Shown here: in pieces, positions 1-64,000 of the stretch
Position numbering within the stretch: position 1 is the first letter of the stretch
Layout of the letters: each line of letters opens with the position of its first letter
From: Shigella phage JK32
Direction: 5' to 3' (one strand)
Length of the DNA: 64,000 nt
Sequence record: MK962753.1
The notes under the pieces: generated by a model
The model's input: only the letters and a program-made list of their open reading frames with translations
Told to the model about the DNA's origin: nothing
The model's database searches: none
Position numbers and translations under genes: made by a program

Positions 1-1409
1 GGAACTCTCTAACACAACAATTTTACAGCACCGACCAGAAGATTAGCAATACTAAACAGCTAATTAACACCTACCGTGGATTAATGAATAACCATGAAGT
101 AGAAAACGCCGTTCAGAATATTGTTAATGATGCGATTGTATTCGAGGAAGGGCACGATGTTGTATCTCTGAATCTGGATTCTACCGGATTTAGTGAATCG
201 GTTAAAGAGCGTATTCACGAAGAATTTAAAGATCTCTTAAACACTATCCAGTTTGATAAACGCGGTCAGGATATGTTCCGGCGCTGGTATGTTGATTCCC
301 GCATTTTCTTCCATAAAATCATCGGAAAGAATCCGAAAGATGGAATTGTGGAATTACGACAACTCGATCCGCGTAATCTGGAATATGTTCGCGAGATTAT
401 CACAGAAGATACACCGGAAGGTAAAATTTATAAAGCAACGAAAGAATATTTCATTTACAAGGTAGGAAGTGGTTCTTATTGCGCGGGTGGTCAAGTATTC
501 TCTCCGAATAGTCGCGTTAAAATCCCACGTAGCGCCATCACATATGCGCATAGCGGCTTGATGGATTGCGACGATAAATATATCATTGGTTATTTGCATC
601 GGGCGGTTAAACCTGCTAACCAGCTTAAATTGCTGGAAGATGCTATGGTCGTTTTCCGTATTACCCGCGCACCTGAACGTAGGGTATTTTTTATCGATAC
701 CGGAAACATGAACAACCGCAAGGCTGCGCAGCACATGAACTCAGTGGCACAGTCTTTTAAAAACCGCGTTGTTTATGATGCGTCTACGGGTAAATTGAAG
801 AATCAGCAAGCCAATATTTCTATGACCGAGGATTATTGGTTACAGCGTCGTGATGGTAAGGCTATTACCGATGTAACTACATTACCAGGCGCATCCGGTA
901 TGAGTGATATCGATGATGTTCGCTACTTTAATCGCAAACTTTATGAAGCATTGCGCGTGCCATTGTCACGTAGTAATCTCTCAGAAGCAAATATGGTTAT
1001 TGGCGGTGACGGTAATGAAATTACCCGCGATGAGCTAGAATTTTCTAAATTCATTCGTACTCTACAGACTCAATTTTCGGAAGTCCTGCGCGATCCTCTT
1101 AAATACAATCTGATTCTCAAAAATGTTATAACAGAAGACGATTGGGATCGTGAAATAAATAATATCAAGGTTGTTTTCCATCGGGACTCTTATTATACAG
1201 AAGTTAAAGACGCGGAAATTTTAGAACGTCGAATCAACCTGATCGAGCGTATCGCCCCTTACATTGGTAAGTATTTCTCTAACCAGACAGTAATGCGCGA
1301 TATTCTGAAATATACCGATGACCAGATGGACACCGAGAAGAAACAGATCGAAGAAGAAGCGAACGATCCGCGCTTTAAACAAACTCCCGATGAAATAGAG
1401 GATTTTTAA
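1..1409 (+). CDS. 20: Portal vertex protein gp20 (5'-truncated at window edge)
   Basis: Reading frame of ORF 84..1409 is open back to the window start; resembles T4 gp20 C-terminal region; followed by 67-68-21-22-23 in T4 order. Confidence 0.9.
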   Translation, partial: NSLTQQFYSTDQKISNTKQLINTYRGLMNNHEVENAVQNIVNDAIVFEEGHDVVSLNLDSTGFSESVKERIHEEFKDLLNTIQFDKRGQDMFRRWYVDSRIFFHKIIGKNPKDGIVELRQLDPRNLEYVREIITEDTPEGKIYKATKEYFIYKVGSGSYCAGGQVFSPNSRVKIPRSAITYAHSGLMDCDDKYIIGYLHRAVKPANQLKLLEDAMVVFRITRAPERRVFFIDTGNMNNRKAAQHMNSVAQSFKNRVVYDASTGKLKNQQANISMTEDYWLQRRDGKAITDVTTLPGASGMSDIDDVRYFNRKLYEALRVPLSRSNLSEANMVIGGDGNEITRDELEFSKFIRTLQTQFSEVLRDPLKYNLILKNVITEDDWDREINNIKVVFHRDSYYTEVKDAEILERRINLIERIAPYIGKYFSNQTVMRDILKYTDDQMDTEKKQIEEEANDPRFKQTPDEIEDF

Positions 1410-1628
1410 ATGGAAAAATTTATCGAAGCAATTAAAACCCGCGATCTAACGCTGATCGAAAAAGAATTTGATAAGATCATGGAGGCTAAAAAAGCCCAGA
1501 TCATCGAATCCCAGCGTGTAGAAATCGCTTCCAGCGTCATGATCGAAGGTGAAGAAGAAAAAGATCATGACGATGATGAAGCCGAGGAAGAAGATCACGA
1601 AGACGACGAAAAAGACGAAGAAGAATAA
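1410..1628 (+). CDS. 67: Prohead core protein gp67
   Basis: 72 aa with highly acidic C-terminus (D/E-rich), position directly after portal gene as in T4. Confidence 0.8.
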   Translation: MEKFIEAIKTRDLTLIEKEFDKIMEAKKAQIIESQRVEIASSVMIEGEEEKDHDDDEAEEEDHEDDEKDEEE

Positions 1629-1640
1629 CAGGAAGCCAAC

Positions 1641-2048
1641 ATGATTAAAGATTTTACTCCTAAAGCCGAATTAGAAACATTTCTACCGGAAGCACGGGAA
1701 AAGCTCGACATGTTGGCTATGTTTGAGTCAGAAGAACTGTTGAAAATCGTTGAGGGTATTTCCGCAGATGAGCCAGAATTAGCGGTTGCAATGCTGTCTA
1801 TTATCGACGGAATTACTGTAAACGAGGCAATGGTAAAACATGTTAATGCCCGTGGTGAAGTCGCCCGTAAAAAAGACCGTAAAACCCGCGAGCGTAATGC
1901 ATACATGACTACTGGCTTAAGCAAGGCTAAACGCCGTCAGATTGCCCGTCGCGCGGCTAAAACAAAACGCGCTAATCCATCTATCGAACGTCACGCAGAA
2001 CGCAAGCGCAAAAAAGCAATGCGTAAGCGTAAGGCGCTAGGATTATAA
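1641..2048 (+). CDS. 68: Prohead core protein gp68
   Basis: 135 aa, basic C-terminal tail, syntenic position between 67 and 21. Confidence 0.75.
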   Translation: MIKDFTPKAELETFLPEAREKLDMLAMFESEELLKIVEGISADEPELAVAMLSIIDGITVNEAMVKHVNARGEVARKKDRKTRERNAYMTTGLSKAKRRQIARRAAKTKRANPSIERHAERKRKKAMRKRKALGL

Positions 2049-2059
2049 CAGGAAACAAC

Positions 2060-2755
2060 ATGGAAAAGAACGAATTACTGATCGAACAATGGGGCGCTCC
2101 TTGTGCTCGCGGTAGTTCGTCATTGCTTGAATCATTTGATGATAAGGCTACAGGAAATCTCTATATTCAAGGGATTTTCCTACAAGCCGAAACAGTAAAC
2201 CGTAATAAACGCTGGTATCCACGCGCGGTACTGGAAAAAGCGGTTACTAAATACATTCATGAACAAGTTGAGACACATCAAGCTCTGGGCGAACTGAATC
2301 ATCCAGCAAGGGCAACACCAGATCCATCTAATGCTTGCATCATAATTGAAAAATTGTGGTGGGAAGGTAATAACGTTATGGGTAAAGCTCGCGTTATTGA
2401 AGGTGATAAAGGGGTCGGTGATAAACTCGCTGCATTGATTCGCGCTGGCTGGATTCCTGGCGTTTCCTCCCGTGGATTGGGTCGTTTGAAAGATTCTGGA
2501 CGCGGTTACAATATTGTACAGGAAGGTTTTGTGTTAACGGTTGGTGTCGATGTTGTTTGGGGTCCAAGTGCTCCTGATGCGTGGGTCAAACCAGTGGTTG
2601 AATCAGAAGATATTGATTCTAGCGTCTCAGACGCACCAGAAATCGATAAATTCGAAAAAACGATTAACCCTACACCCTCACAAGAAAACATCGTAGAATC
2701 GAATAATAACGCGTTTATGGCGTTGGCAGAGGCGCTATCTAAACGATATAAATAA
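2060..2755 (+). CDS. 21: Prohead core scaffold protease gp21
   Basis: Resembles T4 gp21 (LIEQWG..., GELNHPA... region), synteny. Confidence 0.88.
   Translation: MEKNELLIEQWGAPCARGSSSLLESFDDKATGNLYIQGIFLQAETVNRNKRWYPRAVLEKAVTKYIHEQVETHQALGELNHPARATPDPSNACIIIEKLWWEGNNVMGKARVIEGDKGVGDKLAALIRAGWIPGVSSRGLGRLKDSGRGYNIVQEGFVLTVGVDVVWGPSAPDAWVKPVVESEDIDSSVSDAPEIDKFEKTINPTPSQENIVESNNNAFMALAEALSKRYK
2747..2754 (+). promoter_or_regulatory. T4-type late promoter (TATAAATA) for gene 22
   Basis: Exact TATAAATA about 30 nt upstream of gene 22 start, overlapping the end of gene 21. Confidence 0.6.
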
Positions 2756-2785
2756 TATTACGTTATCAACAAGAAGGTTATAACC

Positions 2786-3580
2786 ATGCTTAAAGAAATG
2801 CTGCTCGAAGAAGCAAAACAGATCACCGTCGATGTTGCTCTCGATGATCTGTTTGAATCCGTCGAACTGTCGCCGGAAGTAAAAGAAAACTTTGGTACTA
2901 TCTACGCTCAAGCGGTAAAAGCTAATGCAGTTGCACTGGCAGAAAGCCACATTGAAAAAATTGCCGCTAAAGCCGATGAACTGGTAGAATCAAAGGTAGA
3001 AGAAGCTCGCACCGAAATCGAAGCTAAACTCTACGAAGATGCAGATAAATTCCTGAATCATCTGGGCGCTAAATGGCTGGCTGAAAATAAAGAAGCTGTT
3101 ACCCGTAATATTAAAGCGGATCTGTGCGAATCCCTGATTGGTTCCCTGAAAGATGTTTTCGTTACTCACAATGTTGTAGTACCGGAAGAATCTGTAGACG
3201 TTGTTGCGGAACTGGACGAAGCACTGAAAGAAGAAAAAGAGAAAACCGCTGAACTCTTTGACGCTAAACTGACTCTGGAAAGCGAAATTCGCGGCATGAA
3301 GCGTGAGCAAGCTATTACTGAAAGCACTCGTGATCTGTCCGATACCCAGAAAGAAAAAGTTACCGCGCTGATCGAAGGTCTGGAATATAGCGAAACCTTT
3401 GATAAGAAATTGACTGCAATTGTTGAGATGGTTGCCAAGAAAGAAGAAAAACCAACTCACATTGAAGAATCACTAAATACTGATGCCGACAAGCTGAATG
3501 TTATTGTTGAAGCTGTCGAAGAATCAGAGAAAAAAGCAACTGTAGATACTGGCGTTTCTCGCTACCTGAATTATCTCTAA
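2786..3580 (+). CDS. 22: Prohead core scaffold protein gp22
   Basis: 264 aa highly acidic, alpha-helical (E/K/A-rich) protein between 21 and 23. Confidence 0.85.
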   Translation: MLKEMLLEEAKQITVDVALDDLFESVELSPEVKENFGTIYAQAVKANAVALAESHIEKIAAKADELVESKVEEARTEIEAKLYEDADKFLNHLGAKWLAENKEAVTRNIKADLCESLIGSLKDVFVTHNVVVPEESVDVVAELDEALKEEKEKTAELFDAKLTLESEIRGMKREQAITESTRDLSDTQKEKVTALIEGLEYSETFDKKLTAIVEMVAKKEEKPTHIEESLNTDADKLNVIVEAVEESEKKATVDTGVSRYLNYL

Positions 3581-3597
3581 TATAATTCGATCTACTT

Positions 3598-3605
3598 TAT
3601 AAATA
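3598..3605 (+). promoter_or_regulatory. T4-type late promoter (TATAAATA) for gene 23
   Basis: Exact TATAAATA about 32 nt upstream of the gene 23 ATG. Confidence 0.7.
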
Positions 3606-3637
3606 CTTTAGGTTAACAACAAACAAGGTTTAAAAAC

Positions 3638-5224
3638 ATGAAAACTACCAAAGAACTGATGGAAAAATGGTCTCCGCTGCTGGAAAACGAAAAACTGCCG
3701 GAGATTGCAACCGCATCTAAACAGAAACTGGTTGCTAAAATTCTGGAATCTCAGGAAGCAGATTTTGCAGTAGATCCGATTTATAAAGATGAGAAAGTAG
3801 TAGAAGCGTTTGGTGGCTTTATCACCGAAGCAGAAGTTGCTGGCGACCACGGTTACGATGCTTCCAAAATTGCCGCAGGTCAGACTACTGGCGCAATCAC
3901 CAACGTAGGTCCGGCTGTTATCGGTATGGTTCGTCGTGCTATCCCTAACCTGATCGCATTTGACATTTGCGGCGTTCAGCCGATGAGCACCCCGACTAGC
4001 CAGATCTTTGCAATCCGTTCCGTATATGGTGGCGATCCGCTGAAAGAGGGTGCTAAAGAAGCATTCCATCCGATGTATTCCCCGGATGCGTTCCATAGCT
4101 CTCTAGCTGCTAAAGATGCAACCGCTGCTAACCCGGTAGGTACTGCATTCGCTAAACTGACTATGAATACTGCAATCAATGGAGGTGATATTGTTCATCA
4201 CACCTTTGCAGAAACTGGTATTGCATATCTGCAAAACGTAAGCAGTCAGGCTGTTACCCCGTCTAAACAGGGTCAGGAATCCGACGATGAAGCAGTAATG
4301 AAACTGATCGAAGAAGGCAAACTGGCTGAAATCGCACACGGTATGGCTACTTCCATCGCGGAACTGCAAGAAGGCTTTAACGGTTCCCAGAATAACCCGT
4401 GGAACGAAATGTCAATGCGTATTGACAAACAGGTTGTTGAAGCGAAATCTCGTCAACTGAAAGCCCGTTATTCTATCGAAGTTGCTCAGGATCTGCGTGC
4501 TGTACACGGTATGGACGCTGACGCCGAATTGAATGCTATCCTGGCTAACGAAGTTCTGCTGGAAATCAACCGTGAAATCGTTGACGTAATCAACTTTACC
4601 GCTCAGGTTGGTAAGACTGGCATGACTCAGACCGTTGGTTCTAAAGCTGGTGTATTCGATCTGCAAGATCCGATTGATACCCGTGGTGCTCGTTGGGCTG
4701 GTGAATCCTTCAAATCTCTGATCTACCAGATTGACAAAGAAGCTGCTGAAATCGCTCGTCAGACTGGTCGCGGTGCTGGTAACTTCATTATCGCTTCCCG
4801 TAACGTTGTAAACATTCTGGCTTCTGCTGATCAGGGTATTAGCGTAGCAATGCAGGGCGCTGCTCGTGGTCTGAATACCGACACCACTAAAGCTGTTTTC
4901 GCTGGTGTTCTGGCTGGTAAGTATAAAGTATTCATCGACCAGTATGCTCGTCAGGACTACTTCACCGTAGGTTACAAAGGCGACAACGAAATGGATGCTG
5001 GTATCTACTACGCACCGTATGTTGCTCTGACTCCGCTGCGTGCAACTGATCCGCAGTCTTTCCACCCGGTTCTGGGCTTCAAGACTCGTTACGGTATCGG
5101 TATTAACCCGTTTGCTGATAGCAAGTCTCAGTATCCGAGTGCTCGTATCACTTCCGGTATGTTGAGCAAAGAAAGCGTAGGTAAAAACGCTTACTTCCGC
5201 CGCGTATGGGTGAAAGGTTGCTAA
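3638..5224 (+). CDS. 23: Major capsid protein gp23
   Basis: 528 aa; long stretches match recalled T4 gp23 (e.g. GPAVIGMVRRAIPNLIAFDICGVQPM, SIAELQEGFNGS, NAYFRRVWVKG). Confidence 0.97.
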   Translation: MKTTKELMEKWSPLLENEKLPEIATASKQKLVAKILESQEADFAVDPIYKDEKVVEAFGGFITEAEVAGDHGYDASKIAAGQTTGAITNVGPAVIGMVRRAIPNLIAFDICGVQPMSTPTSQIFAIRSVYGGDPLKEGAKEAFHPMYSPDAFHSSLAAKDATAANPVGTAFAKLTMNTAINGGDIVHHTFAETGIAYLQNVSSQAVTPSKQGQESDDEAVMKLIEEGKLAEIAHGMATSIAELQEGFNGSQNNPWNEMSMRIDKQVVEAKSRQLKARYSIEVAQDLRAVHGMDADAELNAILANEVLLEINREIVDVINFTAQVGKTGMTQTVGSKAGVFDLQDPIDTRGARWAGESFKSLIYQIDKEAAEIARQTGRGAGNFIIASRNVVNILASADQGISVAMQGAARGLNTDTTKAVFAGVLAGKYKVFIDQYARQDYFTVGYKGDNEMDAGIYYAPYVALTPLRATDPQSFHPVLGFKTRYGIGINPFADSKSQYPSARITSGMLSKESVGKNAYFRRVWVKGC

Positions 5225-5242
5225 TCCACTTTAATTAATCCG

Positions 5243-5262
5243 GTCGGGTGCAATGCCCGACT
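5243..5262 (+). terminator. Hairpin downstream of gene 23 (first of two)
   Basis: GTCGGG..CCCGAC inverted repeat followed by TT. Confidence 0.4.
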
Positions 5263-5305
5263 TATATGTAAACTTGATAGTGTAGTTACTAAAAGTTTTC
5301 TTTAA

Positions 5306-5336
5306 GGGAGATCCGAAAGGGTCTCCCTTTTCTTTT
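5306..5336 (+). terminator. Rho-independent terminator after gene 23
   Basis: 9-bp GC-rich stem (GGGAGATCC/GGGTCTCCC) with GAAA tetraloop followed by TTTTCTTTT. Confidence 0.75.
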
Positions 5337-5351
5337 GTCTAAAAAACACAT

Positions 5352-5359
5352 TATAAATA
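5352..5359 (+). promoter_or_regulatory. T4-type late promoter (TATAAATA) for the accessory module 5397-10265
   Basis: Exact TATAAATA about 38 nt upstream of ATG 5397; RBS AAGGGGAG precedes the ATG. Confidence 0.6.
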
Positions 5360-5396
5360 AGATTGCAAGCCTATATTCTAAGGGGAGCGAAAATAG

Positions 5397-5705
5397 ATGC
5401 ACACACTTATAAAGACCAAAACTCCCGCCGTGTCTGCACCAATTAGCTGCATTCATAGTACCCATATGACGGTACAAATGACAGTTGAAAGTGCTGTACA
5501 AGGGCAAAAAGTTGTCGCAGAGGCTGTTTTAGAAGGTTCTCTCGATGGCAAAGGTTGGTTCACTATTTCAGAATTGAAAGCTGATGGTAATGAATATGCA
5601 ACTGATGGTGGAGCGTTTGAAACATTATGGTCATTTATTCGGGCTAAGGTAAAATCATTATCCAATGGTTCTACCGTAAATGTGTATCTTGCGAAACGGG
5701 GGTAA
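5397..5705 (+). CDS. Hypothetical small late protein (first gene of module between 23 and 24)
   Basis: ORF with good RBS (AAGGGGAG) after a late promoter; no recognisable homologue. Confidence 0.5.
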   Translation: MHTLIKTKTPAVSAPISCIHSTHMTVQMTVESAVQGQKVVAEAVLEGSLDGKGWFTISELKADGNEYATDGGAFETLWSFIRAKVKSLSNGSTVNVYLAKRG

Positions 5706-5708
5706 TGC

Positions 5709-7427
5709 ATGAAGCTAAATCCAGATGCGGTTATTAATGCTGGTTCTGTTGGCGGTGGTACTGGTTCCGGCGGTGGTGGTATTCAGGTCGGAACTAATGT
5801 ACCATGCGGAATTAAAAATACTCATCGTTTCGAAAATGAAGCTGAACGAGACGCATATTTTACCACTAAATTTGCGGAATTGGATCGCCTAAAAACAATT
5901 ATTGTTTGCGGTGGTAAACTTCAATTGTGGACAGGTGCGACTGCCGCATCACCTTATGATAATACCAAATGGGTCGATATGACCTGGGTAATTCAAGGAG
6001 AACAGGGTACTACTGGTGAAAAAGGCGAGAATGGACGAGGTATTGCCAGAATTGAAGCGCAAATCTCTGATGATGATCGCGAATGGAAACTAGAAATTAC
6101 CTACTCAGATTCTACCACAGAAACATTAACTTTCCCTGTACCTGATGTGTTAGCTAATGTTGCGCAACGTCTTACTGCATTAGAGGTAAGATGGACAGCA
6201 ACTGGTCAGCCAGTTAATAACCTTGATGCGACTGTAGATCAGGGTCGTTATCCGGTTGGAGATAACACATACGGTAAGCCACCAATGATGGCAAATAAGG
6301 GGTCTGCTGATGTATATGTCATTGAGGGTAGCATTATTCAAGTGGTTCGTTCTATTGACGGTGGCGTGTACTCTCGTATCCGACACAACGGTCATTGGAG
6401 CGAGTGGGTCTCGCAAAGTGGCGGTGGAAATGGTAGCGGTGGAGGCTTGACGGGTGATCAAGAAGCTATGTTAACTAGCTTAGTTAATCGTCTACCGGAA
6501 ATTTCACCAAATACACGCGATCTTAACACTCTACAGAAGCAAGGTCGTTTCTGTTATGATGAACGTACTACAAACCGCCCTAATGGTACTCAGGTACACG
6601 GGTCGGTAGATGTTCATGCTTGCAAAGATCATGTATTACAAATCGCAACCAGTCTCGATGGTGTCATGTCACATCGCGCACTGGACAAAGCAAACGGTAC
6701 ATGGTCTGAATGGTTGCAGATAAGCGATCATACTGGTGGGGCTACGATTTACGCGTTTCCTAGAGTTTCTAGTGTATTCACCACTTCGCAAAACTTGATT
6801 GAAGTCACAAAACCGGGCGCTGGATTCTTTTATATTCCGTGGAAATATGTTATTCATGATAACTATGGATGCACTCCACAGATCCAACACCCAGACCGTC
6901 AACAAGATGCGGATCATTGGTGGGTATGCCCGAAATCCGGTAGCTATGACATGGAATTATTGCTTGATATGAGTTTTATCAAGACACAAGCAACTATTCC
7001 GGTTCTTGCTGCTGTAACGGCATGGCACAGGAAAGCAGACGGAAGCGAGACAGAAGCCGCACGTTATCAAATCCCGTTTGATGTTACCCAGAAAAACCAG
7101 AAAACAAGATCCGCTAAACTCCGCATTAATAATTTGCCATCCGGCGAGATGATCCGCTGGCAGGTAAAACTCAGTGGTTATAGCTGGAGCGAAACTGATA
7201 ACCCAGACGTAGCATTTGCACCCTTCCGCACTATGCTGATGGTCGATGAAGCAGAATACGACACAGCAAAACGAATTGGTGCTCTTGCGTTCAATACATG
7301 GGCTAACTTCCATGCGAAAAAAGGTTTTGCTGCCGCTGTAAGTGAGGACGAAAATCAGAAAGCACGTCTTAACGCCGTTAAATGGGGTGCTGTCATTGAA
7401 TCCGTCCAAGCTCAGTCACAACCATAA
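5709..7427 (+). CDS. Hypothetical structural protein with Gly-rich and collagen-like (G-X-Y) segments
   Basis: 572 aa; starts 4 nt after previous stop; N-terminal GSVGGGTGSGGGG, five consecutive G-X-Y triplets (GEQGTTGEKGENGRG), second Gly-run GGGNGSGGG. Confidence 0.6.
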   Translation: MKLNPDAVINAGSVGGGTGSGGGGIQVGTNVPCGIKNTHRFENEAERDAYFTTKFAELDRLKTIIVCGGKLQLWTGATAASPYDNTKWVDMTWVIQGEQGTTGEKGENGRGIARIEAQISDDDREWKLEITYSDSTTETLTFPVPDVLANVAQRLTALEVRWTATGQPVNNLDATVDQGRYPVGDNTYGKPPMMANKGSADVYVIEGSIIQVVRSIDGGVYSRIRHNGHWSEWVSQSGGGNGSGGGLTGDQEAMLTSLVNRLPEISPNTRDLNTLQKQGRFCYDERTTNRPNGTQVHGSVDVHACKDHVLQIATSLDGVMSHRALDKANGTWSEWLQISDHTGGATIYAFPRVSSVFTTSQNLIEVTKPGAGFFYIPWKYVIHDNYGCTPQIQHPDRQQDADHWWVCPKSGSYDMELLLDMSFIKTQATIPVLAAVTAWHRKADGSETEAARYQIPFDVTQKNQKTRSAKLRINNLPSGEMIRWQVKLSGYSWSETDNPDVAFAPFRTMLMVDEAEYDTAKRIGALAFNTWANFHAKKGFAAAVSEDENQKARLNAVKWGAVIESVQAQSQP

Positions 7428-7439
7428 TGGGGGTGTATA

Positions 7440-8363
7440 GTGGAACATACAGGAAAAAGGTTGCTAGATCTTAGAAATGGTTTTAATCAGGGTGAAATCA
7501 CAGAAATCACTGGTATGCCAGCTAGTGCTCTCATGGAGGCAGACGTAGGCCGCATATCTAATCAAATCAACACCGAACTAATTGATCCGGTGATTGATTT
7601 TATTATTGCTTGCGATGAAGTTATCGCAAATGCAGCCGAGGATGCTTTAAACAAAGCCGAGAGCGCCGAGAGTATGGCAGAAGTCGCAGACCGAACGGCA
7701 GGTCAATCTATGAGCAAGGCAACCGATGCTCTAGACAAAGCGACGACCGCAGAATCGGAAGCAGGGCGAGCGCATGATCGCTTAGACAAGTTGAACATTC
7801 CACAAATCCCGAACTTAGACGGGCACACATGGAATTGGCTACCACGTTCTTTCGATAGCGTGTCTATTCAGTTGGGAAGCGGTATCACATTAGTTGATCC
7901 AGTGAACGGCAAGCCTCACATTACATGGACACCAATTAGACAGAACTACGAGACAGGAAGATATTACATCGAGGGTCGTTTTGAAGCCAGATTTAAAGTA
8001 ATGTTAATGGACTGGATTCAACAATCATCCGGTGGTCATATTTTCTATCTAGGTGGTGGTCAAAGTCTGGCATCATTTAACGGACGCGTGTCACTGGTGA
8101 ATATCTCGAATGATATAATGAAGCCGACTAATATACAAGTCAACGCATACACTGCCAAAGATACTCAGGTTATTTTCGGTGCGTGTGCTGATGCGGCAAT
8201 TTCAACATCAAGGGAAGTTAAACTAGCTTTCATGGTTGATACTGGAACAGATAAATTTGACCGATATAATGATCCTGTATATGTTGATTTGGTAATGACA
8301 TTCCAACGCGACGGGGAAGGAAATTTCGGATTCGGAAATCTTTTCCCAAGCCTAAATCCTTGA
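7440..8363 (+). CDS. Hypothetical fibre-like protein sharing an N-terminal domain with the next gene (GTG start)
   Basis: 307 aa; GTG start with GGGGG RBS; N-terminal ~50 aa (ALME.D...IS..IN..LI.PVIDFI..CD) conserved with ORF 8421..10265. Confidence 0.55.
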   Translation: MEHTGKRLLDLRNGFNQGEITEITGMPASALMEADVGRISNQINTELIDPVIDFIIACDEVIANAAEDALNKAESAESMAEVADRTAGQSMSKATDALDKATTAESEAGRAHDRLDKLNIPQIPNLDGHTWNWLPRSFDSVSIQLGSGITLVDPVNGKPHITWTPIRQNYETGRYYIEGRFEARFKVMLMDWIQQSSGGHIFYLGGGQSLASFNGRVSLVNISNDIMKPTNIQVNAYTAKDTQVIFGACADAAISTSREVKLAFMVDTGTDKFDRYNDPVYVDLVMTFQRDGEGNFGFGNLFPSLNP

Positions 8364-8370
8364 TCCTATT

Positions 8371-8400
8371 GTCGGGGAGAAATCCCCGACAACGTTTTCT
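8371..8400 (+). terminator. Rho-independent terminator
   Basis: 8-bp stem GTCGGGGA/TCCCCGAC with GAAA loop then ..CGTTTTCT. Confidence 0.6.
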
Positions 8401-8420
8401 AATATCAACGAGGATATGAT

Positions 8421-10265
8421 ATGTTAAGAAACCGTGCAATCAAGTCAACCCCTAATTTCATTCAAGGGGATATGGGAAATATTACCTCAAGAGATAATCA
8501 TGCATTAATGGAGCATGATATTCCAACAATCTCTGACACAATTAACAGGGATCTAATTACACCAGTAATTGATTTTATCAACGAATGCGATAATATTCTA
8601 CTCGATGGAATCGGGACGGTCGCAGATACTGTTGATATTATCGAACGGAAAGCTGATAATGCAACCGAAATTTCTAATTACGCCAGTGAAAAAGCTATCG
8701 AGGCATTGGCAAAATCAAAAGAAAGTTTGACGAAAGCGGAAGAAGCAAACACGGTAGCAAATAGTGTTGCTGGTGATGCGCAAACAGCATTAACTAAAGC
8801 TAATGAGGCTAAAACGCTAGCAGAAAGTCTTAAAACAAAAGTTGATGGTTATGACACCAGAATCACAGAAATTGATTCTAAGGCAACTACAGCTCAATCT
8901 GACGCGTCTTTAGCAAAAGATAAAGCTGATGCACTGGAAACAACGGTCAATAGCGAGAAAACTAAACTGACAGCATTGACTACTAAGGTCGATACTCTAG
9001 AAGGTGATATTATCGATGCTGTGGATCTGGCTGAACAAGCAAAGAATAAAGCCGATTCAGTAGAAACACAAGCCATTAATAACACCACAGAGATTACCGC
9101 TTTAAAAGGCCGTGTATCAACTGTAGAGACACAATCAGCAGAAGCCAATAGACTGGCTACCCAAGCCGATAAAAATGCGTCTACGGCGCTCTCAGACGTT
9201 TCTACGTTATCTTCAAAGGTTGATGATGTTAAGGCTACAGCCGACGCAGCAAGCGCAAGCGTGGCGGGATTAACTCAGGATATCGGAGAAGTGCGGACAC
9301 TGGCAGAAACAGCCACGACAAACATCACAACTCTTTCCGGTAAAGTTGATACCATAAAGACAACCGCAGATACAAACAAGACCAATATTGAAGCATTAAC
9401 CACTCAGGTTAATGAACACACAACTAAGATCGGAGAGTTGGAAACTGGTGTATCTAACGTTAATGGTGAACTTACCACGGTTCAGGAAACCGCAGCTAAT
9501 GCACTTCAAAAGGCCACCAGCGCAGAAACAAAGGCAGGTAATGTAGAGACACTAATTAATAGTCTTACACCGCGTGTGGACGCGTTAGAAGGCGATTTAG
9601 GTACATTAGAGAGCACTGTTGCTGATTTATCTCCTAAAGTGACAGCAGCAACCGAAAAAGCGACTATGGCATTCAACAAAGCAACTGCCTTAGAGCAAAA
9701 AACGGAATCGATGGAAACAGAAATCGAAGATGTTCGCCTCGATGCTGGGACCGCGATGGCAGAAGCGACACAAGCTAATAGTGAGATCGCCACGTTAAAA
9801 ACTAAAGTCGGTGAACTGGAAAGCGATGTTGACACAGCCGATACAATCGCAAATGAAGCATTAGCAGTTGCACAAAGGGCGGATACTAATGCAAATACAG
9901 CCAATACAAATCTTGCAACGATAACACCAATCGTGGAAAGATTGAATGGTGCATTTGTCGGTATGATTCGAATCAGATACAAGGAAACTCGAACTATAAC
10001 GAAAGCTGGCGGCAACACTCGTCGTAAGTTGATAATCCCACAAGTTCGAAAAGGTGATATGGCATTTGCGGCATTTTTAAACGTACCAGATAAACGAGAT
10101 AGTATTCTGTTTAACTGTATGATTCCTGTCGACGGCGAAGTTCACATGGCAATAAAAAATCTGCATACCGCTGCATTAGATTTTAACGATTGGGTTCAAA
10201 TATTGGTATTCCAGACAAGTACGGGTAATCCTATTGTTGACCCAGAAACAAGCCTAACAAACTAA
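8421..10265 (+). CDS. Coiled-coil fibrous protein (fibritin-like architecture), paralogous N-terminal domain
   Basis: 614 aa; conserved N-terminal domain shared with 7440..8363, then roughly 400 aa of A/T/E/K-rich heptad-like repeats, globular C-terminus. Confidence 0.6.
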   Translation: MLRNRAIKSTPNFIQGDMGNITSRDNHALMEHDIPTISDTINRDLITPVIDFINECDNILLDGIGTVADTVDIIERKADNATEISNYASEKAIEALAKSKESLTKAEEANTVANSVAGDAQTALTKANEAKTLAESLKTKVDGYDTRITEIDSKATTAQSDASLAKDKADALETTVNSEKTKLTALTTKVDTLEGDIIDAVDLAEQAKNKADSVETQAINNTTEITALKGRVSTVETQSAEANRLATQADKNASTALSDVSTLSSKVDDVKATADAASASVAGLTQDIGEVRTLAETATTNITTLSGKVDTIKTTADTNKTNIEALTTQVNEHTTKIGELETGVSNVNGELTTVQETAANALQKATSAETKAGNVETLINSLTPRVDALEGDLGTLESTVADLSPKVTAATEKATMAFNKATALEQKTESMETEIEDVRLDAGTAMAEATQANSEIATLKTKVGELESDVDTADTIANEALAVAQRADTNANTANTNLATITPIVERLNGAFVGMIRIRYKETRTITKAGGNTRRKLIIPQVRKGDMAFAAFLNVPDKRDSILFNCMIPVDGEVHMAIKNLHTAALDFNDWVQILVFQTSTGNPIVDPETSLTN

Positions 10266-10294
10266 TTAATTTCATCAACTATAGGGGAATTAAC

Positions 10295-10447
10295 ATGAGC
10301 AAGAAAAAAGATAGCTATGTTCAAATTACCAAGAAACAGTATGATGAATTAATGTTAGCGGTGGCCTATGCCATAATGCGATCTGATTTGGCGATCCAGC
10401 AAATCGAAAAGACAAATAAAAGTCTTGAGAATGTAGCAGCAAATTAA
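10295..10447 (+). CDS. Small hypothetical protein (50 aa)
   Basis: ATG with upstream GGGGA; below the ORF-track length cutoff; ends just before terminator hairpin. Confidence 0.3.
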   Translation: MSKKKDSYVQITKKQYDELMLAVAYAIMRSDLAIQQIEKTNKSLENVAAN

Positions 10448-10453
10448 TTTTTT

Positions 10454-10486
10454 GGGGAATCCTTAACTGGATTCCCCTTTCTTTTA
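10454..10486 (+). terminator. Rho-independent terminator before the gene 24 late promoter
   Basis: 9-bp stem GGGGAATCC/GGATTCCCC followed by TTTCTTTT. Confidence 0.7.
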
Positions 10487-10492
10487 TAAATA
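10485..10492 (+). promoter_or_regulatory. T4-type late promoter (TATAAATA) for gene 24
   Basis: Exact TATAAATA about 38 nt upstream of gene 24 ATG. Confidence 0.65.
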
Positions 10493-10530
10493 CAACCATA
10501 TCCATCAATAAAAATACAGGATTCATAAAC

Positions 10531-11772
10531 ATGGCACAGATTTTCAATGAACTGTTAAAGGAATCGACTTCCTCAGTAGCAAACCAGACAGCAAGACCAC
10601 AATTATTGGCACTTACCCGCGCGGTTAACAACCTGATTTTCTCCGATCTGGTGGCAATTCAGCCAACAAATCAGCCTATTTGTGCATTATTCGGACTTCG
10701 TTATGTTAACCGTGATGGTCAAATGACTTATCGTACCGCAGGAACGTATGGTGGTGCGGCTGGTAATCGTGATGTTTTTGAAGATTTTCAGAAAGATAAA
10801 GAATATCAGGTCGGTGATCATTTCAAATTTGATAATGTTGTATATGAAGTGATTACAGAAGGTGCAGTAGGACAGGATATTTCTACCGAAGAAGAAGCGA
10901 TCTTTAAGGGAGTAGTGTCAAATAAAATTCGTTTCTTTAGTGATTATGCACCGACTGAATATTTCGAAGATGCAAACACTGAAATTTCTACTACCGATTT
11001 TGATTTTGAAAAATGGCAAGTTAATGTCGGATCTCGTAAACTGAAAACAGAATTTACTACCGAATTGATGCAAGACCTGGAAGCAAACCAGATGAACTCT
11101 GAAAATACCGTTTTGGATCTTCTTGCTACCGTTGCATCCGAAGAAATCAATAAAGATATTATCCAGAAACTGATTACGGTATCAACTCGTTATAAAGTTA
11201 AGAGCATTACACCTGATGGCGTTCTTTCACTGGTTAACGTTCAGGACGCACCAGCACAAGCGCGTGAACTTTATCGCTATGCATGTGAAATGAGTAATCA
11301 AATGCTTCGCACTTCGTCTTTCGGTGGTACTTATGTTCTTGCATCTTCTCGTGTTGTTGGCCTCCTGCAAGCTAGTGGCTGGATGGAAGAAACTGACAAT
11401 GCACTAAGTGAAGGTCGTTTACGTTGTGGTTTAGAAGTTTATGCGGACACTGTAACCCCGTTTGATTATATGATCGTTGGTTGTAAGCATATGGTTGGTG
11501 ATATGGAGAGCGTAGGTTCTCTGTTCTACTCCCCATATACAGAATCAGACGGAGCGGGTGCATATAAGAGCATCATCGATCCTAATAGCTTCAACCATAA
11601 AGTAGCGATTATGAATAGATATGCTCTTTCTGTCAACCCATACACAACCAAAGCTGATCAAGAAAACAACCAAGTAATCAAGGGTGACGAGTGGGGCAAA
11701 CTTGCCGGACGTTCAGAAATGTCCTACATGCTGGGTATAGAACTGCCACCGCTTGAGATTGACAACGCTTAA
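10531..11772 (+). CDS. 24: Capsid vertex protein gp24
   Basis: 413 aa; aligns along its length with recalled T4 gp24 (e.g. ...LVAIQPTNQP..., KSRKLKT.FT.ELMQDLEAN, FYSPYTE). Confidence 0.92.
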   Translation: MAQIFNELLKESTSSVANQTARPQLLALTRAVNNLIFSDLVAIQPTNQPICALFGLRYVNRDGQMTYRTAGTYGGAAGNRDVFEDFQKDKEYQVGDHFKFDNVVYEVITEGAVGQDISTEEEAIFKGVVSNKIRFFSDYAPTEYFEDANTEISTTDFDFEKWQVNVGSRKLKTEFTTELMQDLEANQMNSENTVLDLLATVASEEINKDIIQKLITVSTRYKVKSITPDGVLSLVNVQDAPAQARELYRYACEMSNQMLRTSSFGGTYVLASSRVVGLLQASGWMEETDNALSEGRLRCGLEVYADTVTPFDYMIVGCKHMVGDMESVGSLFYSPYTESDGAGAYKSIIDPNSFNHKVAIMNRYALSVNPYTTKADQENNQVIKGDEWGKLAGRSEMSYMLGIELPPLEIDNA

Positions 11773-12360
11773 CTAAATATCTAACCAAGACAAATCAGAT
11801 CCGCCCAAGATTTTTTCAACGGCGGATCTATTTTCTTGATGATACAAGTTAAAGCATGGTATCCCATGTCTACGAGCAACATAAACAGCAATTCGAGTCC
11901 CGCCAGAAACAATCCCATTAACTTCTTTCGCCCAAAATAACACACAATCTACAGGATCATCAAGTGTCTCACCTAAGACTTGAGCAACATTTCTAGAAAA
12001 CAGATTTTGCATGTATAACGGTATAGAACGAGGATTATCATAAACGTGTTCTAATTCATCCATCGCCAGATTTTTTTGTTCTAAGGTTTGCCATGCAATC
12101 ACATCATGACCGTTATGCTTGTGGTCATAAAACTTCCAATTTGGAATGAAAATTTTTCTATAATCTGGATCGTAATACTTCATGAAAGCATTGTCCATAC
12201 CGTAAGCCCCTCCAGAATGCGCTACAACGCGATTTTCTGACAATACCCTCCCAATGGTACTAGCCATTATCAAAATGTCGCTAGGCGCTTTTCTAGAGCC
12301 GATTAAAGCACATCTACGAAGCGGTTTTACTCCAACTAGATCTTGTAACTGGTCAAACAT
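11773..12360 (-). CDS. SLOG-superfamily (DprA/Smf/YpsA-like Rossmann) protein
   Basis: 195 aa; motif LIGSRKAPSD...AHSGGAYGMDNA resembles the DprA/SLOG GSR...SGGA.G.D signature; occupies the position of rnlB in T4. Confidence 0.55.
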   Translation of the reverse strand: MFDQLQDLVGVKPLRRCALIGSRKAPSDILIMASTIGRVLSENRVVAHSGGAYGMDNAFMKYYDPDYRKIFIPNWKFYDHKHNGHDVIAWQTLEQKNLAMDELEHVYDNPRSIPLYMQNLFSRNVAQVLGETLDDPVDCVLFWAKEVNGIVSGGTRIAVYVARRHGIPCFNLYHQENRSAVEKILGGSDLSWLDI

Positions 12361-12512
12361 AATATTTCCTCCATAGAAAGCAATATCATACTACAAGTTA
12401 ATAACAAATACAAGTATCCGCGTAGCGGAAGCGAGCACAGCGAGCAATAAAACACTTCCAGTAATTGATTAATAAATGTTCGAAACAAATTTTTATTATT
12501 CTATAAGATAAG

Positions 12513-12538
12513 TCTTCGTTTTGATCATAATTTAATCA
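12513..12538. repeat. 26-nt direct repeat, copy 1 (TCTTCGTTTTGATCATAATTTAATCA)
   Basis: Identical 26-mer recurs at 12662..12687 inside a 410-bp ORF-free AT-rich intergenic region. Confidence 0.8.
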
Positions 12539-12661
12539 TACATGTAAAAACTACACAAAAGGATATCGCTTCGCGAACTCCTACGGAGTATAACATTTGT
12601 GTTACAATATGTATTGATTAATAATTAATCAAAGATACATTTTCTATGTTCTAAAGATCTT

Positions 12662-12687
12662 TCTTCGTTTTGATCATAATTTAATCA
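12662..12687. repeat. 26-nt direct repeat, copy 2
   Basis: Identical to 12513..12538; both copies followed about 20 nt later by ACATGTAAA. Confidence 0.8.
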
Positions 12688-12740
12688 AACAGTATTAATA
12701 TTGTGCACATGTAAACTAAAATTATGTTAATAACAGATAC

Positions 12741-12765
12741 AAAAAAGCCGCCCCGAAGGACGGCT
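12741..12765 (-). terminator. Rho-independent terminator (minus strand)
   Basis: AGCCGCCCCGAAGGACGGCT hairpin with A6 run on + strand (U-run on minus transcript), 9 nt beyond stop of 12774..13211. Confidence 0.65.
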
Positions 12766-12773
12766 AATGTTAA

Positions 12774-13211
12774 TTATTTGTTGATAACGATCTGATTTCG
12801 GCGAATGGTAACATTACTCTTAGAGATGATCAGATCATCCGGCACTACGTTAGTTTTGTATGGCTGGAAGCGAACAAGCATCTGATTGCGTTTAGACCCT
12901 TCCTTAATCTTGATTTCCATCTGGATATTGTTGCCTACGTGAGCAACCGCAATTTCACCTTTATTCTCATAGACCCACTTGCTGGTAACGTCTCCAGCAA
13001 AAGCCTTAATAACTTGCAATGCTTCGTCGTATGCGGTAGAGCTGTGAACTTTCAGAAGGCCAGCCGTCGCCAGACGTGAGCAAGTGATCGCCGGAGACTG
13101 CCAAACATCAACATTAATTTGCTCAATCAGAGTAACACCGCCCTGATCAACTGCTTTGAATGCTTCGAACATTGCTTTTTTCATTGCTACGTGGTTTTTA
13201 CGGAATTTCAT
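12774..13211 (-). CDS. Hypothetical protein (145 aa)
   Basis: Clean ORF bounded by terminator; no recognised domain. Confidence 0.6.
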   Translation of the reverse strand: MKFRKNHVAMKKAMFEAFKAVDQGGVTLIEQINVDVWQSPAITCSRLATAGLLKVHSSTAYDEALQVIKAFAGDVTSKWVYENKGEIAVAHVGNNIQMEIKIKEGSKRNQMLVRFQPYKTNVVPDDLIISKSNVTIRRNQIVINK

Positions 13212-13257
13212 AATTAGTCACCTCTATTGATTAGTTATTCAGAATATTAATTACAAA

Positions 13258-13533
13258 TTAGGACATTGCCCGTTTGAATGCGTCCATTATAACAGTGTTA
13301 TTTGGCTTGTCAACACGTTTTTGAACTTTATTTTTAAATTTTTTGTTGATGTGGTGTTTACGATAAACAACCTTTTCACGGTTGGCGTAAGCCTCTCGTG
13401 CATCTTTTACCATCAACCATGCCTTAGCCGCATCTTGTCCGCTGATCCCGCCAATCTTTTTAGCAATATCAACAAAATTAAGACCGTGGTCTTCGCGTAG
13501 CATGTAAACCATTAACGCTGTTTTCTTGTCCAT
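13258..13533 (-). CDS. Hypothetical protein with helix-turn-helix-like segment
   Basis: Start chosen at internal ATG overlapping upstream stop (TGATG coupling); ORF track gives a longer form 13258..13641; HTH-like FVDIAKKIGGISGQDAAKAW. Confidence 0.45.
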   Translation of the reverse strand: MDKKTALMVYMLREDHGLNFVDIAKKIGGISGQDAAKAWLMVKDAREAYANREKVVYRKHHINKKFKNKVQKRVDKPNNTVIMDAFKRAMS

Positions 13534-13730
13534 CACTTCGCCCCATTGACGATTAACAGGATAGTGATCAGTACCGGAAACTGGATCATGACAGTACCAA
13601 TAAACCGGATAAACGCATTTTCTGACTTCCACACATGACATGCGACTAGCTGATAGACCATTGTTGCAACCAAAGCCAGAAAATACATCTCGATTGGTGC
13701 TTCTTTGATCAATCGTACAATCTCATTCAT
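13533..13730 (-). CDS. Small membrane protein (65 aa)
   Basis: Two hydrophobic helices; stop overlaps start of next ORF. Confidence 0.45.
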   Translation of the reverse strand: MNEIVRLIKEAPIEMYFLALVATMVYQLVACHVWKSENAFIRFIGTVMIQFPVLITILLIVNGAK

Positions 13731-13888
13731 ACTTCACCTCATACATTCATAAACACAACAACGAATAGGACAGTAACAGTTATTAAAGCCATTTTCAACC
13801 CCATATTCATAATATTTTCCTCATAAGGTAACGCCCTGTTGATGTGTGCCATTATAAGCCACTAAATCACACTGTCAAGCACTAAAAA

Positions 13889-13914
13889 CAAAAAAGCCAC
13901 CCCGAAGGATGGCT
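13889..13914 (-). terminator. Rho-independent terminator (minus strand)
   Basis: AGCCACCCCGAAGGATGGCT hairpin preceded on + strand by an A-run; 12 nt beyond hoc stop. Confidence 0.65.
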
Positions 13915-13925
13915 GATAGATTTCA

Positions 13926-15152
13926 TTAAGCAGGAGGCGTTTCACGAATGCGTAGAACTCGCTCTAACGTCTCTCGGTCCAGTTTATGGAAATCTTTGGA
14001 CTGATACATGAAACCATTGCGAGATTCCATGCAAGTGCAATCACTATATTTTTCTTCCGCTGCTGCGATCGTCTCCAGATCTTTGGCGTACTTGCTGGTT
14101 GAATAAACTTCTCGGTGACGCCACTCTAAACCAGCCTCATTGAATTTAACAATCTCGTCAAATACCCACCATCCAATATAGATGAATGAAGTTTTGCGCC
14201 ACGGGATCGGGTGCACGTAACGGAACATTTTATGAAGAGATTCAACAACTTCCATTGAACACTTTCTGCTTGTATGTGCTGCAACTTCTACTGTTGCGCT
14301 TTCGATCTGTTGGTATAATTTAGCAACACACCAGAATTTGGCTGTGTCATCGTAAGTAGCACGCTCTTTGAACAGATGACCGTCTGGCATGATAGAAAAT
14401 CCTTCCAGTGCTTCGCCGACCTCACTACCGATCAGAGTCGGTGACGGCTGTCCTTCACGTTGCAAATACCAGTTATGTTTGATAGTCAATTTAGGCATAC
14501 CGCTAGAATCGCCTACAATGTCCTCTGATACAACATAATTAAGTAAGATTTCCTTACCTAGTGCTACGGTCTTTGATTCCACCACATCCTGATCTACGCT
14601 CATTGTAGCCAGCATGATTTTAGTCGATGCACTATCGGCTGAATCTTCCGATTCGCCCCATACTTTGACAGTATACACACCGTTGTTATCTGCTGTAAAT
14701 TCTTGGATCGTGATATCCTGTGTTGTGTCTATAACTTCTTCGCCCTTACTCCAACTATAATGTAGTTCATAGTTGTCTGTTGGAGTCTTCCCGCCAGAGA
14801 ATTTGACGGTTGCGTGTAATTCTACGTCTGTGTGAGTAGGAACATAGAATTGCGGCGGTTCGGTGATCTTAACGATTAATTCAGCTTCTTCCATACGGAA
14901 AACGTCAGATTCTACAGATTCCCCGCTGTCGGTATCTTGTACGGTGACTTTATAGTTACCCGCATTTTCACTTGTTGCACCTGCTACAGTTAGCGTAGCG
15001 GTGTTATTTTCATGCGGTTTGTTGTCTTTTGTCCATGTATAGGACAAATTGCTGGGTAATGGTTCGTCACCTGCTACAGTCGCTGTTAATGTGAAACCAT
15101 CTCCAGCAAGAAAACATCTTTTGTTCGATTTAATTGATACTGTGAAAGCCAT
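13926..15152 (-). CDS. hoc: Highly immunogenic outer capsid protein Hoc (3 Ig-like domains + capsid-binding domain)
   Basis: C-terminal domain RYVHPIPWRKTSF.Y.GWWV.DEI...ESRNG matches T4 Hoc C-terminus (PYVHPLPHRSSAYIWCGWWVMDEI...ESRNGY); start placed at second ATG which has a GGAG RBS. Confidence 0.8.
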   Translation of the reverse strand: MAFTVSIKSNKRCFLAGDGFTLTATVAGDEPLPSNLSYTWTKDNKPHENNTATLTVAGATSENAGNYKVTVQDTDSGESVESDVFRMEEAELIVKITEPPQFYVPTHTDVELHATVKFSGGKTPTDNYELHYSWSKGEEVIDTTQDITIQEFTADNNGVYTVKVWGESEDSADSASTKIMLATMSVDQDVVESKTVALGKEILLNYVVSEDIVGDSSGMPKLTIKHNWYLQREGQPSPTLIGSEVGEALEGFSIMPDGHLFKERATYDDTAKFWCVAKLYQQIESATVEVAAHTSRKCSMEVVESLHKMFRYVHPIPWRKTSFIYIGWWVFDEIVKFNEAGLEWRHREVYSTSKYAKDLETIAAAEEKYSDCTCMESRNGFMYQSKDFHKLDRETLERVLRIRETPPA

Positions 15153-15167
15153 ATAAAGCCACTCCAT

Positions 15168-15191
15168 ATAAAAGCCGACCCGAAGGTCGGC
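15168..15191 (-). terminator. Rho-independent terminator between the two hoc paralogues
   Basis: GCCGACCCGAAGGTCGGC hairpin plus U-run on minus transcript. Confidence 0.6.
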
Positions 15192-15201
15192 GTTTAATTA
15201 A

Positions 15202-17742
15202 TTAAAATAGTTGAGTACCATCAACCAGATAACCATTACGAGATTCCAATACATGAGTATTAGAATAGTGATGCAACGAGGCTGCAATAGTCTCGATCTC
15301 GTCCGGGTATTTGGTGTGTTCAAAGTCTTCTAACCAGTTAAGCCCTTCGCGGTTGCAACGGTCAATTTCATCAAGTACCCAATAGCCTTGATACTGGAAC
15401 GAAGTACGACGCCACGGAATCGGGTGTACATAGCGTTTTAATTTCGCGGTAGTAAACACTACACGAACTTTTTCACTATGTTTAACATGTCCTTCGTCGT
15501 CAGTAACTTCTGCATAATAGGTTGCTTGATGTGTCTCCTTGCTAATTTGTTCTTTAGGAATAGTATACACCTTACTATTCGCGCCAGGAATAACAGTATC
15601 TTTACCGCCCTGAATTTTATGCCACTTCCATTGAACTTCTTTTTCATCATCAACGTGTTCGGCATGAGCTTCTAAGGTAATATCCTGTTTCTGTCCTTCT
15701 TTAGCAACCACATCCACCGGATGTTTCAGAATATTGATATTTGAATGATGAGTCATTGTCACTAATGCAGGATTAGATTCAATGGTATTCTCACCAGCCG
15801 TAATTACCGCTGTGTAGCTGCCTACGTCAGACGGTTTTGCGTGATCAATAATCAACACATCTGAATTTGCACCAGGAATAATTTCACCGTCTTTTTTCCA
15901 TTGATATGATGGTTTAATACCAATAGATGTTTGTGCGGCAGCGTGTAACATAATTTTTTCATTATATTTCACATGCGCATCTTGTGGGTGAGTTGTTATT
16001 GCTAGGTCATTTGGAACAACCGTTACATCGTCGGAGATCAACACCCTAACCGCTTCTGACATTTTAGAAACTCGATGTTCACCGAATCCAGCCGATACAC
16101 GGCATGTATAAACGCCAGTAGATGTTAATTGTGCATGATCTTCGCCATATACATTTCGTTGTTCAATTCCTGCTGGGAAAAGATCCTCACCATCTTTAAA
16201 CCAACGGTAACGAACTGGCAAAGCATCATTAGACGTTGCCTTGATGGTAAGCGCCCATTGTCCACCGGAGCGAACTTTAACTGCTTTCGGTTGTACAGTG
16301 ATCTCTAACGTTGCCTTTGAGTTATCAACTGTCACCTGAACTGCATTAGACTCAGCCGAAATTCTGTGATTCTGGATACCCATAGAAACTTTACATTTAT
16401 ATTGACCTTCGTCTGCTTTAGTGATTGAGGAAAAATGCAAAGTTTTAGATGTTTTTCCAGGAATCAACTCATCATTTTTATACCACTGATAATCAAGTTT
16501 ATAATGTTCGTAGTCTGTCTCTGCTTCACAAATAAGAGTTTGTGAGGAACTAACTCGAACATTGGTTAACTGCTGTGGTTGTTGAGTGATTCGAATTGTT
16601 GGCGCAGCACCGACAAGAAGATCCGCTTCTTGTGATTCTGAAACCATATTATCACCGTAAGTCACTTTTGCTTTATATTTCGCCTGATTTAATTCCGCAG
16701 TTGCTGGTGCAATGTGGAGATCTTTATTAGTTGCGCCAACAATTGGTTTAAATTCATCTTCACCATTTTTCTTGATGTACCATTGAACTTTTACTGGTTC
16801 ATAGTTTGTTGCATAATCAACACTGAACAAACCTAAAGCACCAGCACCCACATTTATTGTGAGTGGTTGTTTAGTGAATCGAAAGAACGATCGACCTTCG
16901 ACTGTAACGTGACAATCTTTTGAATAGATCGTTGTTTCTGCTTGACGAACTTCAAGACGCCATACACCCTCGTCTTTTTTCGTGACGTGGGTTATAGTTA
17001 ATGCAGTGCCGTCTTGATCCAACACCATCCTATCGTTGTGAATCCACACATATGATAAAGGACGAGTTTTGTCATCGGTTGTCACCTGTGCTTGTAGTTC
17101 AAGTCTTCCATCTTCTGGAACTGTAACCGCTGATGGGTAATGTTCCTGAATATGAACTTTAGGAGCATCTTTATTTTGTTCCACTACTACAGGACTGATC
17201 CAATAGTGAGAACGTGCATCATCGGTAACAAATACCTTACAAGTATAGTTGCCAAAATCCTCATAACCAACTCGATCTACATGCACGTTTTTTTGACGGA
17301 TTTTATCTGGATTTAACTGAATGTGGTTTTTATACCAAATAGTATCAAATTGCTTGTTATCTTCGATGAACGGAGTAACAAAAATATCCAATTCTTCGCC
17401 TAAACGCTTATAAATGTAGGTCGGAGATTGATCCTGTGGTGCAAGGAAGGTGCGACGTTCAACAAGAATAGGCTTAATATCAACCGATTCAAGCGGATTA
17501 TCTTTCAGCTTAACTTTCGCTGTATACGTGCCGAATTGATCTTGAGTCATTTCAGCAATATACAGAGATTGATCTGGTTCTGCAACCTGATCTGATGGTA
17601 CGCTTTGACCGTTTAGCTTCCATTCTACGATATAGTCTTTAAAATCTGCGGTACTTACTACGAGCTTAAGAACAAGTTCATGTCCTACAGACGCGTAGAC
17701 CGGACCCATAGTTTGATGTAAAATATTGATTTTATCAGACAT
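15202..17742 (-). CDS. Hoc-like giant paralogue (multiple Ig-like domains + Hoc capsid-binding domain)
   Basis: 846 aa; repeated ~90-aa Ig-like units with conserved W/Y/C pattern; C-terminus KRYVHPIPWRRTSFQYQGYWVLDEI...ESRNGY homologous to Hoc C-domain; RBS AAGAGGA. Confidence 0.8.
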   Translation of the reverse strand: MSDKINILHQTMGPVYASVGHELVLKLVVSTADFKDYIVEWKLNGQSVPSDQVAEPDQSLYIAEMTQDQFGTYTAKVKLKDNPLESVDIKPILVERRTFLAPQDQSPTYIYKRLGEELDIFVTPFIEDNKQFDTIWYKNHIQLNPDKIRQKNVHVDRVGYEDFGNYTCKVFVTDDARSHYWISPVVVEQNKDAPKVHIQEHYPSAVTVPEDGRLELQAQVTTDDKTRPLSYVWIHNDRMVLDQDGTALTITHVTKKDEGVWRLEVRQAETTIYSKDCHVTVEGRSFFRFTKQPLTINVGAGALGLFSVDYATNYEPVKVQWYIKKNGEDEFKPIVGATNKDLHIAPATAELNQAKYKAKVTYGDNMVSESQEADLLVGAAPTIRITQQPQQLTNVRVSSSQTLICEAETDYEHYKLDYQWYKNDELIPGKTSKTLHFSSITKADEGQYKCKVSMGIQNHRISAESNAVQVTVDNSKATLEITVQPKAVKVRSGGQWALTIKATSNDALPVRYRWFKDGEDLFPAGIEQRNVYGEDHAQLTSTGVYTCRVSAGFGEHRVSKMSEAVRVLISDDVTVVPNDLAITTHPQDAHVKYNEKIMLHAAAQTSIGIKPSYQWKKDGEIIPGANSDVLIIDHAKPSDVGSYTAVITAGENTIESNPALVTMTHHSNINILKHPVDVVAKEGQKQDITLEAHAEHVDDEKEVQWKWHKIQGGKDTVIPGANSKVYTIPKEQISKETHQATYYAEVTDDEGHVKHSEKVRVVFTTAKLKRYVHPIPWRRTSFQYQGYWVLDEIDRCNREGLNWLEDFEHTKYPDEIETIAASLHHYSNTHVLESRNGYLVDGTQLF

Positions 17743-17820
17743 GTAATATCCTCTTTTTTAATTGCATAACGGAACTACAATTAAAAACATAACAAATATT
17801 TCACAACTTTTACACTCTTA

Positions 17821-18546
17821 TTATTTAAGCGTGTGGAATTGGCTGTGTTTAGTCTCTCGCACCTTGACAGACCCATCGCGTTTGATATAATAGATCAGTG
17901 ACTTGAGGGTGTCGTGTACATACGCGTGCGGGAAACGTTCTGGATACTTCTTCCAATCTGGAGTATTAACGATCCAGTCGAAAATCCACCACGGGCAGGA
18001 GTAGTAACCACGACCGCCACCGATCAAGCAAATGGTCGGACGGAAACCAGTAAGATCGCAAAATGAGTCAGTGTCATGTGCTGGGGAACGATGCTCTGCT
18101 TCGTCAGAGAAAATGTTTGCTACCGGAGATTCCGCTTTAACTTCCGATGCTTCTTCAAAATCTAACTTAACTTCTTCGACCACTGGTTCAACTGCTGGAG
18201 ATTCTTCTTTTGTTTCTTCAATGACGATCTCAGGTTCTTTCATTGCTTCAACCAGAGACGGATCAACTTCGTCGAATACCACTTTATCATCTGCGGTGTC
18301 TGCTGCCAGAATAAGATCGTTAATACTGGTTCCCTCTTCTGGGGTTTCTTCTTCCATTTCGGACGCCAGTTTAGTTAATTCGGTTTCTACGAACTCGATC
18401 ATATTCTCTAGCGAGAGCGTCTTTTTGACCTTGATATCAAATTGTTTTGCGTAGTCCGCTAATTCTGTTTTAGCGGTTTTCTGTGCTTCTTTGTCGTCGG
18501 ACGCCGCAATAGCGCGGAGTTCTTCGAAATATTCTTTATCAAACAT
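17821..18546 (-). CDS. Hypothetical protein, acidic N-terminal half, Cys/Trp-rich C-terminus (occupies inh position of T4)
   Basis: 241 aa ORF between hoc genes and uvsW; assignment to Inh is by position only. Confidence 0.55.
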   Translation of the reverse strand: MFDKEYFEELRAIAASDDKEAQKTAKTELADYAKQFDIKVKKTLSLENMIEFVETELTKLASEMEEETPEEGTSINDLILAADTADDKVVFDEVDPSLVEAMKEPEIVIEETKEESPAVEPVVEEVKLDFEEASEVKAESPVANIFSDEAEHRSPAHDTDSFCDLTGFRPTICLIGGGRGYYSCPWWIFDWIVNTPDWKKYPERFPHAYVHDTLKSLIYYIKRDGSVKVRETKHSQFHTLK

Positions 18547-18572
18547 GTTATTCTCCTGATTGGGGGTGTTTG

Positions 18573-18580
18573 TATAAATA
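18573..18580 (+). promoter_or_regulatory. T4-type late promoter (TATAAATA) for uvsW
   Basis: Exact TATAAATA about 36 nt upstream of uvsW ATG. Confidence 0.6.
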
Positions 18581-18616
18581 TTTGTATACTGTATTTATTG
18601 AGTGAGGCTATTCGCT

Positions 18617-20119
18617 ATGCAAGATATTAAAATTCACTTTCTGAACTACTCTCATGTTCAAATTGAATGTAGCGATTCAATTTTATTAGAAATGCGAGAT
18701 TATTTTAGTTTTGAAGTCGAGGGAGCGCGGTTTCAAAAAAGATTTAAGTATGGTGGATGGGATGGGCGTATTCGTCTTTTAGATTACAATGGAAAGCTGC
18801 CAATCGGCCTAACTAAAACCGTGGGAATCTTCGCTAAAAATATGGGCTATAGCGTATGGGTAGACCCTCGCTTATTCGAAAAAGAACAAGTTACAGAAGA
18901 AGAAATTACAAAATGGTGTAATGATCTGGAATTATATTCCGGTGCTAACAGGATCACCCCGCATTGGTATCAATCAAAGGCTGTCTTTGAAGGTATTCAT
19001 CATAAACGCCGTATGTTAGTTTTGCCTACGTCCGCTGGTAAATCTGCGATTGCTTGTATGTTGTCTCGCTGGTACTTAGAGAACTACGAAGGGAAAGTGC
19101 TGATCATCGTTCCTACCACGTCGCTAGTGCTGCAAATGCGTGATGATTTTGTTGATTATCGCCAGTTTCCTTATGAAGCAATTCATACTATCATGAGCGG
19201 TACTAGTAAACACGTAGGTGATCGCCTGATCGTTGTTAGTACATGGCAATCTGCATGTAAACAGCCTCGTGAGTGGTTCCAACAATTTGGGATGGTAATT
19301 GTTGATGAATGTCACAAGGCCACTGCTAAAAACCTGCTAAACATCGTTACTGATATGGATCATTGCCAATTTAAGATCGGCATGACTGGTTCCCCTCGTG
19401 ACGGGAAAGCTAACATGATGCAGTATGTCGGGCTTTTCGGTGATATTTCTAAGATCGTGAGTATTGACCGCCTGATGGAAGAAGGTCAAGTGACAAAACT
19501 GAAAATTAACTGTCTTTTCCTTCGTTATACCGATGAGGAATGTAGCGCGGTTAAGGGGAGAGAATATGCGGAAGAGATCAAGTATATTACATCTAACCCA
19601 CGACGAAATAAGTTTGCTTGCAATTTGGCGCTAAAACTCGCTAAGAAGGGCGAAAACGTATTCCTTATGTTCCGCAATACTAAGCACGGAAAACTTATGT
19701 ATGACGCGTTACAGAAGGTACACGACAAGGTTTATTATATTGACGGTGGAGTTAAGACAGAAGAACGTGATGAATTTAAGAAAATGGCGGAGGGTGACAC
19801 CGGGATCATTTGTGTTGCGTCTTATGGTGTGTTCTCTACTGGTGTTTCCATCAAGAACTTGCACCATGTTATTTTCGGGCATCCAGTTAAAGAATCAACC
19901 ATTGTTAGACAGAGTATCGGTCGTGCATTGCGTAAACATGGTTCTAAGGATATTGCTACCGTTTGGGATCTTATCGATCATTTGGCGGTTAAGACAAAGA
20001 GCAAGAATGCTAAGAAACAGTTTAGCCACCTTAATTATGCTCTTAAACATGCGCTTTTGAGGATACAGCTTTACAATACCGATAAATTTGAGTATGCTAC
20101 CAAGACTATAGAAATCTAA
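18617..20119 (+). CDS. uvsW: UvsW recombination/repair helicase
   Basis: Aligns with recalled T4 UvsW (MQDIKIHF..., YFSFE, WDGRIRLLDYN, helicase motifs LPTSAGKS, DECH); start moved to ATG 18617. Confidence 0.92.
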   Translation: MQDIKIHFLNYSHVQIECSDSILLEMRDYFSFEVEGARFQKRFKYGGWDGRIRLLDYNGKLPIGLTKTVGIFAKNMGYSVWVDPRLFEKEQVTEEEITKWCNDLELYSGANRITPHWYQSKAVFEGIHHKRRMLVLPTSAGKSAIACMLSRWYLENYEGKVLIIVPTTSLVLQMRDDFVDYRQFPYEAIHTIMSGTSKHVGDRLIVVSTWQSACKQPREWFQQFGMVIVDECHKATAKNLLNIVTDMDHCQFKIGMTGSPRDGKANMMQYVGLFGDISKIVSIDRLMEEGQVTKLKINCLFLRYTDEECSAVKGREYAEEIKYITSNPRRNKFACNLALKLAKKGENVFLMFRNTKHGKLMYDALQKVHDKVYYIDGGVKTEERDEFKKMAEGDTGIICVASYGVFSTGVSIKNLHHVIFGHPVKESTIVRQSIGRALRKHGSKDIATVWDLIDHLAVKTKSKNAKKQFSHLNYALKHALLRIQLYNTDKFEYATKTIEI

Positions 20120-20130
20120 TGATACAAAAA

Positions 20131-20151
20131 TACCCCGCGCTATGCGGGGTA
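20131..20151 (+). terminator. GC-rich hairpin after uvsW (no clear U-tract)
   Basis: CCCCGC..GCGGGG stem; could be a terminator or an mRNA-stability structure. Confidence 0.35.
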
Positions 20152-20167
20152 TGGAGGAAAGAAAATC

Positions 20168-21253
20168 ATGGAACTTGTATTTGCTAAAGATATAGAATTT
20201 GTAAAGAAAACAAACAATAAGTCCCCTCAATATTATGAAGACCTTATTATCAAACGCTGTGCTGATCTGAAACTTAACTTTGATGGATTTATTCTTCCGT
20301 GGACTGGTGCTAAGACTAAATTAATTATATCAAATCCAGAAAACGGTTTGACACAGACAATAAATGTTAACAGAATGATAACTTCTACAAATCCAGGTGA
20401 CAAACTAAAACGAGCAAATGAATTGCACTACAAGTCAGAAGCAACAAAATATCTGTTAAACGCTGGTCTTGAATTTATTGGTTGGAATGGGGAATATAAT
20501 AAAAGTAATTCTCTGTCTACATGGTGCGACGCTAAATGTTTGATTCATGGAACTACTCATCGATATTTATTGCGAACTATAGTTCAGCATAAAGATATGG
20601 TAAAGACAAAATGTGTTGAATGTTATCGGATCAATGAATTGACGGAAAAATACGGTAGTGTTGATGCAGCAATAGAAGACCAAGAAAAGCGAGTTTTCGA
20701 TATTGTTTCTAAGTTGGGGTATGAAATAAAACATTTCACTGGAGACCGATTGAGAGACAGCGAAACTGATGTAGTTCTATATTGCCCTAAACATGATGTT
20801 GAGTTTAGTCGAAATGTTTGCGACCTGGTTTATAAGAAATTTGTATACTGTCCTACATGCATTTCTGTTAATAAAGGAATGAGAAGTGGAATAATCCATT
20901 CCTCCAATATAGGGGCATCTAAACCGACTTCAATCTATTTGCAAAATTTGAGCGATAAGTTTTGTAAGTTTGGCGTTAGCGTTCGCCCAAAAGTTAGGAT
21001 GTATGAGCAACAAAAAGTTTCTCAATATAACCACTCTCTTGTGTATGTTCACACTTTCGAAAAAGGCTGGATGGCTGCCGATGTGGAATATGGGATAAAA
21101 CTTAACTTTAAAGGGCGTGGTGCTAGCCCTACAGCCGTTCCTGATGGGTATACGGAAACGAGAGATATTAGTATGCTCGATAGTATAAAACAGTTTATAG
21201 AAAACTATATAAGAGAGAATCCAGAAAATCCTCTATACCTAACAGAAATTTAA
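20168..21253 (+). CDS. Zn-ribbon-repeat protein with conserved C-terminal domain ending PDGYTET (paralogue of 55545..56783)
   Basis: 361 aa; several C..C......C..C modules; C-terminal IYLQ...KFGVS...R..R..Y...PDGYTET shared with ORF 55545..56783. Confidence 0.6.
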   Translation: MELVFAKDIEFVKKTNNKSPQYYEDLIIKRCADLKLNFDGFILPWTGAKTKLIISNPENGLTQTINVNRMITSTNPGDKLKRANELHYKSEATKYLLNAGLEFIGWNGEYNKSNSLSTWCDAKCLIHGTTHRYLLRTIVQHKDMVKTKCVECYRINELTEKYGSVDAAIEDQEKRVFDIVSKLGYEIKHFTGDRLRDSETDVVLYCPKHDVEFSRNVCDLVYKKFVYCPTCISVNKGMRSGIIHSSNIGASKPTSIYLQNLSDKFCKFGVSVRPKVRMYEQQKVSQYNHSLVYVHTFEKGWMAADVEYGIKLNFKGRGASPTAVPDGYTETRDISMLDSIKQFIENYIRENPENPLYLTEI

Positions 21254-21258
21254 TAAAT

Positions 21259-21283
21259 AGGGGCATATAGCCCCTATATTTTT
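21259..21283 (+). terminator. Rho-independent terminator
   Basis: AGGGGC-ATATA-GCCCCT hairpin followed by ATATTTTTA. Confidence 0.6.
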
Positions 21284-21298
21284 ACGGAGATTAAAATA

Positions 21299-21538
21299 AT
21301 GAGTATTAGCTTTAAAAGATTCCTTGTAGAAGCGGTTATTGATGGTTTCATGAATAAAATCTATTCTTGTAATACTATGGAAGGTTTGGACGAGCTTGAA
21401 AAATATTATGAAAAGCGCAAGAAAGAGACCGATCTCAAACCGTCAGATGATATCTCTATTCGTGATGCAATAGCAGGTCGGAGAAAACAGTTAGAGAGTG
21501 AAAACGAGCCGGAGGAGGAGCCGGAAGAGGATTTTTAA
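21299..21538 (+). CDS. Hypothetical protein (79 aa, acidic C-terminus)
   Basis: ORF with upstream GGAG; no recognised homologue. Confidence 0.5.
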   Translation: MSISFKRFLVEAVIDGFMNKIYSCNTMEGLDELEKYYEKRKKETDLKPSDDISIRDAIAGRRKQLESENEPEEEPEEDF

Positions 21539-21552
21539 TAAATCATCGGATA

Positions 21553-21580
21553 CAAAAAAAAGCCCCATCAATGATGGGGC
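21553..21580 (-). terminator. Rho-independent terminator (minus strand)
   Basis: 8-bp stem GCCCCATC/GATGGGGC; A8 on + strand gives a U-run on the minus transcript. Confidence 0.6.
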
Positions 21581-21618
21581 AAACAAAACCAATTAAAATC
21601 GGTTATCAACAAATTCCT

Positions 21619-21810
21619 TTAGAGAATCAAAGTAGTTTCTACCAGTTGTTCTTGTTCTTCTGCACTTGATTCGCTCAAATGATTCCGGTTTGCAAATTCT
21701 TCGCAATATCCCGGATGAACAACATGATTTTCGATTTTAACAGCCAACGCCATTTCGACTGGCTGTTTACATACAGCACAAATACAAGTCATAAATCCTT
21801 CCTCCTGCAT
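21619..21810 (-). CDS. Small Cys-rich hypothetical protein
   Basis: 63-aa ORF with CxxC and HxxxC; start uncertain. Confidence 0.4.
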   Translation of the reverse strand: MQEEGFMTCICAVCKQPVEMALAVKIENHVVHPGYCEEFANRNHLSESSAEEQEQLVETTLIL

Positions 21811-21822
21811 ATATTTAGTGTC

Positions 21823-22230
21823 TTACTTTCCAGACTCAAGCATACGCAACTCTATAGCATTCTTGATCGCGAATCCTCGCGATTTGATTATATCAAGAGC
21901 CTTGCCAGCAAAATCCATAACCATTTGATAATAAGCAATTTTTGTGTCCAATGGTAGGATATCATCATCTGCCGCCATCACAACTTTCAATTCTGATGTG
22001 GCGTACTCAACTCTACACCATTCATCACTACGATTAGTGTAAAAGTCAAGTTTATTTTTTGTGGCTTTCTTTTTCTTTGCTTCCAGCGCAATGATCTCGC
22101 GCTTTGCTTCACTATACACACGAAGCCATTTAGAGTAAACTACAGGGTTATTAAGTGCTTCCCATTGTAGCTTTGTTGCGTCGATCTTGACGTCAGCGTC
22201 AAGCTGGTCTTTGAGTTCATTCAGGTCCAT
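21823..22230 (-). CDS. uvsY: UvsY recombination mediator
   Basis: C-terminus IKSRGFAIK...E.GK matches T4 UvsY; start moved to ATG 22230 (RBS GAGGTG). Confidence 0.88.
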   Translation of the reverse strand: MDLNELKDQLDADVKIDATKLQWEALNNPVVYSKWLRVYSEAKREIIALEAKKKKATKNKLDFYTNRSDEWCRVEYATSELKVVMAADDDILPLDTKIAYYQMVMDFAGKALDIIKSRGFAIKNAIELRMLESGK

Positions 22231-22245
22231 AGTAAAACACCTCAA

Positions 22246-22632
22246 TCATTTAGACAATCTAACTCTAAGTTGTTCTAACTCATCTGGATTGTCTATAACA
22301 GAAAAATAAACCGTTACGATAATCGAGTTCTCATCATACTGCGGAGTTACGTCTACGTCAAGCCTTTTTACTCGTGGTTCGTAGTTTCTTATCGATTCTG
22401 TGATATTCTTAGACAAGGTATCCACAGTCAATGGGTTGATGTTTTCGAATAGTGCGCGGTTTAGATCACATCCAAAGTTAGGATCAAACGGGCGAGATCC
22501 CTTAGCCGTGGTTATGATCAGCAATATGGAATCTTTAACCGCTTTAATCCCTGTGTTCTTTTTAATATCGTTGTTCCATGCTCGCTTAAACTCTAGATTT
22601 AAGTCAGTGTACATCTGGTTAACTGTTGTCAT
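22246..22632 (-). CDS. 25: Baseplate wedge subunit gp25
   Basis: Matches T4 gp25 (IITTAKGSRPFDPNFGCDL, RNYEPR, FSVIDNPDE). Confidence 0.9.
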   Translation of the reverse strand: MTTVNQMYTDLNLEFKRAWNNDIKKNTGIKAVKDSILLIITTAKGSRPFDPNFGCDLNRALFENINPLTVDTLSKNITESIRNYEPRVKRLDVDVTPQYDENSIIVTVYFSVIDNPDELEQLRVRLSK

Positions 22633-22639
22633 AACTACC

Positions 22640-23278
22640 TCAAAGGATCGTCAGAAATTCATTAAGACCCCTGATCGAATGAATACCGGACTCCCCGCAC
22701 TCACACTTGATCGGCACTGCCAGTGTGATTTGTGGTCCTGTCAACTCATCGATGATAGTCTCTACATGTTCTGTTGTCAACATGCTTAGTATGGTGTCGA
22801 AGTCTTGCTCGTTTAGGTCATTAATATCAAATTCCTGATTATCTATGACAATATAATCAATACAAGCAATTACCATCTGCATGATATCGTCATCTTCTGT
22901 AAAACGCGGAGGACGGAATTTAATTTTAACCCCTCCTAAATCTAACAGATATGGTTCTGTGTCTGGGATCTGTGTCCGTTCAACGTTAAGATTGTATTCT
23001 TTCTCTTTGTTACATACTCCACACACCCACGTAGATTTGAAATTTTCTTTTGCTAGGCTATGACACCATAGCATAAGGAATAGATATTCAGCCTCGCACT
23101 TCTCTAGCTCTAATGCGTTAATTCCTGTACATTCATTGATAATGTCTAATACCGCTTCCTTAAGACGTCCAGTGCTCTTATATTCTACTAATTTTTGAAA
23201 TTCTTCATAGGTGAATGCTCTAGCGGTGATCGTCTTATCACCTAACTTGATCTTGAAAATATGTTGCATAGTATACAC
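22640..23278 (-). CDS. 26: Baseplate hub subunit gp26
   Basis: 212 aa, position between 25 and 51, CxxC motif, paralogous to the downstream gp51-like protein. Confidence 0.75.
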   Translation of the reverse strand: MYTMQHIFKIKLGDKTITARAFTYEEFQKLVEYKSTGRLKEAVLDIINECTGINALELEKCEAEYLFLMLWCHSLAKENFKSTWVCGVCNKEKEYNLNVERTQIPDTEPYLLDLGGVKIKFRPPRFTEDDDIMQMVIACIDYIVIDNQEFDINDLNEQDFDTILSMLTTEHVETIIDELTGPQITLAVPIKCECGESGIHSIRGLNEFLTIL

Positions 23279-23310
23279 CTCTTATGATACATAGAAATTA
23301 TTTAGTATTT

Positions 23311-23318
23311 TATAAATA
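23311..23318 (+). promoter_or_regulatory. T4-type late promoter (TATAAATA) for gene 51
   Basis: Exact TATAAATA about 20 nt upstream of gene 51 ATG, in the divergent 26/51 intergenic region. Confidence 0.6.
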
Positions 23319-23338
23319 CCCGAAAGGGGGATTGTATT

Positions 23339-24112
23339 ATGAATGTTATACGAATTAAAATGCCAGATGGCGGGGCTAAACGTTTTAAGCCATTCACTGT
23401 AAAAGATTATCGTGATTTTCTTTTAGTTTCGGCTGATATGAAAGGCAATCCATCGGAGGAACAACTGATTCTGGATGAATTGCTGGAGGAATTATACCCT
23501 GATGTGGACCCGATATTCCGAGAATATATTTTCCTGAACGTTTTTACTAGCTCAATAGGCAAAACAAAATTACCACTTTCTTTTAAGTGTCCAACCTGTG
23601 GTAAGGAAAAACGAATACTGTTAAACCTTGCTGTTCCGGCACTGCAACCAATCGTCCTAGAAACGGCTGGGCTTAAAATTAAGTTTAAGTATGTGAAACC
23701 ATCAAGCGACTACGCAAAAACGTTTCTAGAAGCTATTGAGAGCGTTTCTGACGGTGATCATGAGTATGTATGGACCGAATTGCCGGAGGAAGTGCGCGAT
23801 CAGGTTATAGATTCGATATCCTTCGCAGAATTTGAAACCATAGTAAAGAAAATGCACACCATTTTGATTGAGCAGAAGATCAAATGTTGTGATACACACG
23901 AATTAAGATATACTGATTTGTTGGGGTTATATAAACTAATCCTTAATCCAGATGAGCTTTTTACTTTTTATAGGATTAATCATTTGCTTGTAAAAAGTAG
24001 TTATACGTTTGGTGATCTAATGGATATGTTGCCAGTAGAAAGAAATATCGCCCTAACATTAGTAGAAAAAGACGTTAAAGAGGCAAATAATGCAAAGACC
24101 CGGATTTCCTAA
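23339..24112 (+). CDS. 51: Baseplate hub assembly protein gp51
   Basis: 257 aa; synteny (26 | 51-27-28-29-48-54); shares CPTCGKEK...LKIKFKY..P module with gp26. Confidence 0.75.
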   Translation: MNVIRIKMPDGGAKRFKPFTVKDYRDFLLVSADMKGNPSEEQLILDELLEELYPDVDPIFREYIFLNVFTSSIGKTKLPLSFKCPTCGKEKRILLNLAVPALQPIVLETAGLKIKFKYVKPSSDYAKTFLEAIESVSDGDHEYVWTELPEEVRDQVIDSISFAEFETIVKKMHTILIEQKIKCCDTHELRYTDLLGLYKLILNPDELFTFYRINHLLVKSSYTFGDLMDMLPVERNIALTLVEKDVKEANNAKTRIS

Positions 24113-25199
24113 CGTCTCTATAAAGCTATATCAGGACTATGAAGCATTTTTGGAAAATAGATTTGTTGAATTGGGAGCAACCTTCATTACAATGACATTA
24201 CGAGATTCTCTTCGTGGTGTCAATGAAGGTCTACTACAGATCTATGATTCTAAGGCGCTTCATACGAAATTAGCAGGAACAGAGATTATACAAATTTCAT
24301 TATCAACGGCTAATACTGAACAAGTATTCAACCGGATATATGGTATCGCGCATAGTAATGTGACCGTTGACTCTAAGGCCGATAATATAATAACCTTCCA
24401 GTTAAAGAGCTACCATGAAACGCTGAATCTAAAGTTTTCTCGCGCTACCGACACTAACGCGATGAATAACATCACCAGTATGATAGACGCGATCTATAAG
24501 AATGTTCCCTTGTGGAAACCTACCATTACAGGAGTAAACGTATTCATTCCTAAGTGTCCGTGGGTTAGTACCGTCAATGACTATTTTGAATATGTGAGAA
24601 CACATGGTCAGAGTGTAGACAACGAATCGTTCGTTTACTGTTGGGAAGACTTTGACGGGATCAAGATCACCGATCATAAACTACTAATGCAGGGTGATCC
24701 AATTCCTGCTATCGTCACCGAGCCTACCCTAACAGGACAATTCATGGATATGAGCGAATATTTGATGGTGTTTAACTTTGAGTGGGATACTAAGAGTAAT
24801 GCGGTAACAAAAAACTCATTCGCTAATGTCACTTACACAACAATTGATTTCATCACGAAGCAGTATAACAAGATTGTAGTGGGTAATGGTGATAACATAG
24901 CTCATTTTGCACATGGTGGTGCCTATGGTAATTTGACATATAAAAACGCGTATCTTGAAGGTTCTAAACTGGCAACTTTTGGACAATTTGATTCCTATGC
25001 CAGCGCGGTGTGTCATGGTAATTTCTCTCTACGTCCGGCACAAAAGCTAAGATTCTTTGATGCTAAACAGCAAATTCGCACCGACTTTATTGTCGATGAA
25101 GTTGTTCATGAAATTTGTCGAGAACAATCATTAACACATATTCACATGTTTAGTCATAGTGAGATTTTGAAAGATGTACAATTTGAAGGTAAAATGTGA
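24090..25199 (+). CDS. 27: Baseplate hub subunit gp27
   Basis: 369 aa; synteny and size; overlaps gene 51 end. Confidence 0.8.
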   Translation: MQRPGFPNVSIKLYQDYEAFLENRFVELGATFITMTLRDSLRGVNEGLLQIYDSKALHTKLAGTEIIQISLSTANTEQVFNRIYGIAHSNVTVDSKADNIITFQLKSYHETLNLKFSRATDTNAMNNITSMIDAIYKNVPLWKPTITGVNVFIPKCPWVSTVNDYFEYVRTHGQSVDNESFVYCWEDFDGIKITDHKLLMQGDPIPAIVTEPTLTGQFMDMSEYLMVFNFEWDTKSNAVTKNSFANVTYTTIDFITKQYNKIVVGNGDNIAHFAHGGAYGNLTYKNAYLEGSKLATFGQFDSYASAVCHGNFSLRPAQKLRFFDAKQQIRTDFIVDEVVHEICREQSLTHIHMFSHSEILKDVQFEGKM

Positions 25200-25717
25200 T
25201 GACTGATACTAAACCATCTCTAAAATTTGTTGTTCCTGTTAAAAATATTACCGTTAACGGGAAACATATCAAGATCCCTAAAATGGGGATCAAACAGCAC
25301 AGATTATTAAAAGATGTTCGTAGCTGTGAAGAGACTTTAAAAATTCTACTTGATTCCATTCACCCAGGACTAAATGCAGCCGAAGCAGAATATGTTATGC
25401 TTCACTTATGCTCTTTTAATGGCAAATGCCTAGAAGAAAAAGATGGTTTGCGATTGGATGATGTTTATATCTGTACAGAATCGGAGTTTGAATTTAATGG
25501 CGAGAAATTCAAGTTCACGCCTCCTATGCTCTCTTCTGAATATACACATGATGATGCAAATTTCCTAAGCAATCACTATCACGATCCTAGTGTAGACTTT
25601 CATAAATTCCCAGCGTTTATTATGAATTGGGCTACAGGATTAAGAAAAACCGTTGCCTTAGATACTCCAGAAGGTACTATCTATGGTGGCATTAACATAT
25701 TGGATCGCCTATCATGA
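25196..25717 (+). CDS. 28: Baseplate hub distal subunit gp28
   Basis: 173 aa; synteny and size; ATGA overlap with gene 27. Confidence 0.75.
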   Translation: MMTDTKPSLKFVVPVKNITVNGKHIKIPKMGIKQHRLLKDVRSCEETLKILLDSIHPGLNAAEAEYVMLHLCSFNGKCLEEKDGLRLDDVYICTESEFEFNGEKFKFTPPMLSSEYTHDDANFLSNHYHDPSVDFHKFPAFIMNWATGLRKTVALDTPEGTIYGGINILDRLS

Positions 25718-27393
25718 ATGACACATTAACATCATTTCGCGGAATGCGTAAAGACGCAGAAAATGATCCGCTTGATAAATTAGAAAAATTGGACAAACTA
25801 GATTCTATTGATAATCTTCAAGCTGCAAGCGAATTGGTAGCAGAGACAGTAGAACAAAAATCTAATGAAGTTATTGGAGCGGTGGAGGATAACACCGCCG
25901 CCAACGAATTAACGGCAGAAAACACACAATCAACTGCTGGTAATACTCAAAAAACCTATGAAGAATTGCAGAAGTTGAACAGCTTTTCTTCTCAGATGAA
26001 TGAGAAATTACGCGGTTTTGGTGTTATGATGGAACGTAGATTCAGCGTAGTTTCTAAGATCACCAGTGGTCTTGATGCAATTGAAAAGGCCATCAAGGAT
26101 GAGAAACAGCCGGAACAAACTATGCCATCACCGCAACCAGTTTTGCCGAGTGTACCGGAACAACAAAATAACGATAACTACCCTACGTTACCTAAGAAGC
26201 CTAAAGACGATAAGAAAAAGAAAGATAAGAACAGCGACCGTGACAATAATATGCAAATGCTAATAAAAGCGGTTCGCGGTGGATTTAAAGAGACTGTTGG
26301 TGTATCCAACAAGATATTCTCTATGCTGTTTAAAATGACCGTAACTGCATTGCTGGAAGTTGCCAAATGGGGAGCTATTCTTCTGGGGATCGTTGTTGCT
26401 ATTGATACTCTTATGATTCATTTTAGATACTGGAGCACGCAGTTTAACGAGAACTTTGGCGGGTTTATGAAGAAGGCCGGAGGATGGGGTACATCACTAA
26501 CAAGTATTTTAGCTAGTGTTGACGCGATTAAAGATTTTTGGGCTAAAAAACAATATGGTGATCTAGTTTGGGAAATTGTTAAAGGCATCGGTAAATCATT
26601 AAAAGATGCATTCTTCCAGTTAGATAAAATTGTCACTCAAGGCGTAGCGTCTGTATTGCGAACTATTCCTATGATGGGTGATGTTGCTGATACTATGGAA
26701 TATAACGCGCTAAAACAAGCTAAAGAGCATGGTGGATATAAACTTACACCAGAAGAAAATAAACTTTATCTTCGTAAGAAAAAAGAAGAAGATATGGAAA
26801 AAGGTAAACTTGCTAAAGCTAAATTAGCCGTTGAGAAATATAATCAGCCTTTGGGGATGCAAACAGAAATTTTGTTGTCGCCCGAAGAACAAAATGCTGT
26901 AGATAGATATGAAGAATTGAAGTCTGTGAGTGAGGAAAAATATTTGCGTAGTGGTGCTATTACTAGCGATGCAGAATCTGACTTAAAAAGAAATATTTCT
27001 ATGTTGGATTCGCTTAAGCCAAACTTACATGACAAACAGATTGCCGAACTTGATGCTAATGTAAATGAATATCGATCTTTGGTTAATGATGACTCATTGC
27101 TTTCTACTGATCGCAGAATGATTCAGGATCTGCTTAATCGTTATGACAAACTTCGTGCGGATAAAAACGCTAAGGTAACAGTAACCGCGCCTCCACCGGA
27201 TGAAACCGATACAGCAAAACAAGCAACGGCAATAGAACAGGGGCAATTACAGAATATCAGGAATGATAATTCTATTTCTAATACAGCCAACGTTGCAAAC
27301 ACGCAGATCTATAACAATAATAGAACGGTGCAGATAACACGGCCTCAAACTAGTACGCCTTCTCCCGGCCTATTACAGAAAGGAATAGTTTAA
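25714..27393 (+). CDS. 29: Baseplate hub subunit / tail length determinator gp29
   Basis: 559 aa; synteny and size; internal hydrophobic segment and helical regions. Confidence 0.8.
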   Translation: MNDTLTSFRGMRKDAENDPLDKLEKLDKLDSIDNLQAASELVAETVEQKSNEVIGAVEDNTAANELTAENTQSTAGNTQKTYEELQKLNSFSSQMNEKLRGFGVMMERRFSVVSKITSGLDAIEKAIKDEKQPEQTMPSPQPVLPSVPEQQNNDNYPTLPKKPKDDKKKKDKNSDRDNNMQMLIKAVRGGFKETVGVSNKIFSMLFKMTVTALLEVAKWGAILLGIVVAIDTLMIHFRYWSTQFNENFGGFMKKAGGWGTSLTSILASVDAIKDFWAKKQYGDLVWEIVKGIGKSLKDAFFQLDKIVTQGVASVLRTIPMMGDVADTMEYNALKQAKEHGGYKLTPEENKLYLRKKKEEDMEKGKLAKAKLAVEKYNQPLGMQTEILLSPEEQNAVDRYEELKSVSEEKYLRSGAITSDAESDLKRNISMLDSLKPNLHDKQIAELDANVNEYRSLVNDDSLLSTDRRMIQDLLNRYDKLRADKNAKVTVTAPPPDETDTAKQATAIEQGQLQNIRNDNSISNTANVANTQIYNNNRTVQITRPQTSTPSPGLLQKGIV

Positions 27394-27394
27394 T

Positions 27395-28441
27395 ATGAAA
27401 ATTAAAATTTTGGATGATGCTAATGACGCCTTAAAAAAAGGCGTCAAAGCGTCTGCTGGGTTTACTCAAAAACAAGACAAGTCAACTTTAACCGCTCAAT
27501 TTCCATCTGAACGAGCTAGCGGTAATGATTCGTCTGGTATATACATAAATGACCTTTATAGTAATGGCTTGTTGTTTACTGCCTATGATTATAGAGAACG
27601 TGTTACTAGTTCTCTTCGTGATTTTAGAAATGAGCACAGTACATTACGTGGATTTGGTGCGAATGGGAAAATAGGGTCAAAAGATTTTTATAAAACATCG
27701 TTTGACCGTGATGCTGTTGCTAATATCCTGCTTCCTCGTAGTCAATCAGATGTTGATGCGGTAAGTCACAAGTTTAATGATGTTGGTGAATCTCTCGTTA
27801 CTCGTGGTGGTGGTACTATTTCTGGTGCATTATCTGCTATGGCATCGACCGCAGTATTTGGTGGTTTGGAAAGTTTGACAGGTGGTTATCTTGCGGATAA
27901 AAACGAGCAGATCTATAATACCGCTCGTAGTATGTATGCTGGGGCAGATCCTAGAACTAAAAACTACGTCTGGCACTTAACCCCACGTAGTATTGAAGAC
28001 CTGCGAAATATCCTGATTATCTATGAAACGTTTGTAGAATTGTCTTATGGATCTAGTGGTATTTCCAGTACCGCAAAACAATTAAAAGCGGAAGTTGATG
28101 CATGGTATAAAAAGACAATTCTTTCTAAAACGGTTCCAGAAGGTGCTGATACAACGGGTACTGTATTTGAGGGAATAACTGACTTTTTGACAAACGTAAC
28201 CACTGTGTCGAATCCTACTATATGGATGGTCTCAAATTTCGGTAAGAGATCTGCTTATGAGGGACGTAATGACTCTTTCGGACCAGCGCAGATCACTAAC
28301 GTAAGACTTGATAAATCACCAGATGGTAAATTTGGTGGCCTGGCAATATCTCCTAACTTACCGAGTACCTTTGTTTTGGAAGTATCGTTTAGGGAGATTC
28401 TTACTCTTTCCCGTGGTACTGTATTTGGGAGTCAATTATAA
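27395..28441 (+). CDS. 48: Baseplate tail tube cap gp48
   Basis: 348 aa; synteny and size. Confidence 0.8.
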   Translation: MKIKILDDANDALKKGVKASAGFTQKQDKSTLTAQFPSERASGNDSSGIYINDLYSNGLLFTAYDYRERVTSSLRDFRNEHSTLRGFGANGKIGSKDFYKTSFDRDAVANILLPRSQSDVDAVSHKFNDVGESLVTRGGGTISGALSAMASTAVFGGLESLTGGYLADKNEQIYNTARSMYAGADPRTKNYVWHLTPRSIEDLRNILIIYETFVELSYGSSGISSTAKQLKAEVDAWYKKTILSKTVPEGADTTGTVFEGITDFLTNVTTVSNPTIWMVSNFGKRSAYEGRNDSFGPAQITNVRLDKSPDGKFGGLAISPNLPSTFVLEVSFREILTLSRGTVFGSQL

Positions 28442-29370
28442 TGTTTGATTTAAATGATTTCAACGAACAAGCCGCTAATCTAGACTTTCAGCGATCTAAT
28501 CTATTTTCGGTGGCGTTTGCCACCGTTCCTAGTAGCAAGACACAGCAAATTCTAGAAAATTTTGGTGGTGCTATTCATGATATTATACCTGGTAAATTAA
28601 ATGATTATTTTGGTATTACAGAGGGTGATTATACCGATGCCGTAACAAATTTGGCTATACATGGAGTGCGTAGAGCCGTTACATCGTCCGGTGTCAAAAA
28701 GTATCTTTTAGGTGCAATGTCATCCCGCGTAGTTCAATCTCTTCTGGGGCAATTTGAAGTTGGTACATATGTCATGGATTGGTTCAATATGGCATATAAG
28801 ACAAGCGGTTTGATGGTATATGCTGTTAAAGTTCCAGAAAACCGATTGAGTTATGAAATGGACAGAAACCACAATGCGCCTAACATTAGAATTACTGGAC
28901 GTGATTATGACCCGTTGATTCTTAGCTTTAGAATGGACGCTAGCGCGTCTAATTACAGGGCGATGCAGGATTGGGTTAACTCAGTAGAAGACCCCGTTAC
29001 AGGGCTTCGTGCGCTTCCTGTTGACGTTGAAGCAGATATTCAGGTCAACTTACATAACCGAATGGGAGTTCCTCACACGATCATGATGTTTAATGGTTGT
29101 GTTCCTGTTGGTGTGAGTTCCCCTGAATTAAGCTATGAAAATAACAACGAAATCACAACATTCGATGTTACTTTTGCGTATAGGACTATGCAAACTGGTG
29201 CTGTAGGAGAGCAAGCCGCGCGAGAATGGATTGAGGATAAGGCAATAAACCTGATTCAAAATACTATTGGTGATGGTACATCTGGATCGTTGACCGCTGC
29301 TGGTAGTGCGTTATCTCGCCTACAGGGTGTTGGTGGTAGGATAGTTAATTCTATTACTAGGTTGTTTTAA
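28441..29370 (+). CDS. 54: Baseplate tail tube initiator gp54
   Basis: Strong match to recalled T4 gp54 (FQR.N.FS..FAT.PS, NMAY..SGLM.Y.VK.PENRLSYE, YRAMQDWVNSV.DPVTGLRALP). Confidence 0.92.
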   Translation: MFDLNDFNEQAANLDFQRSNLFSVAFATVPSSKTQQILENFGGAIHDIIPGKLNDYFGITEGDYTDAVTNLAIHGVRRAVTSSGVKKYLLGAMSSRVVQSLLGQFEVGTYVMDWFNMAYKTSGLMVYAVKVPENRLSYEMDRNHNAPNIRITGRDYDPLILSFRMDASASNYRAMQDWVNSVEDPVTGLRALPVDVEADIQVNLHNRMGVPHTIMMFNGCVPVGVSSPELSYENNNEITTFDVTFAYRTMQTGAVGEQAAREWIEDKAINLIQNTIGDGTSGSLTAAGSALSRLQGVGGRIVNSITRLF

Positions 29371-29374
29371 TGTT

Positions 29375-29397
29375 AAAAGGGGCATTGCGCCCCTTTT
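29375..29397. terminator. Bidirectional rho-independent terminator between gene 54 (+) and lipoprotein gene (-)
   Basis: AAAAGGGGC-ATTGC-GCCCCTTTT: perfect stem flanked by A4/T4 on both sides. Confidence 0.75.
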
Positions 29398-29399
29398 AA

Positions 29400-29912
29400 T
29401 TAATTTAGTATATCTTCACACTGTTTACGCAGTTTATACCGGTATTCTTTAGAACTCAGCAATTGAACTTTTTCATAATCTCCAGACTCATATGCACTTG
29501 ACAGGTCGTCTTGATATGCTGCCTCTACCCCGATTCGACAAATGTCATATTTTCGTGCTTTCTTCAAGTCCAATTGTTCTCGCTCAAACTCTTTTCTTCT
29601 TTTCTCTAAATCTTCCTGATAGCTCTTATTTCTGCGATCTATCTTATCTTGAATCTCTGCGATTCTTTGTTGTGCTTCTTGTGGTAGTCCTATACGCGCT
29701 GCTGCCTCATCTTTTTTCTGTAGCATATCAATCACGCAATGTTCAGGGTCTTGATATACAAATTGCTTGACTTGCGAATGATTGTACCATTGAACACAAT
29801 ATTCTTCAACTTGCTGTATTGATGCTGTTGCGACTCGATAATCTTTTAACCCAGCGCACCCATTAAGCATAGCCACTAAAGCCGCAAGACCAATCAGTTT
29901 AATAATTTTCAT
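29400..29912 (-). CDS. Predicted lipoprotein with coiled-coil region
   Basis: N-terminal signal peptide ending in lipobox LNGC; K/E/R-rich helical middle; ATGA-coupled to upstream ART gene. Confidence 0.65.
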   Translation of the reverse strand: MKIIKLIGLAALVAMLNGCAGLKDYRVATASIQQVEEYCVQWYNHSQVKQFVYQDPEHCVIDMLQKKDEAAARIGLPQEAQQRIAEIQDKIDRRNKSYQEDLEKRRKEFEREQLDLKKARKYDICRIGVEAAYQDDLSSAYESGDYEKVQLLSSKEYRYKLRKQCEDILN

Positions 29913-30742
29913 TTAGTCACCTCACCGAAAATTGTAAATTGTCTACGATTCTCATCGCCGAAGGATTCTACTACGTCGTTTACCTTTATGCAAGTCCCGC
30001 GCGGTAAAATTACTTCACATTCGCAAGGATTCCACGCAATCGACCCAACAACAAAACCTTTATGATCTTTTACATCAATTACCCATGATACATTACAAGA
30101 ATGTTGCATCTTTCCGGTCATCGATTCATATCGATTCTCACAATAAAGGCTAGTGCTGTTTGAAAGCCATCCTCCAAAAATGATCGGTGTCATGCTGGTC
30201 GACACAAAGTTTTTAAAGGTAAATTCCTTATCTTCAATAATACGCTCTATTGTTTGAATGTCAAGATGTTGACCACGATAAAGAGTACCGTTTAACTTTT
30301 CGGTTTTATCCATGACACAATCCATCAAATCGACAATCTCTGATATCTCGTCGGTCATGTCTTCCTCGCCTAAGAGAGCACCATTTACCCATTCGTATTG
30401 TTCAGACACATAATCACAGATTGCATTATATTCTGCTGGGGTTATGTTGTTATGTTTGTAATATTTGAATACATTATCTCCAAAATCTTCGGAGTGTACT
30501 TCATACATCACATTAATGATTTTCTTGACAAATCCATAATCTTGTGTCTCTCGCTCAAGGAAGCGGATAATCTTCACATAATCATCAAAGTTAATCTGAT
30601 CGCTGATCATCTCAGTGATCATGTAACCATTAATCCCCTCAATGCCATATGTTTCGATGTAATTATCCATACGTTCCATCATTGATTCGCGTGAATCTTC
30701 TGAAAGACGAAAATCCTGTAATTGTTTGAACATTTTGAACAT
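29909..30742 (-). CDS. ADP-ribosyltransferase-like protein (R-S-E class, Alt/Mod-like)
   Basis: 277 aa; motifs LYRG, F.NFVSTSMTP..FGGW, ECEVILPRG parallel those in the adjacent Alt C-terminal domain. Confidence 0.7.
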   Translation of the reverse strand: MFKMFKQLQDFRLSEDSRESMMERMDNYIETYGIEGINGYMITEMISDQINFDDYVKIIRFLERETQDYGFVKKIINVMYEVHSEDFGDNVFKYYKHNNITPAEYNAICDYVSEQYEWVNGALLGEEDMTDEISEIVDLMDCVMDKTEKLNGTLYRGQHLDIQTIERIIEDKEFTFKNFVSTSMTPIIFGGWLSNSTSLYCENRYESMTGKMQHSCNVSWVIDVKDHKGFVVGSIAWNPCECEVILPRGTCIKVNDVVESFGDENRRQFTIFGEVTK

Positions 30743-30761
30743 TTTAAACCTCCCATATAAC

Positions 30762-30796
30762 AGAAAACGGGGCTAGTATAAAACTAGTCCCCGTTT
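30762..30796 (-). terminator. Hairpin terminator between alt and the ART paralogue
   Basis: Long imperfect stem ACGGGGCTAGT/ACTAGTCCCCGT with flanking A/T runs. Confidence 0.5.
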
Positions 30797-30820
30797 GAGT
30801 CAACCATTATTTCTTAAAAA

Positions 30821-32872
30821 TTACATTTTAAATTTATCTGGCATTGCGTCTACAGATACCAGATCAGCGATAAGCTGACGTAGAGTTGCCTTATCTGCTT
30901 TCTTACGTTCGGTTTTAGCTTCGGTAATAAAGCTGGAGAAAGACAGGTCAGAAGCAGGTTTAACAACACCTTCACGGATGAATGCATCACCGTCCGCGAT
31001 CATCTCGCCAGATTCTTGTAATGCTGCCAGTTCATTTTTGTTCATAATATGTGCCTCAATGTAATAAGTTTCTTGTGAATCCGTCGATGCCGTAGCACGA
31101 GTTACCGTATCAAAGGATAACACAACACCGCGAGGAAGTAAAATCTCGCATTCTTTGTAAGCAAATGCTTTGTTACCTACTGGCAATACGGGGATGTTTT
31201 CCGCGCCAGCAATGGAGAAAGCAACATTAGCGCCACCTTCACCGCGAGATCCAGCCATAGAATCTACACCAGCAACGGCACTAGCCACGTTTGCATTCCA
31301 GCCGCCAAAAATGTTAGGTGCAAGGGAAGTGCTCACATAGTTTTTAAAGTAAAACGCTTTTTGCTTACGTGCAGTTTCCCACATTTGCGACCGGAAGTCC
31401 ATACCACGATACAGAATAGTACCAGGATCAAGTTTAACGCCATAGTTGGAGAAGGCATTATCCAGTGCATCGCACATCTTGACCAATTCTTCTGGATCTG
31501 CGATGCCTTCAAACTCTTCCAGCTTACGGTCGGTTAGGAAGTTGTTCATATTGATGTATGCTGCATCGGCATATTCGCTCAACACAAAACCTTCCGCGCC
31601 CGGCAGATCAAGATCAATATCTGCCATCATTTCACCCATGTTGCTAGCAATTGCTTCAAACATACCGGAAGCAACATTACGTAGGGCATCGGTTTTAATC
31701 TGTGTGATGTGACTACGCAGCATTTCAGCTTTTACATCTGCTGGCATAGACTGGTCTACTCGATCCATTGCCAGGGCGGTGATCTTGTTTTCGAATACTT
31801 CCTCGCTCATGATTTCTTTTAAGCGTTTGATTGATGCTGCGATAACTTCCGCAGACAACGGATCATATTGATCCTGAACTTTTACCAGTTCGCTTACTGC
31901 ATATTTTGCATCGGCTTCGCTTTCAAAAATAGTACGCATGAAACCATAGCGAGTGATAATATCACTTGTCCAGTCATTCAGAGAACGAGCGGTTGAACGT
32001 TCTAAGGCTTGACGATCAATCAGAGTATTAAACTGTTTCTTAGGTTCGGCTTCGGTGATATCTTCTTCTGGTTTAAGATTAATTTTTTCTGGATGATTCA
32101 CGTAGTCGCTGTTATATGTCGCTTGAGTTTTCAGCATTTCTTCTTTAGTCAAACGAGATTTAGCCGCTACGCGTTGTTCCGCTTCCGCGTTTCGTTCTTC
32201 TTCTGACACAAGACTAGCCGCATACGCCTCATCTTTAGTCAGAGATTCACCAGTAGCCTTAGATACCCAGCGATCACCTAAATCACTTTCTACTTTAGTG
32301 AACAAGGATTCATCAAGTTTAATCCCTTTAATCTTATCAATCGCCATCCCGCGACGCTTGACAACAACTAAAGCGATCTTTTTGCTGGTCATTACTTCCT
32401 GCTGGAATACTTCAAACTTCGGTGTACGACGCACCAAACGCTCTATAACGCGCTTAACCAGTTCGGTCTTACCTTTCATGCGGGATACGTTAAAACGGAA
32501 CATAACAGCGTCTAATTGCGCTTTACGGGCTGTTTCCATAACCACATCAAAAGCACTTGCCATAACTGCAATCGGGTTATCGCCTAGACCATTTTTAAGC
32601 TGTACAATACGACCGCTTTTGTTCATTTCGCACAGTACAACATGTGCGGTCTTGTCACCCATACGAATGATTTTAGGTGTTTTGTTGGTGAAGTTACAAA
32701 GACGGACAATCACATCTTTATCGCGTGTCTGTACTGCAAAAAGCTGTTTAGGATTCTGCTTAGGCTTTAAGCACTGTACCGGAGCAATACTGCCAAAGTT
32801 TTCTTCCTCTTCCGTCAACAGCCATTTCTCGAAAGATTCAATCATTAGATCGTCGATTTCTAAGTTAAACAT
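30821..32872 (-). CDS. alt: Alt ADP-ribosyltransferase (capsid-packaged)
   Basis: 683 aa (T4 Alt is about 680 aa); C-terminal ART motifs LYRG...YVSTSLAP..FGGW...ECEILLPRG; position after gene 54. Confidence 0.85.
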   Translation of the reverse strand: MFNLEIDDLMIESFEKWLLTEEEENFGSIAPVQCLKPKQNPKQLFAVQTRDKDVIVRLCNFTNKTPKIIRMGDKTAHVVLCEMNKSGRIVQLKNGLGDNPIAVMASAFDVVMETARKAQLDAVMFRFNVSRMKGKTELVKRVIERLVRRTPKFEVFQQEVMTSKKIALVVVKRRGMAIDKIKGIKLDESLFTKVESDLGDRWVSKATGESLTKDEAYAASLVSEEERNAEAEQRVAAKSRLTKEEMLKTQATYNSDYVNHPEKINLKPEEDITEAEPKKQFNTLIDRQALERSTARSLNDWTSDIITRYGFMRTIFESEADAKYAVSELVKVQDQYDPLSAEVIAASIKRLKEIMSEEVFENKITALAMDRVDQSMPADVKAEMLRSHITQIKTDALRNVASGMFEAIASNMGEMMADIDLDLPGAEGFVLSEYADAAYINMNNFLTDRKLEEFEGIADPEELVKMCDALDNAFSNYGVKLDPGTILYRGMDFRSQMWETARKQKAFYFKNYVSTSLAPNIFGGWNANVASAVAGVDSMAGSRGEGGANVAFSIAGAENIPVLPVGNKAFAYKECEILLPRGVVLSFDTVTRATASTDSQETYYIEAHIMNKNELAALQESGEMIADGDAFIREGVVKPASDLSFSSFITEAKTERKKADKATLRQLIADLVSVDAMPDKFKM

Positions 32873-32913
32873 TTTATATCCTCTAGTTGATAACCTATAA
32901 ACCTATATTTATG

Positions 32914-32938
32914 AAAAAGGGGCTTAACGCCCCCTTTT
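32914..32938 (-). terminator. Rho-independent terminator (minus strand)
   Basis: AAAAAGGGGC-TTAAC-GCCCCCTTTTT hairpin; the same GGGGCTTAACGCCCCC core recurs near 36707. Confidence 0.6.
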
Positions 32939-32940
32939 TA

Positions 32941-33153
32941 TTATAATGCACCATCAAGCAATTGCTCTAAGGTGTATCCTGAATAGTCTTTTTCAATCAG
33001 GATATATTTTCCTACTCGTTTAATCCAACCGCGCATTTCAACGTATTCTGCGTAGTTGATGGTACGAGTTGTTCCATCTTCCAGTAATGCAGTACCGATT
33101 TCGTTGATGCGGTCATAAGTTACGTCGGTAATGATGATTTCGATGTTAGCCAT
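32941..33153 (-). CDS. Hypothetical early protein (70 aa)
   Basis: ORF immediately downstream of an early promoter cassette with RBS AAGGAG. Confidence 0.55.
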   Translation of the reverse strand: MANIEIIITDVTYDRINEIGTALLEDGTTRTINYAEYVEMRGWIKRVGKYILIEKDYSGYTLEQLLDGAL

Positions 33154-33184
33154 TTGATACTCCTTAGTAGTTCGTTTCGGTATG

Positions 33185-33225
33185 TGTGCATTATAGGGGA
33201 TCGATGATCCCCTGTCAACAACTTT
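33185..33225 (-). promoter_or_regulatory. Early sigma70-type promoter cassette with palindromic spacer (PeSL-like), copy 1
   Basis: Minus strand TTGACA-17 nt (GGGGATCATCGATCCCC)-TATAAT, then conserved leader ..CGAAACGA..AAGGAG..ATG. Confidence 0.65.
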
Positions 33226-33744
33226 TTAGTTATTTTTTAATTGCTCATCTTGCAATAAAGCAATCACATGCTGGCGATGTTCTTCCGATTGAGGCACACC
33301 GAAAAAGTTTGTTTTGTAGAAATACTCTAATCGGTCTTCTCGTGTGCTCTCTTCCATCATGATCGCGGGTAGTCCGAGATTTCGGAAACGTCGCTTTTCT
33401 GCTGGCGTAAAATCGCTGTAATACAGCATAGAATCATCATTACCAGCAATGCTAAACTCATCCTTCATGAAGGAGAATATTGCGTTTAAACGCTGTTTAC
33501 CGTCCACTATTTCGATTTCATAGCGAGAGCCATCATCAATCTTAGCCATTGCGATAGCACCAACCGGAAAATCATTAATCAGGTTTTCGATAAACATACG
33601 TTTGTTTTCTGTGTCCCATACTAAAGGACGCTGATAATCTGGGTTCATGTTGATATAGCCATCTTCTAACCATGCATCATAAACAGAGATGACAAAGTTT
33701 TTAGTATTGGTATAGTAACGGCGTTTAGGCGTTAAACGGTTCAT
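33226..33744 (-). CDS. DUF262/ParB-like nuclease domain protein
   Basis: Motifs DYQRPLVW...FPVGAI...IVDGKQRLNAI match the DUF262 (GmrSD N-terminal-like) signature; start at ATG 33744 with RBS AGGAGA (ORF track gives 33780). Confidence 0.6.
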   Translation of the reverse strand: MNRLTPKRRYYTNTKNFVISVYDAWLEDGYINMNPDYQRPLVWDTENKRMFIENLINDFPVGAIAMAKIDDGSRYEIEIVDGKQRLNAIFSFMKDEFSIAGNDDSMLYYSDFTPAEKRRFRNLGLPAIMMEESTREDRLEYFYKTNFFGVPQSEEHRQHVIALLQDEQLKNN

Positions 33745-33745
33745 G

Positions 33746-34078
33746 TTATAGTCTCCTGAATGGATCATCACGTAAATCAATATCTTTTAAGAACTCATCC
33801 CATGAATGGCGGATATTGTTCTTAATTCTCCAGATAAGCGCAGGGATTGAACGCTCTCCCATCTGGAAGTAAGGATCATATGATCCGTATGCCCAATATG
33901 CTACTACAATTCCACAATCAGCGCAATAGTATTCTATTTCACTTGCTGGCGACCAAAGTCCATCAATATGATCGGTGATCTTGCTTTCGATGTTATGGCT
34001 ATGGCAATCAGGGCAACGGATGCAATGACCTTGTTTATCGTAATTTGACGTTAGCGAATACTTAAACAATCTCATCAT
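33746..34078 (-). CDS. Zn-ribbon protein (CxxC...CxxC)
   Basis: 110 aa with CIRCPDCHSH and CADCG pairs; stop abuts next start. Confidence 0.5.
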   Translation of the reverse strand: MMRLFKYSLTSNYDKQGHCIRCPDCHSHNIESKITDHIDGLWSPASEIEYYCADCGIVVAYWAYGSYDPYFQMGERSIPALIWRIKNNIRHSWDEFLKDIDLRDDPFRRL

Positions 34079-34791
34079 AGATCCTTATTGGCTTCAAATA
34101 CTGCCTTTGCGAATCCTCGCGGGGTAAGTGACCTGATAGTCTTTGTTCTGGTTCCTTTTCCGCCTAGCTTAGAATGCTGTTTGCTGTACCCTTTATTAAT
34201 CGGCAACGGTTTCTTTTCTGGCATTATAAAGCCTTGTCCGGTCCATAAGCAAGTCTTTTTCGGGTACATATCACGGGAGGCAATATACTCAGGAAACGTA
34301 GGATGTATATCATCTTCCGGCAAATAACCGCCATATTCCCACGGATGGAACATGTAATCAGGCTTACGCCACATACTAGAGATAACGCTTACAGGATTCT
34401 CTATCATGTAGGGAACTCCTAGCCATTCACCCAAATAAGCGGTTATTTTAGCTGCCCGTACATCATGAACTTGAATCAATGGTCCTTGCTCTCGTTTCTT
34501 TCGTTCAAAGTGTGCAGCGCCACTAACAGCTAAATTGGTGCACGGTGGGAATGCAAATATAATATCCGGTTTCCCCCATTCAAGGTCCATTGCTCTTTCC
34601 AGCCAGTTCAAATCAATCCATGTGTTTACATAGGTAATGTTTGGATGTTCAAATCGGGTATTATACTTTTTGTATGTGCCGTGGTCGCCATCGTCAGCAT
34701 TAAAGCAGATCACCTTATGACCTGCTTTAGCCCATTCTAGCCCCATTATCCCCGATCCGTCAAAGTTGCAGAATATTAATTTTTGTTTCAC
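34075..34791 (-). CDS. C5-cytosine methyltransferase-like protein (motifs I, IV, VI only)
   Basis: FCNFDGSGIMGLEWAKAG (motif I-like), IIFAFPPCTNLAVSGA (PC motif IV-like), VPYMIENPVS (ENV motif VI-like); only 238 aa, no recognisable target-recognition domain. Confidence 0.5.
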   Translation of the reverse strand: MKQKLIFCNFDGSGIMGLEWAKAGHKVICFNADDGDHGTYKKYNTRFEHPNITYVNTWIDLNWLERAMDLEWGKPDIIFAFPPCTNLAVSGAAHFERKKREQGPLIQVHDVRAAKITAYLGEWLGVPYMIENPVSVISSMWRKPDYMFHPWEYGGYLPEDDIHPTFPEYIASRDMYPKKTCLWTGQGFIMPEKKPLPINKGYSKQHSKLGGKGTRTKTIRSLTPRGFAKAVFEANKDL

Positions 34792-35039
34792 GCTGCCCCC
34801 ATTGGTTTGATAGTAACAGAATCTAAAAGACCTTTGTTAGCCAGTTCGCGGCAAGTTTTCAGATCCGTAACTTCCCAGCCAGCCGCAATCAGGTTATCGA
34901 TGAGGATGTTAGCAACTTCCTCGCTCATGAAAGAGCACTGTTTGCCGATGGTGTAGCGTACACGCTGTAATTTCAGTTTACGGAAGCCTTTAACGTTCAG
35001 GTCTTTAGCGATTTTCTTTGCGGTTTCGATGTTAGCCAT
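34788..35039 (-). CDS. Hypothetical early protein (83 aa), first gene of coupled operon
   Basis: Preceded by promoter cassette and RBS AGGAGA; ATGA overlap with next gene. Confidence 0.55.
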   Translation of the reverse strand: MANIETAKKIAKDLNVKGFRKLKLQRVRYTIGKQCSFMSEEVANILIDNLIAAGWEVTDLKTCRELANKGLLDSVTIKPMGAA

Positions 35040-35074
35040 TGTTTGATTCTCCTAAGTAGTATCTCGTCTTGATG

Positions 35075-35115
35075 TGTGTAGTATAGGGGATCTCCCGATC
35101 CCCGTCAACAACTTT
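35075..35115 (-). promoter_or_regulatory. PeSL-like early promoter cassette, copy 2
   Basis: TTGACG-17 nt (GGGATCGGGAGATCCCC)-TATACT on minus strand. Confidence 0.6.
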
Positions 35116-35123
35116 TTTTAAAA

Positions 35124-35405
35124 TTATTCGTGATTAGTTTCGATGTTGTACATTTTGCACCAGTTCAGCCAATCGCCCAGATCTTGATAGTTGATGCTTT
35201 TATCTGCTGCCATCGTTTTTGTCTTGATACCCATATGTGCGTTATGAGTAAGCATTTTTACAGTGAACTCAATTTTATCGCCTTTAGCTTTAACATCAAC
35301 CAGTTTGGTCCACTGGCTACCAGCGCCGCGAATGTTCATACCAACGATGTTTCCGATGTATGCTTCTTTGTTTTTCAGGATTTCGGTTGCTTTGATGAAT
35401 TTCAT
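35124..35405 (-). CDS. Hypothetical early protein (93 aa)
   Basis: ORF with RBS GGAGAG downstream of promoter cassette. Confidence 0.55.
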   Translation of the reverse strand: MKFIKATEILKNKEAYIGNIVGMNIRGAGSQWTKLVDVKAKGDKIEFTVKMLTHNAHMGIKTKTMAADKSINYQDLGDWLNWCKMYNIETNHE

Positions 35406-35434
35406 TTTTGACTCTCCAGTTCGTTTCGGTATGG

Positions 35435-35475
35435 GTGTATTATGCTATGTTCTTACTTTGGTGTCAACAACTTTT
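35435..35475 (-). promoter_or_regulatory. Early promoter cassette, copy 3 (no palindrome in spacer)
   Basis: TTGACA-17 nt-CATAAT with conserved CGAAACGA leader. Confidence 0.55.
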
Positions 35476-35745
35476 TTAGATATTTTCAGAAATAAATTTT
35501 AAAACTTGACGTAAATGCTTCTCATCTTTGATAGTCGCCGGAAGTTCTTCTTTTACTTCCTGTGCAAGATAGATATTGCCGTTCCAAGTGAAAGATCCGT
35601 CTTCGTTTACGCGATAGCTGAACATCCATTCGCAATCATTTTCGATTTCATATACACACAGAAGGGTGTAATCTTCAAAGCTATTGATTTCAAGGTCGAG
35701 GCCGTGACGTTTTGCAAAGTTGGTAGTGGTTTTAGTCAATGCCAT
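35476..35745 (-). CDS. Hypothetical early protein (89 aa)
   Basis: ORF downstream of promoter cassette. Confidence 0.55.
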   Translation of the reverse strand: MALTKTTTNFAKRHGLDLEINSFEDYTLLCVYEIENDCEWMFSYRVNEDGSFTWNGNIYLAQEVKEELPATIKDEKHLRQVLKFISENI

Positions 35746-35779
35746 TGTTTGATTCTCCTAAGTAGTATCTCGTTTCGAT

Positions 35780-35820
35780 GGGTGTATTATGATATAGGCG
35801 TGATCTGGTGTCAACAACTT
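35780..35820 (-). promoter_or_regulatory. Early promoter cassette, copy 4
   Basis: TTGACA-17 nt-CATAAT. Confidence 0.55.
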
Positions 35821-35835
35821 TTTTAAAATTTAGGC

Positions 35836-35859
35836 AATAAAAAGCCGACACTAAGGTCG
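35836..35859 (-). terminator. Rho-independent terminator (minus strand)
   Basis: GCCGAC-ACTAAG-GTCGGC hairpin plus U-run on minus transcript; near-identical copy at 36341..36364. Confidence 0.6.
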
Positions 35860-35866
35860 GCACATT

Positions 35867-36184
35867 TTAAAAATTCTTGCTATATATGCAAGCCTCATAA
35901 TCTAGAGGATGACCGCCAATCCTACCAGGCTTAATATTCCAACCGCATCGATATTTGCTGACCATGCTAACCGTTTCGGTTCTTAGAGCATTTCTTTGCA
36001 AATCATACCCCCTAAATTCTTGTCTATAAGGACAGTCCGCTTTGCAAGTTGGCGGTTCTACGTCATTTAGCGGGTCAGAAGCAGTTGGCTTTATTATCAA
36101 TTCTTTGTTTGCAATAATCATAAGCACATCCCATTGAAGGCAATTTAACATCTTCGCAATAAGTGTTGAATCCGTCAAATACAA
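35867..36184 (-). CDS. Hypothetical Cys-rich protein (start uncertain)
   Basis: 105-aa ORF; overlaps upstream small ORF so the true start may be internal. Confidence 0.4.
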   Translation of the reverse strand: MYLTDSTLIAKMLNCLQWDVLMIIANKELIIKPTASDPLNDVEPPTCKADCPYRQEFRGYDLQRNALRTETVSMVSKYRCGWNIKPGRIGGHPLDYEACIYSKNF

Positions 36185-36254
36185 TCACTTCGTATTTGAC
36201 TCCATCGGCGATAGCTTTTACTTTATACCATCCATGCTTGTATAAAATCTTCAT
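36075..36254 (-). CDS. Small hypothetical protein (59 aa)
   Basis: ATG with RBS GAGGGA downstream of promoter cassette. Confidence 0.4.
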   Translation of the reverse strand: MKILYKHGWYKVKAIADGVKYEVIVFDGFNTYCEDVKLPSMGCAYDYCKQRIDNKANCF

Positions 36255-36284
36255 CTTTATTTCCCTCAATCTCGTTTCGATGGG

Positions 36285-36325
36285 TGTATTATGCTATACA
36301 CAGGATCTAGTGTCAACAACTTTTT
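36285..36325 (-). promoter_or_regulatory. Early promoter cassette, copy 5
   Basis: TTGACA-17 nt-CATAAT. Confidence 0.55.
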
Positions 36326-36340
36326 AAAATTTTATGCAAT

Positions 36341-36364
36341 AAAAAAGCCGACACTAAGGTCGGC
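36341..36364 (-). terminator. Rho-independent terminator (minus strand)
   Basis: Same GCCGACACTAAGGTCGGC hairpin as at 35836. Confidence 0.6.
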
Positions 36365-36372
36365 TAATAAAA

Positions 36373-36678
36373 TCATTTAGACAAATAATCATTCTGTGCA
36401 ATCCGGTCGGCATGTTCCGGCGTTACGTCAATTGCAATCACTTTAACGCGCGCTTTCTTGACTGAATTTTCTCGTAGCCAGTGCGTGTGACCGTGCACAT
36501 TTTTATATTTTGATGCGGTTTCGAAGGTACGGATCGGACCTGGGTAATCAGCGTAAAGGATCTCTAGGTCATCGGTGATGTAAAAATATACGTTGTAATT
36601 ACTGTTCTCTAGCTTAAGCAGAGACTTTCGGAACATTGGGAGATTTTCGCGGGTAAATTCAAAGATATTATCTTTCAT
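36373..36678 (-). CDS. HxHW-family paralogue 1 (uncharacterised small protein family)
   Basis: 101 aa; conserved Y.Y(I/V)D..L......HGHTHW......VIAIDV signature shared with five neighbouring ORFs. Confidence 0.6.
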   Translation of the reverse strand: MKDNIFEFTRENLPMFRKSLLKLENSNYNVYFYITDDLEILYADYPGPIRTFETASKYKNVHGHTHWLRENSVKKARVKVIAIDVTPEHADRIAQNDYLSK

Positions 36679-36728
36679 AGTATTATCCTCAATAGTTGGA
36701 TGAAAAGGGGGCTTAACGCCCCCATATA

Positions 36729-37016
36729 TTAAAACAGTCCTTCCTGTACACCGTAGTAGAGTTCGTCGCTGATAATTTCATTAATGCGACGGTGTGCATA
36801 TTCCTGATTTGCGAAGTTGTCAGCAAGTTCTACTTTAGTTTCGCCGTCATGAGTCCATTTAGTGATAACTTTACCGTCTGCAAATTTGAAGTTGAACTCT
36901 TTAGCTACTGCATCGCGTACCAGACGTGCAAACTTATTGTTGCGGATTGCATTATCGGTTTCGTGTGCAGCGTGAGCAAATTTGTTAACTTTCAGCGTGA
37001 TAGTGATGTATGCCAT
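36729..37016 (-). CDS. Hypothetical early protein (95 aa)
   Basis: ORF with RBS GGAGAA downstream of promoter cassette. Confidence 0.55.
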   Translation of the reverse strand: MAYITITLKVNKFAHAAHETDNAIRNNKFARLVRDAVAKEFNFKFADGKVITKWTHDGETKVELADNFANQEYAHRRINEIISDELYYGVQEGLF

Positions 37017-37059
37017 AATTTGATTCTCCTAGTTAGAAAGTGTATCTCGTTTCGATGGG

Positions 37060-37100
37060 TGTATTATGCAATACACCCGATCTTATGTCAACACTTTTTA
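37060..37100 (-). promoter_or_regulatory. Early promoter cassette, copy 6
   Basis: TTGACA-17 nt-CATAAT. Confidence 0.55.
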
Positions 37101-37391
37101 TAAAATAATTTTTTGATATTTTTCTATGATGTTCGTGTAATCCACATCAACCGCTATCACCGTTGCTTCGAATCCACCGTTTAGCCAATGGCTATGGTCA
37201 TGATCGTGAAAGAAACCAAGACCAGTACGAAGACCTTCTTTATATTCGGCGCGTACATTTAGATCATCATCGATAAACAGATAAAACCATGAATTTTTAC
37301 TAGGATTGATGATACAACCTTTCAGATTAGGGAGAATATCACGACTAAGAATAAACTTATCACCTACTTTGAACATAATATTAGTCCTCAC
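37098..37391 (-). CDS. HxHW-family paralogue 2
   Basis: 97 aa; FYLFIDDDL...HDHDHSHW...VIAVDV. Confidence 0.6.
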   Translation of the reverse strand: MRTNIMFKVGDKFILSRDILPNLKGCIINPSKNSWFYLFIDDDLNVRAEYKEGLRTGLGFFHDHDHSHWLNGGFEATVIAVDVDYTNIIEKYQKIIL

Positions 37392-37701
37392 TTATAAGGT
37401 CAAACCAATTGTTTTTCGCATAATGCTTAATGCGTGCTTGATCTGCTTCCGCTGGTGATAGATTCCATGCAACCACTACAACTTCTGACGCATCGTCATC
37501 CGTTTCTGATACCCAATGATTATGATTCATACAATTGTTTGCTATCGCGTGAGCAAATGATTTCATCACTGGAGACGTATAATCATAGTAACGGATTTTC
37601 AGATTTTCATCAACGTACAAATAGATCGTATAAGGTTTATATTCAGTAACCAGTAACAGACAGTTACGCAATTCTGGGAAAATATTTTTAGTTAATTTCA
37701 T
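37381..37701 (-). CDS. HxHW-family paralogue 3 (divergent)
   Basis: 106 aa; IYLYVDENL...NHNHW...VVVVAWNL. Confidence 0.55.
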   Translation of the reverse strand: MKLTKNIFPELRNCLLLVTEYKPYTIYLYVDENLKIRYYDYTSPVMKSFAHAIANNCMNHNHWVSETDDDASEVVVVAWNLSPAEADQARIKHYAKNNWFDLISED

Positions 37702-37903
37702 ATTCTAGTTCTCCGTAATACACGGTAATCCATTTTTCTTCATACTTTGTATCTTTCCAACACACAATCCCGTTTACTGTGCAATCTTTGGAATTGACGA
37801 ATGATTCATATTGTTCTGCATCTTCCATCATTGCATGAGCGGTCTTTTCATCGAATATATCGCAGATCGCTTTATATGCTCGATAATCTTTAAATTTGCT
37901 CAT
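37688..37903 (-). CDS. Small protein, tandem paralogue A (MSKFKDY...)
   Basis: Start placed at ATG 37903; homologous to next ORF (MSKFKDY.AY, MMEDA, GIV.WK.T.Y...WI.V). Confidence 0.5.
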   Translation of the reverse strand: MSKFKDYRAYKAICDIFDEKTAHAMMEDAEQYESFVNSKDCTVNGIVCWKDTKYEEKWITVYYGELEYEIN

Positions 37904-37905
37904 AA

Positions 37906-38115
37906 TTAAGACCACTCAAGAGTTTTTGAAAACACATCTATCCATTGTTGAGTATATGCGGTTTCTTTCCATGATACAATACCAGTCGAATAATGGTTTT
38001 TGTTTCCAGAAAAGGACGGGCATTTTGAGGCATCTTCCATCATCTTTTCGGCGAACTCTGGTTCGTATACTCGCAAGATCTGTTGATATGCTTTATAATC
38101 TTTAAATTTGCTCAT
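37906..38115 (-). CDS. Small protein, tandem paralogue B (MSKFKDY...)
   Basis: 69 aa; paralogue of 37688..37903. Confidence 0.5.
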   Translation of the reverse strand: MSKFKDYKAYQQILRVYEPEFAEKMMEDASKCPSFSGNKNHYSTGIVSWKETAYTQQWIDVFSKTLEWS

Positions 38116-38380
38116 AATTGTTAACTACCTTATCAGCTTCTTTTATTGTTTTTACATCAACTGCGATAATCCGTAAAGGTTCGTCGAAGGTCCACCAATG
38201 ATCGTGAATATCGGCTTGTGATTTATCACCAAAGGAATCACGAATATCATTTTTACATTTATAGCTAATGTGACCTTCATAGTCAACATAAAGGTAATTA
38301 TCGAAAATCGGCGTTTTTAAGATCATACCGAAAAATCTTTCTTTGTGTGTCTTATCCAGTGTTGCAGTAATTCTCATCAT
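38102..38380 (-). CDS. HxHW-family paralogue 4
   Basis: 92 aa; YLYVDYEG...IHDHWW...IIAVDV. Confidence 0.6.
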   Translation of the reverse strand: MMRITATLDKTHKERFFGMILKTPIFDNYLYVDYEGHISYKCKNDIRDSFGDKSQADIHDHWWTFDEPLRIIAVDVKTIKEADKVVNNYEQI

Positions 38381-38392
38381 AATATATTCCTC

Positions 38393-38572
38393 TTAGAAAG
38401 GGATGGTCATTTCTTGAGCTTGTACATTCTCGTTAGGATTAAACTTCATCCAACCGATATTGTCTACCAGCATATGCACATTTTTATCATATCCTACGTG
38501 AGTAGTCAATACTGTATGTGCTTTACCTTCAACGATGATTTCCATGTACTTCTGAACTTCGATAGCTTTCAT
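38393..38572 (-). CDS. Small hypothetical protein (59 aa)
   Basis: ATG preceded by GGAGAATCAAA leader of a promoter cassette; not in ORF track (below cutoff). Confidence 0.4.
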   Translation of the reverse strand: MKAIEVQKYMEIIVEGKAHTVLTTHVGYDKNVHMLVDNIGWMKFNPNENVQAQEMTIPF

Positions 38573-38599
38573 TTTGATTCTCCGTTTGTTGTCTTGATG

Positions 38600-38640
38600 G
38601 GAGTATCTTACTACTCCCTTTAATCATTGTCAACGATTAT
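38600..38640 (-). promoter_or_regulatory. Early promoter cassette, copy 7 (weaker -10)
   Basis: TTGACA-17 nt (palindrome GGGAGTA..TACTCCC)-TAAGAT. Confidence 0.45.
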
Positions 38641-38804
38641 TTGTTAATTTCCGGTGCGTTGCTTGGATAGTAACCTTCTTTAACACCCAGATATTTTGCA
38701 ACCATTCCGGTGATCTTCTGTGCTACTACGATATCGAATTTCAGGTAGTCTTCACCGTGGTTTGCTACAATGTATGCTTCGCATTCTGCTTTAGTCTGGA
38801 ACAT
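38637..38804 (-). CDS. Small hypothetical protein (55 aa)
   Basis: Start at ATG 38804 with RBS GGAGAA; the longer ORF-track form 38637..38840 would translate the promoter -10. Confidence 0.45.
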   Translation of the reverse strand: MFQTKAECEAYIVANHGEDYLKFDIVVAQKITGMVAKYLGVKEGYYPSNAPEINK

Positions 38805-38834
38805 TTTTGATTCTCCTATATCTCGTTGGTATGT

Positions 38835-38875
38835 GTGCATTATAGGGGATCGGTGACCCCCCTGTCAACAACTTT
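38835..38875 (-). promoter_or_regulatory. PeSL-like early promoter cassette, copy 8
   Basis: TTGACA-18 nt (GGGGGTCACCGATCCCC)-TATAAT. Confidence 0.6.
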
Positions 38876-39178
38876 TTATTCTTCGTCTTTATCTTTATAT
38901 GCGTATTTCATAAATTTGTCTGCCACTTCGTCCGCGTTTTCAGGTTCTACGTCTGACGCTAGGACAACAGCTAGTTCGGTTTTGTCGTTTCCATCATACC
39001 AATGATTATGAGTGTCGTTTTCTTCGATATAAAACGAATCATTTGGAGATGGGCGACAATATACGTCTAAATTCCCATCGATATAAAAGATCCAATCCGA
39101 ATACAAAATGATTGTTTTAGCCAGATTTTTATTGTCTCTTACAAAAGGTTCCGCGACAAATAGCTTAGTTTGTTCCAT
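38876..39178 (-). CDS. HxHW-family paralogue 5
   Basis: Start at ATG 39178 with RBS GAGGAG; IFYIDGNL...DTHNHW...AVVLASDV. Confidence 0.6.
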   Translation of the reverse strand: MEQTKLFVAEPFVRDNKNLAKTIILYSDWIFYIDGNLDVYCRPSPNDSFYIEENDTHNHWYDGNDKTELAVVLASDVEPENADEVADKFMKYAYKDKDEE

Positions 39179-39194
39179 AGTAATCTCCTCAAAA

Positions 39195-39386
39195 TTATAC
39201 AACTTCGTAAACTTCCCAATGTCCAACACCGGAACGCTTAACGAAAAGGTTTTCTTTGATGTTATTCATAAACGTCTGGATGGATTTAATGCGGTTGGAA
39301 GGTTTCCAGTCTTCGTTGGCATTGCGGCGATACATAATAACATTACCAGTTCTCTTATATTCAGCAACCATTTTAAGACCACACAT
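39195..39386 (-). CDS. Small hypothetical protein (63 aa)
   Basis: ATG with RBS GAGGA. Confidence 0.45.
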   Translation of the reverse strand: MCGLKMVAEYKRTGNVIMYRRNANEDWKPSNRIKSIQTFMNNIKENLFVKRSGVGHWEVYEVV

Positions 39387-39443
39387 AATATTATCCTCAA
39401 TTTATGGGAGAGTATTACCCCTCCCAATGATTGTTATATTACA

Positions 39444-39764
39444 TCACATAAAATGGCGTTTCAATGCTTCTTTTGCGGTTCCGCTAAGACTTTCGATCTC
39501 GCCTGGCATAACATCAACTGCCAGAACTTCTACAACATCCTCTGACCCCAACCAGTGAGTATGACCTTTGTAGAACTTGATAACCAGACTACCTTCCTCA
39601 TCCCATTTAACGCTATCGCTAGCCCACCACACATCACCGTCGATAAAGTTGATGTAAAGCACACTACGCCACATTGAATTAATTACTTTCAATACTGCGC
39701 CTTTCATATCTTCCACGGTGTGGTCTTCCATTTTGAAGACCTCGCCTACCTGAACTTTTGCCAT
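39444..39764 (-). CDS. HxHW-family paralogue 6
   Basis: 106 aa; LYINFIDGDV...KGHTHW...VLAVDV. Confidence 0.6.
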   Translation of the reverse strand: MAKVQVGEVFKMEDHTVEDMKGAVLKVINSMWRSVLYINFIDGDVWWASDSVKWDEEGSLVIKFYKGHTHWLGSEDVVEVLAVDVMPGEIESLSGTAKEALKRHFM

Positions 39765-39781
39765 TTAGTCACCTCTCTTTA

Positions 39782-39961
39782 TTACATAACAATCACGCCA
39801 GCCGTTGAAAGTTGATGTTTCAACTGAGCATTTTCTGCTACTGTCAAATCAATGATTTCTTGTGACGCTGCAATCATATAACCATTGGTGATATTGTTTT
39901 GCATCAGTTCAATGGTTTCTTCGTTGTAGCGGATTTTAGCGATGATTTCGTTGAAGTTCAT
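39782..39961 (-). CDS. Small hypothetical protein (59 aa)
   Basis: ATG directly after promoter-cassette leader GGAGAATCAAAC; below ORF-track cutoff. Confidence 0.4.
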   Translation of the reverse strand: MNFNEIIAKIRYNEETIELMQNNITNGYMIAASQEIIDLTVAENAQLKHQLSTAGVIVM

Positions 39962-39989
39962 GTTTGATTCTCCTAGTTCGTTTCGGTAT

Positions 39990-40030
39990 GTGTGTAGTAT
40001 AGGGGATCACCGATCCCCTGTCAACAACTT
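39990..40030 (-). promoter_or_regulatory. PeSL-like early promoter cassette, copy 9
   Basis: TTGACA-17 nt (GGGGATCGGTGATCCCC)-TATACT. Confidence 0.6.
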
Positions 40031-40037
40031 TTTTGAA

Positions 40038-40514
40038 TTATTTTTCTTGATGCTCGCGCTCGTACTTTTCGAAATAAAATTCTACTGGCTGGTCGTGGAT
40101 TGACAGTAAGCCAAAGCGTTTAGCCGCTCGCAACCCCATATTGCGCTGAATGTACTTCTGGAAGTTCTCGCGTATACACTTACGCCAGTATTCTAAGCCC
40201 ATACAGCTTTTATAAAGATTGCATTGCACACACGCCGGATTCATGTTATCAAGTATATCATGCTCCGGTTTATGCATTCCTACAACCTTATACTTCCACG
40301 ATCCATCATCATTACGGGCAATTCGTCCATTTTCATCATAGACTACTTTTGAGCGTCGTAATACTGGTTTGATGTGGTCTGCGTGCCAGCGATCCCCTAG
40401 TTCCTCGCCACAATAGGCACAACGTCCACCATATTTCATTTTCAGGATCTGGCGTTGCTCTTTCTTTGACAATTTTTTAGGTTTAGGGGCTTTCGCCCCT
40501 TCATTATCACACAT
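40038..40514 (-). CDS. HNH endonuclease
   Basis: CAYCGEEL....WHADHIKP......CVQCN is a classic HNH motif; sits directly upstream of DNA ligase, overlapping its stop. Confidence 0.7.
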   Translation of the reverse strand: MCDNEGAKAPKPKKLSKKEQRQILKMKYGGRCAYCGEELGDRWHADHIKPVLRRSKVVYDENGRIARNDDGSWKYKVVGMHKPEHDILDNMNPACVQCNLYKSCMGLEYWRKCIRENFQKYIQRNMGLRAAKRFGLLSIHDQPVEFYFEKYEREHQEK

Positions 40515-42009
40515 CGAATACCTCTTTTACTGTATTTGCAGTGGTCTTGTCGTAGCGAATACGTTTGATGATCGGGAGAAATAAAGAGAACTCCGGTTCA
40601 TCTTCTTTACGTGATTTGCTGCGGATATACCCGTTGCATGTCATCTCAATGACTTTTCCAATCAGGTTATGACGGTCAGCCCATAACATTTCTCGGTCAA
40701 GTTCATTTCGACGATCGAACGGAATTACACGTTCGATACCATCATCACCTTTTTCGGTTGTAGTGTCGGTTAATCCCGATCCGGTGTTAGTCATCATTCG
40801 TCCACACGCACTACGGACAGTAAAACCGCCTACCTTATTGGGGTCTTTACTATGCGGATATACATCAACAATTTCCGCGTCGAAGTCAATCACTTCTTTA
40901 AATTTAACCTGATCTTTACTACGGCGATCTTCAAATACACCATGCAGATTTTTAAGGATAATACCTTCTAAGCCCATGTTTACATAGCGATGATATACTT
41001 CGCGAGCTTCATCGATATTGTTAACTACAGTATTTTCGATTATCTGAACACGAGGATCGTTAAGTTCTTCAACAATCTGTTTTAGTTCTTCGAATCGATC
41101 TTTATATTGCTTCGTTGCTTTCTCGTTTCCGTAATACACATCACGGTCGATAACATCCCAGACAGTGTAAACAATACATTGGGCTTCTTCTTTTGGAATA
41201 GTTCCTTTCAGTGATTTGTTGAGGATACCATTTCCGGTCTGACGATCTGCAACAACGGATTCTTTCACTGCTTCCGCTACTGGCGTTAATGGCATTTCCT
41301 CTTCTTCAAATATCCATGACAGAGTACCATCATAAACGCTCTCAACGAAGTTCTGCGCTGGTGTTTGCGAAAGGGTAGGCATATATACCAATTCGCCATC
41401 TAGAACAATTCCACGGCCTCGTAGACGCTCTAAAACCGCAAACAAATCATCAAGCCCCTGATAGGTATTACCTGAACGGGTATAGATTGCTAATGTTTCC
41501 CCGTCAATATCAGCCATACCACGAGCGCCATCGCTTTTAAGTTGTGCATATGCAGGATATTTGATATTAGCAATGGCCTTATCAGAATATGACGATGCAA
41601 GGTGGCACGGCTGCTGGGGGATCAGTTTCTTCCATACCTTGTTTGCAGTGGTAGCGGAACAACCGCATTCCAGATCACGATTCAGGACCATCATTGCAAC
41701 TTTAGCATCATCTTCTGACAAGCAAGTCAGAGTATCGGTAACTAGCTGTAATGCTGCATTACCAGTTACTTGACGCGTGGCAAGTTTATTTTTAAAGACC
41801 TGTAATGCACCGGATAAAGACAATACAGACGAATAACGCGATGGTTTATCGTATTTCTTTACGCCAAACGTAACCTGTTTGCAATATGCCAGATAAAAGC
41901 ATTCTTTCAGCGTTTCATTGCTTGCAGATTCTTTCAGAATCTTTTCTTTCAGCGATGTTTTGTCTGTTGCTGCAAGCTGATTAATGATATTAAGAATTGA
42001 CATTTTCAC
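40507..42009 (-). CDS. 30: ATP-dependent DNA ligase gp30
   Basis: 500 aa; KxDG adenylation motif (AQLKSDGARG); T4 gene 30 position. Confidence 0.9.
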   Translation of the reverse strand: MKMSILNIINQLAATDKTSLKEKILKESASNETLKECFYLAYCKQVTFGVKKYDKPSRYSSVLSLSGALQVFKNKLATRQVTGNAALQLVTDTLTCLSEDDAKVAMMVLNRDLECGCSATTANKVWKKLIPQQPCHLASSYSDKAIANIKYPAYAQLKSDGARGMADIDGETLAIYTRSGNTYQGLDDLFAVLERLRGRGIVLDGELVYMPTLSQTPAQNFVESVYDGTLSWIFEEEEMPLTPVAEAVKESVVADRQTGNGILNKSLKGTIPKEEAQCIVYTVWDVIDRDVYYGNEKATKQYKDRFEELKQIVEELNDPRVQIIENTVVNNIDEAREVYHRYVNMGLEGIILKNLHGVFEDRRSKDQVKFKEVIDFDAEIVDVYPHSKDPNKVGGFTVRSACGRMMTNTGSGLTDTTTEKGDDGIERVIPFDRRNELDREMLWADRHNLIGKVIEMTCNGYIRSKSRKEDEPEFSLFLPIIKRIRYDKTTANTVKEVFDV

Positions 42010-42469
42010 CTCGTTTTGTTAAACGTTCACGAATATCATTGAGGATACTACAAAATTCCGATTCGGTCAATATGGTCTTTAACGGATCTGATCCACCTAT
42101 GCTATGACGTAATTTCTTATTTCCGGTAGCGAGTAATGCTTTACAAAATTCTGGGTTATTCCGTGCCATCGTAACAAATGCCAGATGTACCAGTCTGTAA
42201 TAATGCTCACTCATTCGATGAATCTGGCGACCCTGAAAATATAACATGTGATTCTCAACCTTTTCAGTCCTTCCGGTTCTTTTTGCTTTGCCACCGTGCA
42301 TCAAAAAGATTTCTCTTTGTCTCTGAGGGTTCTTAAATCTTAGACCCTGTAAAAATCCTTCTGTGCTGTTAATATCGCAACCAAATAGACGGAATGGTCT
42401 TTTATTGAAGTTGCTCAATTCACCCGATGGATAAGGTCCACCCGCATAGATATCAATTTCAGAAGTCAT
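41990..42469 (-). CDS. NADAR/YbiA-like (DUF1768) protein
   Basis: YAGGPYPSGELSNFNKRPF...SEHYYRLVHLAF resembles the NADAR domain signature (G..LSNF ... EH.YQ). Confidence 0.55.
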   Translation of the reverse strand: MTSEIDIYAGGPYPSGELSNFNKRPFRLFGCDINSTEGFLQGLRFKNPQRQREIFLMHGGKAKRTGRTEKVENHMLYFQGRQIHRMSEHYYRLVHLAFVTMARNNPEFCKALLATGNKKLRHSIGGSDPLKTILTESEFCSILNDIRERLTKRGENVNS

Positions 42470-42623
42470 TGAAACTAATCTCGCTAATCAGAGAGAACGG
42501 ATCATAATCGTCATTAGGAATATCGATAGTAATCGAGTGAGGATTTACCCATACACCAAACTGGTCTTCTTCGGTGAATACTTCGGTATGGATTTCGTGG
42601 ATGTTTACATTCATAGTTTTCAT
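42459..42623 (-). CDS. Small hypothetical protein (54 aa)
   Basis: ATG with RBS AAGGAA; overlaps start of NADAR-like gene. Confidence 0.35.
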   Translation of the reverse strand: MKTMNVNIHEIHTEVFTEEDQFGVWVNPHSITIDIPNDDYDPFSLISEISFNDF

Positions 42624-42704
42624 AATAAAATTCCTTAATAATCAATAACTTACAAAATCATATAGCCAAAATATAGGCGGGATTATTTCCCGCCGTTTAA
42701 ATCA

Positions 42705-43028
42705 TTAACCGTAAACTACCACAATATTCTGTTTGTGTGTTACAGTCCATTTCAGGTCGATCTCTTCTTCCTTCTTAACGCCGTTAATAACGTCTGGATG
42801 AGGAACTTTATTAAGTTTCCCATGAGGAAGCAATACAGTCTTGCCCAGCAATTCTTTATCTACAGTTTCACCAATATCAATAATCTTACCTACCAGCGGA
42901 ATCTCGCCCATAGTGCGCTTTTGCTCAATAATGATCCCCATAGAGCTTTTTACTTCGGTCCCTGCGCTTTCTGCTTTAGCTTCGATAATTACATAATCAC
43001 CAAGTGCTTTAGGAGTTTTAACGGTCAT
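42705..43028 (-). CDS. 31: Co-chaperonin gp31 (GroES-like)
   Basis: 107 aa; GroES/gp31-like pattern (YVIIE...GIII...VPHP) and T4 synteny. Confidence 0.8.
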   Translation of the reverse strand: MTVKTPKALGDYVIIEAKAESAGTEVKSSMGIIIEQKRTMGEIPLVGKIIDIGETVDKELLGKTVLLPHGKLNKVPHPDVINGVKKEEEIDLKWTVTHKQNIVVVYG

Positions 43029-43069
43029 AATTTTATTACCTCTTCAAATCAATACAGTTTAATGATGAA

Positions 43070-43390
43070 TTATTTATAAATTTCGACGATCTGCGCTGGA
43101 GTCAGCCCGTCTACATTAATCAGACTATCAAGCCCAAAACTACGGAAACCTTCAACTGCAATTTCATATACTGGCAAAGATGTTTCTGATTCTTTACGCG
43201 GTTTTTCAACATTCGGAACTAACCACTTTTCGTATGTTTCAAACGGCATCAGTGCCGGATCTCTCGTAGCGATCATCTCGCGGACAGTACCATCTTTCTT
43301 AGTAAACTGCAAAGAGTGAGTACCGACCGAAAACATTTTCTTTAGTGCTTCACGAAGTGCGATATTATCAATTTGTTCGGTCATTATCAA
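43070..43390 (-). CDS. Hypothetical protein (106 aa)
   Basis: ORF between cd and 31; start uncertain (overlaps cd end). Confidence 0.5.
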   Translation of the reverse strand: MIMTEQIDNIALREALKKMFSVGTHSLQFTKKDGTVREMIATRDPALMPFETYEKWLVPNVEKPRKESETSLPVYEIAVEGFRSFGLDSLINVDGLTPAQIVEIYK

Positions 43391-43883
43391 TACCCTTCAA
43401 ATCAGTCAATAATGCTTTTGGAATACGCGTGATCGTAATATCTGCATTATTAAGAATATCAGCCCAATCACGCCCACCATTTCGATCATATGTGTCGCAA
43501 TAGTATAGATGTTTAATTCCACTGTTTGCAATTGCTTTAGCGCAATCTGGACACGGTGAAGCAGTACACCACATACTAGCACCTTCAATCGATACACCGC
43601 TACGGGCAGCAAACAAAATAGCATTTAATTCAGCATGGATCTCGTTTTTCTGTGACCATGCACTATGTTCTGGTCGTTTTTCTGGGATCATTTTGCCGTC
43701 ATCATCCAGCCAACCGCTTTTATGTGCATGACAGCTACAATTTACTTGCCCTGCTGGAGTGCCGTTAAATCCAGTAGAAATGATTCGCCCGTCTTTTTCA
43801 ATTAGTGCGCCTACCTTCCACGAAACGCATTTAGAGTTCTTTGCGATTAGATAGGCGATCTGCATGTAAGTTTGTGACAACAT
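43368..43883 (-). CDS. cd: dCMP deaminase
   Basis: Zn-binding deaminase motifs HAELNAI and SPCPDCAKAI. Confidence 0.88.
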   Translation of the reverse strand: MLSQTYMQIAYLIAKNSKCVSWKVGALIEKDGRIISTGFNGTPAGQVNCSCHAHKSGWLDDDGKMIPEKRPEHSAWSQKNEIHAELNAILFAARSGVSIEGASMWCTASPCPDCAKAIANSGIKHLYYCDTYDRNGGRDWADILNNADITITRIPKALLTDLKGIDNDRTN

Positions 43884-43904
43884 AATATAATCCTCACATA
43901 TTAA

Positions 43905-44108
43905 TTAACCGTATACGCGAAAGTATTCTACTGATCCGTCGCTATACTGTTTTACATTGAATGTATTCACACCATGATCATTGCTCATAATGACATATAC
44001 ACTACGACGCTCATCACCAAACGGGTTAACTGGTGCGGGTTCAATTTCAACATTAAAACCACGTTTAGCAAGTGCTTCGCCTAATTGCTTGAGTTTATCG
44101 GTAAACAT
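43905..44108 (-). CDS. Hypothetical protein (67 aa)
   Basis: ORF upstream of cd. Confidence 0.5.
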   Translation of the reverse strand: MFTDKLKQLGEALAKRGFNVEIEPAPVNPFGDERRSVYVIMSNDHGVNTFNVKQYSDGSVEYFRVYG

Positions 44109-44986
44109 TAAAAGTCTCCGTAGTTAACCTGAAAACATTCTACACCAATTGATCGGTACATGTCAACCACTTGATCACGGTCATCTACTGCCAACACAAC
44201 ATGATAACGCGGTGCAATTTCAGAGAAGAAAATCTCTTTCTTCACTTCATGATCAGGACGACGATCATTAGTTTCACGTTGAAAGTGATCACTAGGTTCG
44301 ATACCTTGTTCACGCAACCATTGCAGCGTATCTTCCTCGCAAACATCCTCACGTCCTGAGCACGTAATGATACGATAGCCATTATCACGATACAGTTTAA
44401 GCATTTCGATCACTTGCGGACGCGGTTTATCTTCTTTGACCTTTGTCCAGTCAAACGGATGACGACCGCCCTTATCCGCTAATGTTCCATCAATATCAAA
44501 GATCACTGCCTTCGGCAGCATGGTATTCGGTTTGTATACTTCTTGACCCATATATTCCTGCATCAGATAAAATTGGTTACGCAAATGAGAAAGTGGAATT
44601 GCTTTCTCGCCGCGATAGAAATTACGTTTCTTTAGTGTCTCAAATGATTCATTGAACACCTGTTCAGTATACACCGCGTTAAATTCTTTTGCAAGTTCTT
44701 TGTAGAATACACGATGTTTTTCTTTCAGGTTAGTATCAGAGACAATGATACTCAATCCGCGTGATAGAGTCTCACGAGCAATCATTCTCTGAATAGACTC
44801 TACCAGCTTTTCTTTTTCCTTAGTATACTTGTATTTCAAAAGTGAGTCAACACCAAACAACATAAGACGAAGATCATCGCGATTCACATTACGATAATTA
44901 CTAAACCGTTTACATGTTTCCATAGCCCATGTAGTTTTACCAGACCCAGAACAACCAACGGTTAAAATCACTTCACATTTCGGCAT
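44108..44986 (-). CDS. pseT: Polynucleotide kinase / 3'-phosphatase
   Basis: Walker A TVGCSGSGKTTWA, phosphatase motif VIFDIDGTLA, C-terminal VECFQVNYGDF resemble T4 Pnk; start at ATG 44986 with RBS AAGGAGA. Confidence 0.9.
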   Translation of the reverse strand: MPKCEVILTVGCSGSGKTTWAMETCKRFSNYRNVNRDDLRLMLFGVDSLLKYKYTKEKEKLVESIQRMIARETLSRGLSIIVSDTNLKEKHRVFYKELAKEFNAVYTEQVFNESFETLKKRNFYRGEKAIPLSHLRNQFYLMQEYMGQEVYKPNTMLPKAVIFDIDGTLADKGGRHPFDWTKVKEDKPRPQVIEMLKLYRDNGYRIITCSGREDVCEEDTLQWLREQGIEPSDHFQRETNDRRPDHEVKKEIFFSEIAPRYHVVLAVDDRDQVVDMYRSIGVECFQVNYGDF

Positions 44987-45438
44987 TATTTCTCCTTCGG
45001 TTTGCACCGTTCCTCATTAAGTTCTTTGCGATAATAACACATGATCAACTTACTTTCAAGTGTATATCTCTTGATATCCGCAAGCCAGACTCTGAATTTT
45101 TGGGAGTCCTCCCACGACATAGAAACTCTAGGTTTACCGTCTATTGTATCCACTTTCAGGTCAATGTCAACTTTTTCTATTGGTGCTGGTAGTGGAGGAT
45201 GTAATTTCGGTTCCTGTGAATAATGGTCCATTGTACACGAAGAAAGAGCAAATACAATAGGTACAGCGAAGACATGGATTATGGCGGTCTGAAAATTCTT
45301 ATGTGCTTTCTTAAACATCCAGTGTATCACGAAAATTGAAAACACCATCAGGATAATAATGCTTGCACCTATCCCCAGATAATCAACCAGATTAAAATTG
45401 CTTATCTGCTCTTGCGTAGGCAATATTTCTATGCTCAT
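44986..45438 (-). CDS. Outer-membrane lipoprotein, o-spanin candidate (start uncertain)
   Basis: Internal signal peptide with lipobox (FALSSC) followed by Pro-rich region; an internal start around 45318 is possible. Confidence 0.45.
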   Translation of the reverse strand: MSIEILPTQEQISNFNLVDYLGIGASIIILMVFSIFVIHWMFKKAHKNFQTAIIHVFAVPIVFALSSCTMDHYSQEPKLHPPLPAPIEKVDIDLKVDTIDGKPRVSMSWEDSQKFRVWLADIKRYTLESKLIMCYYRKELNEERCKPKEK

Positions 45439-45756
45439 TTAGTAGCCTCCTTTAATTCTTCGGTAAACTCCTTAAATGAATCATTAAGCTGTTTCTCTAC
45501 CAACTTGGGTTTTTGTGCTACTACATAGCCTCGTGTAGCGTCTTTCATTGCTTTGTTTTGTTCTTCGGCAAACTTAGTTCTTATTCCGTACATCTCCTTT
45601 TGTAGCGAGTCTACAATCTTCATCTTCTCATCTGTCTTTTTCTTATACTCTGTAAATTCCTGATTCAGTCGATCTACCTCCTTTTTATTTTCCCACCACA
45701 TATTGCCACCTATCCCCAACAACACAGATATGATAACAATGTATATCAGCTTTGAC
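45435..45756 (-). CDS. Type II membrane protein with coiled coil, i-spanin candidate
   Basis: Start at ATG 45756; single N-terminal TM helix then K/E-rich helical domain; ATGA-coupled to next gene. Confidence 0.5.
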
Positions 45757-45773
45757 ATATTACCCCCAACGAC

Positions 45774-45800
45774 AAAAGGCGGGGAACTAGCCCCGCTTAT
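45774..45800 (-). terminator. Hairpin terminator after rnlA
   Basis: GCGGGG-AACTAG-CCCCGC flanked by A-run and TTATTATT. Confidence 0.55.
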
Positions 45801-45802
45801 TA

Positions 45803-46972
45803 TTACCAATCAATCTTATCAGCCGGAATTAGTTTCTTATAATTCCGTAGATAGTAAGTTTTCATTGAAGCCAGAATACGGTCATAATCAAGACCATCAA
45901 ATGCAATCATCAGACACATGAAAATATATGCTTGTGCATCACCATGTTTACGTGATTCGATAGTCGCATTGGATGCATATGTCTTTCTGTCTTCTCCCGC
46001 GTGTGCGTTATAAAATTCTGTTGCTGTCGTGAAGGCATTGCGAAGAATAGACCTGAATGCTTCCTCGAATAGCTCGATTCGTTCCAGTGCTTCCGGTTCG
46101 CCTTCATATGCAGCACGCAAATCATCGGTTTCACTTTCTACGACATAGTAGATCAGGTTATTAGGAAACATCGATGTGTTTTTAATGTTATGCACACCAA
46201 TATACCATTCACTCTTCACCTTGAACATTTGACCGTCTTTAGTGCGTGCAACAATTCCTTCGATACCTTCTGCGGTCCGAACTTCATCAAGAATATTGCT
46301 AAAACGCGCTGAATCAACCTGTAACGCATTTACCAGATGAGGACGTAGGATTGCATCAGCAAATAGCATTTGATGCGGTACATACTCTCCTGTGACGTTA
46401 TGGCGTACATTCAGAAGTGTTAGCGACGGTTCAGAATATTCTACAACAATTCGGTTGCTGGGTGCTGTATATTCAAAGTTGAAAGTATAATCAGACCCGA
46501 TATCGGCGATCTTAGCGCGTAGATCCGCATACTTCTCTGAATACAGAAGACCGTTTGCTCTCTCCGCTTGGCTTGAGTACAAGGCCGCTTTAGACTTCAA
46601 CTGAACATAGCCGTTATCAATGTATGTGCTTACTAGACTACCGTCCATTTTGTCCATGACCATTTCCACATCTTCCGGCTTAAAGCGAGAGCGTTCATTC
46701 TCACCTAAATTAAAAAACTTCTCCATAGGACGAGATGCAATGCGGACAGGTCGGTCTTTATCATCGATTTCAAACATGATCCCGCGACACTCTAACGCAT
46801 CTGGTTTATTCCACATTTCCGGTTTGCTCAAGTACAAATAACTAAAAATGCGCATACGGGTTTGCATCGCCGTAATTTCATCTTTGTAATAGAACGTATC
46901 AGATCCGTCACATAGTGTCATCAGATTTTTGAACAATGCTAAAACTTTTTTGTTGTTTTCTTTTGTTGACAT
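45803..46972 (-). CDS. rnlA: RNA ligase 1 (gp63)
   Basis: Resembles T4 RnlA (PDALECRGIMFE, VRIASRPMEKFFNL, KxDG-type motif DKMDGSL). Confidence 0.88.
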   Translation of the reverse strand: MSTKENNKKVLALFKNLMTLCDGSDTFYYKDEITAMQTRMRIFSYLYLSKPEMWNKPDALECRGIMFEIDDKDRPVRIASRPMEKFFNLGENERSRFKPEDVEMVMDKMDGSLVSTYIDNGYVQLKSKAALYSSQAERANGLLYSEKYADLRAKIADIGSDYTFNFEYTAPSNRIVVEYSEPSLTLLNVRHNVTGEYVPHQMLFADAILRPHLVNALQVDSARFSNILDEVRTAEGIEGIVARTKDGQMFKVKSEWYIGVHNIKNTSMFPNNLIYYVVESETDDLRAAYEGEPEALERIELFEEAFRSILRNAFTTATEFYNAHAGEDRKTYASNATIESRKHGDAQAYIFMCLMIAFDGLDYDRILASMKTYYLRNYKKLIPADKIDW

Positions 46973-47369
46973 AATTTGTGTTCCATTCTGGTTTAAATTT
47001 GGTGATCAAAACAGGTTCTTCGATATCGGCAGTGCTTATAATATCTTTACCCGTTGGATTCTCTATGTACAACTCAAAGCACTGGCGGTAATAGAATGTT
47101 ACTGTCTTCCCTTCCTCTAGCGCCTTATGAATATTCTTACTCTTGCGAGTATCCGCCGTTGGTGTCTGTCTGTTAATGCTAGTCCGGTAATAGTTGATCC
47201 GCTTTCTGAGATTAACAGTCTGACCAATGTATACCAGTTCATCATCAACCGCAATAGCGTAAAGAACATTTAAACGGTTCTTCTGAGGCGGTAGAATCAC
47301 ATCACCATCTTTACACTCTAAACATGAATATTTAACGAATCCATAGTTTTCTATTAGCTCATTAATCAT
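46908..47369 (-). CDS. GIY-YIG homing-endonuclease-like protein
   Basis: VLYAIAVDDELVYIGQT....R fits the GIY-(10 aa)-YIG spacing plus conserved Arg; overlaps rnlA start. Confidence 0.6.
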   Translation of the reverse strand: MINELIENYGFVKYSCLECKDGDVILPPQKNRLNVLYAIAVDDELVYIGQTVNLRKRINYYRTSINRQTPTADTRKSKNIHKALEEGKTVTFYYRQCFELYIENPTGKDIISTADIEEPVLITKFKPEWNTNYVNKRKQQKSFSIVQKSDDTM

Positions 47370-47391
47370 TATCCTTTCCTCACGTCACAAC

Positions 47392-47412
47392 AAAGGCGGG
47401 ATTTCTCCCGCC
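47392..47412 (-). terminator. Hairpin (minus strand)
   Basis: GGCGGG-ATTTCT-CCCGCC. Confidence 0.45.
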
Positions 47413-47419
47413 CACCTTA

Positions 47420-47818
47420 TTAACTTTCCAGAATATCGCGAGCTTCGTTACGCTCCTTGATGATTTTCAGGACAAATTCCAGTTTTTCTTTGTTCAGTGT
47501 TCCGTTTTCCATTGCTTCTTTGACGGTAAGCACTCCGCCACCTTGCCCGTATACAGTGACAGTGATTTCACCTAACATCGTGGTATGAAAACCGCCAATT
47601 TTCGGTGATTCGAAAGAAACAATCACCTCACGGATAGTATTGCCATCGTTGATTTCTTCCAGCGTAATATCGCTTTTGTAAGCGGTTGCTTTAACCATAC
47701 GGATCAGCATAGTCTGATCTGGGGAGATGGTCATTTTGTCCATTGCATGTTGCAATGCAGCGTAACCGAAAACTTTAACGAAGTCCAGAACGTCTTTGCG
47801 AGTTTGAAATTTAATCAT
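47420..47818 (-). CDS. Hypothetical early protein (132 aa)
   Basis: ORF with RBS AAGGAG downstream of promoter cassette. Confidence 0.55.
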   Translation of the reverse strand: MIKFQTRKDVLDFVKVFGYAALQHAMDKMTISPDQTMLIRMVKATAYKSDITLEEINDGNTIREVIVSFESPKIGGFHTTMLGEITVTVYGQGGGVLTVKEAMENGTLNKEKLEFVLKIIKERNEARDILES

Positions 47819-47854
47819 CTTGATACTCCTTAGTAAGTTAGTTTCGTTTCGATG

Positions 47855-47895
47855 GGGGTATATTACTACCCCCGTTTCAGGCTGTCAACTACTTT
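47855..47895 (-). promoter_or_regulatory. PeSL-like early promoter cassette, copy 10
   Basis: TTGACA-17 nt-TAATAT; palindrome GGGGGTA..TACCCCC overlaps the -10. Confidence 0.6.
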
Positions 47896-48107
47896 TTAAT
47901 GACAAGTTCGAATTTTGCTACCTTACGTCCTCGTTTATTGAAAGCAACCCACGGACGGTTTTCAATGTAGAACAATTCTTCACCAATAATGAATACTGGC
48001 TGATTGTAAAGGCGACCCATCAGGTCACGCTGGCGAATGGTAGTAGATTCGTATACTTCGCCTACTACAAAGTGTTTGCTGATAGAGTCGGTGCAGATAA
48101 ATTTCAT
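47889..48107 (-). CDS. Hypothetical early protein (72 aa)
   Basis: Start at ATG 48107 with RBS AAGGAGA; the ORF-track N-terminal extension (..SKQRRIKMK) would translate the promoter leader. Confidence 0.5.
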   Translation of the reverse strand: MKFICTDSISKHFVVGEVYESTTIRQRDLMGRLYNQPVFIIGEELFYIENRPWVAFNKRGRKVAKFELVIKK

Positions 48108-48129
48108 TTTGATTCTCCTTTGTTTCGAT

Positions 48130-48170
48130 GGGGGTATATTACTACCCCCGCTATTCAGTGTCAACTACTT
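48130..48170 (-). promoter_or_regulatory. PeSL-like early promoter cassette, copy 11
   Basis: Near-identical to copy 10: TTGACA-17 nt-TAATAT with GGGGGTA..TACCCCC. Confidence 0.6.
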
Positions 48171-48171
48171 T

Positions 48172-48390
48172 TTACTTGTTGTATTCATTCCACCATTGGG
48201 TTAGCTTATCAATTATTTTTGTGTTTCTATCCAACTTCTCCCACCGTTTTCGAGGGTTTATCAACCGGAATAGGTAAGGTGTACTTGTTAAGTGAACTCG
48301 GTCAATGTAGTGATTGATGTACTGCTTTTCAATTCTAAGTTTCATCTTTTTACGATGAAAATATGCAATGACTTGTTCTTCTGTTTCCAT
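48172..48390 (-). CDS. Hypothetical early protein (72 aa)
   Basis: ORF with RBS GGAGGA downstream of promoter cassette. Confidence 0.5.
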   Translation of the reverse strand: METEEQVIAYFHRKKMKLRIEKQYINHYIDRVHLTSTPYLFRLINPRKRWEKLDRNTKIIDKLTQWWNEYNK

Positions 48391-48409
48391 ATGTTCCTCC
48401 GTTTCGATG

Positions 48410-48450
48410 TGCGTATTATGCTATGGTAAGATCCGATTGTCAACACCCAA
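48410..48450 (-). promoter_or_regulatory. Early promoter cassette, copy 12
   Basis: TTGACA-17 nt-CATAAT. Confidence 0.55.
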
Positions 48451-48454
48451 TAAC

Positions 48455-48479
48455 AAAAAAGTCGCCACTATGGGCGACT
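48455..48479 (-). terminator. Rho-independent terminator (minus strand)
   Basis: AGTCGCC..GGCGACT hairpin plus U-run on minus transcript. Confidence 0.6.
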
Positions 48480-48490
48480 TTGAACAAACA

Positions 48491-48967
48491 TTAATCATGA
48501 CCGTGATTTGCAATATCCGCTCGCGTCTTGTCTTTGTGATTTCCTACGTCAAAGACACGATAGCCGTTTTCTCTAAGAACTTTAATCACTTCTGGGTTAT
48601 CCTCAAAGACTCCGACAACTTCATCTTTATCAAAGGATTTAATTACCTCTAATTTGATGTGATAGTCTTTACGGGAATCGGTACGGCCTCTCATAAAGAT
48701 TTTATCAAAACACACTCCGTTAGAAATTAACCAATCAATTGTTTCCATGTAAGCATGTGAACTTCGTCCGGTGAGGATGTAAATCAAATGACCGTTGTCA
48801 GAAAGAGCATTGATAACACGAATTACATCGTAAATGGGGGAATCTCCCCCACATGCCTTGTTATATTCGATCCATGACTCGACTTTATCAAGATTTTCGG
48901 TTGGCATCTTTGCTAGTCGATGCGTTGGATCTGTGATCGTAAAATCTAAATCGACAAAATATATCAT
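48491..48967 (-). CDS. HAD-superfamily phosphatase-like protein
   Basis: N-terminal DxDxT motif (FVDLDFTIT) and downstream ILTGRS. Confidence 0.5.
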   Translation of the reverse strand: MIYFVDLDFTITDPTHRLAKMPTENLDKVESWIEYNKACGGDSPIYDVIRVINALSDNGHLIYILTGRSSHAYMETIDWLISNGVCFDKIFMRGRTDSRKDYHIKLEVIKSFDKDEVVGVFEDNPEVIKVLRENGYRVFDVGNHKDKTRADIANHGHD

Positions 48968-50124
48968 AGATATTTCCCGAATCGGTTGTAGTCGTCGTCT
49001 GTTAAATCGGTATTAACCTGAGATACCAGATACATAATCTCTACTTCTTGCGCCGCGTTTTGAACTTCGTCAGAGTTCAACCATTTACGCATCCACGGTA
49101 AAGGATGACGACGAACACTAAACGGGCTTTTCAGTCCGGCAGCACGCATACGGGAATCTGCCAGGTATTCTACATAGGTTTTCAGAATTTCCGGTGACAG
49201 GTTAGGAATTGCCCCCATTGCGAATAGGTGGTCTACCCATTCTTTTTCTTGCTCGACAACATCCAGAAAGATTTTCGTTGCTTCGTCTTCAAGTTCTTCC
49301 GCAATCTGTTTCCACTCATCACCGTCAGCCCCCGTTTGCCATTGACGAATAATGTATTGTGTGCCTTTTAAGTGAAGTTGTTCATCACGCGCAATAAATT
49401 TCATGATCTTCGCGTTACCTTCCAGTAAACCACGTTCGGCAAAGCTGAAAGTACATGCAAAGGACACATAAAAACGGATTGCTTCCAAAGCATTAACGCA
49501 GTGTGCACACAGATAAATCGACGCCATCAGATCTCGTTTTGTATCTTCAAAAAATCTTCTTGCATCATCTAATGCTGTCTGGTCTTCTCGGTCTTCCCAA
49601 TAGCGGAGATCTTCTTTTGCATTCTCATACTTACGAATCCAATAAAGAACATCATCATAATATTGCCCGATAGATTCCGCTCGCTTCATGATAGCAGGGT
49701 TATCGATGATCTGGTCAAACTCACTAGCCGGATCAATGAAACAGTTACGCATAATGTGAGTATAACTGCGGCTATGAATTGTCTCGCTGAATGTCCATGT
49801 TTGCAACCATGTATCGAGAGTCGGATCAGATACAATTGGACCAAATGCTGCGGACGGTGCGCGACCTTGAATAGAATCAAGTAATGTCTGATACTTCAAG
49901 TTTTCTGTAAAGAAACGTTTTTCAACATCGCCCATATTAAGATATTGAATACGGTCGGTTGCAAGTGAAATCTCTTCTGGACGCCAGAAAAATGACAGAG
50001 ATTTTTCAATTAATTCTTCAAATACTTGATGACGCTGAATATCATAGCGAGCGATACCCAACCCACTACCCAGAAACATTGGTTCGTTCATAATATCAAC
50101 ATGTTCGCGGTTAAATACGCTCAT
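48964..50124 (-). CDS. nrdB: Ribonucleotide reductase small subunit NrdB
   Basis: 386 aa; di-iron RNR beta-subunit features; synteny with nrdA. Confidence 0.9.
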   Translation of the reverse strand: MSVFNREHVDIMNEPMFLGSGLGIARYDIQRHQVFEELIEKSLSFFWRPEEISLATDRIQYLNMGDVEKRFFTENLKYQTLLDSIQGRAPSAAFGPIVSDPTLDTWLQTWTFSETIHSRSYTHIMRNCFIDPASEFDQIIDNPAIMKRAESIGQYYDDVLYWIRKYENAKEDLRYWEDREDQTALDDARRFFEDTKRDLMASIYLCAHCVNALEAIRFYVSFACTFSFAERGLLEGNAKIMKFIARDEQLHLKGTQYIIRQWQTGADGDEWKQIAEELEDEATKIFLDVVEQEKEWVDHLFAMGAIPNLSPEILKTYVEYLADSRMRAAGLKSPFSVRRHPLPWMRKWLNSDEVQNAAQEVEIMYLVSQVNTDLTDDDYNRFGKYL

Positions 50125-50139
50125 TAATTCACCTCACTA

Positions 50140-50307
50140 TCACTTTTTAACACAAAAGAACTTAGTATTTCTGTTTATTTCTCTATCCTGTTGCAATTCC
50201 TGCATGGCTTCAAAACAACTTTGATGTGATGAAAACTCTACGCTGGTAACAGTTCCTTTATTATATACCCCGACACTAACGGAAAGCAATAACCATAATG
50301 TAGCCAT
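50140..50307 (-). CDS. Small hydrophobic-N-terminus protein (55 aa), paralogue pair member
   Basis: MATLWLLLSVSV...; TAATG coupling; homologous to 50307..50480. Confidence 0.4.
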   Translation of the reverse strand: MATLWLLLSVSVGVYNKGTVTSVEFSSHQSCFEAMQELQQDREINRNTKFFCVKK

Positions 50308-50480
50308 TAGTTCACCTTCTGCTTTTCAATGCAATACAGATTCATAAAGCGTTTATTGTCTTCGCGGATAATCTCGCGAGCTTTAACGCAATCCTGCTTT
50401 GTTGCAAATTCAATGCTTGACATGTTTCCGTAATTATACATTGAATTGCTTATTGCAATCAATAACCATACAGTAGCCAT
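50307..50480 (-). CDS. Small hydrophobic-N-terminus protein (57 aa), paralogue pair member
   Basis: MATVWLLIAISNS...; TAATG coupling at both ends. Confidence 0.4.
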   Translation of the reverse strand: MATVWLLIAISNSMYNYGNMSSIEFATKQDCVKAREIIREDNKRFMNLYCIEKQKVN

Positions 50481-50647
50481 TATCCGACAACCTCAAAACA
50501 TTTATCATCAGGAAGAATAGCCCATTCTACGCCGTATTCATCCTCAACGTAGTAGCAAGTCCCATCATGTCGAGCATCATATACATCACCGACAACAAAG
50601 CTATCAGCTAGCTCAAAATCTACAGCAACACATTTTAATTTTGCCAT
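50480..50647 (-). CDS. Small hypothetical protein (55 aa)
   Basis: Start at ATG 50647 with RBS GAGGA; the ORF-track upstream extension would translate the promoter. Confidence 0.45.
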   Translation of the reverse strand: MAKLKCVAVDFELADSFVVGDVYDARHDGTCYYVEDEYGVEWAILPDDKCFEVVG

Positions 50648-50674
50648 AATAAAATCCTCATTTGTTTTTGATGG

Positions 50675-50712
50675 TTGTATTATAGCGGGGATTTCTCCCC
50701 GCGTCAACACTT
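50675..50712 (-). promoter_or_regulatory. PeSL-like early promoter cassette, copy 13
   Basis: TTGACG-17 nt (CGGGGAGAAATCCCCGC)-TATAAT. Confidence 0.6.
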
Positions 50713-50715
50713 ATT

Positions 50716-52959
50716 TTACAGTTTGCAAGATGAACATTCGCTAGCGTCTTCCGTACCATCAGCACCATCACGCACGTTAGCGTAATACAGTGTCTTGAGA
50801 CCGTAATATTGAGCAAACAACATATCATCTAATACATCAGCAATATCGACTTTACCAGTCTTATAAGTGCTTGGATCGTAGGATGTATTGGAACTAATCG
50901 CCTGATCTACAAACTTCTGCATGATCGCTGCCAGTGTCAGATAAGGCTTGTTACCTTTCTTGATCAGTGTCCAAAGCAGGTCAATAACATCAGCATTATT
51001 CTCTACGTTCGGAATAACCTGATTAAATTGCCCTTCTTTCGATCCTTTAACCGATACAATCCCGCGAGGCGGTTCAATACCGTTTGTGCTGTTAGACACC
51101 TGAGAAGACGACTCACAAGGCATCAGAGCCGAAAGCGTACTGTTACGAATGCCATATTTTTTCAGGTCTTCGCGCAGTTCTTCCCAATCCATCTCATACA
51201 CCGGATCAACCAGTTCATCTACTGTCTTTTTGTACCAGTCGATAGGCAGTTCACCGCGACCATAACGTGTTTCGTGCATCAGTTCGCAAGCACCCTTCTC
51301 TTTAGCCAGTTGCACACTAGCCTTAATCAGAGCATATTGCAAGCGTTCAAACGTTTTATGCGTAAACTCGTTAGCGTCTTCATATGTGAAGAAATTATCC
51401 GCCAGATACGATGCAAAGTTAGTCACGCCAACACCCAGAGAGCGACGTTTTTTGGCTGTCAGAGCTTGTTCTACAGGATAATCCTGATAATCTAACAGGT
51501 TGTCAAGTGCACGCACCATAACCATAGCAATGCGTTCTACTTCTTCCATGTTTTCGATATCGAAATTACCTAAAACATATGCTGCCAAAGTACATAGGCT
51601 GATCTCTGAATCATCACGCCCCATTGGTTTAGTAGGCAGTGCAATTTCGCAACACAGGTTAGATTGTTTAATCGGTGCTACATTGCGAATAAACGCCCCG
51701 TGATTGTTCATGTTGTCTGTGAATGCTGGATAGATTCGACCAGTGTTAAAACGTTCAATCGCCACCGCTAAAAATAGGTCTTCGGCTTTAACACGAGTTT
51801 TACGAACACTCGGATCTTTTTCCAGTTTTTCGTAAAGCTGGCGGAAACCTTCCTCATCTCGGAAGTACAGATCCCACAACAAGCCACCCGCAACATCTGG
51901 ACTAAACAGAGTAATGTAATCCCGTTTAAGGAATCGCTCTACCATCAGGTTATTAATCTGTACGCCGTAATCAAGATGACGAATGCGGTTATCTTCTACC
52001 CCTTTGTTATTCTTCAACACAATAAGACTTTCAAATTCTAAATGCCACATTGGGTAATAGAGAGTCGCTGCCCCGCCACGAATACCGCCTTGTGAGCATG
52101 ACTTAACGGCAGTCTGAAAATGTTTCCAGAATGGGATAACGCCAGTATGACGAACTTCACCATGCCCGATCTTAGATCCTTCCGCGCGAATCATGCCAGC
52201 GTTGATACCGATACCAGCACGCTTGCTAATATACTTGATGATTGCATTTGCGGTTTCATTAATACCCTGCAATGAATCATCAGATTCGATCACCACACAC
52301 GAACTAAATTGTCGTGTTGGAGTACGCACACCCGCCATAATCGGAGTAGGCAGAGAGATTTGCTTATTCGCAACAGCATTATAAAAATCAATCACATGTT
52401 CAAGTCGATTTTCTGTCTCTTCTTGATGTAAGCACATACCGATCAACATATACGCAAATTGCGGTGTTTCAATGATTTTCTTAGTGCTGCGATCCTGAAC
52501 AAGATATTTCTCTTTTAACTGCATCGCACCCGCATAGGTCATTTTAAAATCAAGTTTATGGTCGATAAATTTCTCCAAATATTCCACTTCTTCACGGGAA
52601 TACTTTTGCAGAATTTCACGATCATATTTTCCGGTTGCAATATTACGCTCAATATGGCTGTAAAAATCACTCGGTTGGAATTGACCGTATACTGATTTAC
52701 GAAGCGCGAACATTGCAAGGTTACTTGCTACATATTGATAATCAGGAGTTTCTACAGTGATGTTATCTGCGGCGACCTTAATCAATACTTTCTGGATATC
52801 ATTGGTAGACATACCTTCTGTCAGAAGTGGTTCAACCATATCAAACAATTCATATGGATCAACGTTATGACCTTCGGCTGCCGCTTCCAAAATTTTCATT
52901 ACTTTTTCTTTTTCAAACGGAACAGTCAGACCGGAAGACTTAACAACATTTTTAATCAT
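50716..52959 (-). CDS. nrdA: Ribonucleotide reductase large subunit NrdA
   Basis: 747 aa; ATP-cone N-terminus, class I RNR alpha features, C-terminal CSSCKL-type tail. Confidence 0.92.
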   Translation of the reverse strand: MIKNVVKSSGLTVPFEKEKVMKILEAAAEGHNVDPYELFDMVEPLLTEGMSTNDIQKVLIKVAADNITVETPDYQYVASNLAMFALRKSVYGQFQPSDFYSHIERNIATGKYDREILQKYSREEVEYLEKFIDHKLDFKMTYAGAMQLKEKYLVQDRSTKKIIETPQFAYMLIGMCLHQEETENRLEHVIDFYNAVANKQISLPTPIMAGVRTPTRQFSSCVVIESDDSLQGINETANAIIKYISKRAGIGINAGMIRAEGSKIGHGEVRHTGVIPFWKHFQTAVKSCSQGGIRGGAATLYYPMWHLEFESLIVLKNNKGVEDNRIRHLDYGVQINNLMVERFLKRDYITLFSPDVAGGLLWDLYFRDEEGFRQLYEKLEKDPSVRKTRVKAEDLFLAVAIERFNTGRIYPAFTDNMNNHGAFIRNVAPIKQSNLCCEIALPTKPMGRDDSEISLCTLAAYVLGNFDIENMEEVERIAMVMVRALDNLLDYQDYPVEQALTAKKRRSLGVGVTNFASYLADNFFTYEDANEFTHKTFERLQYALIKASVQLAKEKGACELMHETRYGRGELPIDWYKKTVDELVDPVYEMDWEELREDLKKYGIRNSTLSALMPCESSSQVSNSTNGIEPPRGIVSVKGSKEGQFNQVIPNVENNADVIDLLWTLIKKGNKPYLTLAAIMQKFVDQAISSNTSYDPSTYKTGKVDIADVLDDMLFAQYYGLKTLYYANVRDGADGTEDASECSSCKL

Positions 52960-53006
52960 ATTACCTCACTTCATATTTTAGCAGGAACAAGTTTATCCTC
53001 CATATT

Positions 53007-53022
53007 GGGGGCTTTCGCCCCC
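53007..53022. other. GC hairpin in the td-nrdA intergenic region
   Basis: GGGGGC-TTTC-GCCCCC; the T-run lies on the + strand side, so orientation relative to minus-strand genes is ambiguous. Confidence 0.35.
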
Positions 53023-53027
53023 TTTGT

Positions 53028-54248
53028 TTATACTGCCATTTGAGCGGTGATCGCTGGATGGCTTTGATAGTTGTGAATTTTAAAGTCTTTCGGAGTCTTT
53101 GTCAATACCTCATCTAAAGACTTAAATTCCGGCAACTCAATTGTTGGTTTATCAAACGGAACACGGTTTAATTGTTCCATAACTTGATCAAAGTGGTTTT
53201 TGTAAATGTGAGTATCTCCACCAGAGAAAATCAGTTCTCCTACCTCAAGATCACACATTTTCGCTATGATGTGGGTTAAAAGTGCATAGCTGGCAACATT
53301 AAAGGGCAAGCCCAAAAAGCTGTCTACGCTTCTCTGAAACCACATACAAGACAGTTTACCTTCATTGACGTAGAATTGCACGAAAGGATGACATACACCT
53401 AACACAGCATTATGTGTTCCTTGTACGTTCCATGAGTCAATAATGATCCGGCGATCCGTTGGATTGTTTTTAATTTGTTCAATCACGTTTTGTAACTGGT
53501 CTTCCCAAATCTTCGGTCGATAGATATATTCTTCATCGTCTTTAGGGCTTGATGTGTCTACGTCCATATTAACAAAGATCGTGGTATCCGGTGCGAACAT
53601 ATCCCCACCCAGATAATCACTATCAAGCAGATAACCGAAATAACCATCATCTACCCATTCCTGGAATCCCCACAAGCAATATGCATCATTAACAAAATTA
53701 GATTGAGTCTTCCAGTGGTCTGCTACCAGAATATAATCAAACTCTTCATAACGCATACCACGCCAGATAGCACATAAACGGTCTTCTGTGTCATTGGTTG
53801 GCGTAAAGTCTTCTACCCACGGGTGCTTAAATGTATGTGTATATTTGCTCTTAACGCGCTTAATTTTGATTTCACCGTGTGGATGAATCGGTTTGCGTCG
53901 CCAAGCCATACCATACATATTGCCGACATTATAACCATTGAATCGCAAAGGATTCTTTTCTTTCATATCAAGACAGTTGCCGCGCCAAATGTCGAAGGCT
54001 TCTTCGTCAAACTTACCGCGTGTAATTTCCTGTAAGCGACGGCGGTCAAGTGATCCCTCCATAAACCATAGCAACTCGCCAATTACAGAGGCTGTAGCCA
54101 TCTTTTTAGTGGTCAGTAAGGGGAAACCCTTGCTTAAATCGATTCGCATCTCTGCGCCGAATTTAGAGAGCGTACCTACCCCCGTGCGGTCTTCACGAGG
54201 CCAGCCATTATCAAGAACATCACGCAACAGTTTCAAATATTCTTTCAT
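53028..54248 (-). CDS. td: Thymidylate synthase with a large in-frame insertion
   Basis: N- and C-terminal parts align with T4 Td (DRTGTGT, catalytic C in GVCHPFVQFYV, RSVDSFLGLPFNVASYALL, PKDF...HP.I...MAV); roughly 125 extra residues between the YG..WR and NDRR motifs. Confidence 0.85.
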   Translation of the reverse strand: MKEYLKLLRDVLDNGWPREDRTGVGTLSKFGAEMRIDLSKGFPLLTTKKMATASVIGELLWFMEGSLDRRRLQEITRGKFDEEAFDIWRGNCLDMKEKNPLRFNGYNVGNMYGMAWRRKPIHPHGEIKIKRVKSKYTHTFKHPWVEDFTPTNDTEDRLCAIWRGMRYEEFDYILVADHWKTQSNFVNDAYCLWGFQEWVDDGYFGYLLDSDYLGGDMFAPDTTIFVNMDVDTSSPKDDEEYIYRPKIWEDQLQNVIEQIKNNPTDRRIIIDSWNVQGTHNAVLGVCHPFVQFYVNEGKLSCMWFQRSVDSFLGLPFNVASYALLTHIIAKMCDLEVGELIFSGGDTHIYKNHFDQVMEQLNRVPFDKPTIELPEFKSLDEVLTKTPKDFKIHNYQSHPAITAQMAV

Positions 54249-54489
54249 CCCACTTCACCTTTTTCTTATTGATTGCTTTCTTACGCAGTTTTGCTACTGT
54301 CTCGTCAATATCGATAAAGACAACGCCCGGATCGAATACAGTAACAGGTCTTGAAATGTCGCTATTTTCCTGTACTGGAAGCCATGACGCTTTAGCTTCA
54401 TCATAGAGATATTGTAAACCGTAATAATCTACGGCTACTGCGTAGTTTTCACTGGTAGCTGACCATAATTGAATAATGGTTATTTTCAT
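54220..54489 (-). CDS. Hypothetical protein (89 aa)
   Basis: Start at ATG 54489, TAATG-coupled to upstream mini-ORF. Confidence 0.45.
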   Translation of the reverse strand: MKITIIQLWSATSENYAVAVDYYGLQYLYDEAKASWLPVQENSDISRPVTVFDPGVVFIDIDETVAKLRKKAINKKKVKWDERIFETVA

Positions 54490-54581
54490 TATTGTTCCCG
54501 TCCGCAATGTAAACACCGACTACCAGCAAACATCAAAGATTCACCACAATGTTTGCACTCATAATCTGTCAGAATTTTCAT
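54489..54581 (-). CDS. Mini zinc-ribbon ORF (30 aa, CxxC...CxxC)
   Basis: ATG with RBS GAAGGTG; two CxxC pairs. Confidence 0.3.
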   Translation of the reverse strand: MKILTDYECKHCGESLMFAGSRCLHCGREQ

Positions 54582-54582
54582 G

Positions 54583-55152
54583 TTACACCTTCTTACGTTC
54601 TAAAATTTGTTCGCTGATCAGGTAATCATCAAGGAAGTAATTATGTTCTTCTTTTGTTGCAAAGTCAAAATATAATTCCTGAATCATTTCCTTAGAGATA
54701 CCAACATCATATTCAAATGGATCGTTGATTCCTGAACGTTGAACATACGTTAACACAATACGATCCGCAAAGTCAACCGCTTTTTCAATCAGGGAAGGTC
54801 CACCGATAACACTTACCAAACCTTGCGTTTTCTCTAGGGCTTTTAACAGATCCTTCAATTCAATTCCAGTGTACACATCAGGTTGGTCGCCGTTTTTGGC
54901 TTTAGGTGTCGGTTTGCTGGCATCGGTACTAATAACCACATTAAGACGACCTTCCAGTGCTTTAGGCAGACTTTCAAAGGTATTACGTCCCATTACTACC
55001 GCCGCAAGATCAACATCTCCCATAGTGCGCATTTTAAAGTTTTCCATGTCCTTTTTGATTGGACGACCCCACGGTAAACCGCCTTTAAAACCAAAAGCCC
55101 AGTTTTCATCTGACATTTTAGTGTCACCAATCGCAAATACACATTGAATCAT
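54583..55152 (-). CDS. frd: Dihydrofolate reductase
   Basis: DHFR motifs (GGLPWGRP, VMGRNTFESLP, VIGGPSL); synteny td-frd. Confidence 0.88.
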   Translation of the reverse strand: MIQCVFAIGDTKMSDENWAFGFKGGLPWGRPIKKDMENFKMRTMGDVDLAAVVMGRNTFESLPKALEGRLNVVISTDASKPTPKAKNGDQPDVYTGIELKDLLKALEKTQGLVSVIGGPSLIEKAVDFADRIVLTYVQRSGINDPFEYDVGISKEMIQELYFDFATKEEHNYFLDDYLISEQILERKKV

Positions 55153-55167
55153 AATATAAATCTCCCA

Positions 55168-55497
55168 TCAAATCAGTTTGAAATAGTTTTCGTTTACATT
55201 TTCTTCTGTGATTGCTGTCTTAAATTCTTGACCGTTATCCGGTGTGATGAAATAACGGTCAGAATAATCACGAAAACGTTTTAAGTGAGATACCCCAACA
55301 TTAACACCATTTTCCCAGAAACGAAAGGTAATCATTTTTGGTTCATATCGATAGTCGCTGGTTAACACAGTACCATCCCCGCGACGGGCTTCATAAACCG
55401 TAATACATTCACGATTGGCGGCTTTTAGGCATTCTTCAATAGTGCCACATGAGATAATACTTACTTTTTCATCTACGATTTGTTCTACAGTCCACAT
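55168..55497 (-). CDS. Hypothetical early protein (109 aa)
   Basis: Start at ATG 55497 with RBS AGAGGA downstream of promoter cassette. Confidence 0.5.
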   Translation of the reverse strand: MWTVEQIVDEKVSIISCGTIEECLKAANRECITVYEARRGDGTVLTSDYRYEPKMITFRFWENGVNVGVSHLKRFRDYSDRYFITPDNGQEFKTAITEENVNENYFKLI

Positions 55498-55524
55498 AAT
55501 ATAATCCTCTCTTTGTTTCGATAT

Positions 55525-55562
55525 GTACATTATACACTATTGCGTTACGCTGTCAACTCTTT
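55525..55562 (-). promoter_or_regulatory. Early promoter cassette, copy 14
   Basis: TTGACA-16 nt (contains GCGTAACGC palindrome)-TATAAT. Confidence 0.55.
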
Positions 55563-56783
55563 TTCAAAAGTTTTTACGATATACATGATAGTGCTCAATT
55601 CTGACGGCGCTACTGTTTCTGTGTAGCCATCCGGCATATCTTCTTTTGAGATATAGGAAGTTTTACCTTTCATCGCTTCCTTGATCTTGTTCTCTAATTC
55701 TAAGATCTTTTGACCATCTTGTAAAGTCAATTCATAAAAGATCTCGTGATCGAATTTAGATTTTGCTGATTGGTTTCTCATACGTTCTCTTGTTGTCAAA
55801 TTGGTTATTCCAAATTTAACACCTTCAAAAACGTCTCGTCTTAACAATTTTTGAATATATAATGTTCCTTGTTTTAAACGTTTGTAACCAGATTTCGTAC
55901 ACGAAGGACATCTCTTATGCGTTCTTGTTATGCTATGTATAGTTGGTGTCCAGACGCTACCACATCCACATAACATTGATATTCTTGTTGATGACCCGTT
56001 ATACTCATCGATAATTCCATTATATTTGATGTTTTCGGATTTACATATAGAGTATATTATTTTTTCATAGTGCTCTAATGGTTTAATTCTAAGACTTGAA
56101 TTATTTTTATATGCACATATTCTGCAATTATAACCTCTAAGAAAACTAGTTACATCAGTTGTATATGCGTGACCTCCGGTGCATTGTATAGTAAGTTTGG
56201 TATCATGTGTGATATCGTTATCAAGTAAAGTTATTATTTTGTAATTAATTGCTGAACATCTTTTCAAGATTTCTGATTTGTAATACGTTGATTTTTTATT
56301 CGTCTCTTGTATATTTTTTGTGTGACATTGTGGACATCTAGTTCCTTTCTTGGTGAAATGTGTTACTGTTGGTGTATATATGTGTCCATCTAAACATTCA
56401 ATCATTATTTTTGTTTTTAATTTATTCGAAGTCCATTCACCAACAACGCCACGATATTTCAACTTTTCGGATTTACATATTTCTATAATTTGTTTCTCTT
56501 GTTGTTCTTTTGTTATATATTCTCGCTTCTTGCTTTTTTGTTTTGCACATTTTGGGCATCTACTGCCTTGTTTTATACTAGATACGATAGGTTCCCAATA
56601 ATGACCGCACTTACAAAGTAAGGCCGTGCGAGTTCTATTCCCGATACATTCACCAATAAACCCCAAAAAGTTTATATCATCGGAAGAACACACATCGTGC
56701 ATAAATTTTTCATGTTCTAACATCTTTTTAATTTTGCTGGTGGATAGCATATTGACTATATCTTTAACGAAATATGTTTTCAT
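55545..56783 (-). CDS. Zn-ribbon-repeat protein with conserved C-terminal domain ending PDGYTET (paralogue of 20168..21253)
   Basis: Four tandem C.CGH.(W/Y).PT.........CP.C modules, then C-terminal LYIQKL...VKFGIT...R..R...PDGYTET domain; start at ATG 56783. Confidence 0.6.
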   Translation of the reverse strand: MKTYFVKDIVNMLSTSKIKKMLEHEKFMHDVCSSDDINFLGFIGECIGNRTRTALLCKCGHYWEPIVSSIKQGSRCPKCAKQKSKKREYITKEQQEKQIIEICKSEKLKYRGVVGEWTSNKLKTKIMIECLDGHIYTPTVTHFTKKGTRCPQCHTKNIQETNKKSTYYKSEILKRCSAINYKIITLLDNDITHDTKLTIQCTGGHAYTTDVTSFLRGYNCRICAYKNNSSLRIKPLEHYEKIIYSICKSENIKYNGIIDEYNGSSTRISMLCGCGSVWTPTIHSITRTHKRCPSCTKSGYKRLKQGTLYIQKLLRRDVFEGVKFGITNLTTRERMRNQSAKSKFDHEIFYELTLQDGQKILELENKIKEAMKGKTSYISKEDMPDGYTETVAPSELSTIMYIVKTFEKELTA

Positions 56784-56807
56784 TTTTATCCTCCGTTGTT
56801 TCGATGA

Positions 56808-56845
56808 GTGCATTATACATTATCTCGGATCGGTGTCAATACCTT
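56808..56845 (-). promoter_or_regulatory. Early promoter cassette, copy 15
   Basis: TTGACA-16 nt-TATAAT with conserved CGAAACAACGGAGGA leader. Confidence 0.55.
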
Positions 56846-56865
56846 TTCATAAAATTTTAGGCAAT

Positions 56866-56890
56866 AAAAAGCCTTCCCGAAGGAAGGCTT
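56866..56890 (-). terminator. Rho-independent terminator after gene 32
   Basis: GCCTTCC-CGAA-GGAAGGC hairpin plus U-run on minus transcript. Confidence 0.65.
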
Positions 56891-56909
56891 AAAATTACTT
56901 ATAAATCAA

Positions 56910-57857
56910 TCACATAGCCAACAAGCTATCAAGGTCATCCAGATCAGAAGCGGAGGAACTACCGCCACCCAGATCCAGAGATGTCATCAGATCATCAGCG
57001 GAAGAACTCGACGCGGTGCTCATTGCGCTAGTTCCTGCATCGAATGCATTCATCTGAGCATCAAAATCATCAAGCTGGCTGTTAATCGCTGCCGCAGCAC
57101 CAGAAGCCGAAGCACCAGCTACCAGACTTACACCTTTAACTTTCTTAAATTTAGCATCCAGTTCCTCGAAAGATTTAAACTGGTCTTTTGCTACGATAAC
57201 ATCAATATCTACCATGTTTTCGAACAGATATTTCTGGAATGCTTCATCTTCGATGTTCGGAATCGCTGATTGCTGCATGAAACGTGAATCATCGTAGTTC
57301 AGGAATTTATCTACTTTCTTAGCTTTCAGAAGGAAGTTAGCGCCTTCGAACGGACATACGATGTTTACAGGTTTTTCGCCCAATTCCGTGTTTACGTTGC
57401 TCATTGCCAGAATCTTGTCATAAATTTTCTTACCGAAGCGGAATTTAAATACTTTACCTTCGTTTTCCGGCGCTTTCGGATCTTTCATGACCAGAATGTT
57501 TGCGAAGTAAGAAGATTTACGCTTAACATCTTGATATTCTTTATTGTTGGTGTTGTACAGGTCATTTTCGCTAATGTATTTGCACACAGGGCAAGAATCA
57601 AAATCACCGTGGGTGCTAGGGCAGTTTTCCCAATAATACTTACCATTTACTTTGAAAGAATGGTTTACAAGGTTGATGATCGGTAAACCGTCTTCGGTGC
57701 GTGCTGGAAGAAAACGAATCACCGCTTCACCGTTACCCGCCGCGTCAGTTTTAATCTTCCACTCTTTCGGATCTTCTTTGGAGAAACCGTTGCTACCTTT
57801 CAGTGCTGCCAGTTGAGCTTGCAGTTTGGAAGAATCTTGACGACGAAAAATGTTCAT
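56910..57857 (-). CDS. 32: Single-stranded DNA-binding protein gp32
   Basis: Resembles T4 gp32 (Zn-site [25 protein letters not shown], acidic Ser/Asp-rich C-terminus); start at ATG 57857 with RBS AAGAGG. Confidence 0.92.
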
Positions 57858-57923
57858 AATTATACCTCTTTTATACATTAACTATTAATTTGCTAGACTA
57901 TTATACAGATTTAAATTTACTTG

Positions 57924-58604
57924 TCAACTATTTGTTTCGGCTTTTAATTGAGATATTTCTTTACACTCTTTAACTACTTTAACAAATAATGCTCTTGCTT
58001 TTGCGGCGTCAATAACAAGTAGTTTCTTGTACGCCTTCATTTTAACACTATAAGTTTGCCAAATCAAGTCTTTGGCTACCTTGTCGTGTTCGTCGATTAT
58101 ATTTAGAAAGCTATCTAACAACATAAACGACTCAAACGATATAATCCGATTTTGCAGTAGTTTAAAGATACCGCTAGTTTCGGTTGCGGGATTGTATGTA
58201 ATTAGCTCTTTAAGAGTAACCCCGCGTTTCTCGGAGAAGTATACCAGACTTTTAATGTCATCGTCAAATCTTGTTGCTGCATCGGTTATCTTTCCTATGT
58301 ATTCCATATAAAAGCCGTATGCGTCAACATCAGTGATTTCACCTACCCATGCATCGGTATTGGCTACCAGATTGCTTAGGAATAGAAAGTATAATTCTCT
58401 TAGATTGTACTTTTCCGCTAATTTTGCGAAATAATACTTATCTCTGCGTTTATTGAATGCGGCATCAGACAACCGCATCCTCCAATTGTATTTTACGCAA
58501 TCATAACGCCCGTTCATATGAGCTTTCATCATGCAATATAACATATACACAGATTTAGCATTAATTCGCATATCTGGATCTGGAGGAAGACGGTTTCTGA
58601 TCAT
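57924..58604 (-). CDS. 59: Helicase loader gp59
   Basis: Resembles T4 gp59 (KSVY.LY.M.K.HMNG.YD..KYNW.MR.SDAA..KRRDKY.F.KL). Confidence 0.88.
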   Translation of the reverse strand: MIRNRLPPDPDMRINAKSVYMLYCMMKAHMNGRYDCVKYNWRMRLSDAAFNKRRDKYYFAKLAEKYNLRELYFLFLSNLVANTDAWVGEITDVDAYGFYMEYIGKITDAATRFDDDIKSLVYFSEKRGVTLKELITYNPATETSGIFKLLQNRIISFESFMLLDSFLNIIDEHDKVAKDLIWQTYSVKMKAYKKLLVIDAAKARALFVKVVKECKEISQLKAETNS

Positions 58605-58613
58605 ACATACCCC

Positions 58614-58883
58614 TTAAATATCGAGAGTGTTGGTCGGTTCGTCGATCACTCCCTTCCTGAGCGTTCTATTTACTATACATTCTTGTGTGATCTTGTCAAT
58701 AATGGACACCGGAATATACTTCTGATAGTGACCATATTCGATAGAGTTTTCCTCTACAAACTGAGTTGTCGCTTCAAGATAAGTCAATCCCTCTTCAACA
58801 ACCAGTTTTTCGATTGCAAGACCGTTTGCTGTTTTGTTCGCGGCTTTTACCGCATGTTCATTAAGCATTGAACACCCGATCAT
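58614..58883 (-). CDS. 33: Late-transcription accessory protein gp33
   Basis: Resembles T4 gp33 core (IEKLVVEEGLTYLEATTQFVEENSI); exact start ambiguous. Confidence 0.75.
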   Translation of the reverse strand: MIGCSMLNEHAVKAANKTANGLAIEKLVVEEGLTYLEATTQFVEENSIEYGHYQKYIPVSIIDKITQECIVNRTLRKGVIDEPTNTLDI

Positions 58884-59136
58884 AGAGTTCTACTGCTTCG
58901 TCGCGTTCTGCTTCGAAGGTTTCGCGCTGTTGTTGGTGATACAGTTTAAACAGAATGCCCCACATTTTACCGTCTACGCCTAATTCTTCTTTAGCACGCT
59001 GCTTGATCTCTTTGATCTTATCGCCGTATGCTTCTTGAATGGTTTTCTGATCGCTGGCTTCTTTAATCAGTTGTGCCAGGGTATTTCCGTGCACTGCTTC
59101 ATCAAATACTACTTTTTCTTTTTTCTGTTCAGTCAT
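58861..59136 (-). CDS. dsbA: dsDNA-binding protein DsbA
   Basis: 91 aa, position between 33 and rnh as in T4. Confidence 0.7.
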   Translation of the reverse strand: MTEQKKEKVVFDEAVHGNTLAQLIKEASDQKTIQEAYGDKIKEIKQRAKEELGVDGKMWGILFKLYHQQQRETFEAERDEAVELYDRVFNA

Positions 59137-59140
59137 AATA

Positions 59141-59737
59141 TTAACCCTCTTTAATCATTAATTGAAAACCACGTTCAGCTTTTGAGATTTCGCTAGGACT
59201 TAAATCATCGCTGACATATTCTAGCATCATTTCTCTGATAATGTCAAGTGCTTTTTCATCACCTGATTTTAACTCGAACTCAAGTTCATAGTGGGCATCG
59301 CCCATTCCTTCGTCTAAACGTCGATAATAGAAAGTGTCTTTGCACATTTCCACTATACCACAACCCATATCTAGAGTCAATGACTTGCGATGTGTCATTA
59401 TCTGCATTAGAGGAATGACATGTTCTGAGTTCACCCCTAGACTATCAACAAAATGGGCGAACTCATCCCATTTTGAAAACGTCACTTCCTCACGGTTGAA
59501 CAGTCCAGATTCACTATCTCCAATTTTGACCATGACTAATGTTCTGTAAACGTCAAGTCGTGCATAAATTCCTTTTCGACGTAGTGCATGGTCTTCGGTG
59601 TCATAATAAAACTCGTGTTTTAATATGTTATCTCTGTCTACGAGATTGTACCCGTCATACATTGCTACCCACACATCATGGATTGTTTCTACACCTTCCT
59701 GTGAGTGTGCATAGTATTTTAATTCAAGTTCTTTCAT
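59141..59737 (-). CDS. CYTH-domain (triphosphate tunnel metalloenzyme) protein
   Basis: N-terminal ExExK (ELELK), central YYDTED..LRRKG, C-terminal acidic ELEFELK strand, as in CYTH/CyaB-ThTPase family. Confidence 0.6.
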   Translation of the reverse strand: MKELELKYYAHSQEGVETIHDVWVAMYDGYNLVDRDNILKHEFYYDTEDHALRRKGIYARLDVYRTLVMVKIGDSESGLFNREEVTFSKWDEFAHFVDSLGVNSEHVIPLMQIMTHRKSLTLDMGCGIVEMCKDTFYYRRLDEGMGDAHYELEFELKSGDEKALDIIREMMLEYVSDDLSPSEISKAERGFQLMIKEG

Positions 59738-59747
59738 GTGTCAACCC

Positions 59748-60695
59748 TTAGAACTCACCAATTTTCTGCAACATTTTAACTAACGCATTTGTTACAAAAT
59801 AGTTATAAATCTTACCGCGTGGTGCTGGTTTAGATTTTTCCCATTCTAACAAAATTTCATATTCGATGTTATCGGGAATAAATTCAAAATCAATAAGTTC
59901 GCGGTTTTCGTCAAAACGTCGTGCTTCTTCCTCTGTCATCAAAGACTTTGGATCTTCGGCATTGAAAATTTGCTCTAACCATTTGGTTGCAATTGGTTTA
60001 GCTCGTTCCCCTTCCAGTCGTGAGATAATGAAATCACTACGGCACTTGATAGAAGCTACACCGTCTTTTGCGTCACCCTTAACACATTTTACCATAAGGT
60101 CTTTGTAAGGGCTACCATATTTGCATTTCTTCCATGCTTTCTGTACTGGCGCCCACTGTTTCACGTTTTTGTATTTGTGCAACTGTGTGTAGTCACCATC
60201 GCCGGAGTTGATTAGCACCTGGCGACCTTCTACAGAAAACTTTTTAGTTAACACAGCGATTATATCATCCGCTTCAACTTTGTCAACCTTAATAACGTGA
60301 TAAGGCATGTTCTCTTTAAACTCTTCGGTGATCTTATTGATCGCAGCAAAGATCATCTCCCAATCACGCGGATCTGCGTCTCGTTTTTCCTTACGGTTAC
60401 GCTTGTAATAAGGTGCGATATCACGTCGCCAGTAACCTTTGCTTGAATCAAAAGCAAGTACCGTGATTGGGTATTGCTCTTTGAATTTTGTCATATTATA
60501 ACGCATGGTGTCAAGAATAAGATGACGGATCATGCCTTCACTAATAGGATCTTCCGGTTTAAAGGTATGCGAGATAGTAGCAATCATAAGCTGCGACATA
60601 TCAATCAAATGCACACCTTCCGGTAGTTTATCTTCTGGATCATCGAAGAAATCATTAAGTGTAGCGGTAGTTTTTGTAAACGGGTTATACGTCAT
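59748..60695 (-). CDS. rnh: RNase H / 5'-3' flap exonuclease
   Basis: Resembles T4 RNase H (GYWRRD.A.YYK.NR, HKYPNVKQW.P, RGKIY.YFV). Confidence 0.9.
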   Translation of the reverse strand: MTYNPFTKTTATLNDFFDDPEDKLPEGVHLIDMSQLMIATISHTFKPEDPISEGMIRHLILDTMRYNMTKFKEQYPITVLAFDSSKGYWRRDIAPYYKRNRKEKRDADPRDWEMIFAAINKITEEFKENMPYHVIKVDKVEADDIIAVLTKKFSVEGRQVLINSGDGDYTQLHKYKNVKQWAPVQKAWKKCKYGSPYKDLMVKCVKGDAKDGVASIKCRSDFIISRLEGERAKPIATKWLEQIFNAEDPKSLMTEEEARRFDENRELIDFEFIPDNIEYEILLEWEKSKPAPRGKIYNYFVTNALVKMLQKIGEF

Positions 60696-60697
60696 AA

Positions 60698-60883
60698 TTA
60701 AGTTCTCTCCACTCTCACAACAACATATTCGCCAAACGAGTTAGATACTTCACGATCATACCCGTATTTCTCCATAACTCGCAGAATTGCATTGTTTAAT
60801 TCGGCACGGAAATAATTGTAATCCTTATCAGGGATTCTGTCAACTATCCATTTTGCACCGTCTGACAAATCAACTTTAACCAT
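60698..60883 (-). CDS. Hypothetical protein (61 aa)
   Basis: ORF immediately upstream of rnh, divergent from gene 34. Confidence 0.5.
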   Translation of the reverse strand: MVKVDLSDGAKWIVDRIPDKDYNYFRAELNNAILRVMEKYGYDREVSNSFGEYVVVRVERT

Positions 60884-60921
60884 AATATATCATCCTCTTT
60901 TGTTTCTATCAAGCCTCATTT

Positions 60922-60929
60922 TATAAATA
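60922..60929 (+). promoter_or_regulatory. T4-type late promoter (TATAAATA) for gene 34
   Basis: Exact TATAAATA about 28 nt upstream of gene 34 ATG; RBS AAGGAGA. Confidence 0.65.
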
Positions 60930-60957
60930 TGAACATACTATAAAAGGAGACCCAATA

Positions 60958-63900
60958 ATGGCAGATTTTTCTCAACATTTCAAGGCCACATTTGGCTTTG
61001 ACGCTGGTAATGAAAAGGTCGTCAATGTAGCATTGGCTGATAAGAATGTCAACACCGATGCGGTCAACGTTGAATTTTTCAATTACCATAATGGTATTAC
61101 TCAGTATGACACAACTCGCGGTTATGATCAATACGGAACTACAATCTATCAAAACCGTCCGTATTATGCAAAAGAAGATATCACAAAGCCAGCAGGTGAT
61201 TTTGACCCGACTAAATGGCAAGCACTGCGCACGGACCCACGTTGGGATTATATTGCAGCAACTTCCGGTGATACTCCTTTAAAGTCTGGTGATTATATCG
61301 CAGCAGATGGTCAATTTGCAAACTTGACTTTCTCTATGCCAAATAAACCAGCCGAGGGAGACACTATAACAGTAAAAGATATCGGTGGCAAGTGTGGTGT
61401 TAACGAATTATCGTTCTTGAGTTCAGGACATGAGTTTTACCATAACGGTAATGTGTATAACCGAAAATGGTATTGCACTACCCCGTATGCAATGAACTAT
61501 TTCATCTTTGTTCGTAATCGTTGGCATGTTTATCAGACAGGAACAGAGCCACGCGGTGTGTACGCACAACCAGCGATTGATGCTATTCAAATGCAGAATG
61601 GTGATCAGGTATTTCGTCGTAGTTCATTGGGTAATATTACCTTAGTGCTTCCTAAGTTTGCCAACAATGGCGACATGATCCAGACTACAGATCTTGACGG
61701 GTTAACCGCAACCAACCACGTTACGGTTAAAGTTCATGAGCACGCAGAAGAACAATCAATTGGCACGTTCGGTCTAAAAGAGATTATCGGTAAGCGTAGC
61801 GGTCATGGTGTATTCATCTTTGATAAGCCTGAAAACTTATGGCGTGTGTGGGATGGTGATCAGTCTGTTCGTCTTAAACCGATCATCGATGACACTCGCT
61901 TGCAACCTAATAGTTATGTTGCTGTATTTGGTGATCATGATGTTACTCTGACGCTACCGACCAATGTCGAGCCGGGTGATCGTATTCAAGTTTCTATGCA
62001 GTATATGCACGGAAACCAGAATTGCCGTATTATCACCGCCGCAGAGGATACAAAAATCCTTATGCAGAAAAACATGGTTCAGTTTCCTAAGCGTAGCGAG
62101 TACCCATTCAACGGGACCGAGACGTGGAAGGAAGTGTCTGAATTGTCGTTCAATGCAGCTAGTGATTATGTTCCTTATCTGGAGTTCTCTTATTCAGAAG
62201 GTGATGATGGTAAGAAACATTGGTTGGTAGCACATGCTCACCCAATCGTAGAACGGGTAGATCCGACTCGTAAAGCGCGTGTTGGTGTAATTGCACTGGC
62301 TACCCAGAATGAAACGAATAAAAACCATGAAGAGAATCCTAGCGACGAAGTTGCAGTAACGCCAAAAATGCTGGCTAATAAAACAGCCAACGAAACTCGA
62401 CGCGGTATTGCTCGTATTGCTACTCAGGCGGAAACGCATCAAGATACTGGTTCCAGCTTCCTGGATGATGTTATCGTTACACCTAAAAAGTTAAATGACT
62501 GTGTTGCTACCGAAGCCCGTCGTGGTGTGATGGAAATTGCAACCCAGCACGAAACCAATGAAGGTTTAGATGATACCCGCGCTATTACTCCTAAGAAATT
62601 AGAAGAACGTCGCGCATCCGAGGATCTCGCTGGTATTGCTGAAATTGTTCAGGCTGGCGGTAGTGCTGCCGATCGACGTGGCGAAGCTGGTACAGGAATC
62701 TATAACATCAATGACCATGCTAAAATTGTTACGCCACAAAACATCAACGAAGTCAAGGCGACCGAAACTTCCCGTGGTGTTGGCTATCTGGCAACTGACG
62801 CGGAAGTGCAAGGTGCTACAGAATCAACCCCGCAAGATGCTTTACTAATCACGACTCGCACGCTAACGAAACGTACTGCTACCGAATCGCGTACTGGTAT
62901 CGCTGAAATTGCAACTCAGGAAGAAACAAACTTAGGTCAAAGTGATAACCATATCATCACGCCTAAAAAGCTGCATACTCGCCGCGCAACGGAAACTTTA
63001 CACGGTTTAGCAGAAATTGCAACTCAGCCGGAATTTGACGCAGGTCGTGACGACGCTCGCATTTCTACCCCGTTGAAGATTAAAACCTTCTTTGAGAATG
63101 CACAGCGTTTGAAAGTAGATCCGACTCAGGGGCTTAACCTTACTGGTGATTTGTGGCAAGGTATCATGATCAGCGGTCTGGATGCAACCGAAGACACAAA
63201 AGGTGTCGCGAAAGTTGCAACTACTCAGCTTACGGACGCTGGTCAAGATGATACTACAATCATTACTCCTAAAAAGCTGCAAGGCAAAAAGGCCACCGAA
63301 GGTAAAGAAGGTATTATCCGAGTTGGTACTCAAGCCGAAACCGTGGCTGGTGCACTGGCTAATGTAGCAATTTCTCCGAAGAACTTCAAATATGTTGTTC
63401 AGACAGAGGATACATGGAAAGCAACCGAAGCGCGTCGTGGTTTCTTGAAAGTTGCTACTCAGGAAAACTGTTTTGTTGGTGATAATCTACAAGGTTCTAC
63501 TCAAGAGCTAGGAAACTACCAGCATGACGGAATTGCTGTTACCCCGAAAGGATTAAACTACGCACTTGCTAATTTCTTGCCTAAGATGGCAACCGCTCAG
63601 AATAGTTTGAAATTGGGTAACGTAGAGGCCGCTAAATGGGCGCGTAGAGACATTGACCAGACCATTGAGAGCAATTACACGTTTAATAAAAACGTTAACG
63701 TGAAGGGCGATTTAGAGTGCTTAAAATCTGGTTCCTTTGAAACGCTGTTTGTGACTAAGAACTCAACCGACGATCCGAGTAATGGTCATCTGGTGTTGGG
63801 TGAGCGTGGAGTTGATGGTCACACCGGAATTACTCTGCATGGCACAACCGCATCGGAAGGCATGGAAAACTCATGGTCTATTATCGTTGGTGGTACTGGA

Positions 63901-64000
63901 ACAGCGCAAGTTGTTGATAGTGATGCTATCGCTTTCGGTAAGATTAACGATTCTGGATTCGTCGAGCATTACGCCTTTGCTATGGAACACAATGGCGACG
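60958..64000 (+). CDS. 34: Long tail fibre proximal subunit gp34 (3'-truncated at window edge)
   Basis: Frame open from ATG 60958 to window end; matches T4 gp34 including repeated ATE.R.GIAEIATQ.E...G.DD..I.TPKKL motifs and RISTPLKIKT; absent from ORF track because it has no stop in the window. Confidence 0.92.
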   Translation, partial: MADFSQHFKATFGFDAGNEKVVNVALADKNVNTDAVNVEFFNYHNGITQYDTTRGYDQYGTTIYQNRPYYAKEDITKPAGDFDPTKWQALRTDPRWDYIAATSGDTPLKSGDYIAADGQFANLTFSMPNKPAEGDTITVKDIGGKCGVNELSFLSSGHEFYHNGNVYNRKWYCTTPYAMNYFIFVRNRWHVYQTGTEPRGVYAQPAIDAIQMQNGDQVFRRSSLGNITLVLPKFANNGDMIQTTDLDGLTATNHVTVKVHEHAEEQSIGTFGLKEIIGKRSGHGVFIFDKPENLWRVWDGDQSVRLKPIIDDTRLQPNSYVAVFGDHDVTLTLPTNVEPGDRIQVSMQYMHGNQNCRIITAAEDTKILMQKNMVQFPKRSEYPFNGTETWKEVSELSFNAASDYVPYLEFSYSEGDDGKKHWLVAHAHPIVERVDPTRKARVGVIALATQNETNKNHEENPSDEVAVTPKMLANKTANETRRGIARIATQAETHQDTGSSFLDDVIVTPKKLNDCVATEARRGVMEIATQHETNEGLDDTRAITPKKLEERRASEDLAGIAEIVQAGGSAADRRGEAGTGIYNINDHAKIVTPQNINEVKATETSRGVGYLATDAEVQGATESTPQDALLITTRTLTKRTATESRTGIAEIATQEETNLGQSDNHIITPKKLHTRRATETLHGLAEIATQPEFDAGRDDARISTPLKIKTFFENAQRLKVDPTQGLNLTGDLWQGIMISGLDATEDTKGVAKVATTQLTDAGQDDTTIITPKKLQGKKATEGKEGIIRVGTQAETVAGALANVAISPKNFKYVVQTEDTWKATEARRGFLKVATQENCFVGDNLQGSTQELGNYQHDGIAVTPKGLNYALANFLPKMATAQNSLKLGNVEAAKWARRDIDQTIESNYTFNKNVNVKGDLECLKSGSFETLFVTKNSTDDPSNGHLVLGERGVDGHTGITLHGTTASEGMENSWSIIVGGTGTAQVVDSDAIAFGKINDSGFVEHYAFAMEHNGD

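What the first reader, a model, noticed from the sequence alone, without database searches (positions are those of the whole stretch)
5340..10492. Late-transcribed accessory module of fibre-like proteins inserted between major capsid gene 23 and vertex gene 24
In T4 only segC lies between genes 23 and 24. Here about 5 kb is inserted, bracketed by strong terminators (5306..5336 and 10454..10486) and headed by its own TATAAATA late promoter (5352). It encodes a 102-aa protein, a 572-aa protein with Gly-runs and collagen-like G-X-Y triplets, and two proteins (307 and 614 aa) that share a conserved N-terminal ~50-aa domain but diverge completely afterwards, the larger being a long coiled coil. A shared N-terminal anchor with variable distal parts is the organisation of whiskers, fibritins and capsid or tail decoration fibres, so this looks like an extra set of virion appendages, possibly auxiliary adhesins.
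Basis: partly seen in the sequence, partly recalled or inferred. Interest (0 to 1): 0.7.

Follow-up and report, generated by a model that had tools for sequence, protein, structure and literature searches.

The report
Accessory fibre-gene cassette beside capsid gene
Between the major capsid gene and the vertex gene, this RB49-like (T4-family) phage keeps an undescribed, late-promoter-driven set of genes for fibre-shaped, receptor-binding-type proteins, which most of its relatives have deleted and which may act as extra adhesins.

Summary
The window is Shigella phage JK32, a Krischvirus (RB49-like).

**Observation.** It is confirmed: five same-strand ORFs (102, 572, 307, 614 and 50 aa) lie between genes 23 and 24. 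They follow a T4-type TATAAATA box and are bracketed by hairpins of −18 to −19 kcal/mol.

**The proteins.**
- **ORF2** models as a tail-fibre/RBP-like protein with five G-X-Y triplets (invariant Gly), two R-pyocin-type knobs and a TNF/C1q-like head.
- **ORF3 and ORF4** share a ~60-aa N-terminal anchor (37% identity, E = 9e-14).
- **ORF3** adds a short rod and a pyocin-fibre-foot-like tip.
- **ORF4** adds a ~66-nm heptad coiled coil and a different tip.
- The anchor is very rare: 7 true hits among 1.84 billion representatives, all in this cassette.

**Selection.** dN/dS is about 0.1, as for gp23 and gp24.

**Correction.** The module was not inserted. RB49, JSE, Whisky and phiS carry a shared, eroding deletion scar, so the module is ancestral and was lost. 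Only the ORF4 slot is variable.

**ORF1.** It recurs directly after gene 23 in Aeromonas T4-like phages, next to a fibre with an Sf6-type knob. In a Pseudomonas phage it is fused to a GDSL esterase.

**Open.** Virion incorporation and the attachment site are untested. I rate it a new variant of a known kind, of moderate to good interest.

The parts
5304..5329 (+). Intrinsic-terminator-like hairpin after gene 23 (11-bp stem followed by a T-run)
   Evidence: Found and folds at -19.4 kcal/mol, z = -3.4. It is conserved in RB49 and UPWr_E1.
5352..5359 (+). T4-type late-promoter box TATAAATA, 37 nt upstream of the ORF1 ATG
   Evidence: Found. Its spacing matches the boxes upstream of genes 22, 23 and 24. 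It is conserved in RB49, UPWr_E1 and Whisky, but is CATAAATA in the module-less phages JSE and phiS.
5397..5705 (+). ORF1, 102 aa, a small protein of unknown fold (phrog_16217); proposed adaptor/docking subunit
   Evidence: PHROG match E = 3e-20. dN/dS is 0.11. Homologs sit directly after gene 23 in Aeromonas phages 31 and 44RR2.8t, and the domain is fused to a GDSL esterase in Pseudomonas phage Orisa03. It is unrelated to the Hoc capsid-binding domain.
5709..7427 (+). ORF2, 572 aa, a trimeric-fibre/RBP-like protein
   Evidence: AF2 model with mean pLDDT 62 and confident domains. Foldseek matches phi812 baseplate fibres, the R1 pyocin fibre, the P68 tail fibre and TNF/C1q folds. BFVD matches are tail-fibre annotations. 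There are 22 homolog clusters. dN/dS is 0.10.
5997..6041 (+). ORF2 aa 97-111: five collagen-like G-X-Y triplets
   Evidence: Gly 97, 100, 103 and 109 are invariant and Gly 106 is at least 90% conserved in 20 homologs. Pfam Collagen is not hit.
6201..6413 (+). ORF2 knob domain 1 (aa 165-235)
   Evidence: Internal repeat with knob 2: 32% identity, E = 3e-12. pLDDT is 70-80. Fold match to the R1 pyocin fibre 6cl5, E = 7e-8.
6516..6722 (+). ORF2 knob domain 2 (aa 270-338)
6756..7298 (+). ORF2 distal TNF/C1q-like jelly-roll head (aa 350-530)
   Evidence: pLDDT is 80-91. Foldseek gives TM-scores of 0.6-0.73, normalised to the target, against TNF-family and C1q domains, and also matches the cyanophage A-1(L) short-tail-fibre binding domain.
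7440..8363 (+). ORF3, 307 aa: anchor, about 13-nm helical rod, then a beta-sandwich tip
7440..7625 (+). Shared N-terminal anchor, copy 1 (ORF3 aa 1-62)
   Evidence: HMM score 104.8.
8369..8392 (+). Hairpin between ORF3 and ORF4 (10-bp stem, weak T-tail); possible attenuator of ORF4 transcription
   Evidence: Found and folds at -18.0 kcal/mol, z = -4.6. It is conserved, with a compensatory change, in metagenomic locus L016.
8421..10265 (+). ORF4, 614 aa: anchor, about 66-nm coiled coil, then a ~110-aa C-terminal domain of unknown fold
   Evidence: Its only relatives occupy the same slot in L016 (58% identity in the anchor, 33% over 341 aa) and L015 (46% in the anchor). None is found in INPHARED or IMG/VR beyond the anchor.
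8421..8606 (+). Shared N-terminal anchor, copy 2 (ORF4 aa 1-62)
   Evidence: (HMM score 93.2).
8601..9935 (+). ORF4 continuous heptad coiled coil (aa 61-505)
   Evidence: The period is 3.50, with power 12.5 against a shuffle maximum of 0.67. The Pfam Alanine_zipper and Tropomyosin hits are above their cut-offs.
10295..10447 (+). ORF5, 50 aa (phrog_16600), retained in all Krischviruses examined, including those without the module; role unknown
   Evidence: It is 60% identical to RB49p162.
10454..10477 (+). Terminator-like hairpin closing the unit
   Evidence: Found and folds at -17.9 kcal/mol, z = -5.7.
10485..10492 (+). Late-promoter box of gene 24

Best explanation
The interval is an accessory, late-expressed fibre cassette, ancestral to the RB49-like phages.

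**Parts.** It encodes a small adaptor-like protein (ORF1) and a trimeric receptor-binding-type fibre (ORF2: short collagen-like stretch, two pyocin-type knobs, TNF/C1q-like distal head). It also encodes one to three coiled-coil fibres that dock through a common ~60-aa N-terminal anchor. These fibres differ in rod length and tip:
- ORF3 has a ~13-nm rod and a pyocin-foot-like tip.
- ORF4 has a ~66-nm rod and a different tip.

**Proposed mechanism (inferred).** The unit is transcribed from its own late promoter, with the hairpin after ORF3 lowering the dose of ORF4. The proteins assemble as trimers and are added to the particle as auxiliary adhesins. They would give weak, reversible binding to surface glycans or other envelope structures before the long tail fibres engage. 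The cassette is not needed on laboratory hosts, which fits its loss in most relatives.

**Attachment site.** It is not known. From gene position and the behaviour of ORF1, I favour the head over the baseplate or neck, but only weakly.

**Shown versus inferred.** Gene structure, fold class, the shared anchor, purifying selection and the history of loss are shown. Late expression, trimer state, virion incorporation, adhesin role and site are inferred.
For: **Identity and layout.** JK32, a Krischvirus, with the ORFs and signals.

**Fibre/RBP fold class**
- ORF2 matches the phi812 baseplate fibres (E = 1e-9), the R1 pyocin fibre (7e-8), the P68 tail fibre and the TNF/C1q family.
- BFVD matches to ORF2 are annotated as tail fibre, BppU, minor tail or C1q proteins.
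- ORF2 has an internal knob repeat and invariant Gly residues in the G-X-Y run.

**Shared anchor with variable distal parts**
- The anchor profile finds only 7 true N-terminal hits in 1.84 billion representatives, on proteins of 94-982 aa. Every one with enough sequenced context to judge lies in this cassette.
- Cassette variants hold 1 to 3 coiled-coil genes.

**Coiled coil.**, with Lpp-type alanine-zipper hits above their cut-offs, a family that is trimeric.

**Functional genes.** dN/dS is 0.08-0.14, like gp23 and gp24.

**Dispensable and ancestral.** There is a shared deletion junction and progressive erosion in RB49, JSE, Whisky and phiS. Only 5 of about 120 close relatives in the phage collection keep ORF2.

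**ORF1 pairs with fibres or enzymes**
- The Aeromonas 44RR2.8t ORF162w/163w pair sits at the same locus. ORF163w carries Phage_fiber_rpt and the Sf6-type knob PF16532 (E = 4e-27), and has the same N-terminal peptide as ORF2.
- In Orisa03 the ORF1-like domain is fused to a GDSL esterase.

**Context from the literature**
- Brandy49, the only module-bearing phage in PMC9569957, has an unexplained broad host range that does not depend on O antigen. The authors note that no multiple RBPs were known in RB49-like phages.
- T4-family capsids are known to display alternative ligands, including a GDSL lipase (PMC10385173).
Against: - No proteomic, imaging or expression data exist for any of these proteins in the searchable literature.
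- No known virion-attachment domain was recognised in ORF1, the ORF2 N-terminus or the anchor.
- The Brandy49 correlation rests on one phage, is confounded by a divergent gp38, and Brandy's ORF2 is frameshifted in the deposited sequence.
- The TATAAATA count in the window is not above chance.
- Published negative-stain images of JK32 were described as ordinary T4-like morphology (PMC6832132).
Confidence: 0.62

Rival explanations
1. The proteins are the same fibres, but they attach to the tail (baseplate periphery or neck/collar) as side fibres, as in P2, Mu, pyocin or phi812-type systems, rather than to the head.
For: All the closest structural matches are tail or baseplate fibres and RBPs. 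A faint XkdV_N (PBSX tail-fibre N-terminus) hit is recorded on ORF2 homologs. The Aeromonas counterpart carries a domain named after a tail-needle knob.
Against: The genes lie in the head-gene block, far from the baseplate, wac and tail-fibre clusters. There is no similarity to the gp9, gp10, gp11, gp12, wac, gp13 or gp14 interfaces. Fibre domains such as knobs and TNF-like heads are generic modules, so they do not report the attachment site.
Confidence: 0.22
2. The proteins are not virion components. They would act in the infected cell or after lysis, for example as envelope-spanning or secreted coiled-coil proteins, exclusion factors or decoys.
For: ORF3 and ORF4 match the Lpp/OprI alanine-zipper models, and one database source names an ORF3 homolog 'major outer membrane lipoprotein'. 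There is no direct evidence of incorporation into virions.
Against: The N-termini of ORF1-4 show no signal peptide or lipobox by direct reading of the sequences. The alanine-zipper hits cover only the rod. The distal domains have RBP-type folds. The placement and late-promoter box match those of the structural genes.
Confidence: 0.1
3. The cassette is decaying or selfish cargo with no current function in JK32.
For: Most relatives have lost it, and the scars are eroding. Brandy's ORF2 is frameshifted and the slot-4 gene in L016 is split.
Against: The JK32 ORFs are intact and have Shine-Dalgarno sequences. dN/dS is about 0.1 across ORF1-3, equal to gp23 and gp24. The cassette is found intact in dozens of metagenomic contigs. 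It contains no endonuclease or transposase.
Confidence: 0.05

Closest known systems
R-type pyocin / P2-like tail fibres (PDB 6cl5, 6cl6, 6cxb, 6cu2)
   Different: There is no sequence homology. The knobs and the foot lie on two different proteins. No downstream chaperone gene is present. The genes are in the head-gene block of a T4-like phage, and the distal head of ORF2 is TNF/C1q-like instead.
T4 fibritin (wac), the segmented trimeric coiled-coil whisker
   Same: ORF4 is a long coiled-coil fibre of about 66 nm, compared with about 53 nm for fibritin (the fibritin length is from general knowledge). The family varies in rod length, as fibritins do.
   Different: The N- and C-termini are unrelated to T4 or RB49 wac. 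There is no foldon. Krischviruses have their own wac at the usual locus. The ORF4 heptad register is essentially continuous rather than segmented.
Hoc and Hoc-based capsid display in T4-family phages (PMC10385173)
   Same: Both are accessory, non-essential, surface-exposed decoration encoded near gene 24. There is a precedent for modular display of other ligands, including a GDSL lipase, which parallels the ORF1-GDSL fusion in Orisa03.
   Different: There are no Ig domains and no ESRNG capsid-binding domain. ORF1 against the Hoc C-terminal domain gives an hhalign probability of 0.2%. JK32 already has two Hoc paralogs.
Head fibres of phi29 (gp8.5), phiCbK and 7-7-1
   Same: The fibre genes lie next to the major capsid gene. 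The proteins are trimeric or filamentous appendages that are dispensable and used for initial attachment (general knowledge of phi29; PMC12796354).
   Different: No sequence or fold match to gp8.5 appeared among the top hits. Head location is not shown here.
Branched multi-RBP systems with shared N-terminal docking modules (CBA120 TSP1-4, G7C gp63.1/gp66, phi92; from general knowledge)
   Same: Several fibres or spikes have different distal specificities and dock through common or nested N-terminal adaptor domains.
   Different: The anchor here is a new ~60-aa helical module with no relatives in Pfam or the PDB. The distal parts are rods with small tips rather than enzymatic beta-helix spikes.
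Aeromonas phage 44RR2.8t / 31 ORF162w-ORF163w
   Same: It occupies the same locus, directly after gene 23 and before gene 24. It has an ORF1 homolog (34% identity), and the following fibre shares the N-terminal peptide (MILNPKAVLN against MKLNPDAVIN) and has a TNF-like knob.
   Different: It has a single short fibre of 288 aa, with no anchor-bearing coiled-coil genes. It is also uncharacterised.

Membership tests
T4-type late transcription unit | A TATAAATA -10 element a short distance upstream of the first gene, without a -35 element | tested here: met
   The box is at 5352, 37 nt before the ORF1 ATG. The spacing matches that for genes 22, 23 and 24, and the box is conserved in relatives. Timing of expression was not measured.
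Fibritin (wac) | An N-terminal neck-binding domain homologous to wac | tested here: not met
   BLASTP of ORF3 and ORF4 against RB49 and T4 wac gives no N-terminal match. Only weak rod-level hits appear, the best at E = 2e-4.
Fibritin (wac) | A C-terminal foldon or wac-type C-terminal domain | tested here: not met
   There is no match to the wac C-termini. The ORF4 C-terminus has no relative in the PDB.
Fibritin (wac) | A long trimeric coiled-coil rod | tested here: inconclusive
   Strong heptad periodicity runs over 445 residues and the alanine-zipper (trimeric Lpp-type) models are hit. The oligomeric state was not determined.
R-type pyocin / P2-type tail fibre | Tandem knob domains in the distal half | tested here: met
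   This holds at the fold level only: 6cl5 at E = 7e-8 and two repeats 32% identical.
R-type pyocin / P2-type tail fibre | A C-terminal lectin-like foot domain | tested here: inconclusive
R-type pyocin / P2-type tail fibre | Sequence homology, a baseplate-binding N-terminus and a cognate chaperone gene downstream | tested here: not met
   There are no Pfam, NCBIfam or PDB sequence hits. The only trace is a faint XkdV_N record on homologs. No chaperone-like ORF follows.
TNF/C1q-like trimeric head domains | A compact jelly-roll of about 140-180 residues at the distal end of a trimeric stalk | tested here: met
   ORF2 aa 350-530 has pLDDT 80-91. TM-scores normalised to the target are 0.6-0.73 against APRIL, BAFF, FasL and the Caprin-2 C1q domain. 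Trimerisation was not tested.
Collagen-like phage proteins | An extended run of G-X-Y triplets recognised by Pfam Collagen | tested here: not met
   Only five triplets are present and there is no PF01391 hit. The Gly positions are nevertheless invariant across homologs, so a short triple-helical segment remains possible.
Hoc | Ig-like domains plus a C-terminal ESRNG capsid-binding domain | tested here: not met
   No Ig hits were found in ORF1-4. The ORF1 family against the Hoc C-terminal domain gives an hhalign probability of 0.2%.
Lpp/OprI alanine-zipper lipoproteins | A signal peptide with a lipobox, plus a short alanine-zipper trimer | tested here: not met
   The models hit only the rods. 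The N-termini read have no signal peptide or lipobox Cys.
Virion structural protein (any) | Detected in purified particles | not testable with these tools
   No proteomics for JK32, UPWr_E1, SSG23, Brandy, G2248 or 44RR2.8t were found in the library.

The most novel reading that the evidence does not exclude
ORF1 is a previously unrecognised capsid-docking adaptor of T4-family and other myoviruses. It would let trimeric fibres (ORF2, or ORF163w in Aeromonas phages) or enzymes (the GDSL esterase in Orisa03) be mounted on the head. ORF3 and ORF4 would dock as a second tier through their private anchor. This would give RB49-like phages a modular, head-borne multi-adhesin system that helps them approach or cross O-antigen or capsule layers. 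It could also underlie the unexplained O-antigen-independent breadth of module-bearing phages such as Brandy49.
Probability: 0.2. Interest if true: 0.8.

Novelty: new variant of a known kind. Interest (0 to 1): 0.58.

Why it matters
T4-family virions are among the best-studied particles in biology. RB49-like phages are widely used in therapy cocktails and are thought to carry a single adhesin system (gp38 on the long tail fibres plus gp12).

A conserved but usually deleted cassette of three or four receptor-binding-type fibres would add a second host-recognition layer in this group. It would also give a concrete candidate for host-range differences that gp38 does not explain.

The cassette supplies two new small docking modules, ORF1 and the 60-aa anchor, that could be used for phage display or engineering. 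It is also a clear example of laboratory-type reference phages being reduced versions of their wild relatives.

Tried and rejected
**Sequence-family searches**
- Pfam, NCBIfam, PHROGs and PDB searches of ORF1-5 gave only coiled-coil or unknown-function hits.
- The PADLOC library was not run, because nothing pointed to a defence system.

**ORF4 homolog searches**
- The word-indexed homolog search found nothing, probably because coiled-coil words saturated the candidate list.
- IMG/VR also found nothing.
- Its relatives surfaced only through the anchor profile.
- Four profile hits were LVIVD-repeat proteins and were rejected as motif noise.

**Hypotheses tested and rejected**
- A fibritin paralog.
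- ORF1 being Hoc-like.
- A foreign island: G+C is 0.42-0.47 across the module, close to gene 23, so composition gives no sign of one.
- A structured RNA: there are no Rfam hits.

**Wider searches for ORF1**
- ORF1 relatives in 185,579 prokaryotic genomes: none found.
- In IMG/VR, only the same phage groups appeared.

**Literature**
- Searches for proteomics, head fibres in T4-like phages or a description of this locus found nothing specific.

**Limits**
- The JK32 GenBank record is not in the local collection.

Full report
**1. What the window is.**
The 572-aa and 307-aa proteins are 100% identical to JK32_00160 and JK32_00161 of Shigella phage JK32 (176,009 bp). DNA comparison places the window among RB49-like phages, genus Krischvirus, at 81-87% identity over the parts of the region that align. 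JK32 was isolated in Ireland on E. coli XL1-Blue, was described as having T4-like morphology, and has the largest genome of its group (PMC6832132). Neither that paper nor the others that mention JK32 discuss this region.

**2.
- Gene 23 (3638-5224) and gene 24 (10531-11772) are identified by Pfam Gp23.
- Between them, all on the + strand and each with a Shine-Dalgarno sequence, lie five ORFs:
  - ORF1, 5397-5705, 102 aa
  - ORF2, 5709-7427, 572 aa
  - ORF3, 7440-8363, 307 aa, GTG start
  - ORF4, 8421-10265, 614 aa
- Hairpins followed by T-runs lie at 5304-5329 and 10454-10477. They fold at -19.4 and -17.9 kcal/mol.
- A third hairpin at 8369-8392, between ORF3 and ORF4, folds at -18.0 kcal/mol.
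- TATAAATA occurs at 5352. The window total of eight boxes is not above chance (expected 5.7). Their placement is informative, though: seven of the eight lie 20-42 nt upstream of a same-strand ORF, and the spacing before genes 22, 23, ORF1 and 24 is 31-38 nt.
- In T4 the gene directly upstream of gene 24 is segD, not segC.

**3. What the proteins look like.**

*ORF2.*
- It has no hit in Pfam (gathering level), NCBIfam or the PDB by sequence.
- An AlphaFold2 model built from 20 homologs is confident for aa 112-147, 165-235, 270-338 and 350-530. It is disordered for the Gly-rich N-terminal 110 residues.
- Foldseek against the PDB returns two fibre chains of the phi812 baseplate (E = 1e-9 and 7e-9), the R1 pyocin fibre (7e-8) and the P68 tail fibre. 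It also returns the binding domain of the cyanophage A-1(L) short tail fibre, a Bdellovibrio fibre and a lactococcal RBP.
- For the C-terminal domain it returns many TNF-family and C1q domains, with TM-scores of 0.6-0.73 normalised to the target.
- Against predicted viral structures, the named matches are almost all tail-fibre, BppU, minor-tail or C1q proteins.
- The two knob regions are 32% identical to each other (E = 3e-12).
- The G-X-Y run is only five triplets. Its glycines are invariant or nearly invariant in 20 homologs down to 39% identity.

*ORF3.*
- The model (pLDDT 72.5) has a long helix at aa 27-117 and a beta-sandwich at aa 135-295.
- These scores are modest, but they all point to receptor-binding fibre tips.

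*ORF4.*
- Residues 61-505 form one uninterrupted heptad coiled coil. Spectral power at period 3.50 is 12.5, against 0.67 +/- 0.21 for the maximum in shuffles.
- At 0.148 nm per residue this is about 66 nm.
- The Lpp-type alanine-zipper models are hit above their cut-offs. This fits a trimer but does not prove one.
- The last ~110 residues have no relatives in Pfam or the PDB.

**4. The shared anchor.**
- ORF3 and ORF4 align at 37% identity over 116 residues (E = 9e-14). The strongest block is F-x-Q-G-[ED]...I-T...L-M-E-x-D...I-S...I-N...L-I-x-P-V-I-D-F.
- A profile of this block finds only these two copies in the window.
- Against 1.84 billion cluster representatives it gives 11 hits. Four are LVIVD-repeat proteins that match a short motif.
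- The other seven carry the block at their N-terminus, on proteins of 94, 230, 281, 305, 307, 454 and 982 aa.
- Every one with enough sequenced context to judge lies in the same cassette between genes 23 and 24 of a T4-like contig.
The anchor appears to be private to this cassette, and it has no relative in the PDB by sequence.

**5. Cassette variants.**
- Five phages in the annotated collection carry ORF1-ORF2-ORF3-ORF5 without ORF4: UPWr_E1, SSG23, SFHK24, Brandy and G2248.
- Metagenomic contig L016 has a true ORF4 homolog in the same slot. It is 58% identical in the anchor and 33% identical over 341 residues running into the C-terminal domain. Its rod is shorter, and the gene is split by a frameshift or an assembly error.
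- Contig L015 has a 230-aa anchor-bearing protein in that slot.
- A more distant T4-like contig, L005, has 98-aa and 560-aa homologs followed by three coiled-coil genes of 454, 982 and 382 aa. Two of these carry the anchor.
- The hairpin after ORF3 is conserved in L016 with a compensatory change.
- The exact ORF4 protein is not in the 15-billion-protein collection, although ORF1, ORF2 and ORF3 of JK32 are. It may be unannotated in the public record, which I could not check.

**6. The module is ancestral and was lost, not inserted.**
- RB49 keeps the gene-23 terminator, the TATAAATA box and the ORF1 ribosome-binding site, but the ATG reads ATA.
- Downstream, RB49 holds fragments matching ORF2 aa 397-447 in three different frames and ORF3 aa 260-307 with two in-frame stops. 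An intact ORF5 follows.
- JSE, Whisky and phiS share exactly the same ORF2/ORF3 junction but have lost a further 97 nt. They also differ by small indels.
- In JSE and phiS the promoter box has become CATAAATA. In JSE and Whisky the ORF3 tail has been re-framed into a 52-aa ORF that is annotated as a hypothetical protein (phrog_20809).
- At least 43 phage records carry only this tail fragment.
- This pattern indicates one deletion in an ancestor of the RB49-type majority, followed by erosion.
- Where the genes are retained they are under purifying selection. dN/dS between JK32 and UPWr_E1 is 0.11 for ORF1, 0.10 for ORF2 and 0.095 for ORF3. The flanking genes give 0.15 for gp23 and 0.10 for gp24. 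Synonymous sites are close to saturation for ORF2 and ORF3, so these ratios are approximate.
- Base composition does not mark the region as foreign.

**7. ORF1.**
- This 102-aa protein (phrog_16217) has homologs in the T4-like Aeromonas phages 31 and 44RR2.8t and their relatives (34% identity).
- There the gene again sits directly after gene 23. A single 288-aa ORF follows it before gene 24.
- That ORF carries Pfam Phage_fiber_rpt (E = 2e-9) and the Sf6-type tail-needle knob, a TNF-like trimeric knob (E = 4e-27).
- It begins MILNPKAVLN, against MKLNPDAVIN in ORF2 and MKLNPEAIIQ in the L005 homolog. For a single pre-specified comparison of two N-termini, a match of this kind is very unlikely by chance. 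This is my own estimate, not a tool result.
- In Pseudomonas phage Orisa03 the ORF1-like segment forms the first ~95 residues of a 594-aa protein. The rest of that protein is a GDSL/SGNH esterase.
- ORF1 therefore behaves as a small module that travels with, or is fused to, surface-acting fibres or enzymes. This is more like an adaptor or docking domain than a chaperone.
- It is not related to the Hoc capsid-binding domain (hhalign probability 0.2%) and has no relative in the PDB by sequence.

**8. How it most likely works.**

*Shown.* There is a compact same-strand unit behind a well-placed late-promoter box. It contains three proteins with the architecture of trimeric receptor-binding fibres. 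Two of these share a private anchor. The genes are functional where kept and are dispensable for the laboratory-type lineage.

*Inferred.* The proteins are made late, trimerise and are mounted on the particle as auxiliary adhesins. The ORF3 hairpin reduces the dose of ORF4.

*The attachment site is open.* Three observations favour the head:
- The genes lie in the head-gene block next to the vertex gene.
- phi29, phiCbK and 7-7-1 are precedents for head fibres.
- T4-family capsids are known to display alternative ligands, including a GDSL lipase, through Hoc (PMC10385173).

Two observations favour the tail:
- Every close structural match is a tail or baseplate fibre.
- A faint XkdV_N record is attached to ORF2 homologs.

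Fibre domains are generic modules, so I weight the structural argument less. I would not put the head above roughly twice the tail.

**9. Link to published biology.**
- In PMC9569957, Brandy49 infects all smooth and rough strains tested. It does not use O antigen or OmpA, and it crosses O-antigen layers by a mechanism the authors call elusive.
- Brandy is the only phage in that study with this cassette. RB49, Cognac and Whisky carry only the scar.
- This is a lead, not evidence. It rests on one phage, gp38 differs too, and Brandy's ORF2 is split by a 1-nt deletion in the deposited sequence.

**10. Comparison with known systems and novelty.**
- By fold, the proteins work like pyocin/P2-type and Gram-positive phage fibres. 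By organisation, they work like multi-RBP systems with shared docking modules.
- They are not members of the fibritin, Hoc, Lpp or collagen families, nor, by sequence, of the pyocin-fibre family (see the membership table).
- Auxiliary fibres are a known kind of feature. Four things are new here:
  - their presence in the head-gene block of a T4-family genus thought to have a single adhesin system;
  - the private anchor family;
  - the ORF1 module shared with Aeromonas and Pseudomonas phages;
  - the demonstration that the reference phage RB49 is a deletion derivative.
- I class it as a new variant of a known kind.

**11. Verdict.**
The direction of the evolutionary event is reversed, the fibritin analogy fails at the termini, and virion incorporation remains untested. 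My confidence in the overall explanation is about 0.6, and I score interest at about 0.58.

Noticed in passing
window 13926-15167 (-) and 15202-17742 (-): There are two adjacent Hoc paralogs of 413 aa and 846 aa. Both end in the conserved ESRNG capsid-binding domain, and the same pair occurs in related contigs. JK32 may therefore display two different Ig-fibre decorations.
   Followed up: partly
L003 2127-2640 (RB49); L023, L024 and L025 (JSE, Whisky, phiS): Module-less Krischviruses share one deletion junction (ORF2 ~aa 447 joined to ORF3 ~aa 260), with further nested deletions and indels. In RB49 the ORF1 ATG has become ATA. In JSE and phiS the late-promoter box is CATAAATA.
   Followed up: yes
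L023 695-853 (JSE EpJSE_00166) and equivalents; phrog_20809: The 45-52-aa 'hypothetical proteins' annotated in many RB49-like genomes are re-framed relics of the ORF3 C-terminal tail (…DLVMTFQRD..GNFGFG.LFP…). The same tail motif ends the coiled-coil proteins of L005.
   Followed up: partly
L002 ~3330-3350 (phage Brandy, MZ504876): The ORF2 homolog is split into two CDS by a 1-nt deletion in an A-run (TTTAAATGG becomes TTTAATGG). This may be a real mutation or a sequencing error.
   Followed up: partly
window 8421-10265: The exact 614-aa ORF4 product is absent from the 15-billion-protein collection, although JK32 ORF1-3 are present. It may be unannotated or annotated differently in GenBank MK962753, which could not be checked.
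   Followed up: partly
L014 6926-11971 (Pseudomonas phage Orisa03, genes 36-39): After the lysis genes there is a block made up of an ORF1-like domain fused to a GDSL esterase, a SurE-like gene, a collagen-like tail-fibre-like protein with a signal-peptide-like N-terminus, and a pectate-lyase-like protein. It may be another accessory host-surface module.
   Followed up: no
L005 1503-9061 (ENA ERZ27260015 k141_207255): A distant T4-like contig has an expanded cassette (98, 560, 454, 982 and 382 aa). The 382-aa protein lacks the anchor but shares its C-terminal domain with the 982-aa protein.
   Followed up: partly
   Followed up: yes
window 10295-10447: ORF5 (50 aa, phrog_16600) is kept intact in all Krischviruses examined, even where the fibre genes are deleted. 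It therefore probably has a role independent of the fibres.
   Followed up: no
window 11773-12360 (-): A DprA-like recombination-mediator homolog lies on the opposite strand directly after gene 24, as in RB49.
   Followed up: no

What the first reader, a model, noticed from the sequence alone, without database searches (positions are those of the whole stretch)
11773..12360. SLOG/DprA-like Rossmann protein in place of rnlB next to gene 24
The 195-aa protein has the GSR...H-SGGA-x-G-x-D arrangement typical of the SLOG superfamily (DprA/Smf, LOG, YpsA). Members bind or process nucleotides and ssDNA, and some are linked to nucleotide-signalling conflict systems. I do not recall a T4 equivalent; T4 has RNA ligase 2 at this position.
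Basis: partly seen in the sequence, partly recalled or inferred. Interest (0 to 1): 0.5.

Follow-up and report, generated by a model that had tools for sequence, protein, structure and literature searches.

The report
DprA-like SLOG protein beside gene 24
This is a real, well-conserved phage gene for a small nucleotide- or DNA-binding protein of a family already catalogued in about 1,300 phage genomes; nobody has tested what it does, so the identification is sound but ordinary.

Summary
The 195-aa ORF at 11773-12360 (minus strand) is real. It has a GGAGG ribosome-binding site and evolves under purifying selection. The window is a Krischvirus (RB49/JSE-like) genome.

By sequence it is not a Pfam DprA member (22.3 bits against a cut-off of 29.6). 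It belongs to phage family PHROG 768 (E 2e-60), found in 1,342 phage records and already annotated "DprA-like" in RefSeq.

"In place of rnlB" holds only for position. T4 has 24|rnlB. Six other Straboviridae genera have rnlB-SLOG as an adjacent pair, overlapping (TAATG) where I read the junction. A sequenced Krischvirus genome has SLOG but no rnlB anywhere.

Elsewhere the family is fused to NADAR, DUF4326, RecJ and a PD-(D/E)XK nuclease, and it lies near NAMPT and DNA ligases.

My best reading is a DprA-style binder of single-stranded nucleic acid, or of a modified base, that helps phage repair or anti-ADP-ribosylation enzymes. The function is untested. Interest is low to moderate.

The parts
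11773..12360 (-). SLOG-fold, DprA-like protein gene (195 aa), a member of PHROG 768
12292..12300 (-). G21-S22-R23 loop, equivalent to DprA signature motif 1 (G-S/T/A-R)
   Evidence: Translation. G21 and R23 are invariant and S22 is at least 90% conserved in 47 relatives. The equivalent Arg52 of H. pylori DprA and R139 of ShosA are needed for ssDNA binding (PMC3950713, PMC12961424).
12193..12219 (-). H-SGGAxGxD loop after strand 2; G50, G54 and D56 are invariant
   Evidence: It aligns with SGGALGVD of H. pylori DprA and SGLARGID of E. coli Smf.
11989..12003 (-). L120-F-S-R123-N124 helix motif, equivalent to DprA signature motif 2 (F/L/Y-x-x-R-N/D)
   Evidence: R123 is invariant and N124 is at least 90% conserved. 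Motif definition and mutagenesis are in PMC3950713.
11896..11904 (-). Invariant G153-G154-T155 loop. Counting from the conserved Thr, the position of the LOG catalytic Glu (PGGxGTxxE) is Ala158.
   Evidence: The register to the LOG motif is my own reading, not a computed alignment. The LOG motif is quoted from PMC3950713.
12368..12372 (-). Shine-Dalgarno GGAGG, 7 nt upstream of the ATG
12746..12765 (-). Intrinsic-terminator-like hairpin (8 bp, 6 GC pairs, then a T run) that closes the upstream gene 12774-13211. It separates the SLOG gene from the upstream transcription unit by a 385-nt untranslated gap.
   Evidence: sequence
12513..12686 (-). Two exact 25-nt direct repeats (12513-12537 and 12662-12686) in the leader region upstream of the SLOG gene. 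Role unknown; they may be promoter or regulatory elements.
   Evidence: 2 matches, 0 expected by chance, and none elsewhere in the window
10531..11772 (+). Gene 24 (capsid vertex protein), the convergent neighbour, with late-promoter motif TATAAATA at 10485-10492

Best explanation
The gene encodes a single-domain SLOG (Rossmann-like) protein of a large, mostly phage-borne family (PHROG 768). Its nearest characterised relatives are the ssDNA-binding Rossmann domains of DprA and ShosA. Proposed mechanism: like DprA, it docks one base or nucleotide of a single-stranded nucleic acid into a small pocket built from the GSR loop, the SGGAxGxD loop, the LxxRN helix and the GGT loop. That base may be ADP-ribosylated or part of an adenylylated end. 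In this way it recruits or assists phage enzymes that repair or de-modify nucleic acids, such as RNA ligase 2, DNA ligases, NADAR/AdfN-type ADP-ribosyl-DNA hydrolases, DUF4326 and nucleases. It probably does not load a recombinase. It is probably expressed before the late genes. SHOWN: the ORF, its fold, its motifs, its family, purifying selection, its gene neighbours and its domain fusions. INFERRED: the ligand, the partners, any catalysis and the expression timing.

For: Motifs: both motifs proposed as DprA signatures in PMC3950713 are present. Their arginines, R23 and R123, are invariant in 47 relatives. The equivalent arginines are required for ssDNA binding in HpDprA and ShosA. The LOG catalytic Glu position is Ala158.

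Fusions: family members are fused to NADAR (5 proteins), DUF4326 (3), RecJ (1) and a PD-(D/E)XK nuclease (1). [quoted passage not shown]

Neighbours: rnlB and SLOG are adjacent in six Straboviridae genera at two different genome positions, with a TAATG overlap in the two junctions read. The SLOG gene abuts or lies inside the split NAD-dependent ligase genes of T5-like phages. In 73 unselected IMG/VR loci, NAMPT lies within 5 kb in 7, NADAR in 5 and DUF4326 in 4, always on the same strand. Among the two nearest large ORFs on each side of about 75 non-redundant loci (150 ORFs in all), no recombinase family appears in the 25 most frequent of 71 Pfam families.

Timing: no TATAAATA late-promoter motif lies upstream, the gene is on the strand opposite the late capsid genes, and it has its own terminator-bounded leader.
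Against: No member of the family has been tested experimentally in any paper I could find.

By sequence only the N-terminal ~45 residues resemble DprA: Pfam gives 22.3 bits against a cut-off of 29.6, hhalign against E. coli Smf gives probability 18%, and a profile of the C-terminal half finds no DprA.

The window protein is mildly acidic (pI 6.4; family median 7.9).

The neighbourhoods are heterogeneous. About one in six unselected loci carries an NAD/ADP-ribose gene nearby, and ClpP, dCMP deaminase and PhoH are about as frequent as neighbours.

A sequenced Krischvirus genome has no rnlB at all, and in this window the NADAR-like gene lies 30 kb away. So no partner is visible in this phage.

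The NAMPT association and the precedent of ThsA-SLOG binding cADPR fit a small-molecule ligand equally well.
Confidence: 0.45

Rival explanations
1. It is a sponge or hydrolase for soluble NAD+-derived molecules. On this reading the SLOG pocket binds or cleaves free ADP-ribose derivatives (for example cADPR isomers, or ADPR) made by host NADase or TIR defences. This is the prediction of Iyer, Burroughs and Aravind for viral SLOG domains.
Confidence: 0.2
2. It is a classical DprA-type recombination mediator. On this reading it coats ssDNA and loads the phage recombinase UvsX (or host RecA), as the database name 'DNA recombination-mediator protein' implies.
For: The DprA-like fold and ssDNA-binding motifs are present. 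Jumbo-phage genomics suggested DprA/Smf copies could serve as an extra ssDNA-binding protein (PMC7824862). ShosA binds RecA.
Against: A sequenced Krischvirus genome already encodes the dedicated mediator UvsY as well as UvsX and gp32. No recombinase family appears in the 25 most frequent of 71 Pfam families among 150 neighbouring ORFs. The protein lacks the SAM and winged-helix domains of full-length DprA. The DprA region that carries dimerisation and RecA contacts is not detectably conserved by sequence.
Confidence: 0.12
3. It is a nucleotide N-glycosidase of the LOG type. On this reading it hydrolyses AMP or another nucleotide to a base plus ribose-5-phosphate, feeding PRPP to phage NAMPT and nucleotide salvage.
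Against: By my reading of the motif register, the LOG signature PGGxGTxxE is not met, because Ala158 sits at the catalytic Glu position. LOG proteins show lower sequence identity (11-15%) than DprA.
Confidence: 0.07
4. It is an antitoxin mimic. On this reading it is an orphan ShosA/PsyrA-like protein that neutralises host ShosTA or PsyrTA (PRTase toxin plus DprA-like antitoxin) defence systems.
Against: The matches cover only the generic N-terminal motif (residues 17-61). ShosA is 308 residues with extra regions, and its antitoxin action needs dimerisation and RecA binding. The fusions and the ligase linkage are not explained by mimicry.
Confidence: 0.06

Closest known systems
DprA/Smf Rossmann-fold domain (Pfam PF02481; structures 3maj, 4ljk/4ljr, 3uqz)
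ShosA / PsyrA antitoxins of the ShosTA and PsyrTA defence systems (structure 8zva)
   Different: ShosA is larger (308 aa), acts as a dimer with RecA, and is encoded beside its toxin. The phage protein is a 195-aa stand-alone domain with no toxin neighbour. NAMPT is a different class of PRTase.
Viral SLOG domains of the NAD+/ADP-ribose network (Iyer, Burroughs, Aravind and colleagues 2022, PMC9503650)
   Same: It is the same kind of protein: a stand-alone phage SLOG domain, enriched in larger phages, with fusions to NADAR and DUF4326. This is effectively the prior description of the family.
LOG / PpnN nucleotide phosphoribohydrolases and the ThsA SLOG cADPR sensor
   Different: The LOG catalytic motif PGGxGTxxE is absent. 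Sequence identity is only 9-15%.

Membership tests
SLOG superfamily (Rossmann-like; DprA, LOG, YpsA, MCP, ThsA C-terminal domain) | Three-layer alpha/beta fold with structural similarity to solved SLOG members | tested here: met
SLOG superfamily | Gly-rich loops after strand 1 (GSR) and strand 2 (SGGAxGxD), plus the GGT loop that lines the pocket | tested here: met
   G21, R23, G50, G54, D56, G153, G154 and T155 are invariant in 47 relatives.
PHROG 768 (phage 'DprA-like DNA recombination-mediator protein') | Full-length match to the family HMM | tested here: met
   E 2e-60, 204.6 bits, residues 15-187 against profile positions 4-181 of 191. 1,342 phage records hold a homologue.
DprA/Smf (Pfam PF02481, TIGR00732) | Score above the curated family threshold | tested here: not met
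   PF02481 scores 22.3 bits against a cut-off of 29.6, over residues 15-60 only. TIGR00732 scores 14.4 bits against 191. 44 of 47 relatives hit PF02481, with best E 2.9e-6; the ten members whose scores I saw were all below its cut-off. hhalign against E. coli Smf gives probability 18%.
DprA/Smf | Signature motif 1, G-S/T/A-R, in the loop after the first core strand (PMC3950713) | tested here: met
   G21-S22-R23
DprA/Smf | Signature motif 2, F/L/Y-x-x-R-N/D, in the pocket helix (PMC3950713) | tested here: met
   L120-F-S-R123-N124. R123 is invariant and N124 is at least 90% conserved.
DprA/Smf | Binds ssDNA, dimerises, and interacts with and loads RecA | not testable with these tools
   Needs biochemistry. 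Context gives no support: no recombinase family appears in the 25 most frequent of 71 Pfam families among 150 neighbouring ORFs.
LOG / lysine-decarboxylase-like (PF03641) | Catalytic motif PGGxGTxxE | tested here: not met
   The sequence is S-G-G-T-R-I-A. Counting from the conserved Thr, Ala158 (at least 90% conserved) occupies the Glu position. No Pfam LOG hit was found.
YpsA / YspA-YAcAr viral SLOG families (PF06908, PF10686) | HMM match, or closest structural similarity | tested here: not met
ShosA/PsyrA antitoxin (ShosTA, PsyrTA) | Encoded next to a PRTase-domain toxin, with a full-length match to the antitoxin model | tested here: not met
   The PADLOC matches are weak and limited to the N-terminal motif (E 4e-5 and 3.5e-4, residues 14-61). 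The neighbours in the window are gene 24 and small PHROG families of unknown function.

The most novel reading that the evidence does not exclude
The family may be an uncharacterised counter-defence or repair factor for chemically modified nucleic acid. It would recognise, and perhaps cleave, the N-glycosidic link of an ADP-ribosylated base in ssDNA or RNA (DarT-type damage). Alternatively it would recognise the chemically similar A(5')pp(5')N adenylylated end left by abortive ligation. It would then hand the strand to NADAR/AdfN, DUF4326 or a ligase (Rnl2, LigA). That would explain in one model why it travels with rnlB, sits inside split NAD-ligase genes, and fuses to NADAR, DUF4326, RecJ and a PD-(D/E)XK nuclease. 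It would also give T4 RNA ligase 2, whose biological role is (to my knowledge) still unclear, a testable partner.
Probability: 0.2. Interest if true: 0.65.

Novelty: already known. Interest (0 to 1): 0.3.

Why it matters
As an identification it adds little. The same protein (up to 99.5% identical) is already in GenBank and RefSeq, named 'DprA-like' through PHROG 768, and phage SLOG domains have been surveyed computationally.

Three points are still worth keeping:
- The database name 'recombination mediator' is an untested transfer, and the gene context does not support it.
- The gene forms a conserved pair with RNA ligase 2 in many T4-like phages, translationally coupled where I read the junction. 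T4 lost one partner and Krischvirus lost the other. This gives a simple comparative handle on the unknown biology of Rnl2.
- Its fusions to NADAR, now known as an anti-DarT DNA de-ADP-ribosylase, make the family a reasonable candidate for a further anti-defence or repair activity.

The family occurs in about 2.6% of sequenced phage genomes and in thousands of metagenomic clusters, and no member has been characterised.

Tried and rejected
- **rnlB remnant.** tblastn with three Rnl2 proteins found nothing in the 413-bp gap upstream of the gene, in the 64-kb window, or in the whole KFS-EC Krischvirus genome. Controls were positive. The idea of a decayed rnlB is rejected.
- **DprA by sequence in the C-terminal half.** A profile of residues 112-195 against PDB sequences gave only chance hits. 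hhalign against E. coli Smf aligned only 44 N-terminal columns. Pfam-level DprA membership is rejected.
- **Structured RNA in the upstream gap.** Rfam gave only a sub-threshold TarB hit that overlaps the terminator.
- **Sigma-70 promoter or late promoter for the gene.** None was found convincingly in 12361-12745 on the minus strand. The promoter remains unidentified.
- **A single dominant gene neighbour across the family.** A Pfam census of 150 neighbouring ORFs showed no dominant partner.
- **Literature.** Six full-text searches found only homology-based mentions and no experiment on this family.
- **Tool limits.** The afdb50 fold library was not available.
- **Cellular homologues.** Only 48 loci turned up among 185,579 species. 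36 of them are one Sphingomonadaceae element next to a DUF1173 gene. This scan used two exact peptide patterns, so it is a lower bound.

Full report
**Observation.** The window holds an ATG-initiated ORF of 195 codons at 11773-12360 on the minus strand. A GGAGG sequence lies 7 nt upstream of the start codon. The ORF converges on gene 24 (10531-11772, plus strand) with no spacer. Megablast places the window in Krischvirus (RB49/JSE-like Straboviridae) at about 91% nucleotide identity. The ORF itself is more conserved than its surroundings. It differs from the JSE, Skers and KFS-EC orthologues at 15-17 of 588 nt, with 11-15 synonymous and 2-3 nonsynonymous codon changes. It is therefore a real gene under purifying selection.

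**What it is.** Pfam gives only a sub-threshold match to DNA_processg_A (22.3 bits against a cut-off of 29.6, residues 15-60). NCBIfam dprA scores 14 bits against a cut-off of 191. PADLOC gives weak hits to the N-terminal motif of PsyrA and ShosA. PHROGs, in contrast, gives a full-length match to phrog_768, 'DprA-like DNA recombination-mediator protein', at E 2e-60.

tblastn finds homologues in 1,342 of 50,697 phage records from many host genera. An exhaustive HMM search of 1.84 billion cluster representatives finds 4,315 clusters at E <= 1e-3. Most of the 150 listed are stand-alone proteins of about 180 aa.

More precisely, this is a distinct phage family whose nearest characterised relative is the DprA Rossmann domain.

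**Membership in DprA proper.** The paper on the H. pylori DprA-ssDNA structure proposes two signature motifs, G-S/T/A-R and F/L/Y-x-x-R-N/D. It shows that Arg52, Arg143 and Asn144 hold a flipped-out base, and that R52E and R143E reduce affinity by 170- to 315-fold (PMC3950713). The same arginines are needed for ssDNA binding by ShosA (PMC12961424). Both motifs are present here, and R23 and R123 are invariant across the 47 relatives. By my reading of the motif register, the LOG catalytic motif PGGxGTxxE is not met, because Ala158 sits at the Glu position.

The resemblance to DprA by sequence stops after about 45 residues. A profile of the C-terminal half finds no DprA. hhalign against E. coli Smf gives probability 18%. 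The protein is mildly acidic (pI 6.4; family median 7.9). I therefore do not file it as a DprA family member, although I think it most likely binds its ligand in the same way DprA does.

**'In place of rnlB'.** T4 has 24 | rnlB | 24.2 | 24.3 | hoc, with rnlB 29 bp from gene 24 and no SLOG gene in that interval. Winklervirus and Jiaodavirus have 24 | SLOG | rnlB, with the rnlB stop codon overlapping the SLOG start codon (TAATG). Karamvirus and Moonvirus records show the same adjacency. Slopekvirus and Pseudotevenvirus keep the rnlB-SLOG pair at a different genome position, with NAMPT about 1.3 kb downstream.

The complete genome of Krischvirus KFS-EC contains no Rnl2 homologue, although it has RnlA, PseT, UvsX, UvsY and gp32. 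The 413-bp gap upstream of the SLOG gene in the window holds no rnlB remnant. The simplest reading is an ancestral rnlB-SLOG pair from which T4 lost the SLOG gene and Krischvirus lost rnlB. The SLOG protein therefore does not depend strictly on Rnl2. One GenBank record (Skers) labels the SLOG gene 'putative RNA ligase'. This looks like a positional mis-annotation.

**Wider context of the family.** In T5-like phages the gene overlaps, or lies between, the split NAD-dependent DNA ligase genes. In Pakpunavirus it lies near NAMPT and a phosphatase. In phAPEC8 no partner is evident.

I took a Pfam census of the two nearest large ORFs on each side of about 75 non-redundant loci. It shows RNA ligase (5), ClpP (5), SF1 helicases (4), NADAR (3), dCMP deaminase (3), NAPRTase/NAMPT (2), NAD-dependent ligase (2), ATP-dependent ligase (2) and others. 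No partner dominates, and no recombinase family is among the 25 most frequent of 71 Pfam families. With my own HMMs on 73 unselected IMG/VR loci, NAMPT lies within 5 kb in 7, NADAR in 5 and DUF4326 in 4, always on the same strand.

Multidomain relatives fuse the SLOG domain to NADAR (5 proteins), DUF4326 (3), RecJ (1) and a PD-(D/E)XK nuclease (1). Cellular genomes rarely carry the family. The scan found 48 loci in 185,579 species, and 36 of them belong to one Sphingomonadaceae element next to a DUF1173 gene. That scan used two exact peptide patterns, so the count is a lower bound.

**Literature.** Iyer, Burroughs, Aravind and colleagues (PMC9503650) described viral SLOG domains fused to Macro, NADAR and DUF4326. 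They predicted that these domains sense or degrade soluble ADP-ribose derivatives. Their jumbo-phage paper suggested that phage DprA/Smf copies could act as extra ssDNA-binding proteins. Since then NADAR has been shown to remove ADP-ribose from guanine in DNA, and T4 gp30.3 (AdfN) has been shown to counter DarTG1 (PMC11543638, PMC11257639). I found no experiment on any member of the SLOG family studied here. Other papers only repeat the homology-based name.

**Expression.** The gene lies on the strand opposite the late capsid genes. A strong terminator-like hairpin at 12765-12746 ends the upstream gene. A 385-nt leader follows, containing two exact 25-nt direct repeats. No TATAAATA late-promoter motif lies upstream, whereas gene 24 has one at 10485. 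I infer expression before the late phase, but I could not identify the promoter.

**Mechanism.** I think the most likely reading (0.45) is a DprA-style pocket binder of single-stranded nucleic acid, possibly of a modified base. It would assist phage repair or de-modification enzymes. This reading fits the invariant DprA arginines, the ranking of structural matches, the fusions to enzymes that act on DNA, and the ligase linkage.

The main rival (0.2) is the Aravind-type reading that the protein handles soluble ADP-ribose signals. The NAMPT linkage and the ThsA precedent support it. A classical UvsX/RecA-loading role (0.12) is what the database name implies, but the gene context does not support it and UvsY already fills that role. 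LOG-like hydrolysis (0.07) and ShosA/PsyrA mimicry (0.06) are less likely. All functional statements are inferences, and the experiments listed under next steps would separate them quickly.

**Verdict.** The protein belongs to an already catalogued, uncharacterised phage family. The modest added value is threefold: the database name should be treated with caution, rnlB and SLOG form a conserved pair, and the family is tied to enzymes that reverse nucleic-acid ADP-ribosylation.

Noticed in passing
window 5709-10265 (+): Three large ORFs (572, 307 and 614 aa) lie between gp23 and gene 24, downstream of a TATAAATA late-promoter motif at 5352. PHROGs gives no convincing family. Most Krischvirus genomes lack this block (their match stops near 5406 and resumes at 10442). 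A subgroup of larger genomes (UPWr_E1, G2248, Brandy, SSG23) shares part of it at about 81-84% identity. The 614-aa Ala/Thr/Glu-rich coiled-coil ORF has no full-length match in 50,697 phage records. It may be a late capsid-associated fibre or decoration cassette.
   Followed up: partly
window 12513-12537 and 12662-12686 (-): There are two exact copies of GATTAAATTATGATCAAAACGAAGA, 149 bp apart, in the 385-nt gap between the terminator at 12765-12746 and the SLOG start codon. The sequence occurs nowhere else in the window (0 expected by chance). Each copy contains TATGAT and starts a tiny ORF (MIKTK...). Function unknown.
   Followed up: partly
window 41990-42469 (-) and 40507-42009 (-): A 159-aa ORF that weakly matches my NADAR profile (E 2e-5) and PHROG 652 sits directly upstream of the ATP-dependent DNA ligase (gp30) and overlaps it by 20 nt. 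This is the T4 30.3 position. T4 gp30.3 is AdfN, the anti-DarTG1 DNA ADP-ribosylglycohydrolase (PMC11257639). So this phage carries NADAR next to a ligase and the SLOG gene elsewhere, while other phages fuse NADAR to SLOG.
   Followed up: partly
L002 2316-2903 (Escherichia phage vB_EcoM_Skers, MW748999.1): The orthologue of the SLOG gene is annotated 'putative RNA ligase'. This looks like a positional transfer from T4 rnlB. The protein has no ligase similarity.
   Followed up: yes
L108-L148 (Sphingomonadaceae genomes), e.g. L118 4989-5501: Of the 48 cellular loci found, 36 form a single SLOG-protein cluster (at least 75% identity) in Novosphingobium, Sphingobium and related bacteria. In the one locus I examined (L118) the gene lies next to a 654-aa DUF1173 protein among small unknown ORFs, which suggests a plasmid or ICE. 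In an Armatimonadota genome (L111) the SLOG domain is fused to a PD-(D/E)XK nuclease.
   Followed up: partly
L087 4266-9011 (IMG/VR contig); proteins P0017 and P0019: Very large proteins (1,475-1,581 aa) contain this SLOG domain. P0017 and P0019 also carry a YAcAr-type SLOG domain, an LDcluster4-type SLOG domain and a C-terminal NADAR domain. These are polyvalent-protein-like architectures with several SLOG paralogues in one chain.
   Followed up: no
window 11770-11775: Gene 24 and the SLOG gene converge, with their stop codons abutting (TAA at 11770-11772 on the plus strand; the complement of CTA at 11773-11775). There is no intergenic base and no terminator between them, so late transcripts of gene 24 would run antisense into the SLOG gene.
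   Followed up: no

What the first reader, a model, noticed from the sequence alone, without database searches (positions are those of the whole stretch)
12361..12773. ORF-free 410-bp intergenic region with a perfect 26-nt direct repeat
Between the SLOG-like gene and the next minus-strand gene there is an AT-rich region with no ORF of 60 aa or more, containing TCTTCGTTTTGATCATAATTTAATCA twice (12513 and 12662), each followed by ACATGTAAA. It could hold a small RNA, a replication or packaging signal, or regulatory binding sites; T4-type phages use such regions for origins and middle promoters.
Basis: seen in the sequence. Interest (0 to 1): 0.4.

Follow-up and report, generated by a model that had tools for sequence, protein, structure and literature searches.

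The report
Tandem copies of an intergenic cassette
The 26-base repeat is real and marks two side-by-side copies of a roughly 150-base non-coding cassette that occurs four times in this group of T4-like E. coli phages and once in some E. coli prophages; it looks like an undescribed promoter-plus-hairpin control element or replication-start signal, but its activity has not been tested.

Summary
The window is an RB49/Phi1/JSE-type coliphage (Krischvirus). Bases 12361-12773 are a 413-bp ORF-free gap, the most AT-rich stretch in 64 kb, with the exact 26-mer at 12513 and 12662.

The 26-mer is the best-kept part of a ~149-bp tandem duplication. Each unit has an AT-rich core of about 75-84 bp that is an imperfect palindrome, then small GC hairpins of the GCGNAGC/CCGNAGG type.

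The unit is dispersed: Krischvirus genomes carry four copies (this pair, genes 35-36, and beside an HNH endonuclease gene). 53 of 5,426 E. coli genomes carry a ~80%-identical copy in a prophage, inside a 1.3-kb gene-free, iteron-bearing gap. A divergent relative keeps the tandem layout, but the cores evolve in concert within each genome.

No tRNA, Rfam family, conserved small ORF, rnlB remnant, MotA-type middle promoter, stereotyped early promoter or late promoter is present.

Best reading (about 0.4): a promoter/mini-hairpin cassette resembling, but distinct from, the published PeSL cassettes. The 26-mer supplies the upstream, -35 and spacer part of a weak sigma-70-type promoter on the + strand.

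Main rival (about 0.25): a MotA-independent, T4-style replication origin. Strand-specific RNA-seq and origin assays would decide between them.

The parts
12746..12765 (-). Rho-independent terminator of ORF165: AGCCGTCCTTCGGGGCGGCT followed by TTTTTT. It has a C(UUCG)G loop and a G.U pair only on the minus strand.
   Evidence: scan; annotated in GEC-3S, G2248 and Makalu records; predicted for RB49 at 97821-97838 (PMC1524935 supplement); 85% identical in L021 with a compensatory G-C to A-T change.
12611..12694 (.). Unit 2 core: an AT-rich imperfect palindrome that includes 26-mer copy 2 and the 19-bp palindrome at 12614-12632.
   Evidence: nhmmer E=4e-17. 81.6% identical to the prophage element over 76 nt, and 90% over the 41 nt at 12649-12689.
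12662..12687 (+). 26-mer copy 2. Read on the + strand it holds the invariant TCTTCGTTT, the -35-like TTGATC (12670-12675) and most of the 17-nt spacer; the -10-like TATTAA follows at 12693-12698.
12566..12588 (-). Two mini-hairpins of unit 2: CTCC-GTA-GGAG (12588..12578) and TCGC-GAA-GCGA (12576..12566, contains GCGAAGC), followed by a T-rich run to about 12546.
   Evidence: Sequence. Compensatory variants at the same place in other copies: ATCC-GAA-GGAT (L021) and GTGCC-TAC-GGCAC (copies 3 and 4). Motif enrichment.
12462..12545 (.). Unit 1 core: an AT-rich imperfect palindrome (arms 12466-12496 and 12508-12538) that includes 26-mer copy 1.
   Evidence: inverted repeat I1: 31-nt arms, 71% complementary; nhmmer E=6e-15.
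12513..12538 (+). 26-mer copy 1. The -35-like TTGATC is at 12521-12526; only a poor -10 follows (TAAAAA at 12545-12550, 18-nt spacer).
12417..12445 (-). Unit 1 tail: the direct repeat GCTCGC-TGT-GCTCGC (12445..12431) and the mini-hairpin TCCGC-TAC-GCGGA (12429..12417), followed by a T-rich tail. The + strand here reads GCGTAGC.
   Evidence: Terminator-like. The counterpart in L021, TCGGC-GTA-GCCGA, keeps the stem through a C-G to G-C swap and is also flagged terminator-like.
12385..12413 (-). Candidate weak sigma-70 promoter of ORF164: TTGTAT (12413..12408), 17 nt, TATGAT (12390..12385).
   Evidence: Read from the sequence. Conserved in L021 as TTGTTT-17-TATGAT although the spacer differs. This segment is 72% identical against 48-58% for the cores. 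It falls below the threshold of the simple scan.
12358..12372 (-). Shine-Dalgarno GGAGG (12372..12368) and the ATG of ORF164 (12360..12358).
   Evidence: ribosome-binding site annotated in the Makalu record.
12587..12595 (-). Possible extended -10 element TGtTATACT overlapping the first mini-hairpin. Weak candidate only.
   Evidence: Read from the sequence. L021 has TATAAT at the matching place. No -35 element; untested.

Best explanation
The gap holds two tandem copies of a portable non-coding cassette of about 110-150 bp. Each cassette has an AT-rich, imperfectly palindromic core followed by one or two GC mini-hairpins and a T-rich run. I read it as a promoter/stem-loop control cassette. It works like the PeSL cassettes described for RB49 and Phi1 but is a different sequence family. 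On the + strand, the 26-mer supplies the conserved upstream block (TCTTCGTTT), the -35-like TTGATC and the spacer of a weak sigma-70-type promoter. On the gene (minus) strand, the mini-hairpins with T-runs act as extra attenuators behind the strong ORF165 terminator. ORF164 is then started from its own weak promoter, TTGTAT-17-TATGAT. In this gap the cassette promoters point away from ORF164 toward the ORF165 terminator, so they would make only short non-coding or antisense transcripts. Shown here: the anatomy, the copy number, the polarity, the homology with prophages, and the concerted evolution of the cores. Inferred: promoter activity, attenuation and any transcript.
For: (1) The cassette is dispersed, not a local oddity. 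The shared motif AAACGAAGA-N3-ATCTT-N0-1-TAGAA hits four places in each of the two Krischvirus contigs scanned, 164.7 kb and 150.3 kb (about 64.2, 101.56, 101.71 and 151.67 kb on the former). All 58 GenBank relatives keep the pair, and the prophage element finds 3-4 places per record.
(2) The layout and polarity are the same at every phage site. Between genes 35 and 36 the order is terminator, core, GTGCC-TAC-GGCAC, TCGC-GAA-GCGA, T-run, late promoter TATAAATA, ATG. At copy 4 the order is core, two hairpins, then TTGACA-17-TAGATT in front of an HNH_3/AP2 gene.
(3) On the 26-mer strand every copy has a -35-like hexamer, a 16-18 nt spacer and a -10-like hexamer that always starts with TA: TTGATC-17-TATTAA, TTGATC-18-TAAAAA, TTGCTT-16-TATAAT, TTGATT-16-TATAAT, TTGGTT-16-TATAAA, TTGGTT-17-TATATT, TTGATG-16/17-TATGAA. 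In two settings this promoter faces a real gene: the 84-aa gene at copy 4 (GAGGA and ATG about 45 nt downstream) and the 155-aa prophage gene.
(4) Hairpin stems differ between copies but always pair. The gap holds 4 of the window's 35 GCGNAGC/CCGNAGG motifs and is the only place with 3 or more (0.04 expected from its composition).
(5) ORF164 has a strong terminator upstream and no stereotyped early or late promoter, so some signal in the gap is needed.
(6) Core identity is 86-87% between the two units of one genome but 69-75% between genomes, whereas the tails match across genomes (77-80%). PeSL-type repeats are reported to recombine (PMC2839356).
Against: The promoter matches are weak (7-10 of 12). 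The T at -7 is missing in several copies, unit 1 has almost no -10, and about a third of the prophage variants read CATGAA. In AT-rich DNA such matches are common: one search found 6 promoter-like sites against 7.2 expected. The best-conserved bases lie upstream of the -35 rather than in the -10. In three of the four phage copies the putative promoter has no gene to serve. The same core also reads as a poorer promoter on the other strand (TGATCA-17/18-TAGAAT/C). The hairpins are short (4-5 bp) and follow an already strong terminator. Overall the gap diverges from L021 at about the synonymous rate of the neighbouring genes (65% identity against 59-65% at fourfold sites), so selection on the cores is not demonstrated by conservation. 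No transcript data exist for any Krischvirus.
Confidence: 0.4

Rival explanations
1. The units are MotA-independent, T4-style replication origins. A host-type promoter in the core fires into the AT-rich segment, the transcript forms an R-loop that primes leading-strand synthesis, and the stable DNA mini-hairpins on the displaced strand mark or help lagging-strand priming. The tandem pair would be one origin, and copies 3 and 4 two more.
For: T4 minimal origins are about 100 bp and consist of a promoter plus an AT-rich downstream unwinding element. oriE uses an early promoter, T4 origins share no sequence motif, and oriE, oriF and oriG lie near switches of transcription strand (PMC3016281). This gap is the most AT-rich 385 nt in 64 kb and lies about 600 bp from the convergent gp24/ORF164 junction; copy 4 sits exactly at a divergent junction. 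GCGNAGC/CCGNAGG mini-hairpins recur at phage G4, St-1 and alpha3 priming sites and at RSF1010 ssiA (PMC13037366) and are uniquely clustered here. The prophage homolog lies in a 1.3-kb gene-free gap with CCTACACT iterons, which looks like an origin. From my own memory of the T4 map, and only loosely, the three phage loci fall within a few kb of the regions that hold T4 oriE, oriF and oriG.
Against: There is no functional evidence, and T4 origins have no sequence signature to test against. Which strand carries the promoter is unresolved. At genes 35-36 the + strand promoter runs straight into a terminator hairpin rather than an unwinding element. The prophage gap has no match among 72,556 plasmids, and none of its neighbouring proteins has a recognisable replication domain. 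The positional analogy with T4 rests on memory and on distances of several kb.
Confidence: 0.25
2. Each unit is a small-RNA gene, or an RNA-level element, on the gene-sense (minus) strand. It would have a weak promoter (TGATCA-17/18-TAGAAT or TAGAAC), a body of about 45-60 nt, then mini-hairpins and a U-run as terminator.
For: The unit period (149-170 nt) and its order (conserved block, variable body, compensated hairpins, T-run) look gene-like. The hairpin plus T-run is flagged terminator-like on this strand in the window, in L021 and in the prophage. Loops on this strand are mostly GNA. Folding z-scores are mildly negative (-1.98).
Against: No Rfam match in the phage or the prophage. The -35 is poor, unit 2 lacks the T at -7, and L021 does not keep the spacing. 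Mismatches between the palindrome arms are mostly transversions (64) against 12 and 16 wobble-type changes, with no strand bias, unlike the terminator control. The opposite strand folds equally well (z = -2.37). Copy 4 and the prophage lack a U-run after the hairpins. The most conserved part would be the promoter rather than the RNA body.
Confidence: 0.12
3. The repeats have no function of their own. They are a selfish or neutral intergenic repeat, like a MITE or an empty cassette, that sits where insertions are tolerated and is kept uniform by gene conversion in a highly recombinogenic phage.
For: The cores diverge between lineages almost to the shuffled baseline (48-58% against 46%) while staying 86-87% alike within a genome. 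Copies are dispersed, always intergenic, and bounded by inverted arms. Rapid recombination between short repeats is documented for these phages (PMC2839356).
Against: Direct repeats 149 bp apart should be lost easily by recombination, yet all 58 GenBank genomes and the divergent L021 keep both copies at the same position. The 41-nt block is 90% identical between a lytic phage and unrelated prophages with no flanking homology. No presence/absence polymorphism or target-site duplication was seen. Hairpins are preserved by compensatory change.
Confidence: 0.13
4. The cores are binding sites for a sequence-specific protein from the host, the phage or the prophage. That could be an operator for a regulator, or a decoy that titrates a prophage or host factor. 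The two copies are kept identical because both must fit the same protein.
For: TTGATTAA is strongly clustered (4 of 5 copies in the window). The arms covary between copies: TGATTA/TAATCA, TGGTTA/TAACCA and AACCGAAAC/GTTTCGGTT, and T.A to C.A to C.G at 12629/12673. Conservation is sequence-specific and asymmetric: the 26-mer arm is far better kept than its partner arm. There is no wobble bias, so the constraint acts on DNA. The site is shared with prophages of the same host.
Against: No candidate protein was found. The prophage neighbours have no homolog in about 130 kb of Krischvirus DNA and no DNA-binding domain was detected. I could match no known E. coli regulator consensus; my informal comparisons with Fur, FNR, IHF and DnaA boxes failed. 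The presence of a unit upstream of a late tail-fibre gene argues against a regulator specific to ORF164.
Confidence: 0.08
5. The gap is a decayed remnant of a gene, such as RNA ligase 2, which occupies this position in other T4-like genera.
For: In Slopekvirus-, Jiaodavirus-, Bragavirus- and Karamvirus-type phages the DprA-like gene directly follows rnlB. Krischvirus has ORF165 plus this gap in that position.
Against: tblastn of four Rnl2 proteins and the neighbouring proteins against 12300-13300 gives only noise (best E = 0.46). The gap's internal tandem and palindromic order is not that of a dead gene. The 23-aa ORF at 12525-12596 is frame-shifted in L021.
Confidence: 0.02

Closest known systems
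PeSL (promoter-early stem-loop) cassettes of RB49 and Phi1 (Arbiol et al. 2010, PMC2839356; Comeau et al. 2014, PMC4122927)
   Same: Same phage group. Small composite intergenic cassettes with an AT-rich stretch, sigma-70-type promoter signals and an adjacent stem-loop. Repeated around the genome. Sequence exchange between copies: here, concerted evolution of the two cores.
   Different: The promoters of published PeSLs are identical to the sigma-70 consensus. In this window they are stereotyped as AAAAAGTTG-TTGACA-17-(T/C)ATAAT-ACACCCATCGAAAC, often with a GGGGATC...GATCCCC stem. The units here score only 7-10 of 12, share none of that sequence, carry GNA-triloop mini-hairpins of 4-5 bp instead of polyG/polyC stems, have an internal palindrome of about 75 bp, number four rather than about 50, mostly point away from the neighbouring genes, and have a prophage homolog. 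The paper names nothing at these sites.
T4 replication origins oriF (uvsY), oriG (34) and oriE (Kreuzer and Brister 2010, PMC3016281)
   Same: Modules of about 100 bp combining a promoter with an AT-rich region. Several per genome. Located in or near late-gene regions and switches of transcription strand.
   Different: oriF and oriG use MotA-dependent middle promoters, which RB49-type phages lack, and no MotA box is present here. T4 origins share no common sequence, whereas these units are one family. oriE has 12-nt iterons, and none are here. No functional data exist for these units.
Mini-hairpin DNA (GCGNAGC/CCGNAGG) at priming and initiation sites: G4, St-1 and alpha3 complementary-strand origins, RSF1010 ssiA, N4 early promoters (PMC13037366)
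   Same: Exact motif matches: GCGAAGC, CCGTAGG and GCGTAGC, plus CCGAAGG in L021 and the prophage. They are clustered in a non-coding, AT-rich region.
   Different: Those systems act on single-stranded DNA of ssDNA phages or plasmids, or with a virion RNA polymerase. Nothing shows that these hairpins extrude or are recognised in a T4-like phage, and they would serve equally well as RNA hairpins.
Small palindromic intergenic repeats of enterobacteria (ERIC/IRU, MITE-like elements); comparison from my own general knowledge
   Same: Imperfect palindromes of about 75-130 bp. Strictly intergenic, multi-copy, and with a fixed orientation relative to transcription.
   Different: No sequence similarity. 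Only four copies. No target-site duplications or presence/absence polymorphism seen. AT-rich. Found in a lytic phage and in prophages rather than in the host core genome.

Membership tests
PeSL (Arbiol et al. 2010) | [quoted passage not shown] | tested here: not met
   Units score 7-10 of 12. The window's true early promoters score 10-12 of 12 with a stereotyped context, and none lies in 12361-12773. Nolan et al. predicted no early promoter there.
PeSL (Arbiol et al. 2010) | Adjacent stable stem-loop, generally GGGG...CCCC, acting as terminator or attenuator | tested here: inconclusive
   Compensated hairpins are present next to each core, but they are 4-5 bp GNA-triloop mini-hairpins, not polyG/polyC stems. 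Two are flagged terminator-like. Their activity is untested.
PeSL (Arbiol et al. 2010) | [quoted passage not shown] | tested here: inconclusive
   The AT-rich criterion is met. An ORF in the promoter's direction exists only at copy 4 and in the prophage, not for the two units of this gap.
PeSL (Arbiol et al. 2010) | Repeated in the genome and mediating recombination (indels, mini-circles) | tested here: inconclusive
   Four copies per genome. Concerted evolution of the cores implies exchange between copies. No indel polymorphism in 58 genomes. Mini-circles cannot be tested here.
T4 MotA-dependent middle promoter | MotA box (a/t)(a/t)(a/t)TGCTT(t/c)A, 11-13 nt upstream of TAnnnT, plus a motA gene in the phage | tested here: not met
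   The pattern TGCTTYA-N11-13-TANNNT gives 2 matches in the window against 1.6 expected, none in the gap. No motA ortholog or middle-promoter consensus in RB49 (PMC1524935).
T4 late promoter | TATAAATA upstream of the gene | tested here: not met
   Eight TATAAATA sites in the window, none in 12361-12773.
T4-type R-loop origin (oriF/oriG) | Promoter followed by an AT-rich unwinding element of about 50 bp | tested here: inconclusive
   Promoter-like signals exist on both strands and the region is the most AT-rich in the window, but the promoter strand and its activity are unknown.
T4-type R-loop origin (oriF/oriG) | Drives autonomous plasmid replication on infection; a persistent R-loop forms | not testable with these tools
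   Needs an origin-plasmid assay, 2D gels or nascent-strand mapping.
Iteron-type origin (plasmid, lambda or T4 oriE style) | Cluster of at least three evenly spaced short direct repeats (about 12-22 bp) | tested here: not met
   Only two long repeats 149 bp apart in the phage gap. Iterons (CCTACACT) occur only in the prophage gap.
Known non-coding RNA families and tRNA | Match to an Rfam covariance model at its gathering score, or a tRNA fold | tested here: not met
   Best Rfam hit 23.9 bits against a gathering score of 95, lying on the terminator. Nothing in L021 or the prophage gap. ARAGORN finds 0 genes in 64 kb.
Structured RNA formed by the core palindrome | Stem kept by compensatory and G.U-tolerant changes with a strand bias | tested here: not met
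   Arm mismatches: 64 transversions, 12 wobble-type on the + strand and 16 on the - strand. The two arms are conserved unequally. Some covariation exists but fits a DNA palindrome equally well.
Mini-hairpin DNA motif (PMC13037366) | GCGNAGC or CCGNAGG heptamer | tested here: met
   GCGTAGC starting at 12420 (+), GCGAAGC at 12574 (-), CCGTAGG at 12586 (-), CCGAAGG at 12753 (+). That is 4 of the 35 in the window, with 0.04 expected from the gap's composition.

The most novel reading that the evidence does not exclude
The unit is a new, sequence-defined class of replication origin for T4-like phages that lack MotA. It would combine a host-type promoter, an AT-rich unwinding segment and DNA mini-hairpin priming signals, be reused at three loci (one as a tandem pair), and be shared with the origin-like region of a family of E. 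coli prophages. That would make this the first T4-type origin recognisable from sequence.
Probability: 0.22. Interest if true: 0.75.

Novelty: new variant of a known kind. Interest (0 to 1): 0.5.

Why it matters
How RB49-type phages organise transcription after the early phase, and where they start replication, is unknown: they lack MotA and middle promoters, and T4 origins have no sequence signature that can be carried over. A four-copy non-coding cassette with fixed polarity offers a concrete handle on both questions. It is the most AT-rich spot in 64 kb, it carries the only cluster of mini-hairpin DNA motifs there, and its 41-nt core is 90% identical to a sequence in unrelated prophages of the same host. 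That sharing also points to exchange or common constraint on non-coding DNA between lytic and temperate phages. If it proves to be only a second kind of promoter/terminator cassette, it still extends the PeSL idea and explains an unannotated gap present in all 58 sequenced relatives.

Tried and rejected
- **tRNA and known RNA families:** none found.
- **Small proteins:** the 23-aa ORF at 12525-12596 is frame-shifted in L021, and the 32-50-aa ORFs annotated in a few records overlap the hairpin region and are not credible.
- **rnlB or other pseudogene remnant:** only noise.
- **Stereotyped early promoter, late promoter, MotA middle promoter:** all absent.
- **GATC or restriction-site purge to explain the paired GATC loss in G2248 and PHB13:** GATC gains and losses balance in the flanks.
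- **RNA stem formed by the palindrome arms:** no wobble bias.
- **Overall purifying selection on the gap:** I first read the aligner's "72% mean column identity" as constraint. Recomputed identity is 65%, equal to fourfold-degenerate sites, and the cores sit near the shuffled baseline, so I withdrew that claim.
- **Six MAG hits and three viral contigs (L026-L031, L056, L058, L067):** chance matches with no flanking similarity.
- **Function of the prophage neighbours:** Pfam, PHROGs and one large protein search gave only "hypothetical protein".
- **A protein shared between the prophage neighbourhood and Krischvirus:** none.
- **Match of the prophage gap to plasmids:** none.
- **Third copy inside the window:** I expected it from JSE coordinates, but it lies beyond the window's end.
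- **Known E. coli regulator sites:** informal comparison with Fur, FNR, IHF, DnaA and TyrR consensus sites found no convincing match. This was done by eye, not with a tool.
Full report
**Identity of the window and check of the observation**

Megablast places the window in the genus Krischvirus, the RB49/Phi1/JSE-type "pseudo-T-even" coliphages. 58 GenBank records match at 95-99%.

The gap 12361-12773 lies between the DprA-like/SLOG gene ORF164 (11773-12360, minus; PHROG 768, weak Pfam DNA_processg_A hit) and ORF165 (12774-13211, minus). ORF165 is an ORFan found only in these 58 phages.

The gap holds no ORF of 60 aa or more. The 26-mer occurs exactly twice, at 12513 and 12662, with none expected by chance. 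ACATGTAAA follows both copies, but 1 nt after the first and 19 nt after the second. The gap is the most AT-rich 385-nt stretch of the whole window, at 27.5% GC against a median of 40.3%.

**What is ruled out**

- No tRNA in the window, and no Rfam family. The only weak hits sit on the ORF165 terminator.
- The strong minus-strand terminator at 12765..12746 belongs to ORF165. It is already annotated in some records and in Nolan et al.'s RB49 supplement.
- The early promoter those authors predicted (Pe:98401) is the 12/12 consensus at 13313..13286, which drives ORF165. They predicted no early or late promoter in this gap.
- My own scan agrees. The window's true early promoters are stereotyped (AAAAAGTTG-TTGACA-17-(T/C)ATAAT-ACACCCATCGAAAC), and neither these nor TATAAATA late promoters occur in the gap.
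- RB49 has no motA and no middle-promoter consensus (PMC1524935), and the MotA-box pattern is absent here.
- In four other T4-like genera the DprA-like gene directly follows RNA ligase 2, but the gap retains no trace of rnlB.

**Anatomy**

The 26-mer is the core of a ~149-bp tandem duplication (79 nt at 73% identity). Read on the gene-sense (minus) strand, the order is:

1. ORF165 terminator
2. unit 2 core (12694..12611)
3. mini-hairpins CTCC-GTA-GGAG and TCGC-GAA-GCGA, then a T-run
4. unit 1 core (12545..12462)
5. GCTCGC-TGT-GCTCGC, the mini-hairpin TCCGC-TAC-GCGGA, then a T-run
6. TTGTAT-17-TATGAT
7. GGAGG and the ATG of ORF164

Each core is an imperfect palindrome whose better-conserved arm is the 26-mer. 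The half-site TTGATTAA is strongly clustered, with 4 of its 5 copies in the window falling here. The hairpins are canonical "mini-hairpin DNA" heptamers (GCGAAGC, CCGTAGG, GCGTAGC). The gap contains 4 of the window's 35 such motifs and is the only place with three or more.

**Comparative evidence within the phage group**

All 58 relatives keep the whole gap. In a 15-genome alignment it varies about as much as its neighbouring genes (12.7% variable columns against 8.7-9.4%).

The only clearly divergent relative, metagenomic contig L021 (ORF165 92% identical at the protein level), also has a tandem repeat in the same place: 104 nt at 89% identity, period 170, each unit with inverted arms.

The unit tails correspond across genomes (77-80% identity), and their hairpins are kept through compensatory changes: CTCC/GGAG to ATCC/GGAT, and TCCGC/GCGGA to TCGGC/GCCGA. 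The ORF164-proximal promoter is kept as TTGTTT-17-TATGAT.

The cores behave in the opposite way. They are 86-87% alike within a genome but 69-75% between genomes, and only 48-58% identical in the global alignment, where the shuffled baseline is 46%.

So the tandem layout is ancestral, and the cores evolve in concert. I withdrew an earlier impression of overall constraint: the gap as a whole is 65% identical, the same as fourfold-degenerate sites of the flanking genes (59-65%).

**An unexpected homolog in prophages**

A sensitive search of 5,426 complete E. coli genomes finds a ~75-nt sequence about 80% identical to both cores in 53 chromosomes. Twenty-odd IMG/VR prophage contigs of about 35 kb carry it almost unchanged.

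Homology is confined to the element (41 nt at 90%, including the 26-mer) plus the 17-nt palindrome GATTAATAATTAATCAA about 950 bp away. No flanking or protein similarity exists.

In the prophage the element sits in a 1.3-kb gene-free gap that also carries CCTACACT iterons and a series of the same kind of mini-hairpins. It lies about 150 nt upstream of a 155-aa gene of unknown function. The neighbours are uninformative, and the gap matches no plasmid.

**The unit is dispersed in the phage genome**

Searching with the prophage gap revealed further copies in Krischvirus. A motif shared by all copies hits four places per full-length contig: about 64.2 kb, 101.56 and 101.71 kb (this pair) and 151.67 kb.

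- **Copy 3** lies between tail-fibre genes 35 and 36: terminator, core, GTGCC-TAC-GGCAC, TCGC-GAA-GCGA, T-run, late promoter TATAAATA, ATG.
- **Copy 4** lies in a divergent gap: core, two hairpins, then TTGACA-17-TAGATT in front of an HNH_3/AP2 endonuclease-like gene.

Polarity relative to the downstream gene is the same in all four copies. The unit is therefore not specific to ORF164.

**Which strand, and RNA or DNA?**

Both strands of the gap fold only mildly better than shuffles (z = -2.0 and -2.4).

The arms covary between copies: TGATTA/TAATCA, TGGTTA/TAACCA and AACCGAAAC/GTTTCGGTT, and T.A to C.A to C.G at 12629/12673.

Against an RNA stem, mismatches between the arms are mostly transversions (64, against 12 and 16 wobble-type changes) with no strand bias. 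The terminator control pairs cleanly only on the minus strand. The 26-mer arm is also far better conserved than its partner. The selected feature is therefore the sequence of the 26-41-nt block at the DNA level, not a stem.

On the 26-mer strand every copy shows TTGNTN, a spacer of 16-18 nt, and a hexamer beginning with TA. At copy 4 and in the prophage this arrangement faces a real gene.

The matches are weak, however. Unit 1 nearly lacks a -10, and the other strand offers a poorer alternative (TGATCA-17/18-TAGAAT or TAGAAC).

**Interpretation**

The best-supported reading is a promoter/mini-hairpin cassette. It is functionally akin to the PeSL cassettes of these phages (PMC2839356) but is not a member of that family: the promoter is not consensus, the stems are different, the sequence is different, there are four copies, and a prophage homolog exists. 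In this gap it would add attenuators behind the ORF165 terminator and fire short transcripts away from ORF164, which has its own conserved weak promoter. I give this about 0.4.

The main rival, at about 0.25, is a MotA-independent origin of the T4 type. T4 minimal origins are about 100 bp, made of a promoter plus an AT-rich unwinding element. oriE uses an early promoter, and origins sit near strand switches (PMC3016281). Mini-hairpin DNA motifs recur at phage priming sites (PMC13037366). The gap is the AT-richest spot in the window, and the prophage copy lies in an iteron-bearing region.

The remaining weight is split as follows: small-RNA genes on the gene strand 0.12, a neutral or selfish repeat homogenised by gene conversion 0.13, a protein-binding site or decoy 0.08, and a gene remnant 0.02.

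No transcriptome exists for this phage group, so the decisive data are experimental.

**Novelty**

None of the 58 records annotates anything here except the terminator. The PeSL papers and Nolan et al. do not describe it, and Rfam has no model for it. I rate it a new variant of a known kind (regulatory intergenic cassette), of moderate interest. It would rank higher if the origin reading proves right.

Noticed in passing
Outside the window: JSE EU863408.1 152382-152465 (L055 2501-2584); L062 about 3934; L065 about 8632: Third copy of the unit, in the 202-bp gap between tail-fibre genes 35 and 36. It is placed between a terminator and the gene 36 late promoter TATAAATA.
   Followed up: yes
Outside the window: L060 (reverse strand, about 10465) and L066; about 64.2 kb on the 164.7-kb Krischvirus contig: Fourth copy, in a divergent gap between an 84-aa gene and an HNH_3/AP2 endonuclease-like gene, which is followed by a gp19-like gene and dNMP kinase. 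A link between the unit and a free-standing homing-endonuclease gene is possible but was not examined.
   Followed up: partly
L024 3489-3615 (E. coli C325 prophage, NZ_CP124819.1 about 851.7 kb): Block of at least six CCTACACT-type iterons inside a 1.3-kb gene-free gap, followed by a run of GC mini-hairpins (CGGCGTAGCCG, GCGCGTAGCGC, CGCCTACGGCG, TCCCTTCGGGA, CAACCTTCGGTTG). It looks like an origin or another protein-loading site. All neighbouring proteins are uncharacterised.
   Followed up: partly
L021 2270-2440: The divergent relative has about 170 extra nt between the TATGAT promoter and the ORF164 start, including a long hairpin (GATACCCTAAAA...TTTTAGAGGGTAT). This could be a structured leader. 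No Rfam match.
   Followed up: partly
window 12739-12765 and 13888-13914: The ORF165 terminator has a 93%-identical sister copy downstream of hoc. Similar AAAAAAGCC...GGCT terminators recur at about 36341 and 56866.
   Followed up: no
window 33218, 35108, 38868, 40024 (minus strand): Textbook PeSLs: TTGACA and TATAAT/TATACT with a GGGGATC...GATCCCC stem-loop filling the spacer, preceded by AAAAAGTTG and followed by ACACACATACCGAAAC. They were useful as the internal standard for what a PeSL looks like in this genome.
   Followed up: partly
window 11773-13211 compared with L015-L018: In four other T4-like genera the DprA-like gene is immediately downstream of RNA ligase 2. In Krischvirus rnlB is absent from this locus (and from the 64-kb window), replaced by the ORFan ORF165 with its own consensus promoter and terminator, plus this gap.
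   Followed up: yes
window 12524, 12673, 12677 (G2248 = L003, PHB13 = L010): Two phages lost the GATC in both 26-mer copies at the same repeat position, but to different bases (A>T and A>G). The unit 2 change restores pairing with 12629 (C.G), while the unit 1 change breaks a pair. It is unexplained; it may be conversion from copies 3 or 4, which read TTTTGGTT.
   Followed up: partly
window about 62400-63200: Coding-looking sequence with a recurring motif (…GAGTTGCAATTTC…ATACC…) in an ORF that appears to run off the end of the window. This is probably a repeat-domain structural protein. Gene content here differs from JSE at the same offset.
   Followed up: no
L009 (UPWr_E1) 913-1629; L004 1531-1629; L011 1467-1628: Some GenBank records extend ORF164 into the gap or-53-aa ORFs across the hairpin region. 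These are probably over-annotations.
   Followed up: partly
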